Of a stretch of 64,000 nt of DNA, positions 1-64,000 are shown piece after piece. This DNA comes from Callorhinchus milii. Taxonomy: Eukaryota. The stretch is from positions 82,586,001 to 82,650,000 of the forward strand of contig NW_024704742.1 of NCBI RefSeq assembly GCF_018977255.1, given 5' to 3'. Numbering within the stretch: position 1 is the first letter of the stretch; each line of letters opens with the position of its first letter. The position numbers and the translations under genes are program-made. The notes under the pieces are model-generated. The model was not told where the DNA came from. It worked only from the letters and a program-made list of their open reading frames with translations, and searched no databases.

Positions 1-94
1 CTATTATGTGTAGTGACTTTTCATAGGCAAATGTGGCAGCCGTTTATCCACAGCTAAGTGTCACCAACAGAATGTCCAACTTGCAATGAGTTCC

Positions 95-600
95 AAAAAA
101 TGTACCGCATGGAAACAGGCCACTCGACCCAATTAGTCCATGACGGTATTTATACTCCACACGAGTCTTCACCCATTCTTTATTCCCTCCCGTACTCTTC
201 TATTCCCCTCTTCTTCATGTGAAGGTCTAGTTTCTTCTTAAATGCACCTATATTATCTGATTCTACCACTGCTTCAGGAGATGAGTTCTTATTCTCACTA
301 CCTTTTGCATTAAGTAGTTCCTCCTTAATTATTTTTTAGATCCCCTAGTCACTATCTTATACTTGTGTTCCCTAGTTACAGAACTAGTCAAAACAGCTGA
401 CTTATGGTAATCTTATTAAAACCTTTTATAAATTCACCTCCATTAGGTCCCCTTTTAAACGTCACCTTTCTAACAAAAAAAAGTCTAACCTGTCCAGTCT
501 ATCCTGACAGCAGTAATCTGTTAGCCTTGGTATCATTGTAATAAACCTATACTGTACTCTTTCCATCATTGCTATATTGTGCTTTCTATCTGGAGAATTG
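95..600 (-). mobile_element. Old CR1 LINE 3' fragment
   Basis: Reverse complement resembles the CR1 3' end at 53533-53931; similar to the copy at 4780-5130. Confidence 0.7.
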
Positions 601-1319
601 TTGGCCTTATCAGAGAGATGCCTTTCTCTTTCTGAACAATGTTAAACTTCCGAGATGCTATCCTGCGTGTAGGCCTCTATTTAAATGCAAGTTGAGGTTG
701 TTGTTATTGTCATGGGATATTTTAGAACAGGCAGAGATGACTTTATTTTAACAACTCAATTGATTATTTTATTCACTTTAAAATATTTTTTTTACTTGCA
801 TCGATGAATCCATGGTTTGCAAAAATTATACAAAGCAATTTACAGAAGCTATTTCAGTCAAATTCATTTGAAGACAGTTATGACTCACAGTTATTTCACA
901 TTCATTTCAAAGAGAAATGGGATTCTTTCTCAACACAGTGAGCCCTTTTTATTCTGCTCCCTTGTCATAAATTCTGAAGTGGTAAATAAGTTCTAGTGAA
1001 AGTATCTATTGCTGCAAAAACATTTCAACTTACAGAACACTGCCTTTTAATGAAAAAGAATCACTGCTAAATGATTCTATCTTTAGAAGCACTGTGATCC
1101 ATTTCACATCAACTCTATTAACTCTGTGTTATTCTTTGTGAATTTTTATTCATTGTGCGGAGGCGTTGGTAGACTGAGTTGAGGAGAATCAGTTGCTTTC
1201 CGCCTATGTGGTGCTTCGATTGAATTTGTAAAGGTTTCTGAAACGTCATTATTCCAGCCTTTATTTTTATCAAAAGACAGTGAAGCGTGTTTTGTTATTT
1301 CATCCCTTGAGAAAGTAAA

Positions 1320-1443
1320 TGCTGCTTTACTTTTCGCCCACAAAATATACAGGCAATTCACTTTACAATATATTCTGTGAAGTGCTTTGAGACGTCTCGA
1401 AGATGTGATAAGGTGCTATATCAAATGCAAGGATTATTATAAA
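1320..1443 (+). mobile_element. SINE 3' fragment
   Basis: cgcccacaaaatatacag...gataaggtgctatatcaaatgcaaggattatt tail. Confidence 0.8.
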
Positions 1444-1724
1444 TTATATACTTGTCTTTTCAGCACTTTTTCTGATCTACCTAGATTTTTACTGCCTTGT
1501 TATGTGGAAGGTGCCTCTTGCTGCCTGAGCGTGAAATATAAAGAAATTTGTAAAGATTTTAGTCAAAATGTTCACGATTATTATCCCAAGATTCCAAAAT
1601 GTTTAACACTTCCTATTTTGTGTGAAGATTTGTGGACAGTGAAACCTTCAATCACTTTATTCCATAGTGACACTGTTCGGGGAATGCTTTCATCCTTATA
1701 TTTGGTACAGCCCCTTTCACAGCA

Positions 1725-2045
1725 GGAGGAGATCTTGAAGCAATTCACAGAATGCACAGAATACGGTGTATTGACTGTGTATTTTGTAGCACATCAGTGT
1801 GTTACAAACGCCCGTGAAGTGAGTGACAGAGTTTATTAGGGGGATTGTTGGCCAGGACATTTGGAGAAACTGCCTTCTCTTTTCAAATAATGTCATGGGA
1901 GTTTTAATCTCCACCTGAACATGCAGACAAAATTTCAGTTTGACATCTCATCTGTTAGACTATATGGGTTCAAAGTTCTGACATGGGGTTTGAGCCCCCA
2001 CAACCTTCTGGCTCAGAGGTGAGGGTACTGAGCTGAGCTACACAT
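1725..2045 (-). mobile_element. Deu-domain SINE (family B) fragment
   Basis: Reverse complement of gttcaggtgga...cccatg(g)cattatttgaaaagagaagg...gtcctggccaacaatcccc, plus the head. Confidence 0.75.
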
Positions 2046-3061
2046 ACTATCTATTGCAGCCTATCAACAGAATTGACTATTTTGCAAGTGAATGCCCTTT
2101 ACAAAAGGACAATTTCATCACAGCAGTACAAATAATGTTCCTTTTTGGATGTTTCAGGCATCAAAAAATGGTATTTTTGCTATGATTTTGTGAGGGATTT
2201 CCCATTCGAAGGATGACAATTTTTAGACTTGGGACGTCCTCCCGACATGAAAGACGCTATACAAATGTAACTTGTTGTTGTGTTGTTATTGTTGATACAC
2301 CCATGGATCAGATCGGGGAAATAAACAAGCCTTCATTTTAGATTTCTGGATGATCACGTTGTTCAATGAGAGGCAGTGTTGTGCTGCACATCCATGCCCA
2401 TTGGATTCTTAACTGCAGTGGGAATCATTTATACATGCAACATTGTACCTGGGTCATTGCCTTAAAGGAGACCAAATCACATTGAATCTTTTGCAGAATT
2501 TCCAATCTAATGCTAAAGATGGACTGTCCCCTTCCATTCGCCCTGGACTTCAGTACAGTGCTTGGATGTGAAGCCGCTTAAAAAATTCAGCACTGTCTTT
2601 CAGCTTCCACTAACAGCCTCGATTGCTGTTGCTGACTGAATTTCTGTGTTGCTCATCAGATACTGTCTTCACTCAGGAGGGATATAGCCAGTATTCCGCT
2701 GAAGCAGCAGAGAAAACGACATTCGGAAGCAACAGTGTTCACTGATAATAATCTGAGTTTATTCTAAATGCGGTACCTCTGCTTTATGCTCCTCTCCGCC
2801 CCCCCCCCCCCCCCCCACCGTGATATTCACTCATTGGTCATTTGACACCTGACTAGGTTTGAACCCTCACTGGGTGGATGGCAGATACCAGGAACTCATT
2901 GTGAGTCTCTTGGTGGACAGTGGAGCTCAGCATAAAATGCATAAGAGAATTGCCACCTTCTTTCTGCCCACAGCTCAGACACACATCCCTTCCCATTGAG
3001 CGATTGTTCCACTTGTTGGAGGTGTAAGCATGAGCAGCAGGTGCTTACCTCTCATGGTCCT

Positions 3062-3459
3062 GTGGAGTCCTTTAGCTTAGCGTTTAGAGCACTCGCCCCA
3101 CAAGTGAGAGGACCTGTGTTCGAATCCCGGGCAGGGTGAAACGTTGAGCAAGTTTCCCTACTCCACTTGCTTCTGTTTACCTAGCAGTAAGTAGGAACCT
3201 GGTTGATAGTCGATTGGAGGATGACTTTTCTGGGAGTAATAGACATGGAATAAATTTAAAAAAATACATTAATTAAAAAATAATAATAATTTGGTCACTC
3301 AATCCATGATTGTTTGTGGGACAGTGCTGTACATAATTGGCTGCAGCATTTCACCCACAAAATATACAATCAATCCACTTTACAGTATATGCCGAGAAGC
3401 GCTTTGAGACGGCTCAAAGACATGATAAGGCACTGTATCAAATTCAAGGATTATTATAA
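3062..3459 (+). mobile_element. tRNA-headed SINE (family A, older long subfamily)
   Basis: gtggagtcct..agcttagcgtttagagcactcgcc...gttcgaatcccgggcagg head with A/B-box-like motifs, shared 3' half and (TTA) tail. Confidence 0.85.
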
Positions 3460-4592
3460 TGAAAAGGTAGATTCAAGCCTTTCATATACGAATGTGTGGT
3501 CATGAACTCACACTCTAGGTAATGCCTTCCAGCAGCTGTAAGCTCAGGCTTCAGAGTTTCTTCAGCTTGGTAGAAGGACCTATACAGTTTATAGTGCAAA
3601 ATATCAAGCAGGTACTTTGGGAATGAAAAAGCACTTGTCAAGAAATTGGAAGTATATAAGTTCTCATGAGCTGGCTTGGCAATGCATGAAGTGGAGTTAC
3701 CGGGGAGCAGACGCACGACATGTCCTGAGACACTTTTTCCAGTACTTGGAGCATTTTCCCGACGGGCACCTTTTTGAGCTCCCCCTCCATTGCCACAGCA
3801 TAAATTGTTCAGGCCAGGGTGTCTGTCCCCTTGTGTTGTGGTGAGAATTATTTTTACTATAGCACCATCACGTGACACTGTCAGAGCCTACATCAATAGC
3901 GGAGCCTTTCACCCATAGCAACAAAGTGCATGTTATCTCTCCGGAGGAGAATAACAAATGTGGAGCAGTCACCGTGAGACAATATTTCAGTCTCCGGCTC
4001 TGCTGATGTTCACCAAGTGATTGTGCTCTGCGGTTTATGACGTCACTGGGCTATCGAATTGAATTACTGCCTTGTAACTCGCTCCTGGCCCTCTATTATC
4101 TTAGGCGTAATAACCAGTAACTAGATAATACAAATTCTGCTCCCGTGGTATTCAATTTTTCTCGCACAAGGGATAAATTATTTCATCTTCCAGGAGATCT
4201 GTGAATGAGAGCACGTCTGCCCATCTCTGTAGTTCCTTTCAGGGGCTGTGAAAATGATTTTTCAGTCCATTTAAAACTGGTTCTATGTTTTTGTAATCTC
4301 TTTTTATGGATGTATTTGAAAAAGCTCTATCTCAGTTTGCCAGCAGCAAAAGTAATCTGTTATTTTATCCATACAAATTCTTAAATCCCTGGGTACATCC
4401 AGTATAACTTAGAGGGGAGAGAAAAATGTTGCAAAAAAAATTAAAATCAAATCCTAAATTGTGATTGAGCGCCTTAGTCCTCTGATATACTTTCGCTGCA
4501 GGATTTCAACATAATTCTATGCTGTTCATTTGTATAACCTTGGCAGGCATATGTTAGAGTGCAGGATGTTATCATCTGTTGTGTTTCCTTAC

Positions 4593-4650
4593 CTGGAACT
4601 CTGCTTTTTCATTCATCCGCCCCAGCCCAAGTACAGATAGCACTTGGTGC
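4593..4650 (-). other. Candidate 58-nt exon (HQVLSVLGLGRMNEKAEFQ)
   Basis: Long polypyrimidine tract ending ggccacag|, donor CAG|gtaagg, one open frame. Confidence 0.45.
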
Positions 4651-4779
4651 CTGTGGCCAAATGCAAGCAAAATGAATCGGTGAAAAGGGGAACAAAAGGG
4701 AAATAAAGCCCACAGTACTCAAAAGTACTCCGAGCCACTCTGTTCAAAGTGCAACCCTACTAGCTGTATCAGAATGTGG

Positions 4780-5130
4780 CAGAATTACATAGATAATGGA
4801 AACAGCACGGAAACAGGACATTCGGCTCAACCAGTCTGAGTTAGTACTTACACTCCATGAGTCTCCACCCACTCCTTACTCACTCCCATAACTCTCTATT
4901 CTGCTCTCCCTCAAAGCTTCCTTTTAAGTGCATCTATACTGTCTGATTCAACCATCACTTCATGCAGTGAGTTCCACATTCACACTATTCTCTGCGTGAA
5001 GTAATTCCTCACAAATTTTCTTACTGATACTCTAGTCGCTATCTTATACTTGTGTCCCCTGGTTACGGACACGTGGGAACGGCCTATCTATTCTAACTTT
5101 ATCAAACCCTTTTATGATTTTGAACACCTC
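4780..5130 (-). mobile_element. Old CR1 LINE 3' fragment
   Basis: Similar to 95-600 (ggaaacagg(c/a)cattcggc...gagttccacatt...). Confidence 0.7.
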
Positions 5131-5200
5131 AAATATAAAATGATGATTCATTTTAATCTCCAAAGCATGTTTAAGGTGTCTGAAAATTGTGAAGACTCAC

Positions 5201-5239
5201 CTGGTTACATCGGGCAGGCTTTCTCCACTCCCAAGTTCA
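5201..5239 (-). other. Candidate 39-nt exon (ELGSGESLPDVT) of an unidentified minus-strand gene
   Basis: Acceptor ttgttactctag|, donor CAG|gtgagt, one open frame; phase-compatible with 4593-4650. Confidence 0.4.
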
Positions 5240-5392
5240 CTAGAGTAACAACAGCAATGAATAAAATACATTGGTGACCCAGAGTATCTCTTGTACTTTA
5301 CTGGGCGATTTCTTGACACTTGAAACTTATCTGGAAGCCAAAGGTTGCTGTGTTTGGCAAACCACAATGCAGACAGGTGCAATACAGACAGG

Positions 5393-6080
5393 TGTGTCAG
5401 ACTTCTGAGTCAGAGATTGTTTAAAACTCATGTCAGGACTTGGAATCATACAGTCTAAGCTGACACTCCAAGGCAGTGCGGGGAGTTGTTGTATTGTTCA
5501 GATGAGACGATAAATCGAGGTTCCATTTGCCTGTTCAGGTGGATGTTTGAGATCCAATGGCATTATTTGAAAACAATAACAACAAATTATATTTGTCTAG
5601 TGTCTTTTACCTCATGAGGACATCCGGGGAAAATAATTTAGAGAAGTTTACAGGGAGAAGCGAGAGGAAGGAAAGGAGAAGTAGTAAAAGAATAAAACTA
5701 TACTAAACCTGATTCCAGTATTTGAAAAACTGACCAGAGGAAATGACTTCATGCAGGGAGCTTCTCTCTCCTGGCCAACAATCCCCCAAATAAAATTGGT
5801 TACTCACTTCATGGTGGTTTGTGGGACATTGTTCTGCCAAATTGTCTATTGCATTTCGCCTACAAAATACACAGACAGTCCACTTAACAACACAACCTGT
5901 GAAGTGCTTTAAGATGTCTGACCATCTCACTGGGTGTCACTGACCATTCACCTGTCATCACTTCACCATATTTTCCTACAAGTACACAGTCACTGCTCTT
6001 TACAGCATTCCCAGTGAAGCACTTTGAGATGTTTTGAGATTTTGCCAAATCAAATGCAAGGTTTATTATTAATAATGGTA
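5393..6080 (+). mobile_element. Family B SINE, interrupted by an antisense L2 tail near 5573-5690
   Basis: gtgtcag...ctgagtcaga head and gatgagacg..aaatcgagg...gttcaggtggatg Deu core; resumes at ~5750 with cctggccaacaatccccc. Confidence 0.75.
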
Positions 6081-6466
6081 ATAATAATGGTCTTTTCACA
6101 CTGCAGCAGGAGGTGTTGCTCATTTTGAGCCTCACTGCTTTTATACAGGCTCCAGACTTCTAGAGACTGCCTGCAGCAACAGATGTTCTGCACGTAAACG
6201 ACTCTCAATAGAATTGTATAAGTACCACCAAATCAAGATGGTCCAATAAAAGTGACCCTTATGCAATGTCAATGTGTTATTGCCTTGGGACGTCCTCCCG
6301 ACGTAAAAGGCGCTATACAAATATAATTTTGTTGTTGTTGTTGTTATCAATACGTGCTCTGACTCAACAACTTTGTACTATTGAGTTGGATATCCAAAAG
6401 ATATCCTGAAGATTCCACAATATCACAAGATCGGATTGGATGAAGTAGGCCCTTCGGCCCATTTGA

Positions 6467-6735
6467 GGTCCCAGTTCAGATGGATGTTGAAGATCCCAAG
6501 AAACTATTTGATAATAGAAGGGTTACCCTTGGTGTTCTGGCCAACAATCCCCCAAATAAAATTAGTCAATTCACATCACAGTTGTTTGTGAGACTTTTCG
6601 CATATCGGCTGCCGCATTTGCTTACAAAATATGCAAATAGTACATTTTACAGTAAATCCTGTGAAGGGCTTGGAGATATTTTGATGATGTGATAAGGTGC
6701 TTCATAAAATACAAGGATTGTATATTGTTATTGTA
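6467..6735 (+). mobile_element. Family B SINE 3' half
   Basis: ggtccc..gttcagatggatgttgaagatccc...ctggccaacaatccccc... through to the tail. Confidence 0.75.
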
Positions 6736-7944
6736 TTCTGTAGGCAAAGGTAGACTGGACTCTAAATTGGGTTTTTGGAGATTCGGAGCGCGGAAAACTG
6801 TCCATTTTACAATTTGAGTTGCTCCCAAGGCAGTTTATTGTCCGGAGACAAACCCATAGTGTATAAACAGTCTTGAGTCTCCAAGGGTTTCCTGTTCTAT
6901 GTTAAACAGAGTCAAATGTTTCCAACCTTTTCATTTCAACTGGAGCTCTCTGTGAGCTATGGTGTCACTGCTGAGCACAGTGGTGTGTGTATATCTGTCC
7001 TGTGCCAAAATATTTTACAATTTCCACATACAAAAAACTATCAAAAATTGGAACAGTTGAATGCACCTTCAGGGATCGCTTAGCAGTTAAATCAACATGA
7101 AATTTGTTTCCATCTTATGATTGTGGCCATGCACAATAGTGTGTTAACAACACTTCTGCCACCTCATACCTTTCTCTTTCTGTCTCTTACTCTCTTACTC
7201 TCTCACTCTCTTGGTATTTTTGTTTCTCTTTCCCTATTTTATTGATATAGCTTTGATCATCAGGTTATTTTTCCTCTAAACTTTCCTCCTTTCTTACTCT
7301 GAATAACCATCGTACATTATATTCAATAATAGTAAAAATAATAATTGCATTTATACAGCACATATCACATTGAGAGAAGGTCTCAAAGTGCTTCACAAGA
7401 TATGCTGTGAAGTATAGTGACTGTGTATGGTGTAGGTGAATGCGCCAGCCAACTTGCACATAGAAAGGTCCCACAAACAGCCACGAAGTGAATGACTAAA
7501 TTCCTAACCAAAGTCCCGATGAGAGGCTTGGAGTGAAATTTGTCATGTTTGATGGCGCGTTCCTTCAGAAAGTTATAAATTTGTTGCAGTCGATAATTAA
7601 CTCCAGCTTCTGCACCATGGTCTGTCTCCACTCAAACTCAGGCTTGCGGCCATTATCTTAGTGTATCTATCAGCCTCATCCAATCTGCCTTCCACAAGAC
7701 AGATTTTAGCTATAGAAGTAAATAGGTTTGTCACTTGGCCATTTTTTTTACTGCCTTTTTACAGTGATGAAATGCGTATGAGAGAGAGAGCATGCTCAGG
7801 ATAGAGCAGACAAGGTTATAGGCACGGAGCAAAGCTGGGAGAAAACCTGGCTATGCACATGTATATACTTGTTAATATCCTGATACAGTAAAAGTAGAAC
7901 CCCTAAACAGAGCTTAGTTAGTGGTTGTTCTTACTGTATAATTA

Positions 7945-8060
7945 TTTACATTAGTACCTGTTCCCCACCAACAGTCATGTACACTGTGAAATTCACTGTG
8001 AAATTCACTGTGAAATTCACAGTGGCATGAATGTTGGTGGGAGGCAGGTACTAACATAAT
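7945..8060. repeat. Imperfect palindrome with a central 12-bp tandem triplet
   Basis: ttagtacctgttccccaccaacagtcatgt (7951-7980) vs the reverse complement of gcatgaatgttggtgggaggcaggtactaa (8025-8054); centre is (cactgtgaaatt)x3 + cacagtg. Confidence 0.85.
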
Positions 8061-8066
8061 GTGAAT

Positions 8067-9280
8067 AACAACAACAACAACAAAATTACAATTGTATAGC
8101 GCCTTTCACGTCCGGAGGATGTTCCAAGGTGCTCAACAGAGTTTTTAACCCGAGCTGAGGGTCGGGGTGGAGGATGGGGGAGGGCAGTGGGGGAAGCAGG
8201 GAGATCGAAAGCACAGTCGAAGAGGAGGGTCTTGAGGTGGATCTTGAAAGTGTTGAGGGAGAGGGTGAGATGGAGGGACTACGGGATGGAGTTCCAAAGG
8301 GTGCGTGCAGAGTGGCAGAAGGCCCACCCGCCGATAGTGGGACGAGTAAGGCGGGGGATGCGAAGCAGGCCGGAGCCAACTGAGCGGAGGGAGTGAACAG
8401 AGTTGTAGGGGTTTAGGAGGTCGGAGAGGCAGGAGGGAGCAATACCGTGAATTCTTTGAAGGTGATGACCAGGATCTTGAACTGTATCCTCTGTGTGATG
8501 GGAAGCCAGTGGAGTTGGGCGAGGATGGGGGTGACAGGGTCGTGGAGCCTAGTGTGTGAGAGGACATGGGCTGCAGAGTTCTGGATGATCTGCAGCCTAT
8601 GGAGGGAGGAGTTGAGTAGGCCGAGTGAGTTTGCATAGTCGAGCCTCGCTGTAATGAAAGTGTGTATGAGGGTTTCAGCGGCCTGCGGTGTGAGACAGAA
8701 CCGGGCAACATTGAAGGCAGAGCGGGTCATGGCGCAGATGTGGGATAGAAAGGATAGTTGAGGATCAAACAAGACCCCAAGGTTCCGGACTGGCTTAGCA
8801 ACGTGGAGTGTGCAACCATGGATGGTGATATTGGTAGCGCCTGAAGTGAGGAAGCACTGACGGGAGCCAATCAGGAAAGCCTCGGTCTTGTTGATGTTCA
8901 GCTGAAGAAAATTAACTCTCATCCAGGACTTGATGTCTGACAGACTTTCTGTCAAGACAGCAGTGGTCCTAGAGATCAAGGGTGGAGACAGAGAGTTAGA
9001 GTTGGGTGTCATCCGCATACATGTGGAAGTTGACCCCATGTCTGCGGATGATGTCACCAAGGGGGAGCATATAAATGTTGAAGAGGAGGGGACCAAGGAT
9101 GGAGCCCTGAGGAACGCTGCTTGAGACGTTCTGGGGGCTAGAGGAGAAGCCATTTGAGGAGATGAAGTGCAGGCGGTGTGAGAGGTACGATCTGAACCAA
9201 TCAAGGATAGCGCCGTGGAAGTTGAGGTGAGAGGAGAGATGGTGGATGAGGATAGAGTGGTCGAATAAACCATGAAGCAC
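8067..9280 (-). mobile_element. 5'-truncated decayed L2 (RT plus tail)
   Basis: Frameshifted [38 protein letters not shown] segments; (CAA)n tail on + at 8067-8083. Confidence 0.93.
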
Positions 9281-9604
9281 CTCATTTGACTGAAACTTGG
9301 TCACAACACACTTCCATTTGAAGCTCACTCCTCCAGTAGCTACACGTGTTGTGACCAAATGTTTTAATCAATCAAGGTGCTTCATTTTGTACCATTGTGC
9401 TCAAGAAAATAAGTGGGAAAGTCATGAGAGGAGAAGTGTTAACATATTAATGGAGAGGCTCAGTGAATTGTATCCGAAAGGCCATGACGGGCTCGGCAGG
9501 GAGGCTCTATTCGAGTCAGTGGCCATTTATTCGAGTTTTGTCTAGTTTTTATTGCATCTTGGAGGTGGCAACCCAAGAATAGAGGAACACAATTCATCCA
9601 GTTT

Positions 9605-10075
9605 CCTCTTAAGCAGCATTGAAATTATATCTGTTGGTAATAGAACAGAGGCAGAGCAAGGAAGACAAAGGAGAAAATGGGGTAGAAGACAGGGGATGAT
9701 GGGTTAAAGAGGTGCTAATGATGCAAAACAAATGGGGGGAATTGTAATAAAGCAGGGGAGTAGAGGTGTTATTACTGCAGAACAAATGGGGGGAAAGATT
9801 GCAACAAAATAGGCAGACCAGAGAGAGTGAAGGTGTGTCTGGGACCAAGATGATGTTCCAGACACAGAAGAGGGGGAGGGGGAAGGTGAGCTGTTATAGT
9901 CTGAAACTGTTGAAATCAATATTGTTTTTCTTTCTGGGAACACTCAGCAGGTCAGGCAGCATCTATGGAGAAAGAAAAGTGTGTCAACTAGATGTTCCCT
10001 GACCTGCTGAGTGTTCCCAGTGACTTCTGTTTTTGTTTCAGATTTCCAGCATACAGTATTTGCGTTTTGTTTCAC
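9605..10075 (-). mobile_element. Penelope-like element 3' fragment with inverted terminal (pLTR-like) structure
   Basis: Minus strand 9896-9924 encodes ...NIDFNSFRL*, matching the ORF end IDFNNFRP* at 56650-56677. It is followed by a 23-bp perfect inverted repeat (9934-9956 / 9998-10020). Confidence 0.7.
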
Positions 10076-11451
10076 AATCGGGGATTTCCTTTGACTGTGG
10101 TGAAATTACAATGCACCCCCTCCAATCTCAACTGCAGAATGACACGATAGGTAACACACCTAACATTAATGGCCTAGTTTCTGTTCTCTCCAAAGGCAGG
10201 ATGAAAATACACTTTGCTACTTTCACAGGGCTGCCTTTGTTGTGGGAGACTGTCCATAGCAGCTAAGCTGAAATCAAAATAAGTATCAATCTCTCTCCAG
10301 CATTTGAAGGGCTCTTAAACCCCATCCTTGGCATCTGCTGACTGTTACTTGTTAATTGATCTCATCCTCTGATTCACCCTATCCAACATTGTGGTGCCCT
10401 GACTGCCAGCTTTGGCCCTGTGCCTCTATCTCTCAGTTTTAAAAACTGTATTCAACTTTCAAAGTAAAGAATAATGGATCACTGAAGCGATTAGAAGCTG
10501 GAAATCATATCAAGGCAGTTTAGTTGATGTTATAAACTGATTGAGTGATAATTGAATCCCTGAGATGGAATTGCAGCCTTCAAACAACTTTGAGGCATAT
10601 ATTGTATCCAATATTCTCATTGTCTTTTGATAACACTGATTCAAACAATTGAAGTCTGAATATTACCTTCCACAATGTGATTCACTCAATTTCCTGAGAT
10701 TGCCAGGACTCTCCTCTGGTCTTATACGGAGCATTTGATGTTCCCCAGTTAATTCTCTTCAAAATTCTGTTAATTAACAATACTTAGTTAAAATGCACCA
10801 ATGTCCCAGCCTTTTACTTTGTTCTGACAAACTCCACCATATTTCTGGTCAGCACTGCAAGCTTTGTTTCACTGCTGCCACAATAGAATTTTGAATAACC
10901 AGTCTGCACTTTACACATTGGGATTTACAGCAGAGATGGGACATTTCATTGGGGGGTGGGGGGGACAGGCATTCCTTGAAATATCAGACGTCTCCCTTGT
11001 CTATATAGCAGCGAAACATAATGAATTATTAAGCACATCTAAGTAATGTTTAATCTATCCTTTGGTAAAGGGAATGATAGGTGTTTTCTAATAGATAGAT
11101 GCAATTTGGTGCTGTTAGTGATGAACGAATATCATGGACGTGGAAGACAGAGGCATATTAGTGCTGTAATATTTGACTACTGCCAAATATGACTGTGATC
11201 AGGTAAAATTATTGTAGACATGCAGTCCAGTCTTAGAGACTTTCCTTTTGAAGGGAATTTAATCTGAAGAATAACCTTTCATAATTCAAAGACGCTCAGA
11301 CTAATGGGTTTTCCTATGTTTTTAAACCAGCCAAAAGTGTTTGCTGTGACATAAGGATAAAGAGATTTTCTTTGATCAAATCAAGCCTTTCGTGTTCACA
11401 GCATTTAAATCAACTCCAGCTCATTACATCTTGTTCCTGGCTAAGAAGAAA

Positions 11452-11530
11452 ATGTTGTCTGGATTTGTCTACCCTTTAGGCTTTGCAGTAGTCATCCTTC
11501 TCACATCAGTCTTTCTGTTGCACAAAACAG
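11452..11530 (+). CDS. Candidate signal-peptide first coding exon MLSGFVYPLGFAVVILLTSVFLLHKT (phase-1 donor)
   Basis: gaaaATG start, 26 mostly hydrophobic codons plus 1 nt, then the consensus donor CAG|GTGAGT, in non-repeat sequence. Downstream exons not confidently identified. Confidence 0.35.
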
Positions 11531-12562
11531 GTGAGTAAGACACTACCCTGTTGAAGGGCGCAATATAAATCCAAATTGTTGTTGTTGTTATTCAACAGCT
11601 TGCATTGGTCCAGGCAATGTAAGAAAAGTAACACATTTCACCTTAATATGCAGGAATAACATATATTAATAGATATTTATAGTATTTATAATAGCACCTA
11701 CAGTCATCTTCCCTTTCTCTTCAGCTTGGCATCAAATAATGTCATTGTTCAGGACTCCGAGATGCTACTCCACATGCTATATATAAATGCAAGTTGCTGT
11801 TGTTATTTTTTTTAAATGCAACATTTTGTGCAAAGGAGATTGATAGCATTCAGAGGGATCTGAACAATTTATTTGCAACACACGAGTTGCCAAAAGTAGT
11901 CCACAAACAGGCATGAAGGTGAATAATCAATTTTTTATTGGGTCACCAGGAGACAGAATTTCTTTTGACCAGAGAAACGACAATTGAGATTATTATTAGT
12001 AATAGTATTATTATTTTAAATAGCGCCTTTCAAGTTGGAACAATATCTGAAAGCTCTTCACAGGGTATGCTGTAAAATGCAGTGACTGTGTTTTGTAGGC
12101 GAAATTTTCAACCAAAGTCATTAATTCCTTTAAAAAGAATTGGATATTTTCTTCCTCCTCCAAGCAATTGAATTGAAGGTTGCATCACATTGATGATGGA
12201 GGTTGCTGCAGTGCTGAGATCATGAAGGTAATTTACACCCTATGAATGTAGTTGGTTGTAATTGAATAGTGCAGGCTCCATGAGGTTTTACTGATGTCCT
12301 AAAAGTTTGCTTAATTACCTTTGGGATCAGGGAGAAATTCGACAGAACTTTATCTTCTCGGAGGTTTTGACTTGTGGTTCATGTCTTACAACTAGTGATT
12401 GAGTACCATAGGTGAAATCTGTGAATCAGCAATTGTAAATCGTCTCCAGAGCAAAGGCCACATCAACTGACACATCAGCATGTTCAGCATATCTTACATC
12501 CAAACCAGCCACCCTTTATACACCAGGGTTGGCCTCCAAAATGTACCCACACAGCATTGCAA

Positions 12563-12835
12563 GTACAATACAAATTACATTTATATATTGCCTTTCACAT
12601 TGGAGAGGAAGTTTGAAAGCACTTGACACTGTTGGCTGGGCACTTTAGCTTGCAGTCGAAGCTGATGGGGTGGAGAGGGAAACGTGACTAATGTGCAATC
12701 AAAGAGGTACATCTTGAGATGGGTCTTATACGAGGGGAGAGAGGAACGAATGTGTGGAATTGCATTCAGGAGTGTGGAGGTAGAACGGTCGAAAGCCTGC
12801 CCTTCAATGGAAGGGCAGATAAGGCAAGGGACACA
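12563..12835 (-). mobile_element. Old L2 3' fragment, (TTGTA)-type tail
   Basis: Minus ORF ...SIEGQAF...SLPSYKTHLKMYLFD; tail on + reads tacaatacaaattacatttata. Confidence 0.75.
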
Positions 12836-12964
12836 AAACAGGCCAGTGTTCACCAAGGGCATGCCTTCTGCAGGGAAAGTCTTGTATTCAGTCAACATTT
12901 TAACATGCAATAAACAGATTCTATGACCTTTTCTATGTATGGAATGGATTTCATGGGCTCAAAT

Positions 12965-13546
12965 GTCCTTCATTACCTCCAGGCTCGACTATGCAAACGC
13001 CCTGCTTGTCAGCCTTCCCAACTCCTCCCTCCACAAGCTGCAGATAATCCAGAACACTGCAGCCCGTGTCCTCTCCTGTACCAAACTCTGTAACCACATC
13101 TCCCCCATTCTCGCCTGACTCCACTGGCTCCCTATCCTTCAGAGGATCCAGTTCAAGATCCTGGTCCTCACCCACAAAGCGCTCCACAGCCTTGCCCCAC
13201 CCTACCTCTGCGACCTCCTCATCCCCTACCAACCTGCCCACTCCCTCCGCTCAGCCGGCTCTGGCCTGCTCCACGTCCCCCGACCCACCCGCCCCAATAT
13301 TGGTGGGAGAGCCTTCAGCTCTGGAAATCCATCCCCCAGTCACTCCACCTCGCCCCCTCCTTAGCCTTCTTCAAGTCCCGCCTCAAGACTCTCCTCTTCC
13401 AACATGCCATCAGCCACCCCCGTTCCCCTCCCCTCCCTTCTCCCCCCCTGACCCCAGCTTGGATCTGAAATGCTGTACACTGTCCAGCGCCTTGGGACGT
13501 CCACCCGACGTGAAAGGCGCTATACAAATGTAATCTTGTTGTTGTT
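12965..13546 (+). mobile_element. L2 3' fragment
   Basis: Collinear with 52855-53530; ends gcgccttgggacgtccacccgacgtgaaaggcgctatacaaatgtaatc(ttg)n. Confidence 0.93.
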
Positions 13547-13825
13547 CTCATTCCATACCCACACACATGTTCTTGTGTATTTCTTTAACTCAATTATCTT
13601 CCAAAACACAAAGAGTCTAATTATTGCAATATCATTGAATCTCTCAGGATCTGTTTATTAAAAATGGTAGAAAATGTTCTTCTTAATTCATGCAAGAGAT
13701 TGCTTATTACTGAGGAATTGGGTGTGTGGTATGGTTATGAGAGATGATTTGCCAACAGATGTCAGTTGACAAAGTCACAGGTAATTCCTACGGTTCACAG
13801 TGGATGTCTACCATAACCAGTAATA

Positions 13826-14280
13826 GGAACATAGGAATAGAAGTAGACCATTCAGTCCCTCGAGCCTGTTCTGACATTCTATTATATCATGGCTAATCTA
13901 TACCTCAACTCCAATTACCTAGCTTTGTTGCATAATCCCTTGATACCCTGACCTAACAAAAATCTTTCCAGATTATGACCCTTGTTTTGGATTCAATCAC
14001 AAGGGCAAACAGTTTATCTATATCTACCCTAACAAATCCCTTTGACATTTTAAACACCTCAATCTGATTACCCCACAACATTCTAAACCTAAGGAATGGA
14101 GACCAAGTTTATGCAATCTGTCCTCATTATTTAAACATTTAAGCCTCTGGTATGATTTTTGAGAACCTGTGTTGTACCCATTTTAGGCCCAATATAACTT
14201 TCCTGAGGTATGATAACCAAAACTGAACTTAGTACTTCAGGTGGGATCTAACCAAGGCTCTATACAACTGAAGCATCTGT
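13826..14280 (-). mobile_element. Old CR1 LINE 3' fragment
   Basis: aggaacataggaatagaagtagaccattcagtccctcgagcctg terminal motif, plus antisense RT C-terminal remnants. Confidence 0.75.
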
Positions 14281-14655
14281 ACATCAATTCCTTAGACTCT
14301 TGGAAGACAATTGAGTAAACAAATACACATTTAAGCTTTTCATTTATAATCTCTTTAGGTCAGAGCATATTCTTCAAGTTCTTTGTGTTATTTCAGCTGT
14401 AGTGAAACCTTATCTTTGGGTGAGAGGTTTCCATGGATAAAAATACATAAAATGGTTTGTAATGTTTTTCTCCTACGACCTTGTTTCACCCAAACTTTAT
14501 TTAAAGGAATCTTCATCAAACTGGTTTGTTGGTAAATATCACAGAATAATGTTGAATTTCAGATGTAAAGGTTGCATAAATCTAAACATTCATGACCAAA
14601 GCTCCTGTACTGGCCACAGAATAAATTTGTTTTGACAGTCAAGTCCATCCATTTC

Positions 14656-15100
14656 AACAACAACAACAACAACAACAAAATTTCATTTATAGAGTGCCTT
14701 TCACGTTGGGAGGACGTCTCAAGGCGCTGGACAGTTGGGTCGGGACCCGAGCAGGGGGGAAATGGTCAGGGTAAGGGGAGGGAAGGGAGGGAGCGAGGAG
14801 GGGGTAGAGAGTCGAGTGGGGAGCTGAAGGCTCGGTCAAAGAGAAAGGTCTTGAGACTGGCATTGAAGGAGGAAAGGGAGGAGGCGGCGAAGGCACTGGG
14901 GGATGGAGTTCCAGAGCCTAGGGGCTGAGAGGCTGAAGGCCCGGCCACCGATGGTAGGGCGGTTGGGGCGGGGGATGTGGAGCAGACCGGAGCCAGAGGA
15001 ACGGAGGGTACGGGCAGGTAAGTAGGGGGATAGTAGGTCGGAGAGGTAGGAGGGAGCAAGGCCGTGAATGGCCTTGTAGGTGAGGATGAGGATCCTGAAT
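14656..15100 (-). mobile_element. Young L2 3' fragment, very similar to the intact element
   Basis: Minus translation [36 protein letters not shown] is nearly identical to the ORF C-terminus; (CAA)n tail. Confidence 0.95.
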
Positions 15101-15274
15101 TCGTCTCTGGTTTAGAGTTTATTCTATGTGATGATCTTTGTGCCTGGGCGTTTCTTTTAATATTTGCTTTACGACAGCAGCAGAAACTGATCTGGCTGAA
15201 ATTCCACAATTAAAATAACAATATATAATCCTTACATGAACTCACACAGTGTAAATTGGCACTCCAATGCAGTT

Positions 15275-15944
15275 CTGTAGGTGTGCTGCATTGGCGGTAC
15301 TGTCTGTTAAAATTATTAATCCAAGGTCGCATCTGCCTGTTCAGGTGGATGTCAAAGATCTCATGGCACACTCCAGGAGTGGAGTCCTGAGCTTAGTGGT
15401 TAGAGCACTCCCCTCACAAACGAGAGGACCTGGGTTCGAATTCTGGGCAAGGCAAAACATTGGGCAAGTTTCCTTACTCCACACACCTCTGTTTATCTAG
15501 CAACAGGCAGGAATCCAGTTGTTAGTCAATTGGCGGATCGCTTTTCCGGGGGGTAATAATTTCCTAATAACATTTGGTCACTTAATTCACGACTGTTTGT
15601 GGGACACTGCTTTGTGCAATTGGCTCCCGCATTTCACCCATATTCTGTGAAGCACTTTGAGACATCTAGAAGACATGAAAAGGCACTATTTAGGCGGATT
15701 ATTATGAAACTCAAAAAGATAAGGGAGCTTCTCCCAGTGTCCTGGCCAACAATCCCCCAATCAAATTAGTCACTCACTCTATGGCAGTTTGGGAGATATT
15801 CCTCTATGCAATCAGGCTACTTTGTTCCTCTGTGCAATTGGCCCTCAAATACACAATCAATCTATTTCACAGTAAATCCTGTGAAACGTTTTGGGACATC
15901 TCCTATCATGAAAGGTGCTCTACCAACTGCAAGGATTATTATTA
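15275..15944 (+). mobile_element. Family B SINE with a family A SINE (15379-15705) inserted in it
   Basis: The Deu core ...gatctcatggcac breaks at ~15375. A complete gtggagtcct-headed SINE follows, and the host resumes at ~15712 (aaaagataagggagcttctcccagtgtcctggcc). Confidence 0.8.
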
Positions 15945-16002
15945 TGTTACAGGACATTTTGGGTTAGGAGGATGTCACAAAGCACTTCACAGGATATACT
16001 GT

Positions 16003-16337
16003 AATAATAATAATAATCCTTGGATTTGATATAGTGCCTTATTACACTTTGAGGGGTCTCAAAGTGTTTCACAGGATACACTGTAAAGTCTGTGGGCTAA
16101 ATGCAGCAGCCAATTGCACACAGCAGTGACCCATAAACAGTCATGGATTGAGTGACCAAATTATTATTATTATTTATTTTTTGGATGGATTATTAACCCC
16201 GGAAAAGGAATCCGACATTCGACTAACAAGCGGATTCCTAATTACTGCTTGGTAAATAGAGGCATGTGTGTGGAGTAAGGAAACTTGCCTAACGTTTCAC
16301 CCTGACCCGACCCGCCCGGGAATTAAGCTACAGGACT
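16003..16337 (-). mobile_element. Family A SINE, older long subfamily
   Basis: Reverse complement of tail, body and head (gctacaggactgcac at ~16328-16341; head partly deleted). Confidence 0.8.
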
Positions 16338-16796
16338 GCACATTGATTAACTGGACTGAACCTACCTCAGAGTGGGGAGAGAGAGAGAGAAACAAGATGC
16401 AGAGGTGGAAGGTGTTTAGACATGGCTGTTTCTGGTGACTAAATGTGAATTTGAAGTGATGCAGTTTCACAGCTGAGAACAACAACAAAATTAAATTTGT
16501 ATAGCACCTTTGGGAGGACGTCCCAAGGCAAAGTGAACCCCAGCCTCTAAGGAGCGATAATGTAAATTGTAGTGACTGTGTATTTTGAAGGCAAAATAAT
16601 ATACTTTCATTATTCCTGAACACAGTAGGAACACTTCTCAGGTTAAAATGTCAAATAACATTGTAATGTTTGTTCAGTGTTGCTGACTTAATCTGATGGT
16701 CTCTGCCAGTGGTGTTAGGTAGGTCTCTGTTATTGACTCTCTTTGCTGATGCATGTTACATTTGCAGGTAGTTGTCAATGTTTTTAGATTGAAAGA

Positions 16797-17200
16797 ATAA
16801 ACAAATTGTATTTGTCAAAACATCTCAAAATACTTTACAGGCATTTGGAGTCAAGGGCAATGACTATTTTTGTTAGCAAATGTGGCAAGCATTTTGCATG
16901 CAGCAAGATTTCACAACCAGCCATAAGGGGAATAACCAATTTATCTGGAGGATTGTTGATCAGCACATTTGGAGAAAAAAAACCTTTGCTTTTGAAATGG
17001 GGTTATGGGTTAGGTATTGTCTACCTGAAGAACTGTAGGATGAGAGCTCAGTTTAACATCTGATCTAAACGTTGGCACCTCCGAAAATGCAGTGCTACCT
17101 CAGTACGGCACTAGAATGTCAGCCTGGAAAGTGAGCAAAAGTCCTAAATTTGATACAACCTTCTGACCCCAAGACAAACATGCCACCAAGTGAGCAAAGC
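16797..17200 (-). mobile_element. Diverged family B SINE
   Basis: Antisense Deu core (cagtttaacatctgatctaaac..ggcacctcc) and head remnants. Confidence 0.65.
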
Positions 17201-18332
17201 TAGCTGCAGAAAAACAACCTGCCTCAACATGGTTGAATGCAAATTATCTGCACAACATGCACATACAATCTCGTCTTTCTAAACCATTGTAAAACTGATG
17301 TTTTTTTCCATTCAGAGTTTAGCTGGTTATTAATCAGTGTCTTTGTTTTAGTGCTCCATGATTTATTATTAATTCAATGATCCATGGGAGTATTTGGGTT
17401 AAGTTTTTTTAAAAATAGTGTTTCCTCGGCACATTATTAGCTAAACAGGTCAATAAACTGTACTCTTTGATCATACATCTTCCACAGAGAAAGTTGAGAG
17501 AGCATGGTGTGTGCTGAATAGTTTCTTCCAAAGATCGCGGTAGGATTCACAACCGCTTGATTTTGTAAAATGTAAGACAGATTTGGGTCGAGCACTACTT
17601 TGTTCAAGTGTGGATGGACTTATGCCTCAATATTCATTGGAAAAACTAATATTAGTAATTTGCTTAATTATTTATTCATACGGGAAGAATACCTAAGGCA
17701 ATTCAATTTCCAGGCAAACTTTATCTCAGTATTAGGTTACTGTACAAACCTCTGCTGCACCATTGCAGTCAGCCGGTTGCCAAGTCATGTAAAACCCCTC
17801 TTCAGAAAAAGACTGTAAGATGCCTCTGGGCTAATCTGAAATCAGTTCTTAATGCAGACATATGTCAAGCAGCAACTTGGAGCAAAGTGCATATAATTTA
17901 TGAAGTATTATTGAGTCAATCAAGCAAAGGCATTTTTTTTTGGTAGGCCTATTTTATCCTGTTCATACCACCTGAGTCTACTGAACTTGTTCAACTGAGT
18001 TTTCACTTCTCATGCTTTACGGCTATGGCCAACCTCCAATAATTTTAATTGCTTTGATATGCACTCCTAAGGGTATCTGCAGCTAAAGTCAAAACAGAAG
18101 TCTTCTTTCCATCTGAACCATGCCTTACCTTCTTGAGCGGAATTTGTTTTGCATTTATGCCACTGAATAGAAGGCTTGCTGTTGTGGAATGAATTACATT
18201 TAGTCAGCTATATTTTAACTTTGCAGATTGGTGCACAGGTTTGATTGTAGAACAAATTGCCCACAATCCGAGGCCATGTGCTGAAAGGCTCCAGCTTGAA
18301 GTACCTTTGCAATGATGCTGTTAATATGACAA

Positions 18333-18778
18333 GGTGTCAGCCTGGCCCAGTTGGTAATAATCTCACTTCTGAGTGAGAAATTTGAGGATTCAGACCCCAT
18401 GTTGGGACTTTGAACTCATATTGTGTATACTGACATGAGCAACATTGGGGGAGTGCTAGTTTCTTGGAGGTGTCATCCTTTGGATGAGGTATTAAACCGA
18501 GGTCCCATCTGCCAGTTCAGATGGATGTTAAAGATTCCATGGCTCTATTCAAAAGGAGAAGGGCATTTCTCCTTAAGTCCTGGCTAACAGTCCCCAAATA
18601 AAATTGGTAATTCATTTTGTGGCTGTTTGTACGACATTGTTGTGTGCAAATTGGCTGTTACGTTCACTTATACTATAAATAGAATCATAGCGTATCACAG
18701 TTAAAAAAATTGTGAAAACCTTTGAGGTGTCTCAATAACATGACAAGTCATTTTATCAACTGCAGAACTATTATTAAT
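18333..18778 (+). mobile_element. Full-length family B SINE (Deu-domain; resembles SacSINE1/AmnSINE1)
   Basis: ggtgtcagcctggcccagttggta tRNA-like head; ggaggtgtcatcctttggatgag..ttaaaccgaggtcccatctgcc.gttcag.tggatgttaaagat core resembles the recalled Deu-domain consensus; L2-type tail. Confidence 0.8.
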
Positions 18779-19727
18779 AGCATTTTCCATTGTTAGAGGA
18801 GTCTCACTGAAAAAGTGAGGTAATTCCAATTATCTTCTGAAATGCAGAGTTGAAAACCAGGAGAATAGTTTTGTTCTTGTGGCTAAAAGTAGTTCATAAA
18901 CAGTACAAAGTCTGAGGCATTAATAGCTTTGTTTGTCACAAACAAGACCAGAGGGTGATGATGAGATATGTTTCAGTGTCTTTACACTAAGGAAAGCTAA
19001 TTTAAGACGCATATTCTTTGTGTCTTGCTTTCTGATGAACAAAGCAAATGGAGCATATCAGACTCGAACAGTCACTTGACTTTAGAGATGAGCTCTGAAT
19101 AAAGACATTGTCATCACATGGAGGAGGGTGAGTGGGAGGGGTGGGGTGGTGGTTGCAACTTGTGATGTTGTGGAGTCCTGTAGCTTAGTGGTTAAGTAAA
19201 AGGAAAGTGCATGGGAAAAGCTATGCCAGGAATGTGAGACAACTGATTGAAAAGTACCTTTTCAAGTACCGATCCAATTCCGTTTTGAAACCTACTATCG
19301 AATGTGCTTCCACCACCCTTTCAGGCAGTGCATTCCAACTCTCTGGGTAATAAAAATTCTTGTCTCCCCTTTGGTTCTTTTGCCAATCATCTTAAACCTG
19401 TTACCATCCCCCCACCTTATCCCTTCTTTGCCCGTCTTCAGATCTGTCACATTTGTCAATGTTCAGTCCTCCCTACCCCCCACCCCTCTGTACTTCTAAA
19501 CTTATACAAAGACTGGCTATGTGGGCGAGTGCAATCTGAAGGCAACCAGTACCAATCCAACCATGTCTCACCATAACTATTCACAAAGAGACAGCTTGGA
19601 GGTGCACAGAGGTGTTGAAAGGGTGGAGCAAAAGGACAGCCTTGCCCATTAAGTCTATTGACCACTCTGTAATCATTGAGTATCAGCTGACGCAGGTCTC
19701 TCCATGATGAATTGCTTTCCTTTTCCT

Positions 19728-20128
19728 ACAACAACAACTTGCATTTATATAGCACCCCTCATGCAGGGAAGGGTCCCAGAGTACCATTTGCTTTTCCTAA
19801 TCATGTGGAGGAGATTGACTGAGGAGGATAAGTCGGTGAGGGAGGTAGCCCAGAGGGGGGGGAGTTCAGATGACTCCAGGGTAGCAGAGAGGAAGTGGGG
19901 GGAGATATTTTTCCAGGGGCGGTAGGAGATGGAGGTGGATTGGGTGGTGGGGAGAATGATTGAGGAGCTAAGGGATATGAAGTAATGGTTCAAGAAGCTT
20001 TGTCGGTGATGGTGAGGACCAAGATGCTGAGGCCCCAGGTAATCACCAGGTCAAACCGGTGGTCATATCCATGGCTAGCAGAATGGATATGGAGGGAGAA
20101 GTTATGAGAAGAGAGGAGGGAGAAGTCA
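19728..20128 (-). mobile_element. L2 fragment with endonuclease/linker region directly joined to a 3' tail
   Basis: Minus ORF HYFISLSSS..ISYRPWKNISPHFLSATLESSEL matches [32 protein letters not shown] of the intact ORF; (CAA)n tail at 19728. Confidence 0.8.
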
Positions 20129-20159
20129 ATCTTGTTGTCCAAAGCACTGGGCCGTAAAA

Positions 20160-20425
20160 TGTAAAGTTGCAGGTCTAAAGAGGTTTGGGAATAATTTCTT
20201 CACGGAAAGTAGGTGAGAATATGGACCTCACTGCCCAGAAGCATTGGTTGAAATAGAAACCGTCTATTTATTTAAGAGGAAACTTGATGTCTACATGAGG
20301 GAGAAGGATATAGGAGAGAGGATTTGGGGATTAGAGGCTTGAGTGGAGTTTAAACACTGGCACAGACTAGTAGGGCTGAATAAAATGTTTCCGTACTGTA
20401 GTGCTTTATGTAATTCTATGTAATT
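20160..20425 (+). mobile_element. CR1 3' fragment
   Basis: tttcttcacggaaag..ggtgagaatatggacctcactgcc... ending in taattctatgtaatt. Confidence 0.7.
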
Positions 20426-22391
20426 ATTTAATCCTTGTTGTTCACATTGGAAATTATACATGCTGCAATTTTGAAACTTAGGTTCACAGAAACATCAGTG
20501 TACTTAATTTAAGAAAAAAACAGGAGATCATCCTTATGCAGCTGAACAAATACTTTATCTGTGTCATGGGTGGGGGGGTGAGGTTAAAAAAAAGAAAAGA
20601 TCAGCATTTTGGAGGATGCCAATTAATCGTATCTTGAAGGTTTAATGAAAGTTGAGCATTTTAATTCTCATTAAGCGAAGTGTGAGATGGGAATCTGTCT
20701 TGGAATAGACAGCTCGGAGAATGATGTTGGCGAGCTGCTCACACTCAATCGAAACCGCCTGAAACTAACAAATGGGCAGCGAAGACCTTGGCTGTTAGTG
20801 ATGGTACCAGCAGAAATGGGGTGTGAATAGAGGTCAAGTGAATGAATGGGTTCGCCCATTGAAATCTTTTATTCTTACTGTTGGATTTCCGAGCAAGCTG
20901 CGTGATGGAACTGCCAGTCAAAGCTCGGCTATAATAGACCCCATGTTGCAGTGCAGCTGCTCCTCCTTGCCAAAACCATTCACATAAATGAAAGACAAGA
21001 ACATTAATGGAAAATCAATTGTAATTTTTCCTGTTTGGTTCTATTCCAGAGCAATGAAAAATCAGACAGAAGGTGAAAGAGGAGGAGAAGCTTGGGATGC
21101 CTTGGCTCACACAGTTAATTTTAAATGCTTTTGACCATTAATTCTGTCACCTGAATATCATCACTGTAATGCTAAAAGCTCTGCTCGGAGCAGGGAACAG
21201 GATATTCCCTAATGGGAGAGGGGTTTGATGGGTGAGCCTTAGGCAGAGCAATGATCTAAACCTGAAGATTGATCTGCAGCTCAGGGCTTATGGTGTTTTG
21301 ACATTTTACAACTCCTTTAGGTATTTGGGTAGATATAGAAAAATTTGGGCTTCACTCAAAGAGGTTGTAACCAAGCCCTGATTGTTGCAATACAAGAAAT
21401 TGTAATACAAATTTACATTTATATGGTATGTTGCATACCTAGAGGACATCCCAAGTACTTACAGTCCTGCCAAGTTTAAAGTGGGAGCTAAATGGGGTTG
21501 GGAGGGGAAAGTTGACTGAAGGCATGGTCGAAGAGGATGGTCTTGAGACAGTCCTTGAAATAGGTGAGGAATGGATGGGTCAGAAGGACTCCAGCTGCTG
21601 TTGTGGAGATTGGGAGATTTGAGTGTTTTCCCATTTCTTGGATTAGTGGAGGGCGGTACTTATTCTGAAGGAAGCAATGCCCAGAATGTCTAATGGAACA
21701 TGCCCATATGACCATCGGATTAATTTGTTTCTGCAGCATTAATTATTCTGTAATATTGTAGAATGTTCCCTGTTTTCTTTAACAGATACATAAATCTTTT
21801 TCACTCTTTGTACTGGTTGTACAGTGCTCGGTTTCCTTTTGGATGTCAATGTCTCCTAGTGATCTTGGAAAGTCCAGCTTTAAACTGTTGTGGCAACACG
21901 CAGGTTAGTTATAGGGTAGAAACTAATGGGAAATAATGAAATTGGGATTGGATCAGATTACAGTAGAAATCAAAATATAGTATTTGCACACAAGGAGTCA
22001 CTTCACTGATACTGTGTCTAAAAACAAAGGTTTTGTTACAAAATGTACTCAACAAATTGAGAAAAATTGCCGTAACAAAGGAATGGCAAAGGTCCCTTTT
22101 CCCTATCCCCAAAATGGACTTTCTCGATCAACAAACAACTCAAATCCCAATAACACCACCAAAATCACAAATCAGACCTCGCTATAAGCCACTTTCCATT
22201 AGTGAACATCTCTTCATCTCTTTAATTGTTTAGTGACCACATGCTCCAGGTCCATCCTAAACTACGACTAACAGTCCTTGAGTTCACGTCCCATTTGGTA
22301 CTGCAGGTTTTTCTGACCACCTCCAAATCTTGTTGCCAGCTGGGATTACTTTAAATTACAATTTATTTATTTTTAAAAACATAATATCTTT

Positions 22392-22608
22392 TGAGGTGGG
22401 TGCTAAAGATTTCATTATTTGAAAAGAGAAGGGAGTTCTTCCCTGTGTCCTGACCAACAATCCTCCAAATAAAATTATTCATTCAAATTGGCTGCTGTGT
22501 TTAGCTAGAAATTACACAGTCACTACACTTTACAGTAAATCCTGTGAAACATTTAGAGGCGTTCTCCCAACATGAATGGTGCTATATCAAACATAAAGAT
22601 TATTATTG
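22392..22608 (+). mobile_element. Family B SINE 3' part
   Basis: ttatttgaaaagagaagggagtt...tgtcctgaccaacaatcctcc... through to the tail. Confidence 0.7.
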
Positions 22609-23186
22609 TAGTTTGTTTAACTTCCACTGAAATGGCTGAAACAACCCTGTGCACCACTTTGTATAACATACTCTTTTCCTGCTACCTCGCTGCAATTGCT
22701 TTAAAGATCTTGACAAGCACATTGTTGAGAGATCCTTTCAGAAAATAGTGGAGAACACATAGAAATATCAATTTAAAATCTGGTATGAATATTCAACCCT
22801 CTTTTCTTTCTTGAGATGTGTGTGTGAGGGGGTATAAATGCAGGCAATTTAAGGCACTTTAAAAGAAGCTTACAACCTCCATTTTAAAAAAATATGTTTT
22901 TTGTGCGTTTAGAGATCTCATGTCATAACCAGGTGCACCTGGTTAGCAGATTGGGAGAGAATCGTACCATGCAGAGAGTAGACTGCTATGCCCATCACAA
23001 AGACTAATAGCAGGTGTAATATCTATTGTCTGTAAGTGACTGTTATTTAGCAGGTGGTGAACCATTGGAAAAAAATGTCCTTATGATTTATATGCCAATC
23101 TGACATCAAAAACATTAAACAAAAAGTGAAAGTGTCTCAGTTCTGAAGCATCAGTTACCATGGTGTGCACAGGCTACATAATAAAT

Positions 23187-23548
23187 ATAATAATAAAATT
23201 TACAATTTGATATAGTGCCCTATCTCGTCGCCAAGATGTCTCAAAACACTTCACAGGCTATATTATAAAATGCAGTCACTGTGTATTTTGTGGCTGAACA
23301 CAGCAACCAATTTGGACATAGCAATGTCCCACAAACAGCTATTGAGTGAGTGACTCATTTTACTTTGGGGATTGTTGGCCCACATCACCGGAAGAATTTC
23401 CTTCTCTTTCCGAATAGGGCCATGTGATCTTTAGTGCCCACCTGAACAGGCAGACGGGAACTCAGTTTAACCTCTCATCTAAACGAACGGTAGCTCCAAC
23501 AATACAGTGCTCCCCTAACACTGTATTGGAGTGTCAGACAAGACTATG
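23187..23548 (-). mobile_element. Family B SINE
   Basis: Antisense tail, Deu core (cacctgaacaggcagacggg) and ggagtgtcag. Confidence 0.8.
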
Positions 23549-26289
23549 TTACTATATGAGATGCTTTTGCTCAAGCCATCTTTGAGCAAAGAAACACAAT
23601 CTGGTCTGTGAAGTGATGGGAGTTCAGTGTGGTGTGGTGGTCAGGGCAGCTGCAATGCCTTTAACCAAATAAAATAACTTTGGTGTCACATTAGCTCAAG
23701 CTCTGGCAATTCCTTTACTGTAGGAACAGAAAACCAGATGTGTCTCAACAAGCGGACGGAGGCATTGTCAATGCATAATGTTTGTTGCAACAAGAGGTGT
23801 TTGGCTGAAGATATATGGTGAAACAACATCTGTGTGATTAAATTTAGCCTTGTGTTTATTTTCCTTTTTTGTGCACACAATGTTCCTTAGTTACATTCCT
23901 GAGTCGTGGCTTGCTGAAGTCATTCTTCTGTACATTTAACTGTTATAATTTAACTGATTAACTGCTGTACATTCAACGGTTTTGCCCATGTCTTCGAGAA
24001 GTCTCAAAGCGCTTCACAGAATATACTGTAAAGTGTAAGACTGTATATTTTGTGGGCGAAACGCGGCAGCCAATTGCCCACAGTGTCCCGCAAACAGTCT
24101 TGGATTGAAATGACCAATGCAATCCTCGATACACAATAATAATGTAAAATATTAACTTGTATTTATATAGCCCCTTTCACACTATATAAATACAAATAAA
24201 CATTCCAAGGTACTTTGCAAAATGTAGTTGATTAGAAATGAAGTGAATGTTATTGCATAAGCAAACAAGCAGCTAATCTGCTCCAGCAATAATAATGAAT
24301 TCTGTGACCAATTCATTTAAAATTTGGAGTTAATTTAAGTAAATTGGAGAATATGAGCTAGGGAAAATGAGAGAAAGACTTCACTTATCTTTGAAATAGC
24401 AACAGCAGGTTGTCCCTTCACATCCACTTGAATCACAAGGCAGGTGGAACTTAAACATAAATAAAACACGGACATCTGTTATTTACAGATAATAATAATA
24501 ATCCTTGCATTTGATGTAGCACTTTATCATGCCTTCTAGACATCTCAAAGCTCTTAATAGAATATAATGTAAAGTGAATTGACTGTGTTTTGTTGGCGAA
24601 ACAGTGTTTTGTGGATATAAACAGTGAGGAATTTTCATAGTTTAAAATATTTTATATTTGATTTGTACTACCTACAGACAGGGACGGAATTTTCCCTTGC
24701 CAGGTTGGCTTACGTCAGTTGTCTGGGGGTTAATGATATATGGAATTTGGCCATTGTATTTCTCCTGTCGGCACTTGGGCGAGTATTGAAGGGTTGAGGC
24801 CTCTCCAGGTAGCATTTGGATGTTTGGTTTCAGGCCCTTAATGTTGCTGTGAGGTCTATAGATATCAATTGTGTTGTAGCCATTGACATCTCTTCAGCAG
24901 CATAAAAAGCTGCTCAAACTGAAAATGTGTGCAATCAAAAGCATGCAATAGAACAAAGCACTTTGTCATTTACTCTGATGATCATTGATGCAAGTAGAAT
25001 TTCTCCATTAGTCTGCCGGTTTCAGGCTCATACTCTGTCTGGGTCGAAAGTCACCATCCACGATAGTTAAGCAGCACTGATCATTGTCCACAAGTAACAA
25101 TTTTTTTTAAAGAAATTGTTTTCATTCCAATTTTATTAGCAACACCTGCACAACCTACCCAATTTGATTTCTAACTGGAGGGGTGTCAGCTATTTAATGG
25201 TCATTTTTAATGTTGCAATCTATTTATGGTGACAGACTTTGACCTTGTTAGATTAAACCCTCAATTAAATCCTGTGGCTTTAACTAAAACATTAGGAAGA
25301 CTCAAAAAAGTTGCAAGTCACTCTCCCATTGGACTTCTTCATGATGGCAGTATGCTACTAAATTAAATTAAGCACAAAATTATTATTCTTAAAAATACTA
25401 ACAATAATTTCAAAATTATTAGCTACAAAAATCTACAGCCTCATCAAAAATAAAATGGGGGTTACTTCAAGAATAAAAATACTAACCCTGTGTTGAAGGC
25501 CTTCCAAAGGATGTCTGCAGAAACTTTGCTAATTTTTTTCATGCAACCTCAGTTCAGATCATCCTCGAGATAAGTAGTTCTGAGGAGTTTATTTTAATGG
25601 TAAACTCTTGGTTGTATCGATAGACCATAAATTGCAGCAGTCCAGGATCAGAGTAATTATTCAGCGATGTGATTGATCAAGCTCCATTTTCCATCGTTCT
25701 CTGTATTGTCAACTGGCAGGTAATCAGGTCTGACAATCACAATTGAGTTGGGGCATGTTCGTGCAACTTTGCAAAAATAATTGAATTGCACCCATTGAGT
25801 GGTCCATTACTGCATTGGCAATGCCTTTTTATTGGTAATTGACTTTCATTTATGCATGAAATAAATTCTGATTTTAGAGTTGCATTGTGGAAACATTTCC
25901 GTGCTCTCTTTATATTTCAATGGGGAAAAAAAGATTTGTTTCAATGTTCTTTCCCTTTCAATCCATACCATTTCATTTGTGTTCTTTGCTTCTGCCCGAA
26001 TAGTAATTTATTGATGTCAATCAAATATTATTAGAGCACTGTAGATGTTCTGCATTTGTTCATTTTCTCACTGGGGATGTACAGAAAATACAAGGATTGA
26101 AGAATGAGAGAGCTTGAGGGAGAAATGGACTTCTCCTCTCAAGCTGTTTGAATTCTATGATATATTATTTAATGTTAAACCTCAAGGCAAACCTTGTTAA
26201 GCATTGAATTGGTTGCTGTGACATTAAGGGGATGCTCAAGCCCAGCTGTGGTGCAGAGCAAAGCAATGAGAGTGAACTCCCATTTTAAA

Positions 26290-27395
26290 GGGATGGGCTA
26301 TGAGAAACGATTGGATAAGCTGGGTCCTCTTCAGCCATGAAAAGAAATGTCTCAGAGGGAACCTTACAGTGGTATATAAAATTTTAAATGGGATTGTAAA
26401 AGTAAAACTAAAAGAATGCTTTCGGATGCGCCAAGGCAGTAGAACAAGATGTCTATGTTTTTCGCACACAAAAAAATATACAGTCAATCCACTTTACAGT
26501 ATATTCTGTAAAGTGCTTTGAGATGTCTTAAAGATGTGATAAAGCACTATATCAAGTGCAAGGTTTATCATTATTATTGTCTCACAGAATTTGAATTGTA
26601 AAGGGCAATTATAGGACACACTTCAGGAAATGTTATGTTGTTATGTCGGCTGGGAATTTGGACTCATTGAACAAGCAGTTTGTTGGGATGTGATGGGAGG
26701 ATGGGAGATGAGTATTCTGGAAGGAGGAGATCAGATGGGCCAAAGGGCCTTCTTTATCTGAATCTTACAGAACTTTTAGATGTATTGAATATGCTAAACG
26801 GGATTGAGAAAGTGAATCCATCACAATACTGTCAGACGTGCCAAGGCAGCAGCACAGAGGAATACACAGGAAGTATTTCTTTACCCTTTTCTTTTCGTGG
26901 AGTCCTGTAGCTCAGTGGTTAGAGCACTCGCTTTGCAAGTGAGAGACCTGAGTTCAATTCCAGGCAGGGAGAAACCTTGGGCAAGTTTCCTTACTCCACA
27001 CGCCTAATAATAATCCCTCCAAAAAACCAAAAACAATAATTAAATTGGTCATTTTCAATCTACGACTGTTTGTGGGACATTGCTGTGCGCAATTGGCTGC
27101 CGCGTTCGCCCACAAATATACAGTCAATTCACTTTACAGTGTGTTCTGTGAAGCGCTTTGGGACGTCCTCCTGACGTGAAAAGCGCTATATCAAATGCAA
27201 GGATTATTATTATTATTATTATTATTACCCAGAGGATAGTTAAAAACTGGAATGGGTTCTTAGAAAGAGAGGTTGAATGTTGAATGCTGGATTCATTTAA
27301 GGATCAGCTTGACGCATAATAGGCAGATGGAAGGATGGATAGTCTCTAAGGTTGAAATCAAAATGGCCTTCTTCATCCGAATCGCTCTTGTAATC
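26290..27395 (+). mobile_element. Two CR1 3' fragments, each interrupted by a SINE
   Basis: LRGNLTVVYKILNG (26300 ORF) and a second ...tgctaaacgggattgagaaagtgaa copy; SINE inserts at ~26461-26578 and 26897-27226. Confidence 0.7.
26897..27226 (+). mobile_element. Young full-length family A tRNA-derived SINE (short subfamily)
   Basis: gtggagtcctgtagctcagtggttagagcactcgctttgcaagtgagagacctgagttcaattccaggca head. Near-identical to 30845 and 33884, with an L2-like stem-loop, a long (TTA)n tail and a possible TSD ttaccc. Confidence 0.93.
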
Positions 27396-27989
27396 TAATA
27401 AATAAAACCTTATCAGATTATCAAAGTTCCAGTTCCTGCTGACTAATCATTGATGTATCTGTCAGACCAGGACAGGCCCTGGTGGCAGCAGGGTTCAGAA
27501 ACCTTGTGGAGCAACAGAACCAGACTTTCCCTCACTCTTCAGGCACACCCAGACTTTTTTAATTTAGTCAGGTTCACGTGGACCACTGGACAAGGTGTTG
27601 TGAAAGAATAGGGGTTTATTTAGCAAAGGAGCAAGTAAAACAAACCTATAAATTTCCTCTATTTGCAGCATACAATAAATAAGGCTTCTTACAATCCAGC
27701 AGCTCAAATAATATGTCACCCAACCGCCAACAAATGGGAACCATCCTACATTCATTCTTCAGGCAGGCATGTCACTCTTTAGAACCAAACATTGCTTTCT
27801 TTGAGAAAATTTGTATGTGTGATATTGCAGCAATGCTGTTTAAGGGAGGGCTGCTGTCATATTGCTGCTGAGTGTGCTGGACTGAGAGGTAAGTGTTACT
27901 CTACTTGCTTATGTAAGTTCTGGGCCCGATTAGAAAATATGAGAGACACAGAATTGAGGAGTATTTTGGTAGGCCTGAATGGTTTCTAT

Positions 27990-28190
27990 ACCAGGAAGTT
28001 TTTCCTTTCGCAGAGGGAAATCAATGACTGGAACAGGTTACCAGGAAAGGTGGCAGAAAGGTAGGTCAGGACACTGGACTCATTTAAAAATCAATTTGAC
28101 GCTGTGTTGTGCGGATGGTAACTGAGTGTTCTGGAGGGACGGAATCAGATGGGCCGAAAGGTCTTCTTCACTTAATCTTGTGATCTTGTG
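27990..28190 (+). mobile_element. CR1 3' end fragment
   Basis: RKFFLSQREINDWNRLP; ends atcttgtgatcttgtga. Confidence 0.75.
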
Positions 28191-28344
28191 AGAATGTTGG
28201 CAGAGCCAATATGTAAACTCTCTGTGATTCTATTATACAGATCTTAAATACTCTTTATAATCTTTATTTCAATAAATTTTATTTAAGAAAATCTCTATTC
28301 AAAGCCCACACTCATTTCATGAAAAAGAATTATCAAGATTCAAA

Positions 28345-29090
28345 TATATATTGGGCCAATTAGCTCTGCTGGTACTCTCCTGATCCTTGTATACATTAAT
28401 GACCTGTGTCTGACCCAGGACAAGACCATTACATTTATAATTGCCACTAAAATGGTGGGAACTGGAATCAGAGGAACCAGCAAAGATCTTAACTAATAGA
28501 GCTTGATAGGGTATGCCTTAGGGCTAATAACTGGTTAATAGAGTTCAAGAGGGATTCATGCAAGTATTGCATTTAGAAAGAAAAAATAAGAGGCACATGC
28601 ACTTCATGATTGGGACAGAACTTACCAAGGGGGAAGCTGAAAGACAACTAAAAGTTCTCTGAATCATCGCTCACCATGTCAAAACAATGTGAGACCTCAA
28701 TAAGTGACACAAACAGAAGGCTGGGCTTTATTATCAAATCACTTATGTTCAGATCCCCTGATGTGAAGCTCAAGTTGCACAGTGTTCTGATCAGAACACA
28801 CTTAGGGTACTGTGTACTGTTCTGGTCACTGCAACACAAGCAGATTGTACATGAACACTGTTACATATGGGTGCTGATTAAACCAGCTTGGGGTCATCAA
28901 CCTTGAAAATAGATGCTTCAGAGAGGACCTCCTTAGGTGTGCAAGATTTTAAATGTAATTAAGAAAGTAAACCCAGTACATGCTTTCAGATATGCAAAAG
29001 CAGCAGAACAAGTGAGCAAAGGTTCAAGATTACAATGGGCAATTTTAGGACCCCAGGAAGTATTTCTTTACCTAGAGAGCAATTAATTGA
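28345..29090 (+). mobile_element. Old CR1 RT fragment
   Basis: Degenerate ...YINDL and NRRLGFI...LIRTHLGYCVLFWS (CR1 RPHLEYCVQFWS-like). Confidence 0.8.
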
Positions 29091-29117
29091 AATCAATTGG
29101 AAACATTTGAACACTGC

Positions 29118-29736
29118 AAGCCGGCAAAAACCTCATACGCACATTCATAACATCCAGGCTTGACTATGCAAACTCTCTGCTTGTCGGCCTCCCCAACTCC
29201 TCCCTCCATAGGCTACAGATCATCCAGAACTCTGTGGCCTGTGTCCTCTCCCGCACCAGGCTCCGTGATCCTATCAACCCCATCCTCAGCCGACTCTACT
29301 GGCTTCCCATCACGCAGAGGATACAGTTCCAGATCCTGGACCACACCTTCAAATCCCTACATGGCCTCGCTACCACCTACCTCTGTGACCTCCTAACCCC
29401 CTACCATCCTGCCCGCTTCCTCCGCTCAGCAGAATCCGGCCTGCTTCACATCCCCCACCTCCCCTGTCCCACCTTTGGTGGGCGGGCCTTCATCCACTCT
29501 GGAACTCCATCCCTCAGTCCCTCTGCCTCGCCCCCTCCCTTGCCTCCTTCAAGACTCATCAAAAGACCCTCCTCTTCGACCGTGCCTTTGATCAACCTCC
29601 TTCCCCCTTTGCTCTCCACCCTCCCTGATCTCAACCCCAGCTCGCGTCCAAAACACTGACTATCCAGCACCTTAGGATGTCCTCCCAATGTGAAAGGTGC
29701 TATACAAATGTAATTTTGTGGTTGTTGTTGTTGTTG
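29118..29736 (+). mobile_element. L2 3' fragment
   Basis: [32 protein letters not shown]...GGRAF; stem-loop and (TTG)n tail. Confidence 0.92.
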
Positions 29737-29779
29737 AAATTAATTACCAAAAAGTGGTGGTTGAGGCCTTGTCCGCAAA

Positions 29780-30174
29780 TCCAGATTGCATTGGCTCCCA
29801 GTACTCTGTGGTTCAAATTTAAAAACATGATTTTGACCATCGCGTCTCGTCACCTCCAGCTCTATTCCATCTTCTCCAGTTCTATTCTCGCACCCGTGCT
29901 TTCCATTCATCGAATTCTGATTTGCTGCGTGTTCCCCATTTGCTCGTCCCAGCATCGGTAGCCAAACCTTCAGCTCTATCTTCTGGAACTCTCTCCCCAA
30001 ATGCCTTTGCTTTGCTCTTTTACCGCCTTCTTAAAAAAAATCTTTCTTTTCGATCATCATTTCTGAATTCTCTTTTCTCTCATTGTTCTCTGTCATATCT
30101 GCAAACTTCGCCATTGTTAAGGCCTCCTGTGCTACCTTGTGTAAAGGACGCAATATAACTACAAGTTGTTGTTA
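29780..30174 (+). mobile_element. Very old L2 3' fragment
   Basis: Remnants ttcaaatttaaaa.catgattttgacc...ccttcagctct..ctggaactctctccc; tail aaaggacgcaatataact..agttgttgtt. Confidence 0.6.
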
Positions 30175-30844
30175 CAAAGATCTACCAGATGTTCATCTCA
30201 CATGAAAGGAACTGAGTAAGTATAAGTTGTGATTGCTGGTAGTGTGGGTGTTGCTGTTCATCTCTTTAAAGGGGAATGCTGAGCAATGGACCACAGCAAT
30301 TAGCATCTACATGGTTAGTCAGCAAGAGCCAGGCAATAATCTCACGCTTTACTTACATTCTTGTGTCACTGTGAACCCTTTCAGTCAAGTAGCTCTTCGA
30401 CAGGCCTAGAATTTGAACTAAATCGTAGTACCAGGAGCAGCAGATCTTGTCATCTTATAATTAAACTGGAGTATCAGTCTGGTTGATTGTATCTGGTTTG
30501 CTTTGTCAGGTTATTGGAATGTGTAATGGAATGAAGTCCAGTGTCCTTGTTAGAGTCTGTAAAGTCAATGGCGGAGTGTACAACATTAAGTCAATTCCAA
30601 TTGACATGTGTGGTTTCTTTGCTTGCAGTAATGCAGTGGGTCTACGTATAAATGGTATTGCAGGCAGGCAAAGAGTCTTTAACAAGTTGCAGAAGCAAAC
30701 TATGCATTGATATAACGAGGAGTGTGCTGCTGCTCATCATACCTCTGATTTCATGTGTGCCTCTCATTCATAAACTTCATTTCAAATGAACAAACTAACA
30801 TTTCATCTCAAAATCACATCGCGCCCACTGGAGAAGGAGTTTGC

Positions 30845-31180
30845 GTGGAGTCCTGTAGCGCAGTGGTTAGAGCACTCGCTTTGCAAGCGAGAGACCTGAG
30901 TTCAATTCCAGGCAGGGCGAAACCTTGGGCAAGTTTCCTTACTCCACACACCTAATAATAATAATCCCTCCAAAACCAAAACCAATAATAAATTGGTCAT
31001 TTTCAATCTACGACTGTTTGTGGGACATTGCTGTGCACAATTGGCTGCCGTGTTCACCCACAAATATACAGTCAATTCACTTTACAGTGTGTTCTGTGAA
31101 GCGCTTTTGGACGTCCTCCCGACGTGAAAAGATCTATATCAAATGCAAGGATTATTCTTATTATTATTTTTATTATTTTG
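30845..31180 (+). mobile_element. Young full-length family A SINE
   Basis: Near-identical to 26897-27226. Confidence 0.93.
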
Positions 31181-32366
31181 CTGTTCCGTGCCCAGTGTGG
31201 TGGACTATTTACAGAGCGTGCCTATTTCTGACTATTCCTGGCATTCTGTCCTGATCTTTTCTATAGGATCCCATTCACCCTTCCCCCCTCACCACCACCC
31301 GCCCCCCCACCACTTCTCCTTTTTTTCCTGTGGTTAGGAGAATATCTTATATCTGGGACTGATATTTGTGCTTAAGTGGTGAGTCTCCATTATCACAGTG
31401 GTACTAAAGTGAAGGAGTTACTGAGCAGCACTGTGAGAAGATGCTATAGGAATAGACATCCAGTCAATATGATTGCAAAGTCAAACAATTCTGGAATTGT
31501 CATAGGTTAACAACACTTTCCATCTGACTTCCTGACTTTGAAAGCTCAGTAATTCCTCCAAGGTAATGAAGCCCCATGATGGGGTCTAACATGTACGTTT
31601 TATTAATGTTGGCGAACTGTAGGTTCTCGCTTCTTATAGAAAGCATCCAAGCAGTAACACAGTGTTTGAACAGTGTAATGGATAACATCTTCAAATCTCT
31701 TGTTCATCTTCTCTGGTACACCATTATGTTTGTCTAGTGTTTAAGATGTTCTCTAAAAGTCAACCATAAAATTAAATAAACCGGCATTGCTATCGTGGTT
31801 TATCAATCACCCAGATGCACGTTACGTATAGAACATGGTCTAGAGTGAGTAACATGGATGTGGGACATCTCAGCATTGAGATACTCTCATAAATAGCAAG
31901 GGCTATGATCAAACTATTTATAAATGTCACATCAAACCTTGAGGCATGTCCCGACCTTGTAAGACAAAGTAGTTTGTGTTCTTTCTTCTCTGTAACATAA
32001 AGTTGAGGGAAGCTCAGCAATTTGCACCGCAGAGATAAGGTTGCCAGAAGTGTAAAGTGTATCAGACTCATGTCCTGTCTACCCTCATGATTTGACCAAC
32101 AGTGATATTGAGATTTGTTTCACTCTGTGTTATAGGGGAATAACATACCTTGCAGCACAAGCCATCTGTTATCCATTATGTTCCTGTCAGCTCCATTAGT
32201 GTACAGAGGTTAGTTAAAAGCTTGTGGAGTAAAAGAAAATGGACATATGGAGGGGAGGGTTAAACCTTTTACAGGTTAGCATGTTCTGATGGCCAAAGAT
32301 GTCTATGAATTGTTAGCTGACTGATTATTAGTTGGCACTGTGCTCCACTCTTCACCCATGATGATT

Positions 32367-32740
32367 GTGGTGTCCTGTACCATTGTGGTTAGAGAACTCG
32401 CCTTACAAACAAGAAAACCTGGGTTTGATTCCCAGGTGGGGCGAAACCTGAGGCAAGCTTCCTTACTGCACACGCTTCTGTTTGTCAAGGAGTAAGTAAG
32501 AATCCGATTGTTAGTCAATTGGCGGATTGCTTTTCCGGGTATAATAATCCCTTTAAAAAAATATGGTCACTCAATCCTTGACTGTTTGTGGGCCACTGCT
32601 GTACGCAATTGGCTGTTGTGTGTCGCCCACATAATATACAATCAATTCACTTTATAGTATATTCTGTGAATCACTTTGAGACATCTCGAACATGCGATAA
32701 GGCGCTATATCAAATGCAAGAATTTTTACTATTTTATTTT
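32367..32740 (+). mobile_element. Family A SINE, older long subfamily
   Basis: gtggtgtcctgtacc..tgtggttagagaactcgccttacaa head, body and tail. Confidence 0.85.
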
Positions 32741-33104
32741 CTGATCATCAGTTGATGTTGTCATTTCAATTTGAAACCAGTTTTATTTTATATTTCTCAC
32801 AAGGAGCTTCAAATGATCTGAACATCAAGATAAAAAATTGCCAACTTCATTATATCAAATGCATTATATCATTAAAAACATTTTTTATATAGCCGAGAAT
32901 TTATATTTGTTAAACTTCAAAAGAACATGGTCCCTCTTCGGGTGCCAATGGTAAGGTTTTAATAAATTCATGATCCTGTGGTGAAGTATTAATTGACATA
33001 AATTTCCTTTTAAGTAGTAAAATTTAATAAAAGATTAGCAAGATTATGCATATCAAAGTTATACATTTAATCAAATCAAATTAATGCTTACGACAGTTTT
33101 GTAA

Positions 33105-33260
33105 ATCCTTGCATTTGATAGCACCTTCAAGAAGTCTCAAAACGCTTCACAGAATATACTGTAAAGTGAATTAACTATATATTTTGTGGGGGTAACGCGG
33201 TAGCCAATAGCGCACAGCAGTGTCCCACAAACAGTTGTGGATTGAAGGACCAAATTAGAA
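33105..33260 (-). mobile_element. SINE 3' half
   Basis: aatccttgcatttgata...cagtgtcccacaaacag. Confidence 0.75.
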
Positions 33261-33883
33261 TTTTTTTTAAAAGTTCACCACAATGAGTTGATCAGATGAA
33301 TAGAGTGGTTTTGATGCAGGATTGATTTGTTAATGTGTGTCGATTCATGTTGATTGTAGTGTATCCCTCATTCCTCAAGGTTGGTTGCCGTTAGTTGCTC
33401 CATTCCCAAAACACAGCTCTTCTGATTCTCTTGCTGAATCAGTCTCTTTTTATCCACTTGGTAGATGACCCTTCACACTCCTTCTTGTGCAACTCAAAGT
33501 CTGTTTTTAGGATGTCTGGGCATTATCTCTTCCAAGGCCTGTTATTAGACCTTTGGCCCAGTAATCCATTCAATTTAACATTTCTGTTTTTTTACAGCAG
33601 CAGTTCCCAAAAGAGGTTCATAAGTTCATATAGTATAAATACATTAATGACAAAATACCTTATACTAGGGAGCCTTTCCATAAATTTATTACTCGCTCAC
33701 TGAAGTAATGTTTCCTCAGTTTTCTTCTGAATTTACCCCACTTCAATCGCAGGTCTTGTCTTATTAGTCGAGACTGAAAAGACTTAATTGAAAAGGCTCA
33801 GATCAGCAGAGTTGTGATCTGCTCAGAACAACGTGTGCCTTTTCATTGACAAATGATGTGTTTGATAATTTATTTGCATTATG

Positions 33884-34165
33884 TTTCAATTCCAGGCAAT
33901 TTCAATTCCAGGCAGGGCGAAACCTTGGGCAAGTTTACTTACTCCACACGCCAAATAATAATCCCTCAAAAAAACAAAAACAATAATAAAATTGGTCATT
34001 TTCAATCTACGACTGTTTGTGGGACATTGCTGTGCGCAATTGGCTGCTGCGTTCGCCCACAAATATACAGTCAATTCACTTTACAGTGTATTCTGTGAAG
34101 CGCTTTGGGACGTCCTCCTGACGTGAAAAGCGCTATATCAAATTCAAGGATTATTATTATTATTA
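33884..34165 (+). mobile_element. Young family A SINE, 5'-truncated
   Basis: Starts in the B-box region with a tandem tttcaattccaggca x2; otherwise near-identical to 26897. Confidence 0.92.
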
Positions 34166-35847
34166 TGTTAAGCCAGTGGAAGTAGATATTGCTCAGTGAT
34201 CGTTCATTTATTATTTCTATAAAAGCAAACCTCTGTTTTTTTAATTACAGAAATTCTCCACAAGAAATTCTTTTAAAAAACAATAAGATAATCATAATGG
34301 TAAATTGGAAAAGCAAGGTTCTGGTGAAAGAAAAATGGAGGGCTTCACTCTTAATAACAAGATGGAGTCCCAGGGATTCCTAAAATTGAACAGTTATAGT
34401 GAGCCTTGCAAGCCAATTTCAGCAGCAATTAGATAAATTCCAAGTTGGAGTGAAATACAGAATTTGAGTGATGGCCTCCACTGGAGCTCTTCAAAGTGAA
34501 GAATTGACTTGTGGGAAGGGAAGAAGGGAATGGTTGAATATGACCACTGGTATGTGCCCAGGATCTTAATATGTCTTTATGTACGACTGTTTTGGACAAT
34601 GCTGTGCGTAATTGGCTACCGCGTTTCACCCACAAAATATACAGTCGACTTATTTTACAGTATGTTCTGTGAAGTGCTTTGAGATGTCTCGAAGATGGGC
34701 TAAGGCACTACCAAATGCACAGATTATTATTATCAATGAGCTGCTAGTTCTCACAAATTGATTTTTTGGGGGGATTATTCTCTCAGGATAACAGCTGCTG
34801 CCGTACATCTTGCTCCGTTAAATAACTCCAACTCTTTTGTCCCCCAAATTGTCTTATGCAAATTGCTAATAATAACCAAGAGGCAAAGGAATGTTTCTAA
34901 CAAAATGTTTCTGTTACTGGAGCTGAAACACCAATTAAGCATATTCAGAGAAGTAATGATGTGGACAATGATTGTATTTCATGAATGGCTGAAGTTGCTA
35001 AGCACACACTATTTTTAATATGTCTTGCCTCCCTCCTGAATAACCAAATGTACCGAGCAGAAGAGTCCAGACGGGGGACTGGGCAAGACACTGTCTCTCA
35101 AGTGGCCACTGTGTCTAATGTAGGACAGACATCTCAGAGCACTCAAGGTCAAGTATAGTGACTTTTGTAGACAAATGTGGCAGCCATTTGCGCACAGCCT
35201 TGTCCCACAACTCAGGACTCAGGAAGCAAACAACCTTTTCTTTTCAAAGACTGTCTTAGGATCTTTTACATTGACTTGAACAGATAGACAGGACCTTGAT
35301 TTAATGCAGTTCCAGAGAATTAGCCGTGATACATCCAGGGTCTGTATTTAGAAATCCTTTTGGAAATCCCATTACCATGTTCTTGTGCAAAGGTTTCTTG
35401 TAACATAGAATACATTTGGAATATTAACTTGAGCATTGAGGAAAAATGTCTAAAGCTAAAATCGAGATTGTTCTCCTGAGCTCAAGGGGGTATGTACAGG
35501 CTTCGGAGAGGAGACTTGCTGGTTCTCTGATGCAGTTCTGGTGGACATTAAATATCCTTTTTCTTGATCGAAAGCAAAAAGCAGGCACTTTGTGGATGTG
35601 TCAGATTCCAAATACTGCATCCACAATCCAGTGCAAGTGCAGACAAGAGCAGAATGTTAGAAGGTCGTCACCAATGAACAGATGTTTATTGTCAAACCAC
35701 CACTCTCTAGCACTCATAAACCTGGACTTTAGCCATGCTATATTGTTAAATACCATGAAGGAAGAATGCTGCAACATCGAGCAGCTGGGAAGTCAAATCT
35801 GCAAATAATGATTTAACTCCAGGTCAGAAAGTAATCTTTATAGTGGG

Positions 35848-36667
35848 TGATGGTGACATCATCTGCAGACATGAGGTCAACTTCCACATGTATGCAGATG
35901 GCCCCCAACTCTATCTTTTTGCCTTCAGCCTTGACTCCAGGACCACTGCTGTCCTGAAAGAATGTCGGTCAGACATCAAGTCTTGGATGAGAACTGACTT
36001 TCTCCTGTTGAACATCAACAAGACAGAGACCTTCACGATTGGCTCCCATCAGCGTCTCCACACCTTAGTTGCTAACAGCCTCACCATCCAAGGATGCACA
36101 TTCCACCTCACTGAGCCAGACCGAAACCTTGGTGCTTACTCACCCTCAATTATCCTAACTCTGGATCCCATGTCCTCTCCCGCACCAGGCTCTGTGACCC
36201 TATCAACCCCATCCTCGCTCGACCCCACTAGCTTCCCATCACACAAAGGATACAGTTCAAGATCCTAATTTTCAAAGCCCTCCATGGCCTTCCTCCCCCC
36301 TAACTCTGCGACCTCCTAACCCCCTACCAACCTGCCCGCTCCCTCTGCTCAGCAGGCTCCAGCCTGCTTCATGTCCCCCGCCTCACCCCTCGCACCAAAG
36401 GCAGGCAAGCCTTAAGCCACTCTGCCCCATCCTCTGGAACTCCATCCCACAGTCCCTTTGCCTCGTCCCCTCCCTTGCCTCCTTCAAGACCCATCTCAAG
36501 AACCTCCTCTTCGACCGTGCTTTCGATCACCCTCTTTCCCCCCTGCTCTCCACCCTCCCCGATCCCAACCCCCAGCTCGGGCCCAAAACACTGACTGTCC
36601 AGCACCTTGGGATGTCCTCCCAACATGAAAGGCGCTATACAAATGTAATTTTGTTGTTGTTGTTATT
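35848..36667 (+). mobile_element. Decayed L2 RT/3' fragment with an internal deletion
   Basis: [22 protein letters not shown]...RNLG, then a jump to the RTRL region; stem-loop and (TTG)n tail. Confidence 0.92.
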
Positions 36668-37264
36668 GAAGTGAGATTTTTGGACTACAATGGAGACCCA
36701 GTTATCCGCACAAATTGGTACCAGGCCCATTGAGAACAAACAAACAGTGTGGATAATTGGGCATTACACAAAATACAATATAATTTAAATTATTAAGCTC
36801 CTTTCACATCGGTTGGACATCCCAAAGTGCTGTCTCATATGCCGTGGATATCTGTTATTTTACTGAACCTGAGCTGTGGATGGGGGACGAGGTGAGGGGG
36901 GAAAGATGGCTGAAAGTATAATCACAGAGGAAGGTATTGAGGTGGATCTTTAAGGAAGTCAGGGAACAGGTGAGTCAAAGAGACTCCAAGATGGGCAGAT
37001 AATAATAATAACAATTATAATAATCCTTGCATTTGATATAGCGCTTTTCACGTCTTCTCGACGTCTCAAACCGCTTCACAGAATAGAGTGTAAAGTGAAT
37101 TGACTATATATTTGTGGGTGAAAGCTTGACTGCTGCTGGTGGGCAGGGCTGTGAAGCAGGCTGGTGTCCACTAAGCATTGGAAACAGCCAGGTTGGTAGC
37201 TATAGTGCTAACTATAAGAGTTATCAAGAGTTCCCCTGTCACTGTACTACCACACTATGCCAGC

Positions 37265-37500
37265 CTTCTATCTATCTGAATCTCGCGCTCTCTCTTTAAC
37301 TGTTTCTCTCTCTGAGTCTCTCACTCACTTGCTCTATCTTGCTCTCTCTTTGAGCATCTCTCTCAAAATCTCTTTTTCTGTGTTTTTCTCTCTTTCACTC
37401 TCTGAGTCTCACTCACTCGTTACCTCACATTGCCTCTATCTCACTGTGACTTTATCTTTGTTTCTATTTGTACCTTCCTTTGACTCTATCCCTATATTGT
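37265..37500. repeat. Degenerate (CT)n low-complexity tract
   Basis: Runs of tctctc, ctcactc and tatct. Confidence 0.85.
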
Positions 37501-37784
37501 AGAAAAGAACATGCCCCATATAACCACTTCACTTCACTTCAGCTGCTTCAAAAGAATCCAGTTCTGTGCATTCAACTAGATAGTTGGTTTTTTGACTAAC
37601 CACAGTGTCAGCTATCAGCCACACGACATAAGCAATTAGCGCCTCTGGTAACCTCACAAATTTACACATCCTCACCCATATGTACAACTGGATTTATCTT
37701 TGACACTATCTTTTCTTATAGCCCCATGTCCACATATAGGTCAGTCAATGTGGATAAGTGGACAACAGACAATTGGTATGTGGA

Positions 37785-38100
37785 TAATAAAAATCCTTGC
37801 ATTTGCTATAGTGCCTTATCATGTCGCAAAGACGTCTCAAAGCCCTTCACAGGATTTACTAAATCTATTTGTAGGCGAACGCGGCAGCCTAATTGTGCAC
37901 AGCAGTGTCCCACAAACAGCCATGACATGAATGACTAATTTTATCTGGAAGATTGTTGGCAAAGACACCAGGAAAAACTCTTCCCTTTTCAAATAGTGCC
38001 ATGCACAGGCAGACAAGACCTTGATTTAACATCACATCTGCAGGAAAGCACCTCTGACAATGTAGAACATTCCCAGAAGTGCAATGCAATGTCAACTTAT
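37785..38100 (-). mobile_element. Family B SINE
   Basis: Antisense tail and core (ttttcaaatagtgccatg..acaggcagac). Confidence 0.75.
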
Positions 38101-38349
38101 ACTCTGTGAGTTCATAACCAGAGTTATCACCACTGTCATCACTGTCAATATAGAAGTCAATGTTACAGAGAATGAGGGTAATAGCCAGGACCTGGAGGTA
38201 CAAATACAATACAATAGAATCTACATTTATACAGTATTGCACTTTTCACATCAAGAATGTCTCAAAGTTTTTTAAAGGACAAAAAAAGATCCATGATTCT
38301 TAGCAGCTACAACCACCAGTAGTGGATTAAGTACAAAAGAATGACTTAC

Positions 38350-38388
38350 CTGGGCTGTGTCTGAGCTGTCCACCAGGTCCATAAGAAC
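38350..38388 (-). other. Candidate 39-nt exon (e.g. VLMDLVDSSDTAQ)
   Basis: Acceptor ttctgtctgtag|, donor CAG|gtaagt; all three frames open. Confidence 0.35.
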
Positions 38389-39164
38389 CTACAGACAGAA
38401 CTACAAATGGCGATATAGGTCTCCCATATTCTTCACTGTGGAGTCACCTTACAATGACAGTAACAACTACTTGCATTCATATAGACCCCCTCACATGCGG
38501 CAGGGTTGAGGAGACCTTAAATCTGAGACAATGTCCAAGCAATCATTGGACACATCTCCAGCGCTAGCTTATTTGTGTTCACTGCCGTATTAAGAGATCT
38601 TCTCATTCGTTTTATTTGTTTTTGTGAAAAGTGTGATAGATACTTCAGAAGTAAAGGTATTACGGGATATGGAGAAGAGATGGGAAATGGGATTGATAGG
38701 CATGCCCAATGAACAGGTAGAACAGGCTCAATGGCCTGAATGGACTCTACATGTTCCTGTACGATCACCCCTATTTTAACAATTAAAGAGTGACCGACTG
38801 TAAGACATTGAGCATGTGCATTAGTTCATTACAATTTGCAGCACTATTGTACATTTGATATGGTTTTATCTTACCTCTGTGTGCCATGGACATCTGTTAT
38901 TTTATTAATCTGAATTACTGTGTTTCAACAAGACTCCACTGCACTAACTTTTCCCTCATCACTCCCCAGCACTGCGGTCCCTGGTGTCCTCTGCTTCCTG
39001 AACAACATCAAAATCTCGTACATTTTAAATCGTTATTCGCCCACAAAACACACAATCACTGCACTTTACATTATATCCTGTGAAGTGCTTTGGGATGTCT
39101 TCCTGATATGAACAGTGCTATGTAAGAATTATTATTATTTATCCTCGTAGAGGCTGAACACACA

Positions 39165-39608
39165 GGTGTTGGCCTGGCTCAATTGATAACACTTCTGTCT
39201 CTGAGTCAGACGGTTGTGGGTCAAGTCTCACATCAGGAATTTGAACTCATAATAGACCAGGCTAACAGAAGTGCAATGCTCGGGTAGTGTTTCTTTCGTG
39301 TAGGTGACAGCCTTTGGATATTAAACCAAGGTCCCGCCTGTCTGTTCAGGTGAACATTAAATACAGTATCCCACAGGGCTACTTGACAAGAGAAGGGAGT
39401 GTCCTGGCCAAAAATGCCCCAAATAAAATTGGTCACTCACTTCATGGCTTTTTGTGGGACATTACTCTGTACAAATTGGCTGTGCGTTCACCCACAAAAT
39501 GCACACAATTGCATTACTTTACAGTGTGTTCTGGGAATCACTTTGAGACGTCTCAGTGACGTGATGAATGGTTATATTAAATTCAGGTATCTTAATATTA
39601 TTATTATT
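39165..39608 (+). mobile_element. Near full-length family B SINE
   Basis: ggtgttggcctggctcaattgata...ctgagtcaga head, Deu core and (TTA) tail. Confidence 0.8.
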
Positions 39609-40331
39609 AAATATTATTGTCAGCGCTTCATTGCCAACATGGTCTTATTTACAAACCGGCCTTTGTGAACATGTCGTTGAAGCCACTCTAATTCAGGTTT
39701 CCCTCCCACCTTTGTGATCAGGGACTTCTTTTGAATTTTATTGGGCTCACGTGTCTCATTAACTGCTTACGGATGTGAAATACTGAACGTTTCCAAGTGC
39801 ATTGTCGTTGGCTGTTAATCACTAACATAATTGTGTTTCTCAAAAATAAAACACACTTTGGAAAGAAAGCCAGGCAATTATGATGACTCCACCAGAAAAT
39901 TGTTGACTTTTCTTTTTGTTGCTAAGAAAATGGGTTTCTAAATATTTGCAATTCTCTGTGCTTCTAAATGTGAAAAATTCACGTTTTTCTCACTTCAACT
40001 GGAAGGATAGACTGTGAATTAATTACAATACTCCAGTTTTTAATCACCTGAACCATTTGTACAATCAATTCTAGGCTTGCTTCCGTCCGGGCATTTAATA
40101 GCATTTATCTAATTTACTTTAACATGTATTAAACTTTTTTTTATATTATCGTGCATCAGCAATTGTGAGACTGAAACTAATTTCAGGACTAAAATGGAAT
40201 GGTCTTTGCAGCACAGATATCGGTAGTGTTGTCACATTAGAATGACAAGTCACCCATCAGGCACTAATATATTTCTGCATTGTACAAATGACCCTTGAAT
40301 TATTATAGCTCAGGGGTTCCTGTGGACATAC

Positions 40332-40421
40332 ACTGAAGCAGCTTGTGAAAGTGGAGGACAAGGCTCCCATAATCTGACCAGAGCAATGGGGATGATCTGA
40401 ATTGACACCGTCTTCCATCCC
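40332..40421 (-). other. Candidate 90-nt exon (e.g. GMEDGVNSDHPHCSGQIMGALSSTFTSCFS)
   Basis: Acceptor cctgttttgttcag|, donor AGT|gtatgt; no stop in any frame. Confidence 0.3.
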
Positions 40422-40562
40422 CTGAACAAAACAGGATGATACAGACATACAAGCCTTGCTACAATCTTACTCTGTGTGGAGCACCTCACAACGCAGGGTG
40501 AACTTTATACACTGATAGGCAATCATCAAAAGGACTGTAAAGGGATATTGAGGCAATAATAC

Positions 40563-40960
40563 GAGAGATTAAAAACAAATTAATAATAATTACATAGCAC
40601 TTTTCACATTGGGTGGATGTCTCAAAGTGCATCATAGAATTTACTATAAATTGGAGCGTTAGTGTATTTTGCAGGTGAATGCAGCAGCCAATTTGCACAC
40701 AGCAATGTGCCACGAAGCATATGATCAATTTTGCCTGGGATATTCTTGGCCAGATCACTGGGAGAAATTCCCTTCTCTTTTTGAATAGTGCCATGGGATC
40801 TTTAACATCCATTTGAACAGGCAGATGGGACCTTGGGTTAATATCTCATCTGGCAATATTATGTATACCCAGCCCTGGTTTGGAGTGTCAGCCTAGATTT
40901 ATATGAATTCGAAATCCTGACGTGGGGTTTGAACCAACAAGCATCAGAACCAGGCTGACA
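40563..40960 (-). mobile_element. Family B SINE
   Basis: Antisense tail, core (gaatagtgccatgggatctttaacatcca) and head (caggctgacacc). Confidence 0.8.
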
Positions 40961-41623
40961 CCTTTGCTAGTGTGGTGCTGATAGCAGTAGCAATCAGGAA
41001 CCCATTGTTCAATCCCTCAAAGAACACCATTAATATGGTAACAGTTTCGAAGAACAACTCATAGGAAGATATAAACAGGAAGAGGCCATTCAGCCCTTCA
41101 ACGCAAGTTTTATGAAAGAAGGTCCATGTTTCCTCGCAGGGAACTCGATCATGCCCCACCACAGACACATGGGACCCGAGATCAGTGGGATCAGCGGTCT
41201 CTTGGATGTTAGTTCCTATCACCTATTCCAGATGTGCCTCAGCGCAACAGCAGGCTTCTATATGTACTGGGTCACAGGGCAAGCCCTACGTGGGTGTAGA
41301 GGAAAGACATCCACTGTGGCCAGGCAGAGCAAGCTTTCTGGAGATCCCATCTGAGGGTAGTGGTTATCACCAAGTTCCACATGAGGAAACGTAGACTCCA
41401 TGGCACAGATGCAACAGACACCTGTCCTTACACAGTCTAAGCCTGTGCCAATAGCAGACACCTAGTCTGAGCTCTATATAGCCAAGACTGCTCACCCATC
41501 ACCGGGCCAGGCCTTCCTCTCAGACCATGTTATAACAGTGTTTAACTGTTTCTGTTTGTTATTAAGTACTGTAGCAAGTTAAGACAGTATTATAACAGCA
41601 GGTTTTTTTAGTTAAAAATCCAT

Positions 41624-42820
41624 GTGTAATTGATATGGGTAAAAATGCGAATGTGAAAGAAAGCCTCAATTTATTACTTTGTCACACTTTCACCTCCGAG
41701 TCAGGAAATTGTGGGTTCAAGCCCCAATTTGAGATTTTGAGCTCACAGTCTGACACTCCAATGCAGTATTGAGGGGGGAGTATTGCATTGTCAGTGGTGC
41801 CGTCCTTCAAATGAAACGTTAAACCGAGGTCCCATCTGTGTGTTCAAGTGCATTACTAATCTTTGCTACCTGGCTCCATGGATACCAGCAGTGAGTCTGT
41901 CAAGGTGTGAGCTCTCAAACTCTAGATACAACAGTGTTTTGTAGACACAACAGGTTCTCTGACCAGGGCAACACTGCTCCTGACCTAATAGCAGAAAGAG
42001 TGGAAATAGCTGTTATTCTCTTTAAATCTCTGACAAATGGTTCCTTCTTCCCTATTTTACATTGTACACATATTGCTGGCAATGCTTTCTCGTGGAGGAA
42101 ATTAATTTGTCAATTTGCAGCAGTCGATCATGTGAACGATTTAATTACCAGAAGTCCTCAGTCACTCAACATACACAAACCACGGCAAAAAGGAATCGTA
42201 GCAGGAATGCAGTACCTCCAGAGACTCATTCAACAGAAGATCTGATTGACCTTCTTGAAATGGGGTTGTCATTTAACAGCTGTCGTGTCCATGACTCAAT
42301 TTCTCTTTCAGATGCTCGTAGACCCACAATGCATTTTCAGCCTTTTATTTTCTTACCTGGGAATACTACAGTGGTGTAAGGTGTAATTGATGTGGGTAAA
42401 AGCGCAAATGTGAATGAAATCCTAAATTTATCTTACGCTCACCTTCAGGTCAAGTGATTGTCAGTTCAAACTTCAATTTGAGACTTTGAGCTCACAGTCC
42501 AATCTGACAATCGCTGCAGTGAGTGGGGAGTGCCACATTGTCAGTGGTGCTATCCTGCAAATGAAACTTTAAACTGAGGTCCCATCTGTATTTCAAGTGC
42601 AGGATAAAGATTCCATTACATTATTTGAAATGTTTCTTCCAGTGTCCTGGTCAAGAATCCTCCAGGTCAAATTCTCATTCACTTCATGGTTCTTTCTAGG
42701 TCATTGCTGGGTGCAAATGTTTTTTACATTTGCCTGCAAAAATGTCATATGACATTATTTGTTTATGCAACATTTTGAAATGTTTTAATCTTATAAGCAC
42801 AATAAAAATTCCAGTTCTTT
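41624..42820 (+). repeat. Local direct duplication of unique flank plus family B SINE 5' half (41624-41852 and 42381-42601)
   Basis: Both copies begin gtgtaattgat(a/g)tgggtaaaa..gc.aatgtgaa.gaaa.cct.aattta before the SINE head; only the second continues to the SINE tail. Confidence 0.75.
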
Positions 42821-43242
42821 ATTTTGAAAGTATAGTATTGTTATTCAATGTTATTCACTTTAAGCCAATGTGACCATAGTAAATAAGCAATGTTATTGCT
42901 GAACCAGTGTAATGCTTTTTTATTGGGGGTTCAAGCAGTTTTGTTTTAGATCACATGTAATGGATTTAGAACTGAGCTTCATTTTGTTGGACCAGTTTAT
43001 GCTTTTTCTCTGTCCCAAGGTGATAAAAAGTACAGTTCTGTTTATCTCTTATTTCAGTTAAGTGTAATGACTGTACTGTCAGCCAATTCGCACACAGAGA
43101 TGGCCCACAAATAACCAAGAGGTATTTGGAGAATTGTTGGCTAGGAAACTGGGAGAATCTACCTTCTCTTTGCCTTGGTTCTTGCCAACCTGCCCCTAAT
43201 ACTTTCCGGAATTAGCTAAGCAGGATGTGTCCCTCCAGAGAA

Positions 43243-43976
43243 ATCTTATGCAAGGTGATTTGAAAACAAGCTTACCTCTGGATCTCAGTATGAGCTCAGG
43301 TATAGAGTAGCCAGTAGGAATTGGAAAATTGGTTGATGATGCAGTTGGATTGTCCTTTGGGTTAAGGCTATGATGCATATTGTCGGGGTAGAGAGAGGGA
43401 GTGTTTTTTTTCTGCAGTTAACTATACTGTCTTATCCTGGGAGAGCTTCAGGCTGACATTAGGGTCTAAAGACACACTGGTTTCACATGGAAGCAAACTT
43501 TTCACCTTTGTTTAGAATGGGTTAACAAAGATTGTCAAAAGCCCATGTGTGTCAGACTTCATTAGTCAGAGCAATATTTTCACATATGCCAAAACAGTAG
43601 AACAAGAATTGCAAAGGGTAACTTCAAAACAAACACCAGGGAAGTATTTATTTTGCATGGAGTAATTAATAACAGGATTGGGGTATCAGGATTGGTTGGT
43701 AGAGACCAGGACTATGGAACTCATTTAAAAAAACTTGACCCTATAATGGGAGGGCAGTATATTGGAAGAATATGATAGAATGAGCTGAAGGGGCTTCTTC
43801 ATCCAAACTGATTTTGTGATCTCTCCACACGTCGAATGATATGCTTCCACATTGGTTTATTTTACCAGTGGGTTTTGTGGAGGAATGAGGTCATGTGCGC
43901 TGAAGGGCTTTCTTCATCAAACCAATCTTGTGATCTTTTGCAAGGTGATTTGAAAACAAGCTTAGCTCTGGATCTC
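43243..43976 (+). repeat. 44-bp direct repeat 690 bp apart
   Basis: atctt(a/t)tgcaaggtgatttgaaaacaagctta(c/g)ctctggatctc at 43243-43286 and 43933-43976. Confidence 0.9.
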
Positions 43977-44437
43977 CGAGTCTTAAGGAAGACCTTAAGG
44001 CTCTGATATTTAGAGGGAATTAAGGTTTGAATTCTCCCAGGTTACTGAGGAACTGTCATTCAAGTTATTGTTGTGCTTTTTTATATATAAGGAGAAAAAC
44101 ATTTCTCCCACTTTTACTCTTTATTGTGCAATAGGATCCTGCCAAGAAAATAATTTATTTCAGAAGTGGTGATTTTAAAGGCGGAAAATGTGAAGGAAGT
44201 GACAATAGCCCTTTACTGTTAGGAATAGTTCTAATGATATTCTTTCTCACTGCTCCCACACTTGTGCTGGCACCAGTGTGAATTATACAGCATGCTTCAG
44301 GGCAGTATAGTGCTCGATGGCATTCCACGTTGGGCTGATGTACAACAGTGTGTCAGATCACGGGGACTGCTTAACGTTTCAATCAGCCTCTTGTCCTCAA
44401 TTTAAGGTAATGTGCACACACTCTAATAACAAATAAT

Positions 44438-44800
44438 ATTAATCCTCACATTTGTCTTGTCATCGACAACTGAAATGTTGAGATATCTCAAAGCATTTCA
44501 CATTGTTGATGTAAAGTGTAATGACTGTGTGTTTTGTGGGCAAACACAGCAGGCAATTTGCACACAGCAATGTGCCACAAACAGCCATGAAGCAAGTTGG
44601 AAGATTGTTGGCCAGGACACCGGGAGAAACTCCCTTGTCTTTTCAACTTGTGTCATGGGATCTTTAACGTCCACTTGAACAACAACAACAATTTGTATTG
44701 TGCCCCTCACACAAGGTAGTATCCCAAAGTACCTCAGAACATGTAGAAGGACCTTGGTTTCATCCGAAGGATGACACCTCCAACAATGCTCCACAATACC
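44438..44800 (-). mobile_element. Family B SINE carrying a short L2-tail insert (~44677-44735)
   Basis: Antisense core broken by aacaacaacaacaatttgtattgtgcccctcac...cccaaagt. Confidence 0.7.
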
Positions 44801-45078
44801 AGCATTACATTAGAATTTAGGCCAGATATAGATTTAAAGAGATTTCCAAAGTGTGAAAGTGGCAAGTGAAAGGAAAAGGTAGATTTAAATCCTACTTGGA
44901 AAACACTGAAGAGTTTAAAGTCTCATCCCAAGGTTTGGACCTCAGACAATGCAACAGAACCCAGGCACTGGATTGGAGTGTCAGCCTGGAATATCACTTG
45001 ATTTTAATCTTATCTGTTATTAATGAAAATAATCCTTGCATTTAGTAATGATGCCTTTCCCCTCAGGAGGACAATTTA

Positions 45079-45173
45079 AAGCGCTTCACAGGATTTACTG
45101 TAAAGTTTAGTGAAGTGCTTCACATGATTTACTGTAAAGTTTAGTGAAGCGCTTCACAGGATTTACTGTAAAG
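45079..45173. repeat. 34-bp tandem repeat (~2.8 copies) inside an antisense SINE tail
   Basis: Unit aagcgcttcacaggatttactgtaaagtttagtg. Confidence 0.9.
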
Positions 45174-46911
45174 ATTAATAGCTGTGTATTTGTAGGTGAA
45201 TTTACGCACAGCAGTGTCCCACAATATGCTGCCAACTGAGGCAGATTAATACAGTTGTACTGTACCATTGCAGCTCTCACACAACAGGCACGTTGTGAGA
45301 ACCTTCTTCAAAACCCGATTCCAAACAGAGTGCCCCAGAACATGTAGATGGGAAGCATAAAGTGTAAATTCTCTCAGAGACTTATATGAGAAATTCAGCC
45401 TACCCACATTCCCCACCCCGTCCTCCAGCCCCCAGCCCAGCAGAAAGAAATGTGATTCAAAGAGGTGTGTTACTTCTAAATGTATGAATTGAACTCACAC
45501 TTTACTTTTAGGAGTTTCTCTGCAGGAGTTAATTACCAGAAAGCAACAAGCAATTTTGGAAACCAAGCGAGATATTTAATGCCAATATATGCTGTTAGAT
45601 CATAATACCAGCAGGAGAATTGCTGGGATAGCAATTCCGTCACTAACTATGTACAAGATTAATTGCTATACTTTTTATCTGAGGTTCGACTGATGTCTCA
45701 GTGAGGAAGTGCGCCATTTAATGATACAGGGCCACACAGGTTCCAGGGTCGATAGCTGAGCTAACTGATTTCAACCGAAATGACAGTGGGAACAGTATGG
45801 ATGTGTGTATGGAGGGGGAGAAAAGATCAAATATTGCAAAATACCTGCTTGTAGGCATCAGGTTTGGCTGCTGACTACTCTGCCAACACTCCTATGAAGC
45901 CCAGACAGTAATCAATATCCATGGAAATAAATCCGAGCAGCTTTATGTAGTGATGGGAAGATGGTAGGATGTGTATTCAAGAAGGACAAAGTCAAATAGG
46001 CCCAAAGGCTATCTTCAGCCAAACGTCTCATGAACTTGTGACCTTGTGACCTAAGAACCGGGGGCCTCAACGGAGCACTGCAGTTGTTTTGGAAGAAATT
46101 GAAAACTTGAGAGAGATCTATTCATCATACCATTCATCTTTCAGGGGCTTATAAATTTAAAAGACCATTATTTAAACTAAGAAAAATAAACTGATTGAGA
46201 CTGTGCAGAAACCTGCTTAACAAATTCAATTGCCATTTTCACTAAAAGATGCACATTCACTGCTGGCTCCTGTGGGACTGATTTGTCTTTTGGAGAGTCC
46301 TATAATCACGGTAATGGGATATTATTGAGGGTATGTTCACTTATATCTGGGTCACATTGGATCATTTTATTAAGAAATGACCATGCATTGTAATTACAAT
46401 CAGTGCTTAAATGTTTGGAACAGAGACCAATTAAAGTTTTTTTTTAAGCTGTAATACTCTTCTATTTTGTTAAATACAACCCAGGAAACAAATGGAAGCA
46501 AAGTTAGCGTGCATTCGTGACCCCCTGATTTTGCAGTAATGAAACACTTAATTATGAAATCCTCTGGCATGCTGACATAGGTAAAAAGAAAATTGAGGCA
46601 GAATCCAGCTGTATGAGGAGAACAGCTTTCTACTTATTACCTTGATTCTCCTGGGAAACCCTGGCCAAACATAAATAGTTTGCAATTGGAAATTACAAGC
46701 AAGCGTTTTACAATGATTTTTTTCCAGTAGATTTGTAGCTTGCCAAGTGATTACCTGTGAGTTTATTACTTCACAAGTAGTTTCTCTCAACTTGATCCAG
46801 AACGTCTTACGACCTGAGAATCTGCTATAAATGTACCATAGAGCAAAAAATAATGATTTTAGAACACTGTGATTTGTGTAGATTAAGTCAAAATTACAAT
46901 AATAATGTTTA

Positions 46912-47175
46912 TTAATAATAATCCTTGTATTTGTACATCCTTGTCGGGAAGATGTATCAAAATGGAGTGACTGTGCATTTGTCGGTGAATGGGGCCACCA
47001 ATGTTCGTACAATAAGCCCCATCGACAGTATGAATAGTGAAGGACTATTCTTATTTTGGGGGATTGTTGGCCACAACAGGAGGGAGAAACTCTCTTCTCT
47101 TTTCAAATAGTGCTTTGGGATCTTTAACACCCACCTGAACAGGTAGACGTGAATTTGGTTTAATGCCTCATCCGA
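46912..47175 (-). mobile_element. Family B SINE fragment
   Basis: ggggattgttggcca...ttttcaaatagtgctttgggatctttaacacccacctgaacagg. Confidence 0.75.
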
Positions 47176-49007
47176 AATTAACATGGAGTGAAGCAGCACA
47201 TGGCCTAAGCAACCATAGCACCTGTTTATAATACGGATTGGAATTTTAATGACTTGAAACATTGCAGGCCTCCACTGAACTTTTCATATCAGTCAGCATG
47301 TGATATAAGCCCAATGGACATTTACAGAAAAATAAGCCAGTTGGTTAGATCTGCTCTGTCGATTGCCCTTGAGGCTGGTGAATCATGAACTGAGCATCAA
47401 TTGATGGTTTAGTTAGTGACAACATTATTGATTTGCTTAAACACAAACGACACGAGCTCAGATGAGAGAAGGTGAACAGACATTTTGGATTTAATTACAT
47501 GATACAGAGGATGTTATCTGTATTGGCCAGTGCAGGCCCAATAGTCCAGTGGATAGAGCTGCAGAATATGGACCAGAAGCTCATTTGAATCCTGGTCCAG
47601 GTTTAGCTTGCTGGTCTCAATCGTGGCCACATAGGGATGCTAAATTGGCCCCGATCTTCCTAAGGTTAGGGAGGGTGGGCTATTCCGACAAATTAGCTTG
47701 AAAAAAAAAGGCCGTGAAGAGATTAAACAGCCCTGTTAAATAAAAATTAGATAATTTACACTGAGTGAAATAAGGCTGAGTAGAAACGAATGAGAAACAG
47801 ATAACAGCACATATATTAAGTCGGAGTCAGCCTTACTGTCATGTTATACTGTCATATTGTCATGTGAAACTATGTAGAAAATAATGGATAACTGGGTGTA
47901 ATTAAAAGACATTGATCTCACCAAAGGGTCAATTGTGTTATGTGGATCCGTGACTACACTGCAGCCTACAAATCGGACCCATGTGCCTGTTATTTTATGA
48001 CACATGCTGTGTTCTTCATGGATGAATTTGATTCCAGTTTCAGTCTACTGGTCTTATTTTTCTAGGCAGTAGAGACGGGATTGTATTAAATTTACTGAGC
48101 TTGCCAAACGGGTGCATTTTACTGTGCGCTGGTTGATAAACTTGTTGACAATCTGTGAATCACCTCCTAGACATCTTGCAGTGTACCAACGGCTGAGACA
48201 CTCATGTGAATCTGATGCGTGAAGACATCTACACTGAAGAATTAATGTTTAGGATGAACTGCTCTGTGTCTATTGAGCAATAATCCATACCTAGTTAAAG
48301 AAAAATCACAGTCAACATATACTAAGGCAATAATATACACAATAGATACCGGGGATAATAATACACAAAAGTTACGTAGTACAATACCACTACAAGAAGA
48401 AGAGTAGCATAAAACTAGTATGTTACAATGTGCATATTGGGTTTATTTGGTGCATGTTAAAATAATATAGGGGCCCAAAATGCAGTACGGTATTCCTAAA
48501 CACTTTCTCTTCATTATTTAAGGAATTTTGTTCAAATGGATCTATGAATAGAAACAAACCATTATGTTAAATTAACTTCTCCAGTTCCCACAAGGGTCAA
48601 CCAAGCTCTTAAATTCTATACCAGTAATCATATTATTTCTCAATCATGTTTCGCTCTTAGTTTCCTGAAAGAGCTGGTTCTTGCCGTAGTTCAGTTCCAT
48701 TGACACTAGACAACATCTGGTATCTTGCTCAAGTGGCTATTCTTGTGTGAGCCTAGACAGTGAGTGTGAAGAGGATGTTGATCAGAGGAATAATACCTGA
48801 AGCTGACCTGGGCATTCAGTTTCAGCAAAAACCTTGTGCACACTTTGATAATCCCCATGCCTTAGCTCCGTCAATCTCCACCTCAAAATGTAAGGGTGTC
48901 TGTCCACAGATGTGAATGTTGCCTCCTGGAGGAGCTCATTCATTTTACAATACAATACACTTTATATTTATATAGCGCTTTTCACATTGAGAGGAAGCTT
49001 CAGTGAA

Positions 49008-49115
49008 TGTTTGTGGGACACTGCAGTGTGCAATTGGCTGCTGAAATTTTTCCCACAAAATTTACAGTCACTTTACACTATATTCTGTGAAGCGCTTTCA
49101 GACGACTCAAAGATG
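49008..49115 (+). mobile_element. SINE 3' half, left part (split by the CR1)
   Basis: tgtttgtgggacactgc...ctgtgaagcgctttcagacgactcaaagatg. It joins 53932 to rebuild the SINE tail ...aagatg|tgataaggcgctatatcaaatgcaaggattact. Confidence 0.85.
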
Positions 49116-49929
49116 AGGGTGGAAGAAGGTAGTGCAGGTTATGTAGTTTATATGGATTTTCAAAAGGCGTTTGATAAAGTGCCACATAAGAGACTTGTAA
49201 GCAAAATAGAAGCCCCTGGTATTAAAGGGACAGTGGCAGCATAGATACAGAACTGGCTGGGAGACAGAAAGCAGAGTGGTGGTGAAGGGTTGTTTTTCTG
49301 ACTCGAGGGAAGTGTGCAGTGGTGTCCCCCAGGGATCAGTATTGGGACCACTGCTGTTTTTGATCTATATCAATGACCTGGACTTGGGTATAGGGAGTAC
49401 ACTTTCCAAGTTTGCAGATGATACTAAGCTGCGAAAAGTAGTAAACAGTGAGGAGCATAGTAAATGGACACAGACAGACTGGTAAAATGGGCCGACACGT
49501 GGCAGATGAAGTTTAATGTGGAGAAATGCGAAGTGATGCATTTTGGGAGGAAGAATGAGGAGAGACAATATACGGAGATGGTACAATCTTAAAGGGGTGA
49601 AGGAACAGAGAGACCTGGGGGTCATATAAGTAAATCTTTGAGGGTGGCAGGACAGGGAGATAAAGCTGTTAAAAAAGCATACAGTATACTAGGCTTTATA
49701 AATAGGGAATGGAATACAAAAGTCAGAAAGTTATAATGAACCTTTATAAAACACTGGTTAAACCTCAGCGAGAGTACCGTGTTCAGTTCTGGGCACTGCA
49801 TTTAGGAAAGATGTCAATGCATTGGAGAGGGTGCAAAGGAGATTTACCATGATGGTACCAGAAATGAGCATCTTCAGTTATTAGGACAGGCTAGAGAAAC
49901 TAGGATTATTCTCCTTGGAGCAGAGAAGG
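49116..49929 (+). mobile_element. CR1 LINE, 5'-truncated and decayed; part upstream of the L2 insertion
   Basis: [34 protein letters not shown] and KFADDTK motifs, split by stops and frameshifts (ORFs 48912-49244, 49276-49485). Confidence 0.93.
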
Positions 49930-52900
49930 ACGTCATAGATTAGTTTTCAGGTGAGTGCGCGCGCACAAAAAAAAAAAAAAAAAAAAAAACCTCTGCGCCC
50001 CCCCCCCCCAGGGCTCACATCAGAGCCCACTATGGTCCTGTTGGGTTCGATGCCCCAATCTGCGGGATAATGCCATCCACCTGACCGCTCGCTCCCGGTC
50101 CCCGCGTGCGCACTATGGCTGCCGCTTTGACCCGAGCCCCCTCACCCCCTCCCTCCCTCCCCCCTCCTCTCTCCCCCCAAACCCTCCCCCCTCTCCATCT
50201 CTCCCGCTCTCTCCTCCTCTCTCTCCGTCCCTCTCGTCTTCTATCCCCACTTGACCCTCCCACAACCTCCCTCTGTTCCAGTCTGGGAATCCTCCGCCGG
50301 GCTCACCGCGGCACTCGGCGTTGGCTGTCCAGCAGCAGCCACACCGACTGCCCCATTCCCCACCACACTCGCCACCCACCCCGGACACAGACCCGGGGAG
50401 TCAACCTCTCCTCCCTCATCCCCATTCCCCCCACCCCTGCCTCACAACCTGGACCCCCCTCCCCTCCCACACACCCTTCTGTCAACCGCTCCCTCCACAT
50501 CGGACTGCAAAATGTCCGCTCCCTCTGCAACAAGGCCCTGGTCATCAACGATCTCATCCTTGATGAGAACGTTGATATCATGGCCTTGACAGAAACGTGG
50601 CTCACCCCAGGCGACACCTTCCCCCTCACGGAGGCCACGCCACCCGGCTACACCTCCCACCACATCCCCCGCCCCAACCGCCGTGGCGGTGGTGTTGCCC
50701 TTATCTCAAGGACACCACTTGCCCTATCCCCCTACTCCTCTGGCTCTTTCCCCTCCTTCGAGCACCTCACCCTCTCCCACCCCTCATTCCTCTCCCTTAA
50801 AATCCTCCTCCTCTACCGGCCCCCTAAAACCTCTCCCACCTTCATCTCTGACATTTCAACACTCCTCACATCTCTTTGCCTCTCCTCTGATCGCCTCATC
50901 ATCCTGGGCGACTTTAACCTACACTTCACCCCCTCCTGCTCCATCTCCACAGACTTCTCTTCCCTGCTCTCCTCACTCAACCTTTCCCTACACATAAACT
51001 CCCCCACTCACAGTCACGGCCACCCACTCGATTTGGTGATCACCCGGGGCCTCAGTGTCTCGGATGTCACTATTACCGACAAGGCCATCTCCGACCACTA
51101 CTTCATCTCCTTCACCACCTCCACCCCCCTCCCCACCTCCACCAGACCCACCACCATCTTCTACCGCCCTTGGAAGAAGTTACCCCCACAATCCCTAACC
51201 GATGCCTTGGAGTCCTCTGAACTCCTCTCCCTCTGGCCTTCAACCCTCACCGACCCCTCTTCTCCTCTCTCCCTCCTCCACAATATCCTCTCCTCCACAC
51301 TCGATACTCTTGCCCCCATCACTTCCCGCACTGTCTCCTACTCCCGCTCCTCCCCCTGGTACACCACCCACCTCCGCTCACTGAAATGCCAGGTGCGGGC
51401 TGCTGAGCGCACCTTTGTCAAATCCGGCTTAACGGTCCACCGACAAATCTGGCTGGACCTCCTCAAAATTTACCGCTCCACTCTAGCCTCGGCCAAGTCG
51501 TCCTTCTACTCCAGGATAATCCTGGAGGCGAAGAACAACCCCAGGCTACTGTTTTCCACCACATCCCGACTCCTCCGTCCCCCCCGCCACCCCGCGCAGG
51601 TCATCTCCTCCAACCTTCACTGCGAGGAGATGCTGGATTTCCTTGAATCCAAGATCAAGGGAATCCGCTCCGCGGTCACTTCCCCTCCAACTTCCACCCA
51701 CCACCCACCCCTTCCCTCCCACACTCCGACTCCTACCCATCCTCCCCTACACACCTTCGTACCCGTTTCCCCACCCTCTGTCACTGAACTCATCCTATCC
51801 CTAAAACCAACCACCTGCTCCCTTGACCCCATCCCCACTCCACTCCTTATCTCCCAGCTCCATTTTCTTGCCCCACACATCACTGACATCATAAACCTGT
51901 CCCTCTCCTCTGGCTCTGTCCCCATTCCATTAAAAACTGCCATCATCACGCCCACCCTGAAAAAACCCTCCCTTGATGCGTCGCAGCTATCAAGCTACCG
52001 GCCCATCTCCAACCTCCCCTTTCTCTCCAAGGTCTTGGAAAGAGTTGTCGCCTCCCAACTGCGCTCTTTCCTCTCCACCCATTCTCTTTTTGAACCCCTT
52101 CAGTCAGGTTTCCGTGCTGCTCATAGCACAGAAACTGCCCTGGTCAAGGTCACCAATGATATCCTGACTATCTGTGACCAGGGCTCCCTCTGTCTCCTCG
52201 TCCTCCTCGACCTATCGGCAGCATTCGATACGGTCGACCACGCTATCCTACTCCACCGCTTGTCCTCCCACCTCAACCTTCAAGGCACTGTCCTTGAATG
52301 GTTTAGCTCTTACCTTTCCCACCGTCTTCACTTCGTCTCAACGAATGGCTTCTCCTCCACCCCCCGTACTGTCTCATGTGGTGTCCCTCAGGGCTCTGTC
52401 CTCGGTCCCCTCCTCTTCACCCTCTATATGCTCCCCCTCGGTGACATCATCCGCAAACATGGGGTTAACTTCCACATGTATGCGGATGACACCCAACTCT
52501 ACCTTTCCTCCTCTACTCTCAACTCCACGACCACCGATGTCCTGACAGCCTGCCTGTCCGACATCGAGTCCTGGACGAGAGACAACTTTCTTCAGCTCAA
52601 CGTGCGAAAAACCGAGGCCCTCCTGATTGGCTCACGTCAGCGCCTCCGCACCTCAGGCGCTGACACCATCAGCATCCAAGGCTGCACTCTCCACCTCTCA
52701 AAGCCAGTCAGGAACCTCGGCGTTTTGTTCGACCCTGAGCTGTCCTTTCTCCCTCACATCCGCACCACAACTGGCACCGCCTTCCATCACCTCCGGAATA
52801 TCGCCAGATTACGGCACTACCTCACCCCTCACGCTGCTGAAACCCTGGTTCACGCCTTTGTCACCTCAAGGCTGGACTATGGGAACTCTCTCCTCGCCGG

Positions 52901-53533
52901 CCTTCCCGCCACCTCCCTCCACAAGCTGCAGGTCATTCAGAACTCTGCAGCTCGTGTACTGTCCCGCACCAGGCTTCGGGACCACATCACTCCTACCCTC
53001 GCTCGCCTCCACTGGCTCCCCATCCCCCAGAGGATTGATTTCAAGATCCTCATCCTCACCTACAAGGCCATTCACGGCCTTGCTCCCTCCTACCTCTCCA
53101 ACCTACTATCCCCCTACCTACCTGCCCGTACCCTCCGTTCCTCTGGCTCCGGTCTGCTCCACGTCCCCCGCCCCAACCGCCCTACTATCGGTGGTCGGGC
53201 CTTCAGCCTCTCAGCCCCCAGGCTCTGGAACTCCATCCCCCAGTGCCTTCGCCTTGCTTCCTCCCTTTCCTCCTTCAAGGCCGGTCTCAAAACCTTTCTC
53301 TTTGACCGTGCCTTCAGCTCCCCTCTCGACTCTCTTCCTCCTCCTCGCTCCCTCCCTTCCCTCCCCTCACCCTGACCATTTCCCCCCTCCTCTCTCCCTC
53401 CCTTCCCTCCCCTCACCCTGACCATTTCCCCCCTGCTCGGGTCATGACCCAACTGTGCAGCGCCTTGGGACGTCCTCCTGACGTGAAAGGCGCTCTATAA
53501 ATGGAATCTTGTTGTTGTTGTTGTTGTTGTTGT
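49930..53533 (+). mobile_element. Young ~3.6 kb L2 LINE, possibly full length
   Basis: Interrupts a CR1 at ...cagagaagg|ttaagaggagacc... It has a 185-nt leader, the intact ORF, a 3' stem-loop (gcgcctt...aaggcgc, 53460-53493) and a (TTG)n tail. Confidence 0.95.
50115..53375 (+). CDS. L2-clade LINE polyprotein: apurinic-type endonuclease plus reverse transcriptase (intact ORF, 1086 aa from first ATG)
   Basis: Uninterrupted ORF (track 50106-53375 starts at GTG; first ATG at 50115). APE motifs: [45 protein letters not shown] motifs: [46 protein letters not shown]2-typical C-terminus: [30 protein letters not shown]. Confidence 0.97.
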
Positions 53534-53931
53534 TAAGAGGAGACCTAATAGAAGTTTTCAAAATGATGAGGGGATTCAACAGGGTGAAAAAGGAGAAACT
53601 ATTTCCACTGGCGGGTGGGTCGGTAACCCGAGGACACTGATTTAAAATAGTTGCAAAAAGAAACAGGGGAGTGAGAAGAATTTTTTTCACACAGCGAGTT
53701 GTTCGGATCTGGAATGCATTGCCTGAAAGGGTGGTGGAAACCGATTTGTTAACAACTTTTAAAGGAGAAGTAGATAATTATTTGAGGAGGACAAGTTTGC
53801 AGGGCTATGGGGAGGCAGCAGGGGGAAATGGAATTGATTTGGAAGCTCTTTTCAAAGAACCAGCACAGACATGATGGGCTGAATGGCCTACTTTTCTGTG
53901 CTGTATAATTCTATGATTCTATGATTCTATG
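53533..53931 (+). mobile_element. CR1 LINE, 3' part downstream of the L2 insertion
   Basis: Continues the CR1 frame (RGDLIEVFK; FFTQRVVRIWNALP) and ends in the CR1-typical (ATTCTATG)n tail. Confidence 0.93.
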
Positions 53932-53973
53932 TGATAAGGCGCTATATCAAATGCAAGGATTACTATTATTATT
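53932..53973 (+). mobile_element. SINE tail, right part (split by the CR1)
   Basis: tgataaggcgctatatcaaatgcaaggattactattatt matches SINE tails elsewhere, e.g. 1407-1440. Confidence 0.85.
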
Positions 53974-56096
53974 GATGGTGTTGTATGCACATTCAGCTCT
54001 TGTGGAATCTTCAGGTCACCACTGATGTCTCCGAGCCCCACGTTGCCCACAAAATGCAATCAATGCTTGCAAGAGCACTTGTCACTGAATTGTTTGTTGT
54101 CGAGTACTCTTGCCAGCATTTCGATCTGTATCTGGGGAAGCCGCTAAGATAAGGAAGCCTTTTACACCTGCACATCATGTGCAAAAAGCCCAAAAAGCCC
54201 CACTCAGCCCCAGCAGCAGGCAGTCCACAATTCATGTACTGTGGAACTACAGCATGCCCGTGTTATAGATGAACTCACAGCCTGCTGATGTCTGGTATAG
54301 TAGGGTCAGATTGTATTGTAACATTAATTTGACATAGCCAAAGGGAATAATTCACCAATTAGCACTTTCCCCTAGACCTTCAAGGCAGCATGTTTAACCT
54401 CTGATGCCTACAAAAGAGTATGGAAAGCCCACCTCAGGGCACGACAGTTACTGTCACTGAAGGCTACAACACACGCTCACCACATTAAGTTTACATGAGC
54501 TTTTTATCTCAAGCTATTTGACATCCTTACACTTACCTTGTTATTGGACTTTGTTGTCTTTCCATGTGTTTCTTTTTACCCAGACACATGAATGCACTGA
54601 TTGGTCTTTCTTCCTGTCACTTCTTCTCACTTCATAGATCAGGGCCTGTAACATGGGGAGTGTTCTAAGAAGCAATAATCATAAACCGGATTTGTTGTGT
54701 TAATTCCGAGATTTGCAAATCAAGAGTTGGGAATCCTTAACTTGAGAGGTGCCTATAAAATGCAGAACACTGTAATCATTTGTCCTTTAAGAGCCACGTG
54801 AAACCTAACTGTGAAACCTAATATTTTAACATTATTTTTTGCTAAACACAGAGCGACAGCAGGTTAAAAAAATCCCATTAAATACACGTTCCCCAAGTCA
54901 TTGCAGTCACGTTAATCTGCATTCCAAACAGCGCTCCATCTCCAATGCCAGCAAAACTTTAAATTACACCATCTGAAAATTGTGGTTAATGCTTTTATTA
55001 TTATGTTTGTCCACCTTCCCTGCCCTCCAGCAGTGACCAAGATAAGTTTAAATCCGTGCTTTGTTCTGCTCTCATCATTTATGGAGTACATGGTGCTGGC
55101 AATGCAAGATGCTCTTTGACCCTTTGTTAGTTCTATCACTCAATTCAGAAAGTTTATATTCAAACCATTCCGAGTAACAGAGTAAGACAAATGTGAGAAG
55201 CATTAACCCCTCTACCCTTCCCCTCCCCCCCACCATCCATAGTATACCAGGAAAAAAATGTTGAAGTTTATCTCCGCTAAAATAAATGTGGCAGAGATTG
55301 AGGATAGCTGTCTGGAAGGGTGCTGGATGATGTTTCCATTTAACTTTTCTGATGGGTAACAGACCTCTGGGTGGGTAGTGATTAACTAACCGCGAAGGCC
55401 TTGCCGTCCCGATTCCCACCCACCGAAGGCACATCTGGTATGACCAGGGTCCTGGCAGCAGATGCTCTCCCGCCTGCTGCACACATTCCATATTTTATAT
55501 GCATTGAGCTGCGTTGCACATTAATTCACATCAAACCATAGTGGTCAGAGAGCTGGGTCAGCGAAATGAAGATAGAAAAAGACAGAATGAGTGATAATCT
55601 GGAATCAATGCCCACAATCATTATAAAGTTTTAATAGGTCAAGCACTCCCCTCTTACTCCCTCTCCTACACCCCCCTATCGACTCTCTCATTGTATCCAT
55701 CACTCTGGGACAGGACTGCTAGATGCTACAGAAGTTGTGAACTATATTTAATAGTTTGTTCCATTAGCAAAAAGTGTGATGTTGCACAATGGACTTAATG
55801 ACATCAAATCCATTTAGAAACATTGTGTCTATGCATCCATTCGTAAAGGATATCTCTGGAAGTGAAGAATCAAAACTAACCCCTCCTCCCCACTCCACAA
55901 ACACAGAGTTTGACAATAGTTTAATAGATTGACTCTAAGCCTCCTTCCAAAATTGTTTGTCCACCACCTTAGATACCTTTAGCAGACCAATTTTTTATAT
56001 TCATGTCCGGAGCCAGCCTTTAAGTGAGGTAATAATAATAAAAATAATTTTAAGTGAGGTATTGCAGGATATACATTGGTTTATTAATAATAATAA

Positions 56097-57174
56097 GATA
56101 AATAACAATCCTTAAATTTGTATATCGCCTTTCACATCAGGAAGATGTCACAAAAAGTTTCACAGCATTTACTGTAAAGTGGTGTGACTATATTTTGTGG
56201 GCAATCGAAACAGCCAATTTGCATACAGCAATGCCCCACAGAGCCATGAAGTAAATGAGGATTGTTGACCAGGACTTTGGGAGAAATTCCCCTCTCTTTT
56301 CAAATAGTGCTATGGGATCTTTAATGTCCACCTGAATAGGCAGATGAGGTCTTGGTTTAATGTCTAATCCAAAAGGCAGACAGCACCTCCAACGCAGCAT
56401 ATCCCCAACACTGTATTGGAGTGTCAGCCTAGACTATATGAGTTCCAACAAAACACAAAATACTGCTGGAAATTTGAAACAAAACAGAAGTCGAACTTGG
56501 CAGAAGTTTGCTCACTTCAACTCTCCCTCTCATTCGCACTCTGACCTCTCCATCCACGGTCTCCTACGCTGTTCCAATCAACCACAGCTCAAGCTCGAGG
56601 AACAGCACCTCATTTATCTGTTAGGGACCTTACAGCCCTCTGGCCTCATTATTGATTTCAACAATTTCAGACCATAACAGCTCACCTTCCCCCTCCCCCT
56701 CTTTTGTGACCCACATCATCTGGGTCACAGACACACAGACACACCTTTCTCTCTCTGGTGAGTCTTTTTGTTGCAATTCTCCCCCCCACCACCCAACCCC
56801 CTTTGTTTTGCATTATTAACATTTCTACTCCCCTGATTTGTTGCAATCCCGCACTTTGTTTCGCATCATTAACACCTTTTTAACCCATCATCCCCTGTCC
56901 TCTACCCCATATTCCTTTTTGTCTTCCTTGCCCTGCCTCCCCCCTCTCTGTTAGCCCTTAAAAGCCTCTCCCTCCCAACATGCCCCACTTCTGCCAAAGG
57001 GTTGTGGACCCGAAATGTTCACTCACTTTCCTTTCTCCATAGATGCTGCCTGATCTGCTGTGTTCTCAGTGTCTTCTGTATTTGTTGTATGAGTTCCAAG
57101 CCTGACGTGGGGCTTGGACCCACAACTGTTTGACTCAGAGGTGTGAGTGCTACCAACTGAGCCAATCTGACACC
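56097..57174 (-). mobile_element. Family B SINE split by a Penelope insertion
   Basis: Tail and core at 56097-56448; head at 57088-57174 (ctgagccaatctgacacc). Confidence 0.85.
56449..57087 (+). mobile_element. Penelope-like retroelement 3' fragment (GIY-YIG C-terminus plus pLTR)
   Basis: HFNSPSHSHSDLSIHGLLRC..QLKLEEQHLIYLLGTLQPSGLIIDFNNF resembles the C-terminus of vertebrate Penelope GIY-YIG endonucleases (W/L..LGTL.P.GLN-type motif). Flanked by the direct repeat tatgagttccaa. Confidence 0.8.
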
Positions 57175-58071
57175 CTAAACCAATATTCTATATTTAGTTG
57201 CAGTCCTGAGTTGTCGATCTCAATGTTTGAGACCAAGAATAGAGCATGGAAATCTTCCAACCCAGCCATTGTACTGAAGCTCGAGGTTGAGACTGATTGT
57301 GAGATGGTGGTGGTATGTGATATCTGGAAGAAAACTAACAGGCAATGTAATGAACAAGGGAAGCATACAATTTAATCTAGGATTTGTACCCATAATTTCA
57401 TTTCGTGTGAAAATTGGGACCTGGGATGCTTTTAGTCAATTAACATAGAAAGGCGCTGTATTAAACTCAAAGGAATATCATTATCATGTTACATATCTGA
57501 ATTAACACCCCATTGTAGAAATTTTCAACTGGCGGGCTCCCCTGTATGTACAAATGGAAACACAATATATTTTAATATGTTTAATTTTTAATCTAGATAT
57601 TGCATCCCTCCCCTATCTCTGTTGATTCCATCTTTCCCTCATGTGATCCAATGGTGTCTGGTCGAAAGGATAGCTGGCCTACTTCCAATCCTCCATTGAT
57701 TGCCACTCTGGGCATGAGAAGGGCATGACAAGAATTGTGGATGGGTTGAACATCTTTGACCACCGTATAGGATAGCAATGAACTTCCTCCTCCCGCTCCT
57801 TCACTTGAGATTAGGAGACTTTAGTAAGGGGAACTGAGAGGGAAGGAACACATGCAGTCACCCTCCAGTGCAGCAGTGTATTCTTATACAGGATTAGTCA
57901 CATGCCAAAACAGTTTTAATTAGTTATACTCTGCAATCATAATGACAGATCCAAGAGCATTCAATATTTGGGGCTTTAGACTATGCCCACTGAAACTGTC
58001 ACAGCATAGATATGTGCACAGTGTTACTGCATAGGTTATTCAAAGTTTGATACTATTGCAATTACCTTACA

Positions 58072-58354
58072 TCCTTCAGATGAGATGTTAACCGAGGTCC
58101 TGTCCGCCTGTTCCAGTGGATGTTAAAGATCCCATAGGACTATTTGAAAAGAGAAGAGTGTCTCTCCTGGTGTGCTGCCCAACAATCCCTGAGATTAAAG
58201 AAATTGTTCATTCACTGTTTGTGGGACATTGCTGTGCCCAAACTGGCTGCTCGTTCGCCTACAAATACATAGACACTACACTTTACCGAAAACGCTTTGA
58301 GACATTTCAATATAATAAGGCATAAGGCACTATATTAAGTGAAAGGATTATTGT
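58072..58354 (+). mobile_element. Family B SINE 3' part
   Basis: gatgagatgttaaccgaggtcc...ggatgttaaagatccca... through to the tail. Confidence 0.75.
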
Positions 58355-60289
58355 TTTCCAGAGCAGAGGGGTGTGATACATACAGATAAATAATAGTTCT
58401 TGCATTTAATATAGTACCTTTCACATGGGGAGGACATCTCAAAGTACTTCACAGGATTTACTGTGAAGTGTTGTGACTCTGCATTTTGTCAGCAAACACA
58501 GCATGCTAATTTAAGCACAGCAATATCCCACAAATATCTTCCACCTAATCTACAAATGTTGCAGGAATGTGTGAGAGTCCTGCTCTTTTTGACTATTTTA
58601 GGAGCCAAAATAGTTTCTCCAAATCATGTAATTTGCACTCTTGTTTAATTTAATACTATTTAGTCTACAAAAGAACCTTAATTTAAACTATAAAAGATAT
58701 GCAAATGACCGGTTTTGAGACACTGAATTATTTCTCTTTAATTGACCTGTCATTGTCATTTAAACCAGCAAGTTATGAAAGAAACCGCAAGGAGTTGATT
58801 TGCGCTGGTAACTTTTATTGTTAAATTAAATTAAATGCCACCGTTCNAAAAAATTATTAAGCAGCAATTGTCTCTGTACTTCAAAGCTCACTACTGTGTC
58901 AGAACAATTGGTTTCTCATTGGAAAGTAAAATGGTAAAATCTTTGTGCAGACCAAAAACGGCAACCCACATTTCTAAACCACTCACAATCCTGTCGCTAC
59001 ACACACTTTGCACACGTATTGTGTTCTTTGCTGGTTTTAACACAAATTGCAGAAATGTTCTGCCATCATCATTAGTGGGACATTGCTGTGTTTAAAATGG
59101 ATGCCAAATTTTCCTCAAAAAAGTCACTACAATTAAAAATAAATAATAATAATAATCCTTGCATTTGATACACTTCGGGTGGACGTCTGTCTCAAAGCGC
59201 TTCACAGGACATATTGTAAAGCATAGCTACTGTGTATTTTATAGATGAACGATAATTACTTTAAAGCACTTTGAGACATTTTAGCACACAGTAAAAGGCA
59301 GTATAAATTGCATCCTGACACAGGAGTTGGGTGTTTCCTTGTACTGGCTCTGCAAAAACATGTCAATGATGTCGAAAGATGCTATATCAAATGCAAGGAT
59401 TATTGTAAGGAAGTATCAGTCACAGTAAGTTTGATTTTAAGGCAGTAATTTCATCTCAGGGCTTTCTTAGGTAGTCTGGTATTATCGGATCATCTGGATG
59501 AAATTCATGCCTTGTACTTAATTACGGGGTTCCATGGCTCTCAGCATAAATTGCAGCTATTGCGCCTGCAATTCAGAGAAACCCAATACTGGAGACCAGT
59601 ATGTCACAACCTTATTAAAGCCACTCAGCCCACCAACATTATCTCAGTTGAAACTACAGTTATTGAGATAAACTGTACTTAATAATATTTAATAAGTAAG
59701 TGTACTTAATTGTAATATTCCTTGCCTTTGATACAGCTCCTTTCAAGTTGGAAGGACATCTCAAAGCACTTCATAGGAATTACAATAAAGTGTGTATTTT
59801 GTAGGCAAGCATGGCAGCCAATTTGTGCACAGTAATGTCCCATAAACAGCCTTATAATAATGTTAGACTAATCCTCACATTTGATCTGGAGCTTTTCACA
59901 AGATTTCTTGGAGAGTGTAGTAACTGTGTATTTTGCAGGCAGACATGCAAGAAGACTGACTGATCTATTTATGAATACATTTTGCCCTGTATATGTAACC
60001 ATCTGCAAATGTAAGTCATTCAATTTAATGAAGCTCTTCCATGACGATTATGGAGTATGTGACCTTAGCTGAACCTCTTGTTTTGATTTGCTGTCTTATA
60101 ATATGCTTTAATGGCATGAATACCACTGGGAATGACATTGGTACGGATCCATTGGGAGGCTTGAAGTAGCCAGGAAATTATAGAAGTCATGATTGCTGAT
60201 CTTGAAAAAATTCTCCATCTGTCAAAAATATAGCCAAGGACAAAAGACCGAAAATTATACAAAAGAGTAGCAGAATGCAGAAGACTTGT

Positions 60290-60560
60290 AAAATGATAGA
60301 CATAGTAGGTGCATGAACTCAGATTATTGTGGAAACATAAAGGAGAAGGTTAGGATATTTTTTAACAGAAAAGGTTGTTTGGATGTGAATTGTGTTCCTG
60401 CAAGTTACTATAGAAGCCAAGTAATTGCATCATTTAAGGGGGTATTAAAAACTTGAAGAATAAAGGGATTTAAGAAAAAGCAGGAAAATGGGATTAGATA
60501 TCTCCAGCAGGGAATTAACATGGCATAGACATGATGAGTTGAATTGCGTAATCGTTTTCT
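60290..60560 (+). mobile_element. Old CR1 3' fragment
   Basis: ttttttaacagaaaaggttgtttggatgtgaat...ggcatagacatgatgagttgaat. Confidence 0.6.
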
Positions 60561-61412
60561 GTCTGAAATGTCTATATTTCAAACCCAAATGAAATAGAAA
60601 CAATGGAATGCCTTTTAGCATGTTTTACTGAATTAGGTATTGCTTTAAGATATTGAGCCAATGAAGGGGGATATTGAAACTGACCATCTTTTTGCACTGT
60701 CAACCACAAAGCCCCTGAAGATGTGATGCTGACAAATCTTATTATGACCCCAAAGCACAAGTCCTTGCAAGGCCACTCACAGAAACAAGCCCTTCCACAA
60801 ATATCTTCTGTGCAGTGAAGGGTTGCAACATATTGGGCAACATTATTGTTCATCCATTTTATGATACGTTTTGTATATTTTACAGCAAACAGTTTCTGAA
60901 TGAACACAGCTATTTCAGGGCTGGTCTGGGCTAAGCTAGTTGTTTAAAGCGACATTGGGAGGGAGTCTAAACAATGGGACAGTTGTATCTGATTGCTGTG
61001 AAATCCTCATACTCAGGGTTATCACCAGACAGAGTAAATTATCCGATGGATGGTCTGGGGCCTGAGTTCTCAGTAGGATCTGTATAGTCTGATAGTTGGA
61101 ATTTGCACTGGTTTGCTTCCTGCTTGACAGCGTTTACAATTGGTGCTGATAAATTTGCTGCTCAACATGCGGGAGTGTGCAGAGGGATGTCACGATCAGT
61201 TCTGGTGCTACTAGGGCAAGGTAGTAAAGCTATTGATGAATAGAGCTTGTTGATAAGGTGCCTCAAGTTTCATGTTAAAGTGCTTCAGTCTCCTAAATGG
61301 AAAACTCCTCTTCCATTAACCATGGCATATGAAGCTGCAACTATTACATTCCCTACATCCTCCCATCCAGCCTCCGCACCTTGACAAAATAAAATCTGCG
61401 GAATTGCATTAT

Positions 61413-62172
61413 ATAATAATGAACCTTGCATTTGACATAGCGCCTTATCACATTGTAGAGATAACCAAGTACTTCACAGGATTTTACTGTAAAGGGTAAT
61501 GACTGTATTTGTAGGTGTAGGTTCAGCCCCGAGGCTCTGGAACTCTATCCCCCAGTGCCTTCGCCTTGCTTCCTCCCTCTCCTCCTTCAAGGCCGGTCTC
61601 AAAACCTTTCTCTTTGACCGAGCCTTCAGCTCCCCTCTCGACTCTCTTCCCCCTTCTCACTCCCTCCCATCCCTCCCCTCACCCTGACCATTTCCCCCCT
61701 CCTCGACTCTCCCCTCCCCTGACCATTTCCCCCCTGCTCGGGTCATGACCCAACTGTGCAGCGCCTTGGGATGTCCTCCTGACGTGAAAGGCGCTTTATA
61801 AATGGAATCTTGTTATTGTTGTTGTTGTTGTATTTGTAGGTGAACGCAGAAGCCAATTTGAACAATGTCCCACAAACAGTCATGGATTGAGTGACCAATT
61901 TTATTTGGAGGATTGTTGGCCAGGACACTGGGAGAAACTCTCTTTGCTTATCAAATAGTGCTGTGAGATCTTTAACATCTATCTAAACAGGCAGACAAAA
62001 CCTTGGTTTAATGTCTTGTCCAAAGGACAGCACCTCCAAAAAAGCACTCCCCCAATGCAAGGTAATGGAGTGTCACTCTGGACTGTGAGTTCAAAGTCCC
62101 AACGTAGGGCTTGAACCCATGTCCTTCTGACTCAGAGATAAAAGTGCTATCAACTGAGCCGGGCTGACACCT
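61413..62172 (-). mobile_element. Full-length family B SINE split by a young L2 tail
   Basis: Tail at 61413-61517; body and head at 61829-62172 (ctgagccgggctgacacc). Confidence 0.88.
61523..61830 (+). mobile_element. Young L2 3' fragment with a 14-bp TSD
   Basis: [44 protein letters not shown] is identical to the intact ORF. TSD tgtatttgtaggtg at 61504-61517 and 61829-61842. Confidence 0.95.
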
Positions 62173-63559
62173 GCATTGTTCCTCTGTCTTTCAGGGTGCT
62201 GTATTGAATTTTGTAGCGTGGAACAGTAATAGTGGGCAGGCCTGCATAGAGCTGATTTCCACCATTTTTACCTGTGTCCAGGACCTGATGCTGAATGTTC
62301 ACCAGCCACATCGCTAAAAACATGACAAGTTCTAAAAGTTATAGCTTTCAGGAGAAACTATTTGCCAATCTATTGTTCTGTTATTTTCCAGATATCCAAT
62401 TTTCTCCTTTGTCTCATCTGCTAAAGGCCTGTGACGGCTTTTACTTTTTCTTGAGGAGCCGATCCACTTGTACCTTGTTCGAATAGCTGTTATTTATTTG
62501 TGAGCCGAGATAGTGAGCTTATACCAATGAGCCCAATGACGTTCTTATCCAGTCGAGTAGGCGCTCATATCTAGGAGGCAGATAGAGATCAGGAATGGTA
62601 ACCCTGGCAAATGTATGCCTCGCCTTCCCCTCCCATTTCAACCAAGATCCTGAGGTCAATTACATTACCCCTCCTGCTACTCCAACTAAGTCAACATAGA
62701 CTAGGTTTGAAATCTAGACCTGACTGGTATGTAATTCTCAGCCAATCAATGTATACACTGCTGGAGCTGTGGGGGAGAGGCTATGTTTCAAACCCAGAGC
62801 CATTACTTTATTCTTGTAAGTTGTCAGTGAATGAAAGTGTGTATCCTGTGTGATCACATCTCAGCTGTCATTCTTTCAATGAGCTATTTCCCCACTTGAA
62901 TCATTCATCCAAGAAACGGAATTTGTCCATTGACTGGCTCTTTTGGAATTTGTGAAATATATAATAATCCTTGCAGTTGATGTACAAATTTGACCAGCAG
63001 AACACAAGGAAATTAAGAGCAAGGTAGTGACACATCACAGTCTGGCAAAAGCAGGAGCCCAAGGTTAAGTAGACTTTCTGTTAATGACTAACCCAGTTTT
63101 CCTAAGGCGCATATTCAATTGATGAAAGGCAGCTCAGAGATATGAAATCAGTTGGCAGCATACAGGGGCTGCTAATTGGAAATGCAATGATTATTCAATT
63201 ACATTCAACTTTAGTGCCTTAATATTTAATGCCATCTTTAACAAGTGTGAACAAAGAATGTGCTTCTGGGTCTCAGTGCTGTCATAAGAAGCTATTTGAA
63301 GTCACTATCACACATTTCACGACACTTGACACACGTTGAGAAAGGAAACACTGGATGTCAATTCGAATAGTCAAGAATTAACTGAAAGAAATGAAATATT
63401 ATTTGGACAGATTTTAATATTTTGGGTGCCTCAATGATTCCAGCCAATAAAATGATAGTCTTCAACCTGGTAGCATGGTAGATTGTTTAGAAAGGCTGTG
63501 TGCATTTATATTGCATTGCATAACAGACTGTTAGTAATCTTTCCCTTCACCAAAGGATC

Positions 63560-63860
63560 AATTTTAAGATCCTCATCTGCACCTTCAAATACCACTACAG
63601 CGTTATACCACCCAATCTCTGTGAATTCCTGCGACCTTACTACCCCGTCTCTTCCCTCTAATCAGCCAACTCTGGCTTGCTTCATGCCCCCAATCGCTCC
63701 TCTCTACTATCAGCGGTCAGCCCTTCAGTCCCTTTCCCCACATACTCTGAAGCTGTTCCCTCGATATGCATCTACCTAACCCCTTCCCCCCCTTCTATCA
63801 AATACCACATTTATCTTTTTGGCCATTCAGCCTTTGTAAAGTGCTTTGACGTGATCTCCC
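63560..63860 (+). mobile_element. Very old L2 3' fragment
   Basis: ttttaagatcctcatc..caccttcaaa...ctctggcttgcttcatgcccc...atcagcggtcagcccttcag. Confidence 0.65.
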
Positions 63861-64000
63861 AACAGAAAATTGATGTTGGTGGAGCTGAGCTAGATTTAAG
63901 GAAGCGAAAGAGGCATCGTATTGGTAAATCTAGCTTTGCTGGAGCAAACCAGCCCGGCGGCAATCTGAGCCCTATTTTATCCATGCTGCATCCAGCACAA

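Follow-up and report, generated by a model that had tools for sequence, protein, structure and literature searches.

The window, i.e. the whole 64-kb stretch of Callorhinchus milii DNA analysed here, carries on its plus strand an L2 LINE copy of 3,603 bases (49930-53532), inserted in an old and decayed element that we take to be a CR1 from its C-terminal motif and tail (Table 1). Excising exactly this interval brings back the reading frame of the surrounding CR1 copy, which none of three other tested boundaries does, and positions 53533-53534 can be read either as L2 tail or as target. A target-site duplication is absent at both junctions of the focal insertion, with merely 1-3 bases being ambiguous at the ends. 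Directly after the tail of the host CR1, a bare SINE tail is found (53929-53973).

Table 1. Features of the focal L2 copy, its insertion target and related repeats in the window
Feature	Position	Strand	Remarks
L2 LINE copy, 5'-clipped, family CalMil_L2-1	49930..53532	+	3,603 bases
5' UTR remnant	49930..50114	+	run of 23 A at 49967 and of 12 C at 49998; lacks head repeats and linker
Two small upstream ORFs	50032..50084	+	
Single ORF	50115..53375	+	1,086 residues: leader, APE endonuclease, RT
Conserved leader block	50199..50321	+	aa 29-69; without a Pfam family; opening stretch similar to an eIF4E-binding motif, Leu replacing Tyr
APE-type endonuclease domain	50511..51098	+	aa 133-328 (Pfam)
Reverse transcriptase domain	51960..52721	+	aa 616-869 (Pfam); YADD at 52479
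Tandem duplication of 46 bases	53340..53439	+	spans stop codon and 3' UTR
3' stem-loop	53459..53494	+	two stems, 5-base loop; common to SINE tails
(TTG)n terminal repeat	53509..53532	+	
Old decayed CR1 copy (presumed), left part	49116..49929	+	insertion target; left limit approximate
Old decayed CR1 copy (presumed), right part	53533..53925	+	includes its tail
Young tRNA-Ala-headed SINE	26892..27227	+	upper stem and loop as in the L2 tail
Young tRNA-Ala-headed SINE	30840..31175	+	loop one base different
Young 5'-cut SINE	33901..34169	+	upper stem and loop as in the L2 tail
3' fragment, same L2 family	14655..15102	-	94% without gaps
3' fragment, same L2 family	61523..61831	+	95.5% without gaps

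One frame is open from stop to stop at 50085-53375, and its ATG (50115) lies 185 nt from the insertion junction, as given in the preliminary description. The encoded 1,086 residues contain no stop or frameshift, and Pfam recognizes Exo_endo_phos (E 2e-15) and RVT_1 (E 2.5e-36) in the focal protein. All the catalytic motifs of endonuclease and RT are present, and of the 148 columns with a conservation of 90% or above among 60 relatives, 144 are retained, with M506, L510, N721 and I1041 as the four exceptions; the earlier account of a complete EN-RT ORF is thereby borne out. The closest full-length relatives among the best 120 of 408 matches are 45-48% identical to the focal protein. In a predicted model of aa 1-340, the endonuclease is well folded. 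A metagenome scan with aa 1-362 returned 599 pattern matches, none of them confirmed.

By the general rule on start contexts, the main ATG stands in a strong context, and that of a 12-codon upstream ORF starting at 50032 is as strong. The stop of this short ORF overlaps the ATG (50070) of a 4-codon ORF, which ends in frame 30 bases upstream of the main ATG. The published CalMil_L2-2 consensus retains the 4-codon ORF, with TTG where CalMil_L2-1 has the main ATG (PMC13343379).

Some candidates were rejected. In the 5' remnant, no ribozyme or known RNA was recognized, since the 3 Rfam matches at E <=10 are far under the cut-off and outside the remnant, and its fold has a z of -1.86. Two host gene matches from a scan of 300 of 371 frames were attributed to chance: SCAP_N at 741-938, with 22.2 bits against a cut-off of 27.9 and no PDB match, and a zinc finger below the cut-off.

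Other L2 pieces are scattered along the window. The two local 3' fragments previously called near-identical are less similar than that, with 422 of 496 positions alike to the focal element in 14655-15102 (94.2% without gaps) and 295 of 320 in 61523-61831 (95.5% without gaps). Six more stretches, four long and two short, are older L2 pieces with 70-77% similarity. A direct repeat of ~14 bases flanks the fragment 61523-61831 (about 61504-61517 and 61829-61842), while the focal copy has none. The pyrimidine-rich 3' end is duplicated over 46 bases in the focal copy and over 35 bases at 61662-61740, and occurs without duplication in the 14.6 kb fragment (14757).

Family membership and the missing 5' head

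The focal copy combines APE endonuclease and RT within one ORF with a stem-loop at its 3' end and, after this, a short tandem repeat without poly(A). Its putative placement in the L2 clade comes from the match to a consensus that its authors class as L2, namely CalMil_L2-1 of Callorhinchus milii, with 3,882 bases (Stuart et al. 2026, PMC13343379, Supplementary Table 2). In a comparison that covers the first 400 letters of this consensus and its total length, a hand count gives one partial unit of 61 bases, two units of 88 bases and a G-rich linker of 45 bases, after which the consensus is identical by eye to window 49930-50041 (112 bases), except that the A and C runs differ in length. Subtracting this head of ~282 bases leaves ~3,600, which fits the length of the focal copy and leaves no room for an ORF1. 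The two sequences are thus alike in the 5' 112 bases, in fitting length and in the single ORF, and differ by the ~280 further 5' bases of the consensus (88-base repeats and linker), the focal copy beginning ~45 bases past the end of the final 88-base repeat. The term intact, as first applied to the element, therefore holds for the ORF but not for the 5' end. Allowing up to 3 mismatches, a 16-base motif of the 88-base unit has no match in the window. The cut at 49930 falls 7 bases past the last G-run of the linker, where reverse transcription may stall.

According to Stuart et al. (PMC13343379), the L2s of Chondrichthyes lack ORF1 and certain ORF1-less elements carry 5' repeats. The same source gives an intact ORF in 141 of 326 near-full-length copies of CalMil_L2-1 (Supplementary Table 3) and assigns 12.7% of the genome to L2 (Table S4), and there intact L2 frames are common in teleost families too, judged from 30 of the 141 rows. 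At the family level, this supports the earlier proposal of a single-ORF L2 of the UnaL2/ZfL2-2 kind, i.e. one without an upstream ORF1. ZfL2-2 and UnaL2 share with the focal family one EN-RT ORF and a 3' two-stem hairpin with a short terminal repeat (PMC4176376, PMC1636434, PMC3880073), and ZfL2-2 has 5' repeat units as CalMil_L2-1 does (PMC4176376). On the other hand, the loop is CTCCT in the focal element and GGAUA in UnaL2, the terminal repeat is (TTG)n instead of UGUAA, and activity has been demonstrated for both of these elements, whereas the focal one is known here from its sequence.

In the consensus, a TATA-like word lies ~30 bases ahead of the next 88-base unit. This is the spacing expected of such a word in a promoter, and it suggests that the head repeats likely carry the promoter. 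Lacking them, the focal copy is probably a passive one, with likely no transcription of its own; its predicted protein may be functional if driven by another promoter. The candidacy as an autonomous element put forward before is sustained by the open frame with its catalytic motifs and by the intact tail, but becomes doubtful with a 5' end that is incomplete and devoid of head repeats. We conclude, with a probability of roughly 0.85, that the focal element is a 5'-clipped young copy of the published single-ORF family CalMil_L2-1, and probably a passive product rather than a source element.

Age of the insertion and alternative readings

Contigs from four sequencing runs were matched to the window at 90% likeness. 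The five listed records of run X7 lying on the element (27-31) have 19 differences in 2,385 bases, or 0.8% from the family majority, which supports the recent origin proposed at the outset and corresponds to at most ~7-8 or ~50 million years under two rates from PMC5499810. Run X18, labelled as another organism, has 57 differences in 2,236 bases (~2.5%) over window 50064-53080, being either a relative or a mixed sample. In run X1, the summed contig depth is 8.6-9.5 in two unique bins against 7,412 in bin 49930-50109, with values of up to 1.6 million towards the 3' end of the element; although depth is no copy number, the 5' remnant is plainly repeated, and the family is large with the usual 3' excess. 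The observed/expected CpG ratio is 0.65 in the element, higher than in four older L2 pieces (0.37-0.58) and elsewhere in the window (0.30-0.32). As to an insertion polymorphism, none of the 15 joints considered out of 736 is at the focal site, and contigs show presence, not absence.

The state of the frame says less about age. In a simulation of substitutions only, with no indels, 57% of such frames acquire no stop under 0.8% random substitution, and the open frame is therefore a weak proof of recency. From the 40 best-supported of 272 rows, a choice biased towards shared variants, 24 frame differences were listed, 17 of them silent against 27% expected (p 1e-5). Many of these differences are thus inherited subfamily variants and not damage. 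The silent excess reflects selection on the source copies of the family, and says little about the private damage of the focal copy.

The preliminary description left room for a two-ORF element truncated just before ORF2. The focal copy is truly 5'-cut, and the overlapping stop-start at 50068-50072 could, speculatively, be the relic of an ORF junction. However, the published consensus goes on into repeats and not into a frame, and PMC13343379 describes the L2s of Chondrichthyes as having no ORF1. The spare contig bases point the same way, with a median of 601 for 35 proteins with leaders of at least 85 residues and 1,266 for 36 with shorter ones (p 1.6e-5), the contigs being possibly incomplete. 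A two-ORF family is then highly improbable and largely refuted. We also find it unlikely that the focal copy is an active source, using either an internal promoter in the retained 185 bases or read-through of a host transcript. Such a promoter might lie within those bases, which are rich in CpG (observed/expected 0.95) and can fold back onto the start codon (z -1.86, weak); frame and tail are intact, and the main ATG has a strong context. Against this, the head repeats are missing, an equally strong start opens the 12-codon ORF ahead of the main one, and no host exon was found in the 300 of 371 unmasked frames of at least 42 residues that were scanned, where the two matches are below the cut-off.

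A further reading, compatible with that of a clipped passive copy, is a fixed insertion some millions of years old whose protein is dead by missense despite the open frame. We regard it as a real but minor possibility. It agrees with the little that an open frame says about activity, with the change of four highly conserved columns and with the upper bound on age given above. The prevalence of silent differences speaks against it, and M506 and L510 lie within X7 record 29, where 656 bases hold just 5 differences, and both may therefore be shared by the whole family. As a 5'-clipped copy of CalMil_L2-1, the element could serve as template in an assay of chondrichthyan L2s, although a hundred others would do as well; it is less complete than other copies of the family and has little significance as found.

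The 3' tail and the SINEs

In 18 hand-picked local L2 and SINE tails, 91.9% of the cells of the shared fold are paired and 14 cells are changed on both sides (1 of 500 shuffles), a statistic inflated by relatedness, with the structure derived from the same sequences. The focal tail takes this fold of two stems and a 5-base loop. Its upper stem and loop are identical in two of the three youngest SINEs and one base off in the third, while older SINEs carry other loops. The heads of the youngest SINEs score as tRNA-Ala.

These tails agree with the published partnership of CmiSINEs and SacSINE1-CM with L2-2_CM, with SINE peaks dated at 105-226 million years ago (Luchetti et al. 2017, PMC5499810), and with the finding that recognition depends on the loop in UnaL2 (PMC1636434). 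The published SINEs are like the local ones in their tRNA-Ala head and L2-like tail, and the tail stem-loop is common to the focal L2. They differ in that SINE tails end in (ATT)n and the focal L2 tail in (TTG)n, and the exact L2 loop is confined to the youngest local SINEs, whereas the published peaks are as old as stated. L2-2_CM (Repbase) may correspond to CalMil_L2-1. The family is plausibly the partner of the youngest SINEs and not of all local ones. The suggestion that this element is the likely mobiliser of the local SINEs is thereby narrowed to the family, since nothing marks the focal copy among at least 141 copies with intact ORFs. The L2 family has already been published, as have the absence of ORF1 from it, the abundance of intact copies and the SINE partnership.

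By analogy with UnaL2 and ZfL2-2, a source copy would have been transcribed from its head repeats, and its single protein would have attached to the stem-loop at the 3' end of the RNA encoding it. The protein would then have nicked the old CR1 copy and used two or three matching bases for priming at the (TTG)n tail, copying 3.6 kb before an arrest just short of the G-rich linker, which could form a quadruplex, a speculative step. The same family protein may also copy SINEs bearing the same stem-loop.

The leader block of the ORF1-less protein

The 130 residues ahead of the endonuclease contain a block that can be aligned with the leaders of relatives. No Pfam family matches this leader, and the ESM Atlas returned only unnamed clusters below 0.9. 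With a profile of 30 relatives' leaders (38 relatives with leaders of at least 70 residues, less 8 with a 2A-like NPGP word), the focal leader scores 26.1 bits against at most 9.3 among 1,000 shuffles. The eight relatives set aside are P0038, P0044, P0081, P0084, P0108, P0110, P0117 and P0119; 2A sequences are known in APE retrotransposons (PMC3708506). A profile of leader sequences finds 199 proteins among 1.84 billion, and 83 of the 149 new ones match the EN-RT body (55 of 70 among those with room for it), which identifies the block as a leader module of retrotransposons.

The first part of the block fits the eIF4E-binding consensus of eIF4G and 4E-BP, YX(R/K)X2L-phi-X2(R/K/Q) (PMC8558276), a likeness noted ahead of testing. 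In 51 leaders of at least 60 residues, taken from 109 of 120 mapped proteins, the core of the motif occurs in 20, its R/K form in 15 and the full form in 5, against shuffle means of 3.7, 0.55 and 0.09, with body stretches lower still. Fifteen leader cores, of which 14 were picked by eye because they show the motif, were combined into a profile that gives 4 PDB matches at E <=10. The best two are to the peptide of fly eIF4G that binds eIF4E, and both are non-significant (E 0.065 and 0.11). These two are also the sole matches to the leader block from a 74-sequence profile derived from the former, likewise non-significant (E 0.10 and 0.12). In the model of aa 1-340, the leader is predicted to be extended and to contain helices at 31-36 and 48-56 (pLDDT about 70-80).

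The relatives' leaders thus match the eIF4G/4E-BP motif (PMC8558276) far above shuffles, and its short helix with a second helix ~15 residues on is predicted here too. The canonical Tyr of the motif, however, is replaced in the focal protein by Leu at aa 29, where X7 record 27 has no difference, and the focal family has this variant. CYFIP1 is an eIF4E binder with Leu at that position (PMC8558276). Any amphipathic helix start can resemble the motif. Our literature search, with subscription journals mostly outside its coverage, found no report of an eIF4E motif in the proteins of LINEs and no description on point of the leader block. Kajikawa et al. 2005 reportedly named an N-terminal conserved region in UnaL2, and the block itself may already be in print there.

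We offer as a doubtful proposal that the N-terminal module of ORF1-less L2-type proteins would open with a helix that binds eIF4E in the manner of eIF4G, and continue with a second helix and an RG.R patch. The nascent protein would seize the cap-bound eIF4E of its own transcript, shut off its translation and turn it into the retrotransposition particle, thereby taking the role of ORF1 in other LINEs, with the elephant-shark family using a Leu variant. If true, a cap-complex-binding motif in an RT protein would bear on the means by which LINEs devoid of ORF1 get hold of their own RNA and exit from translation.
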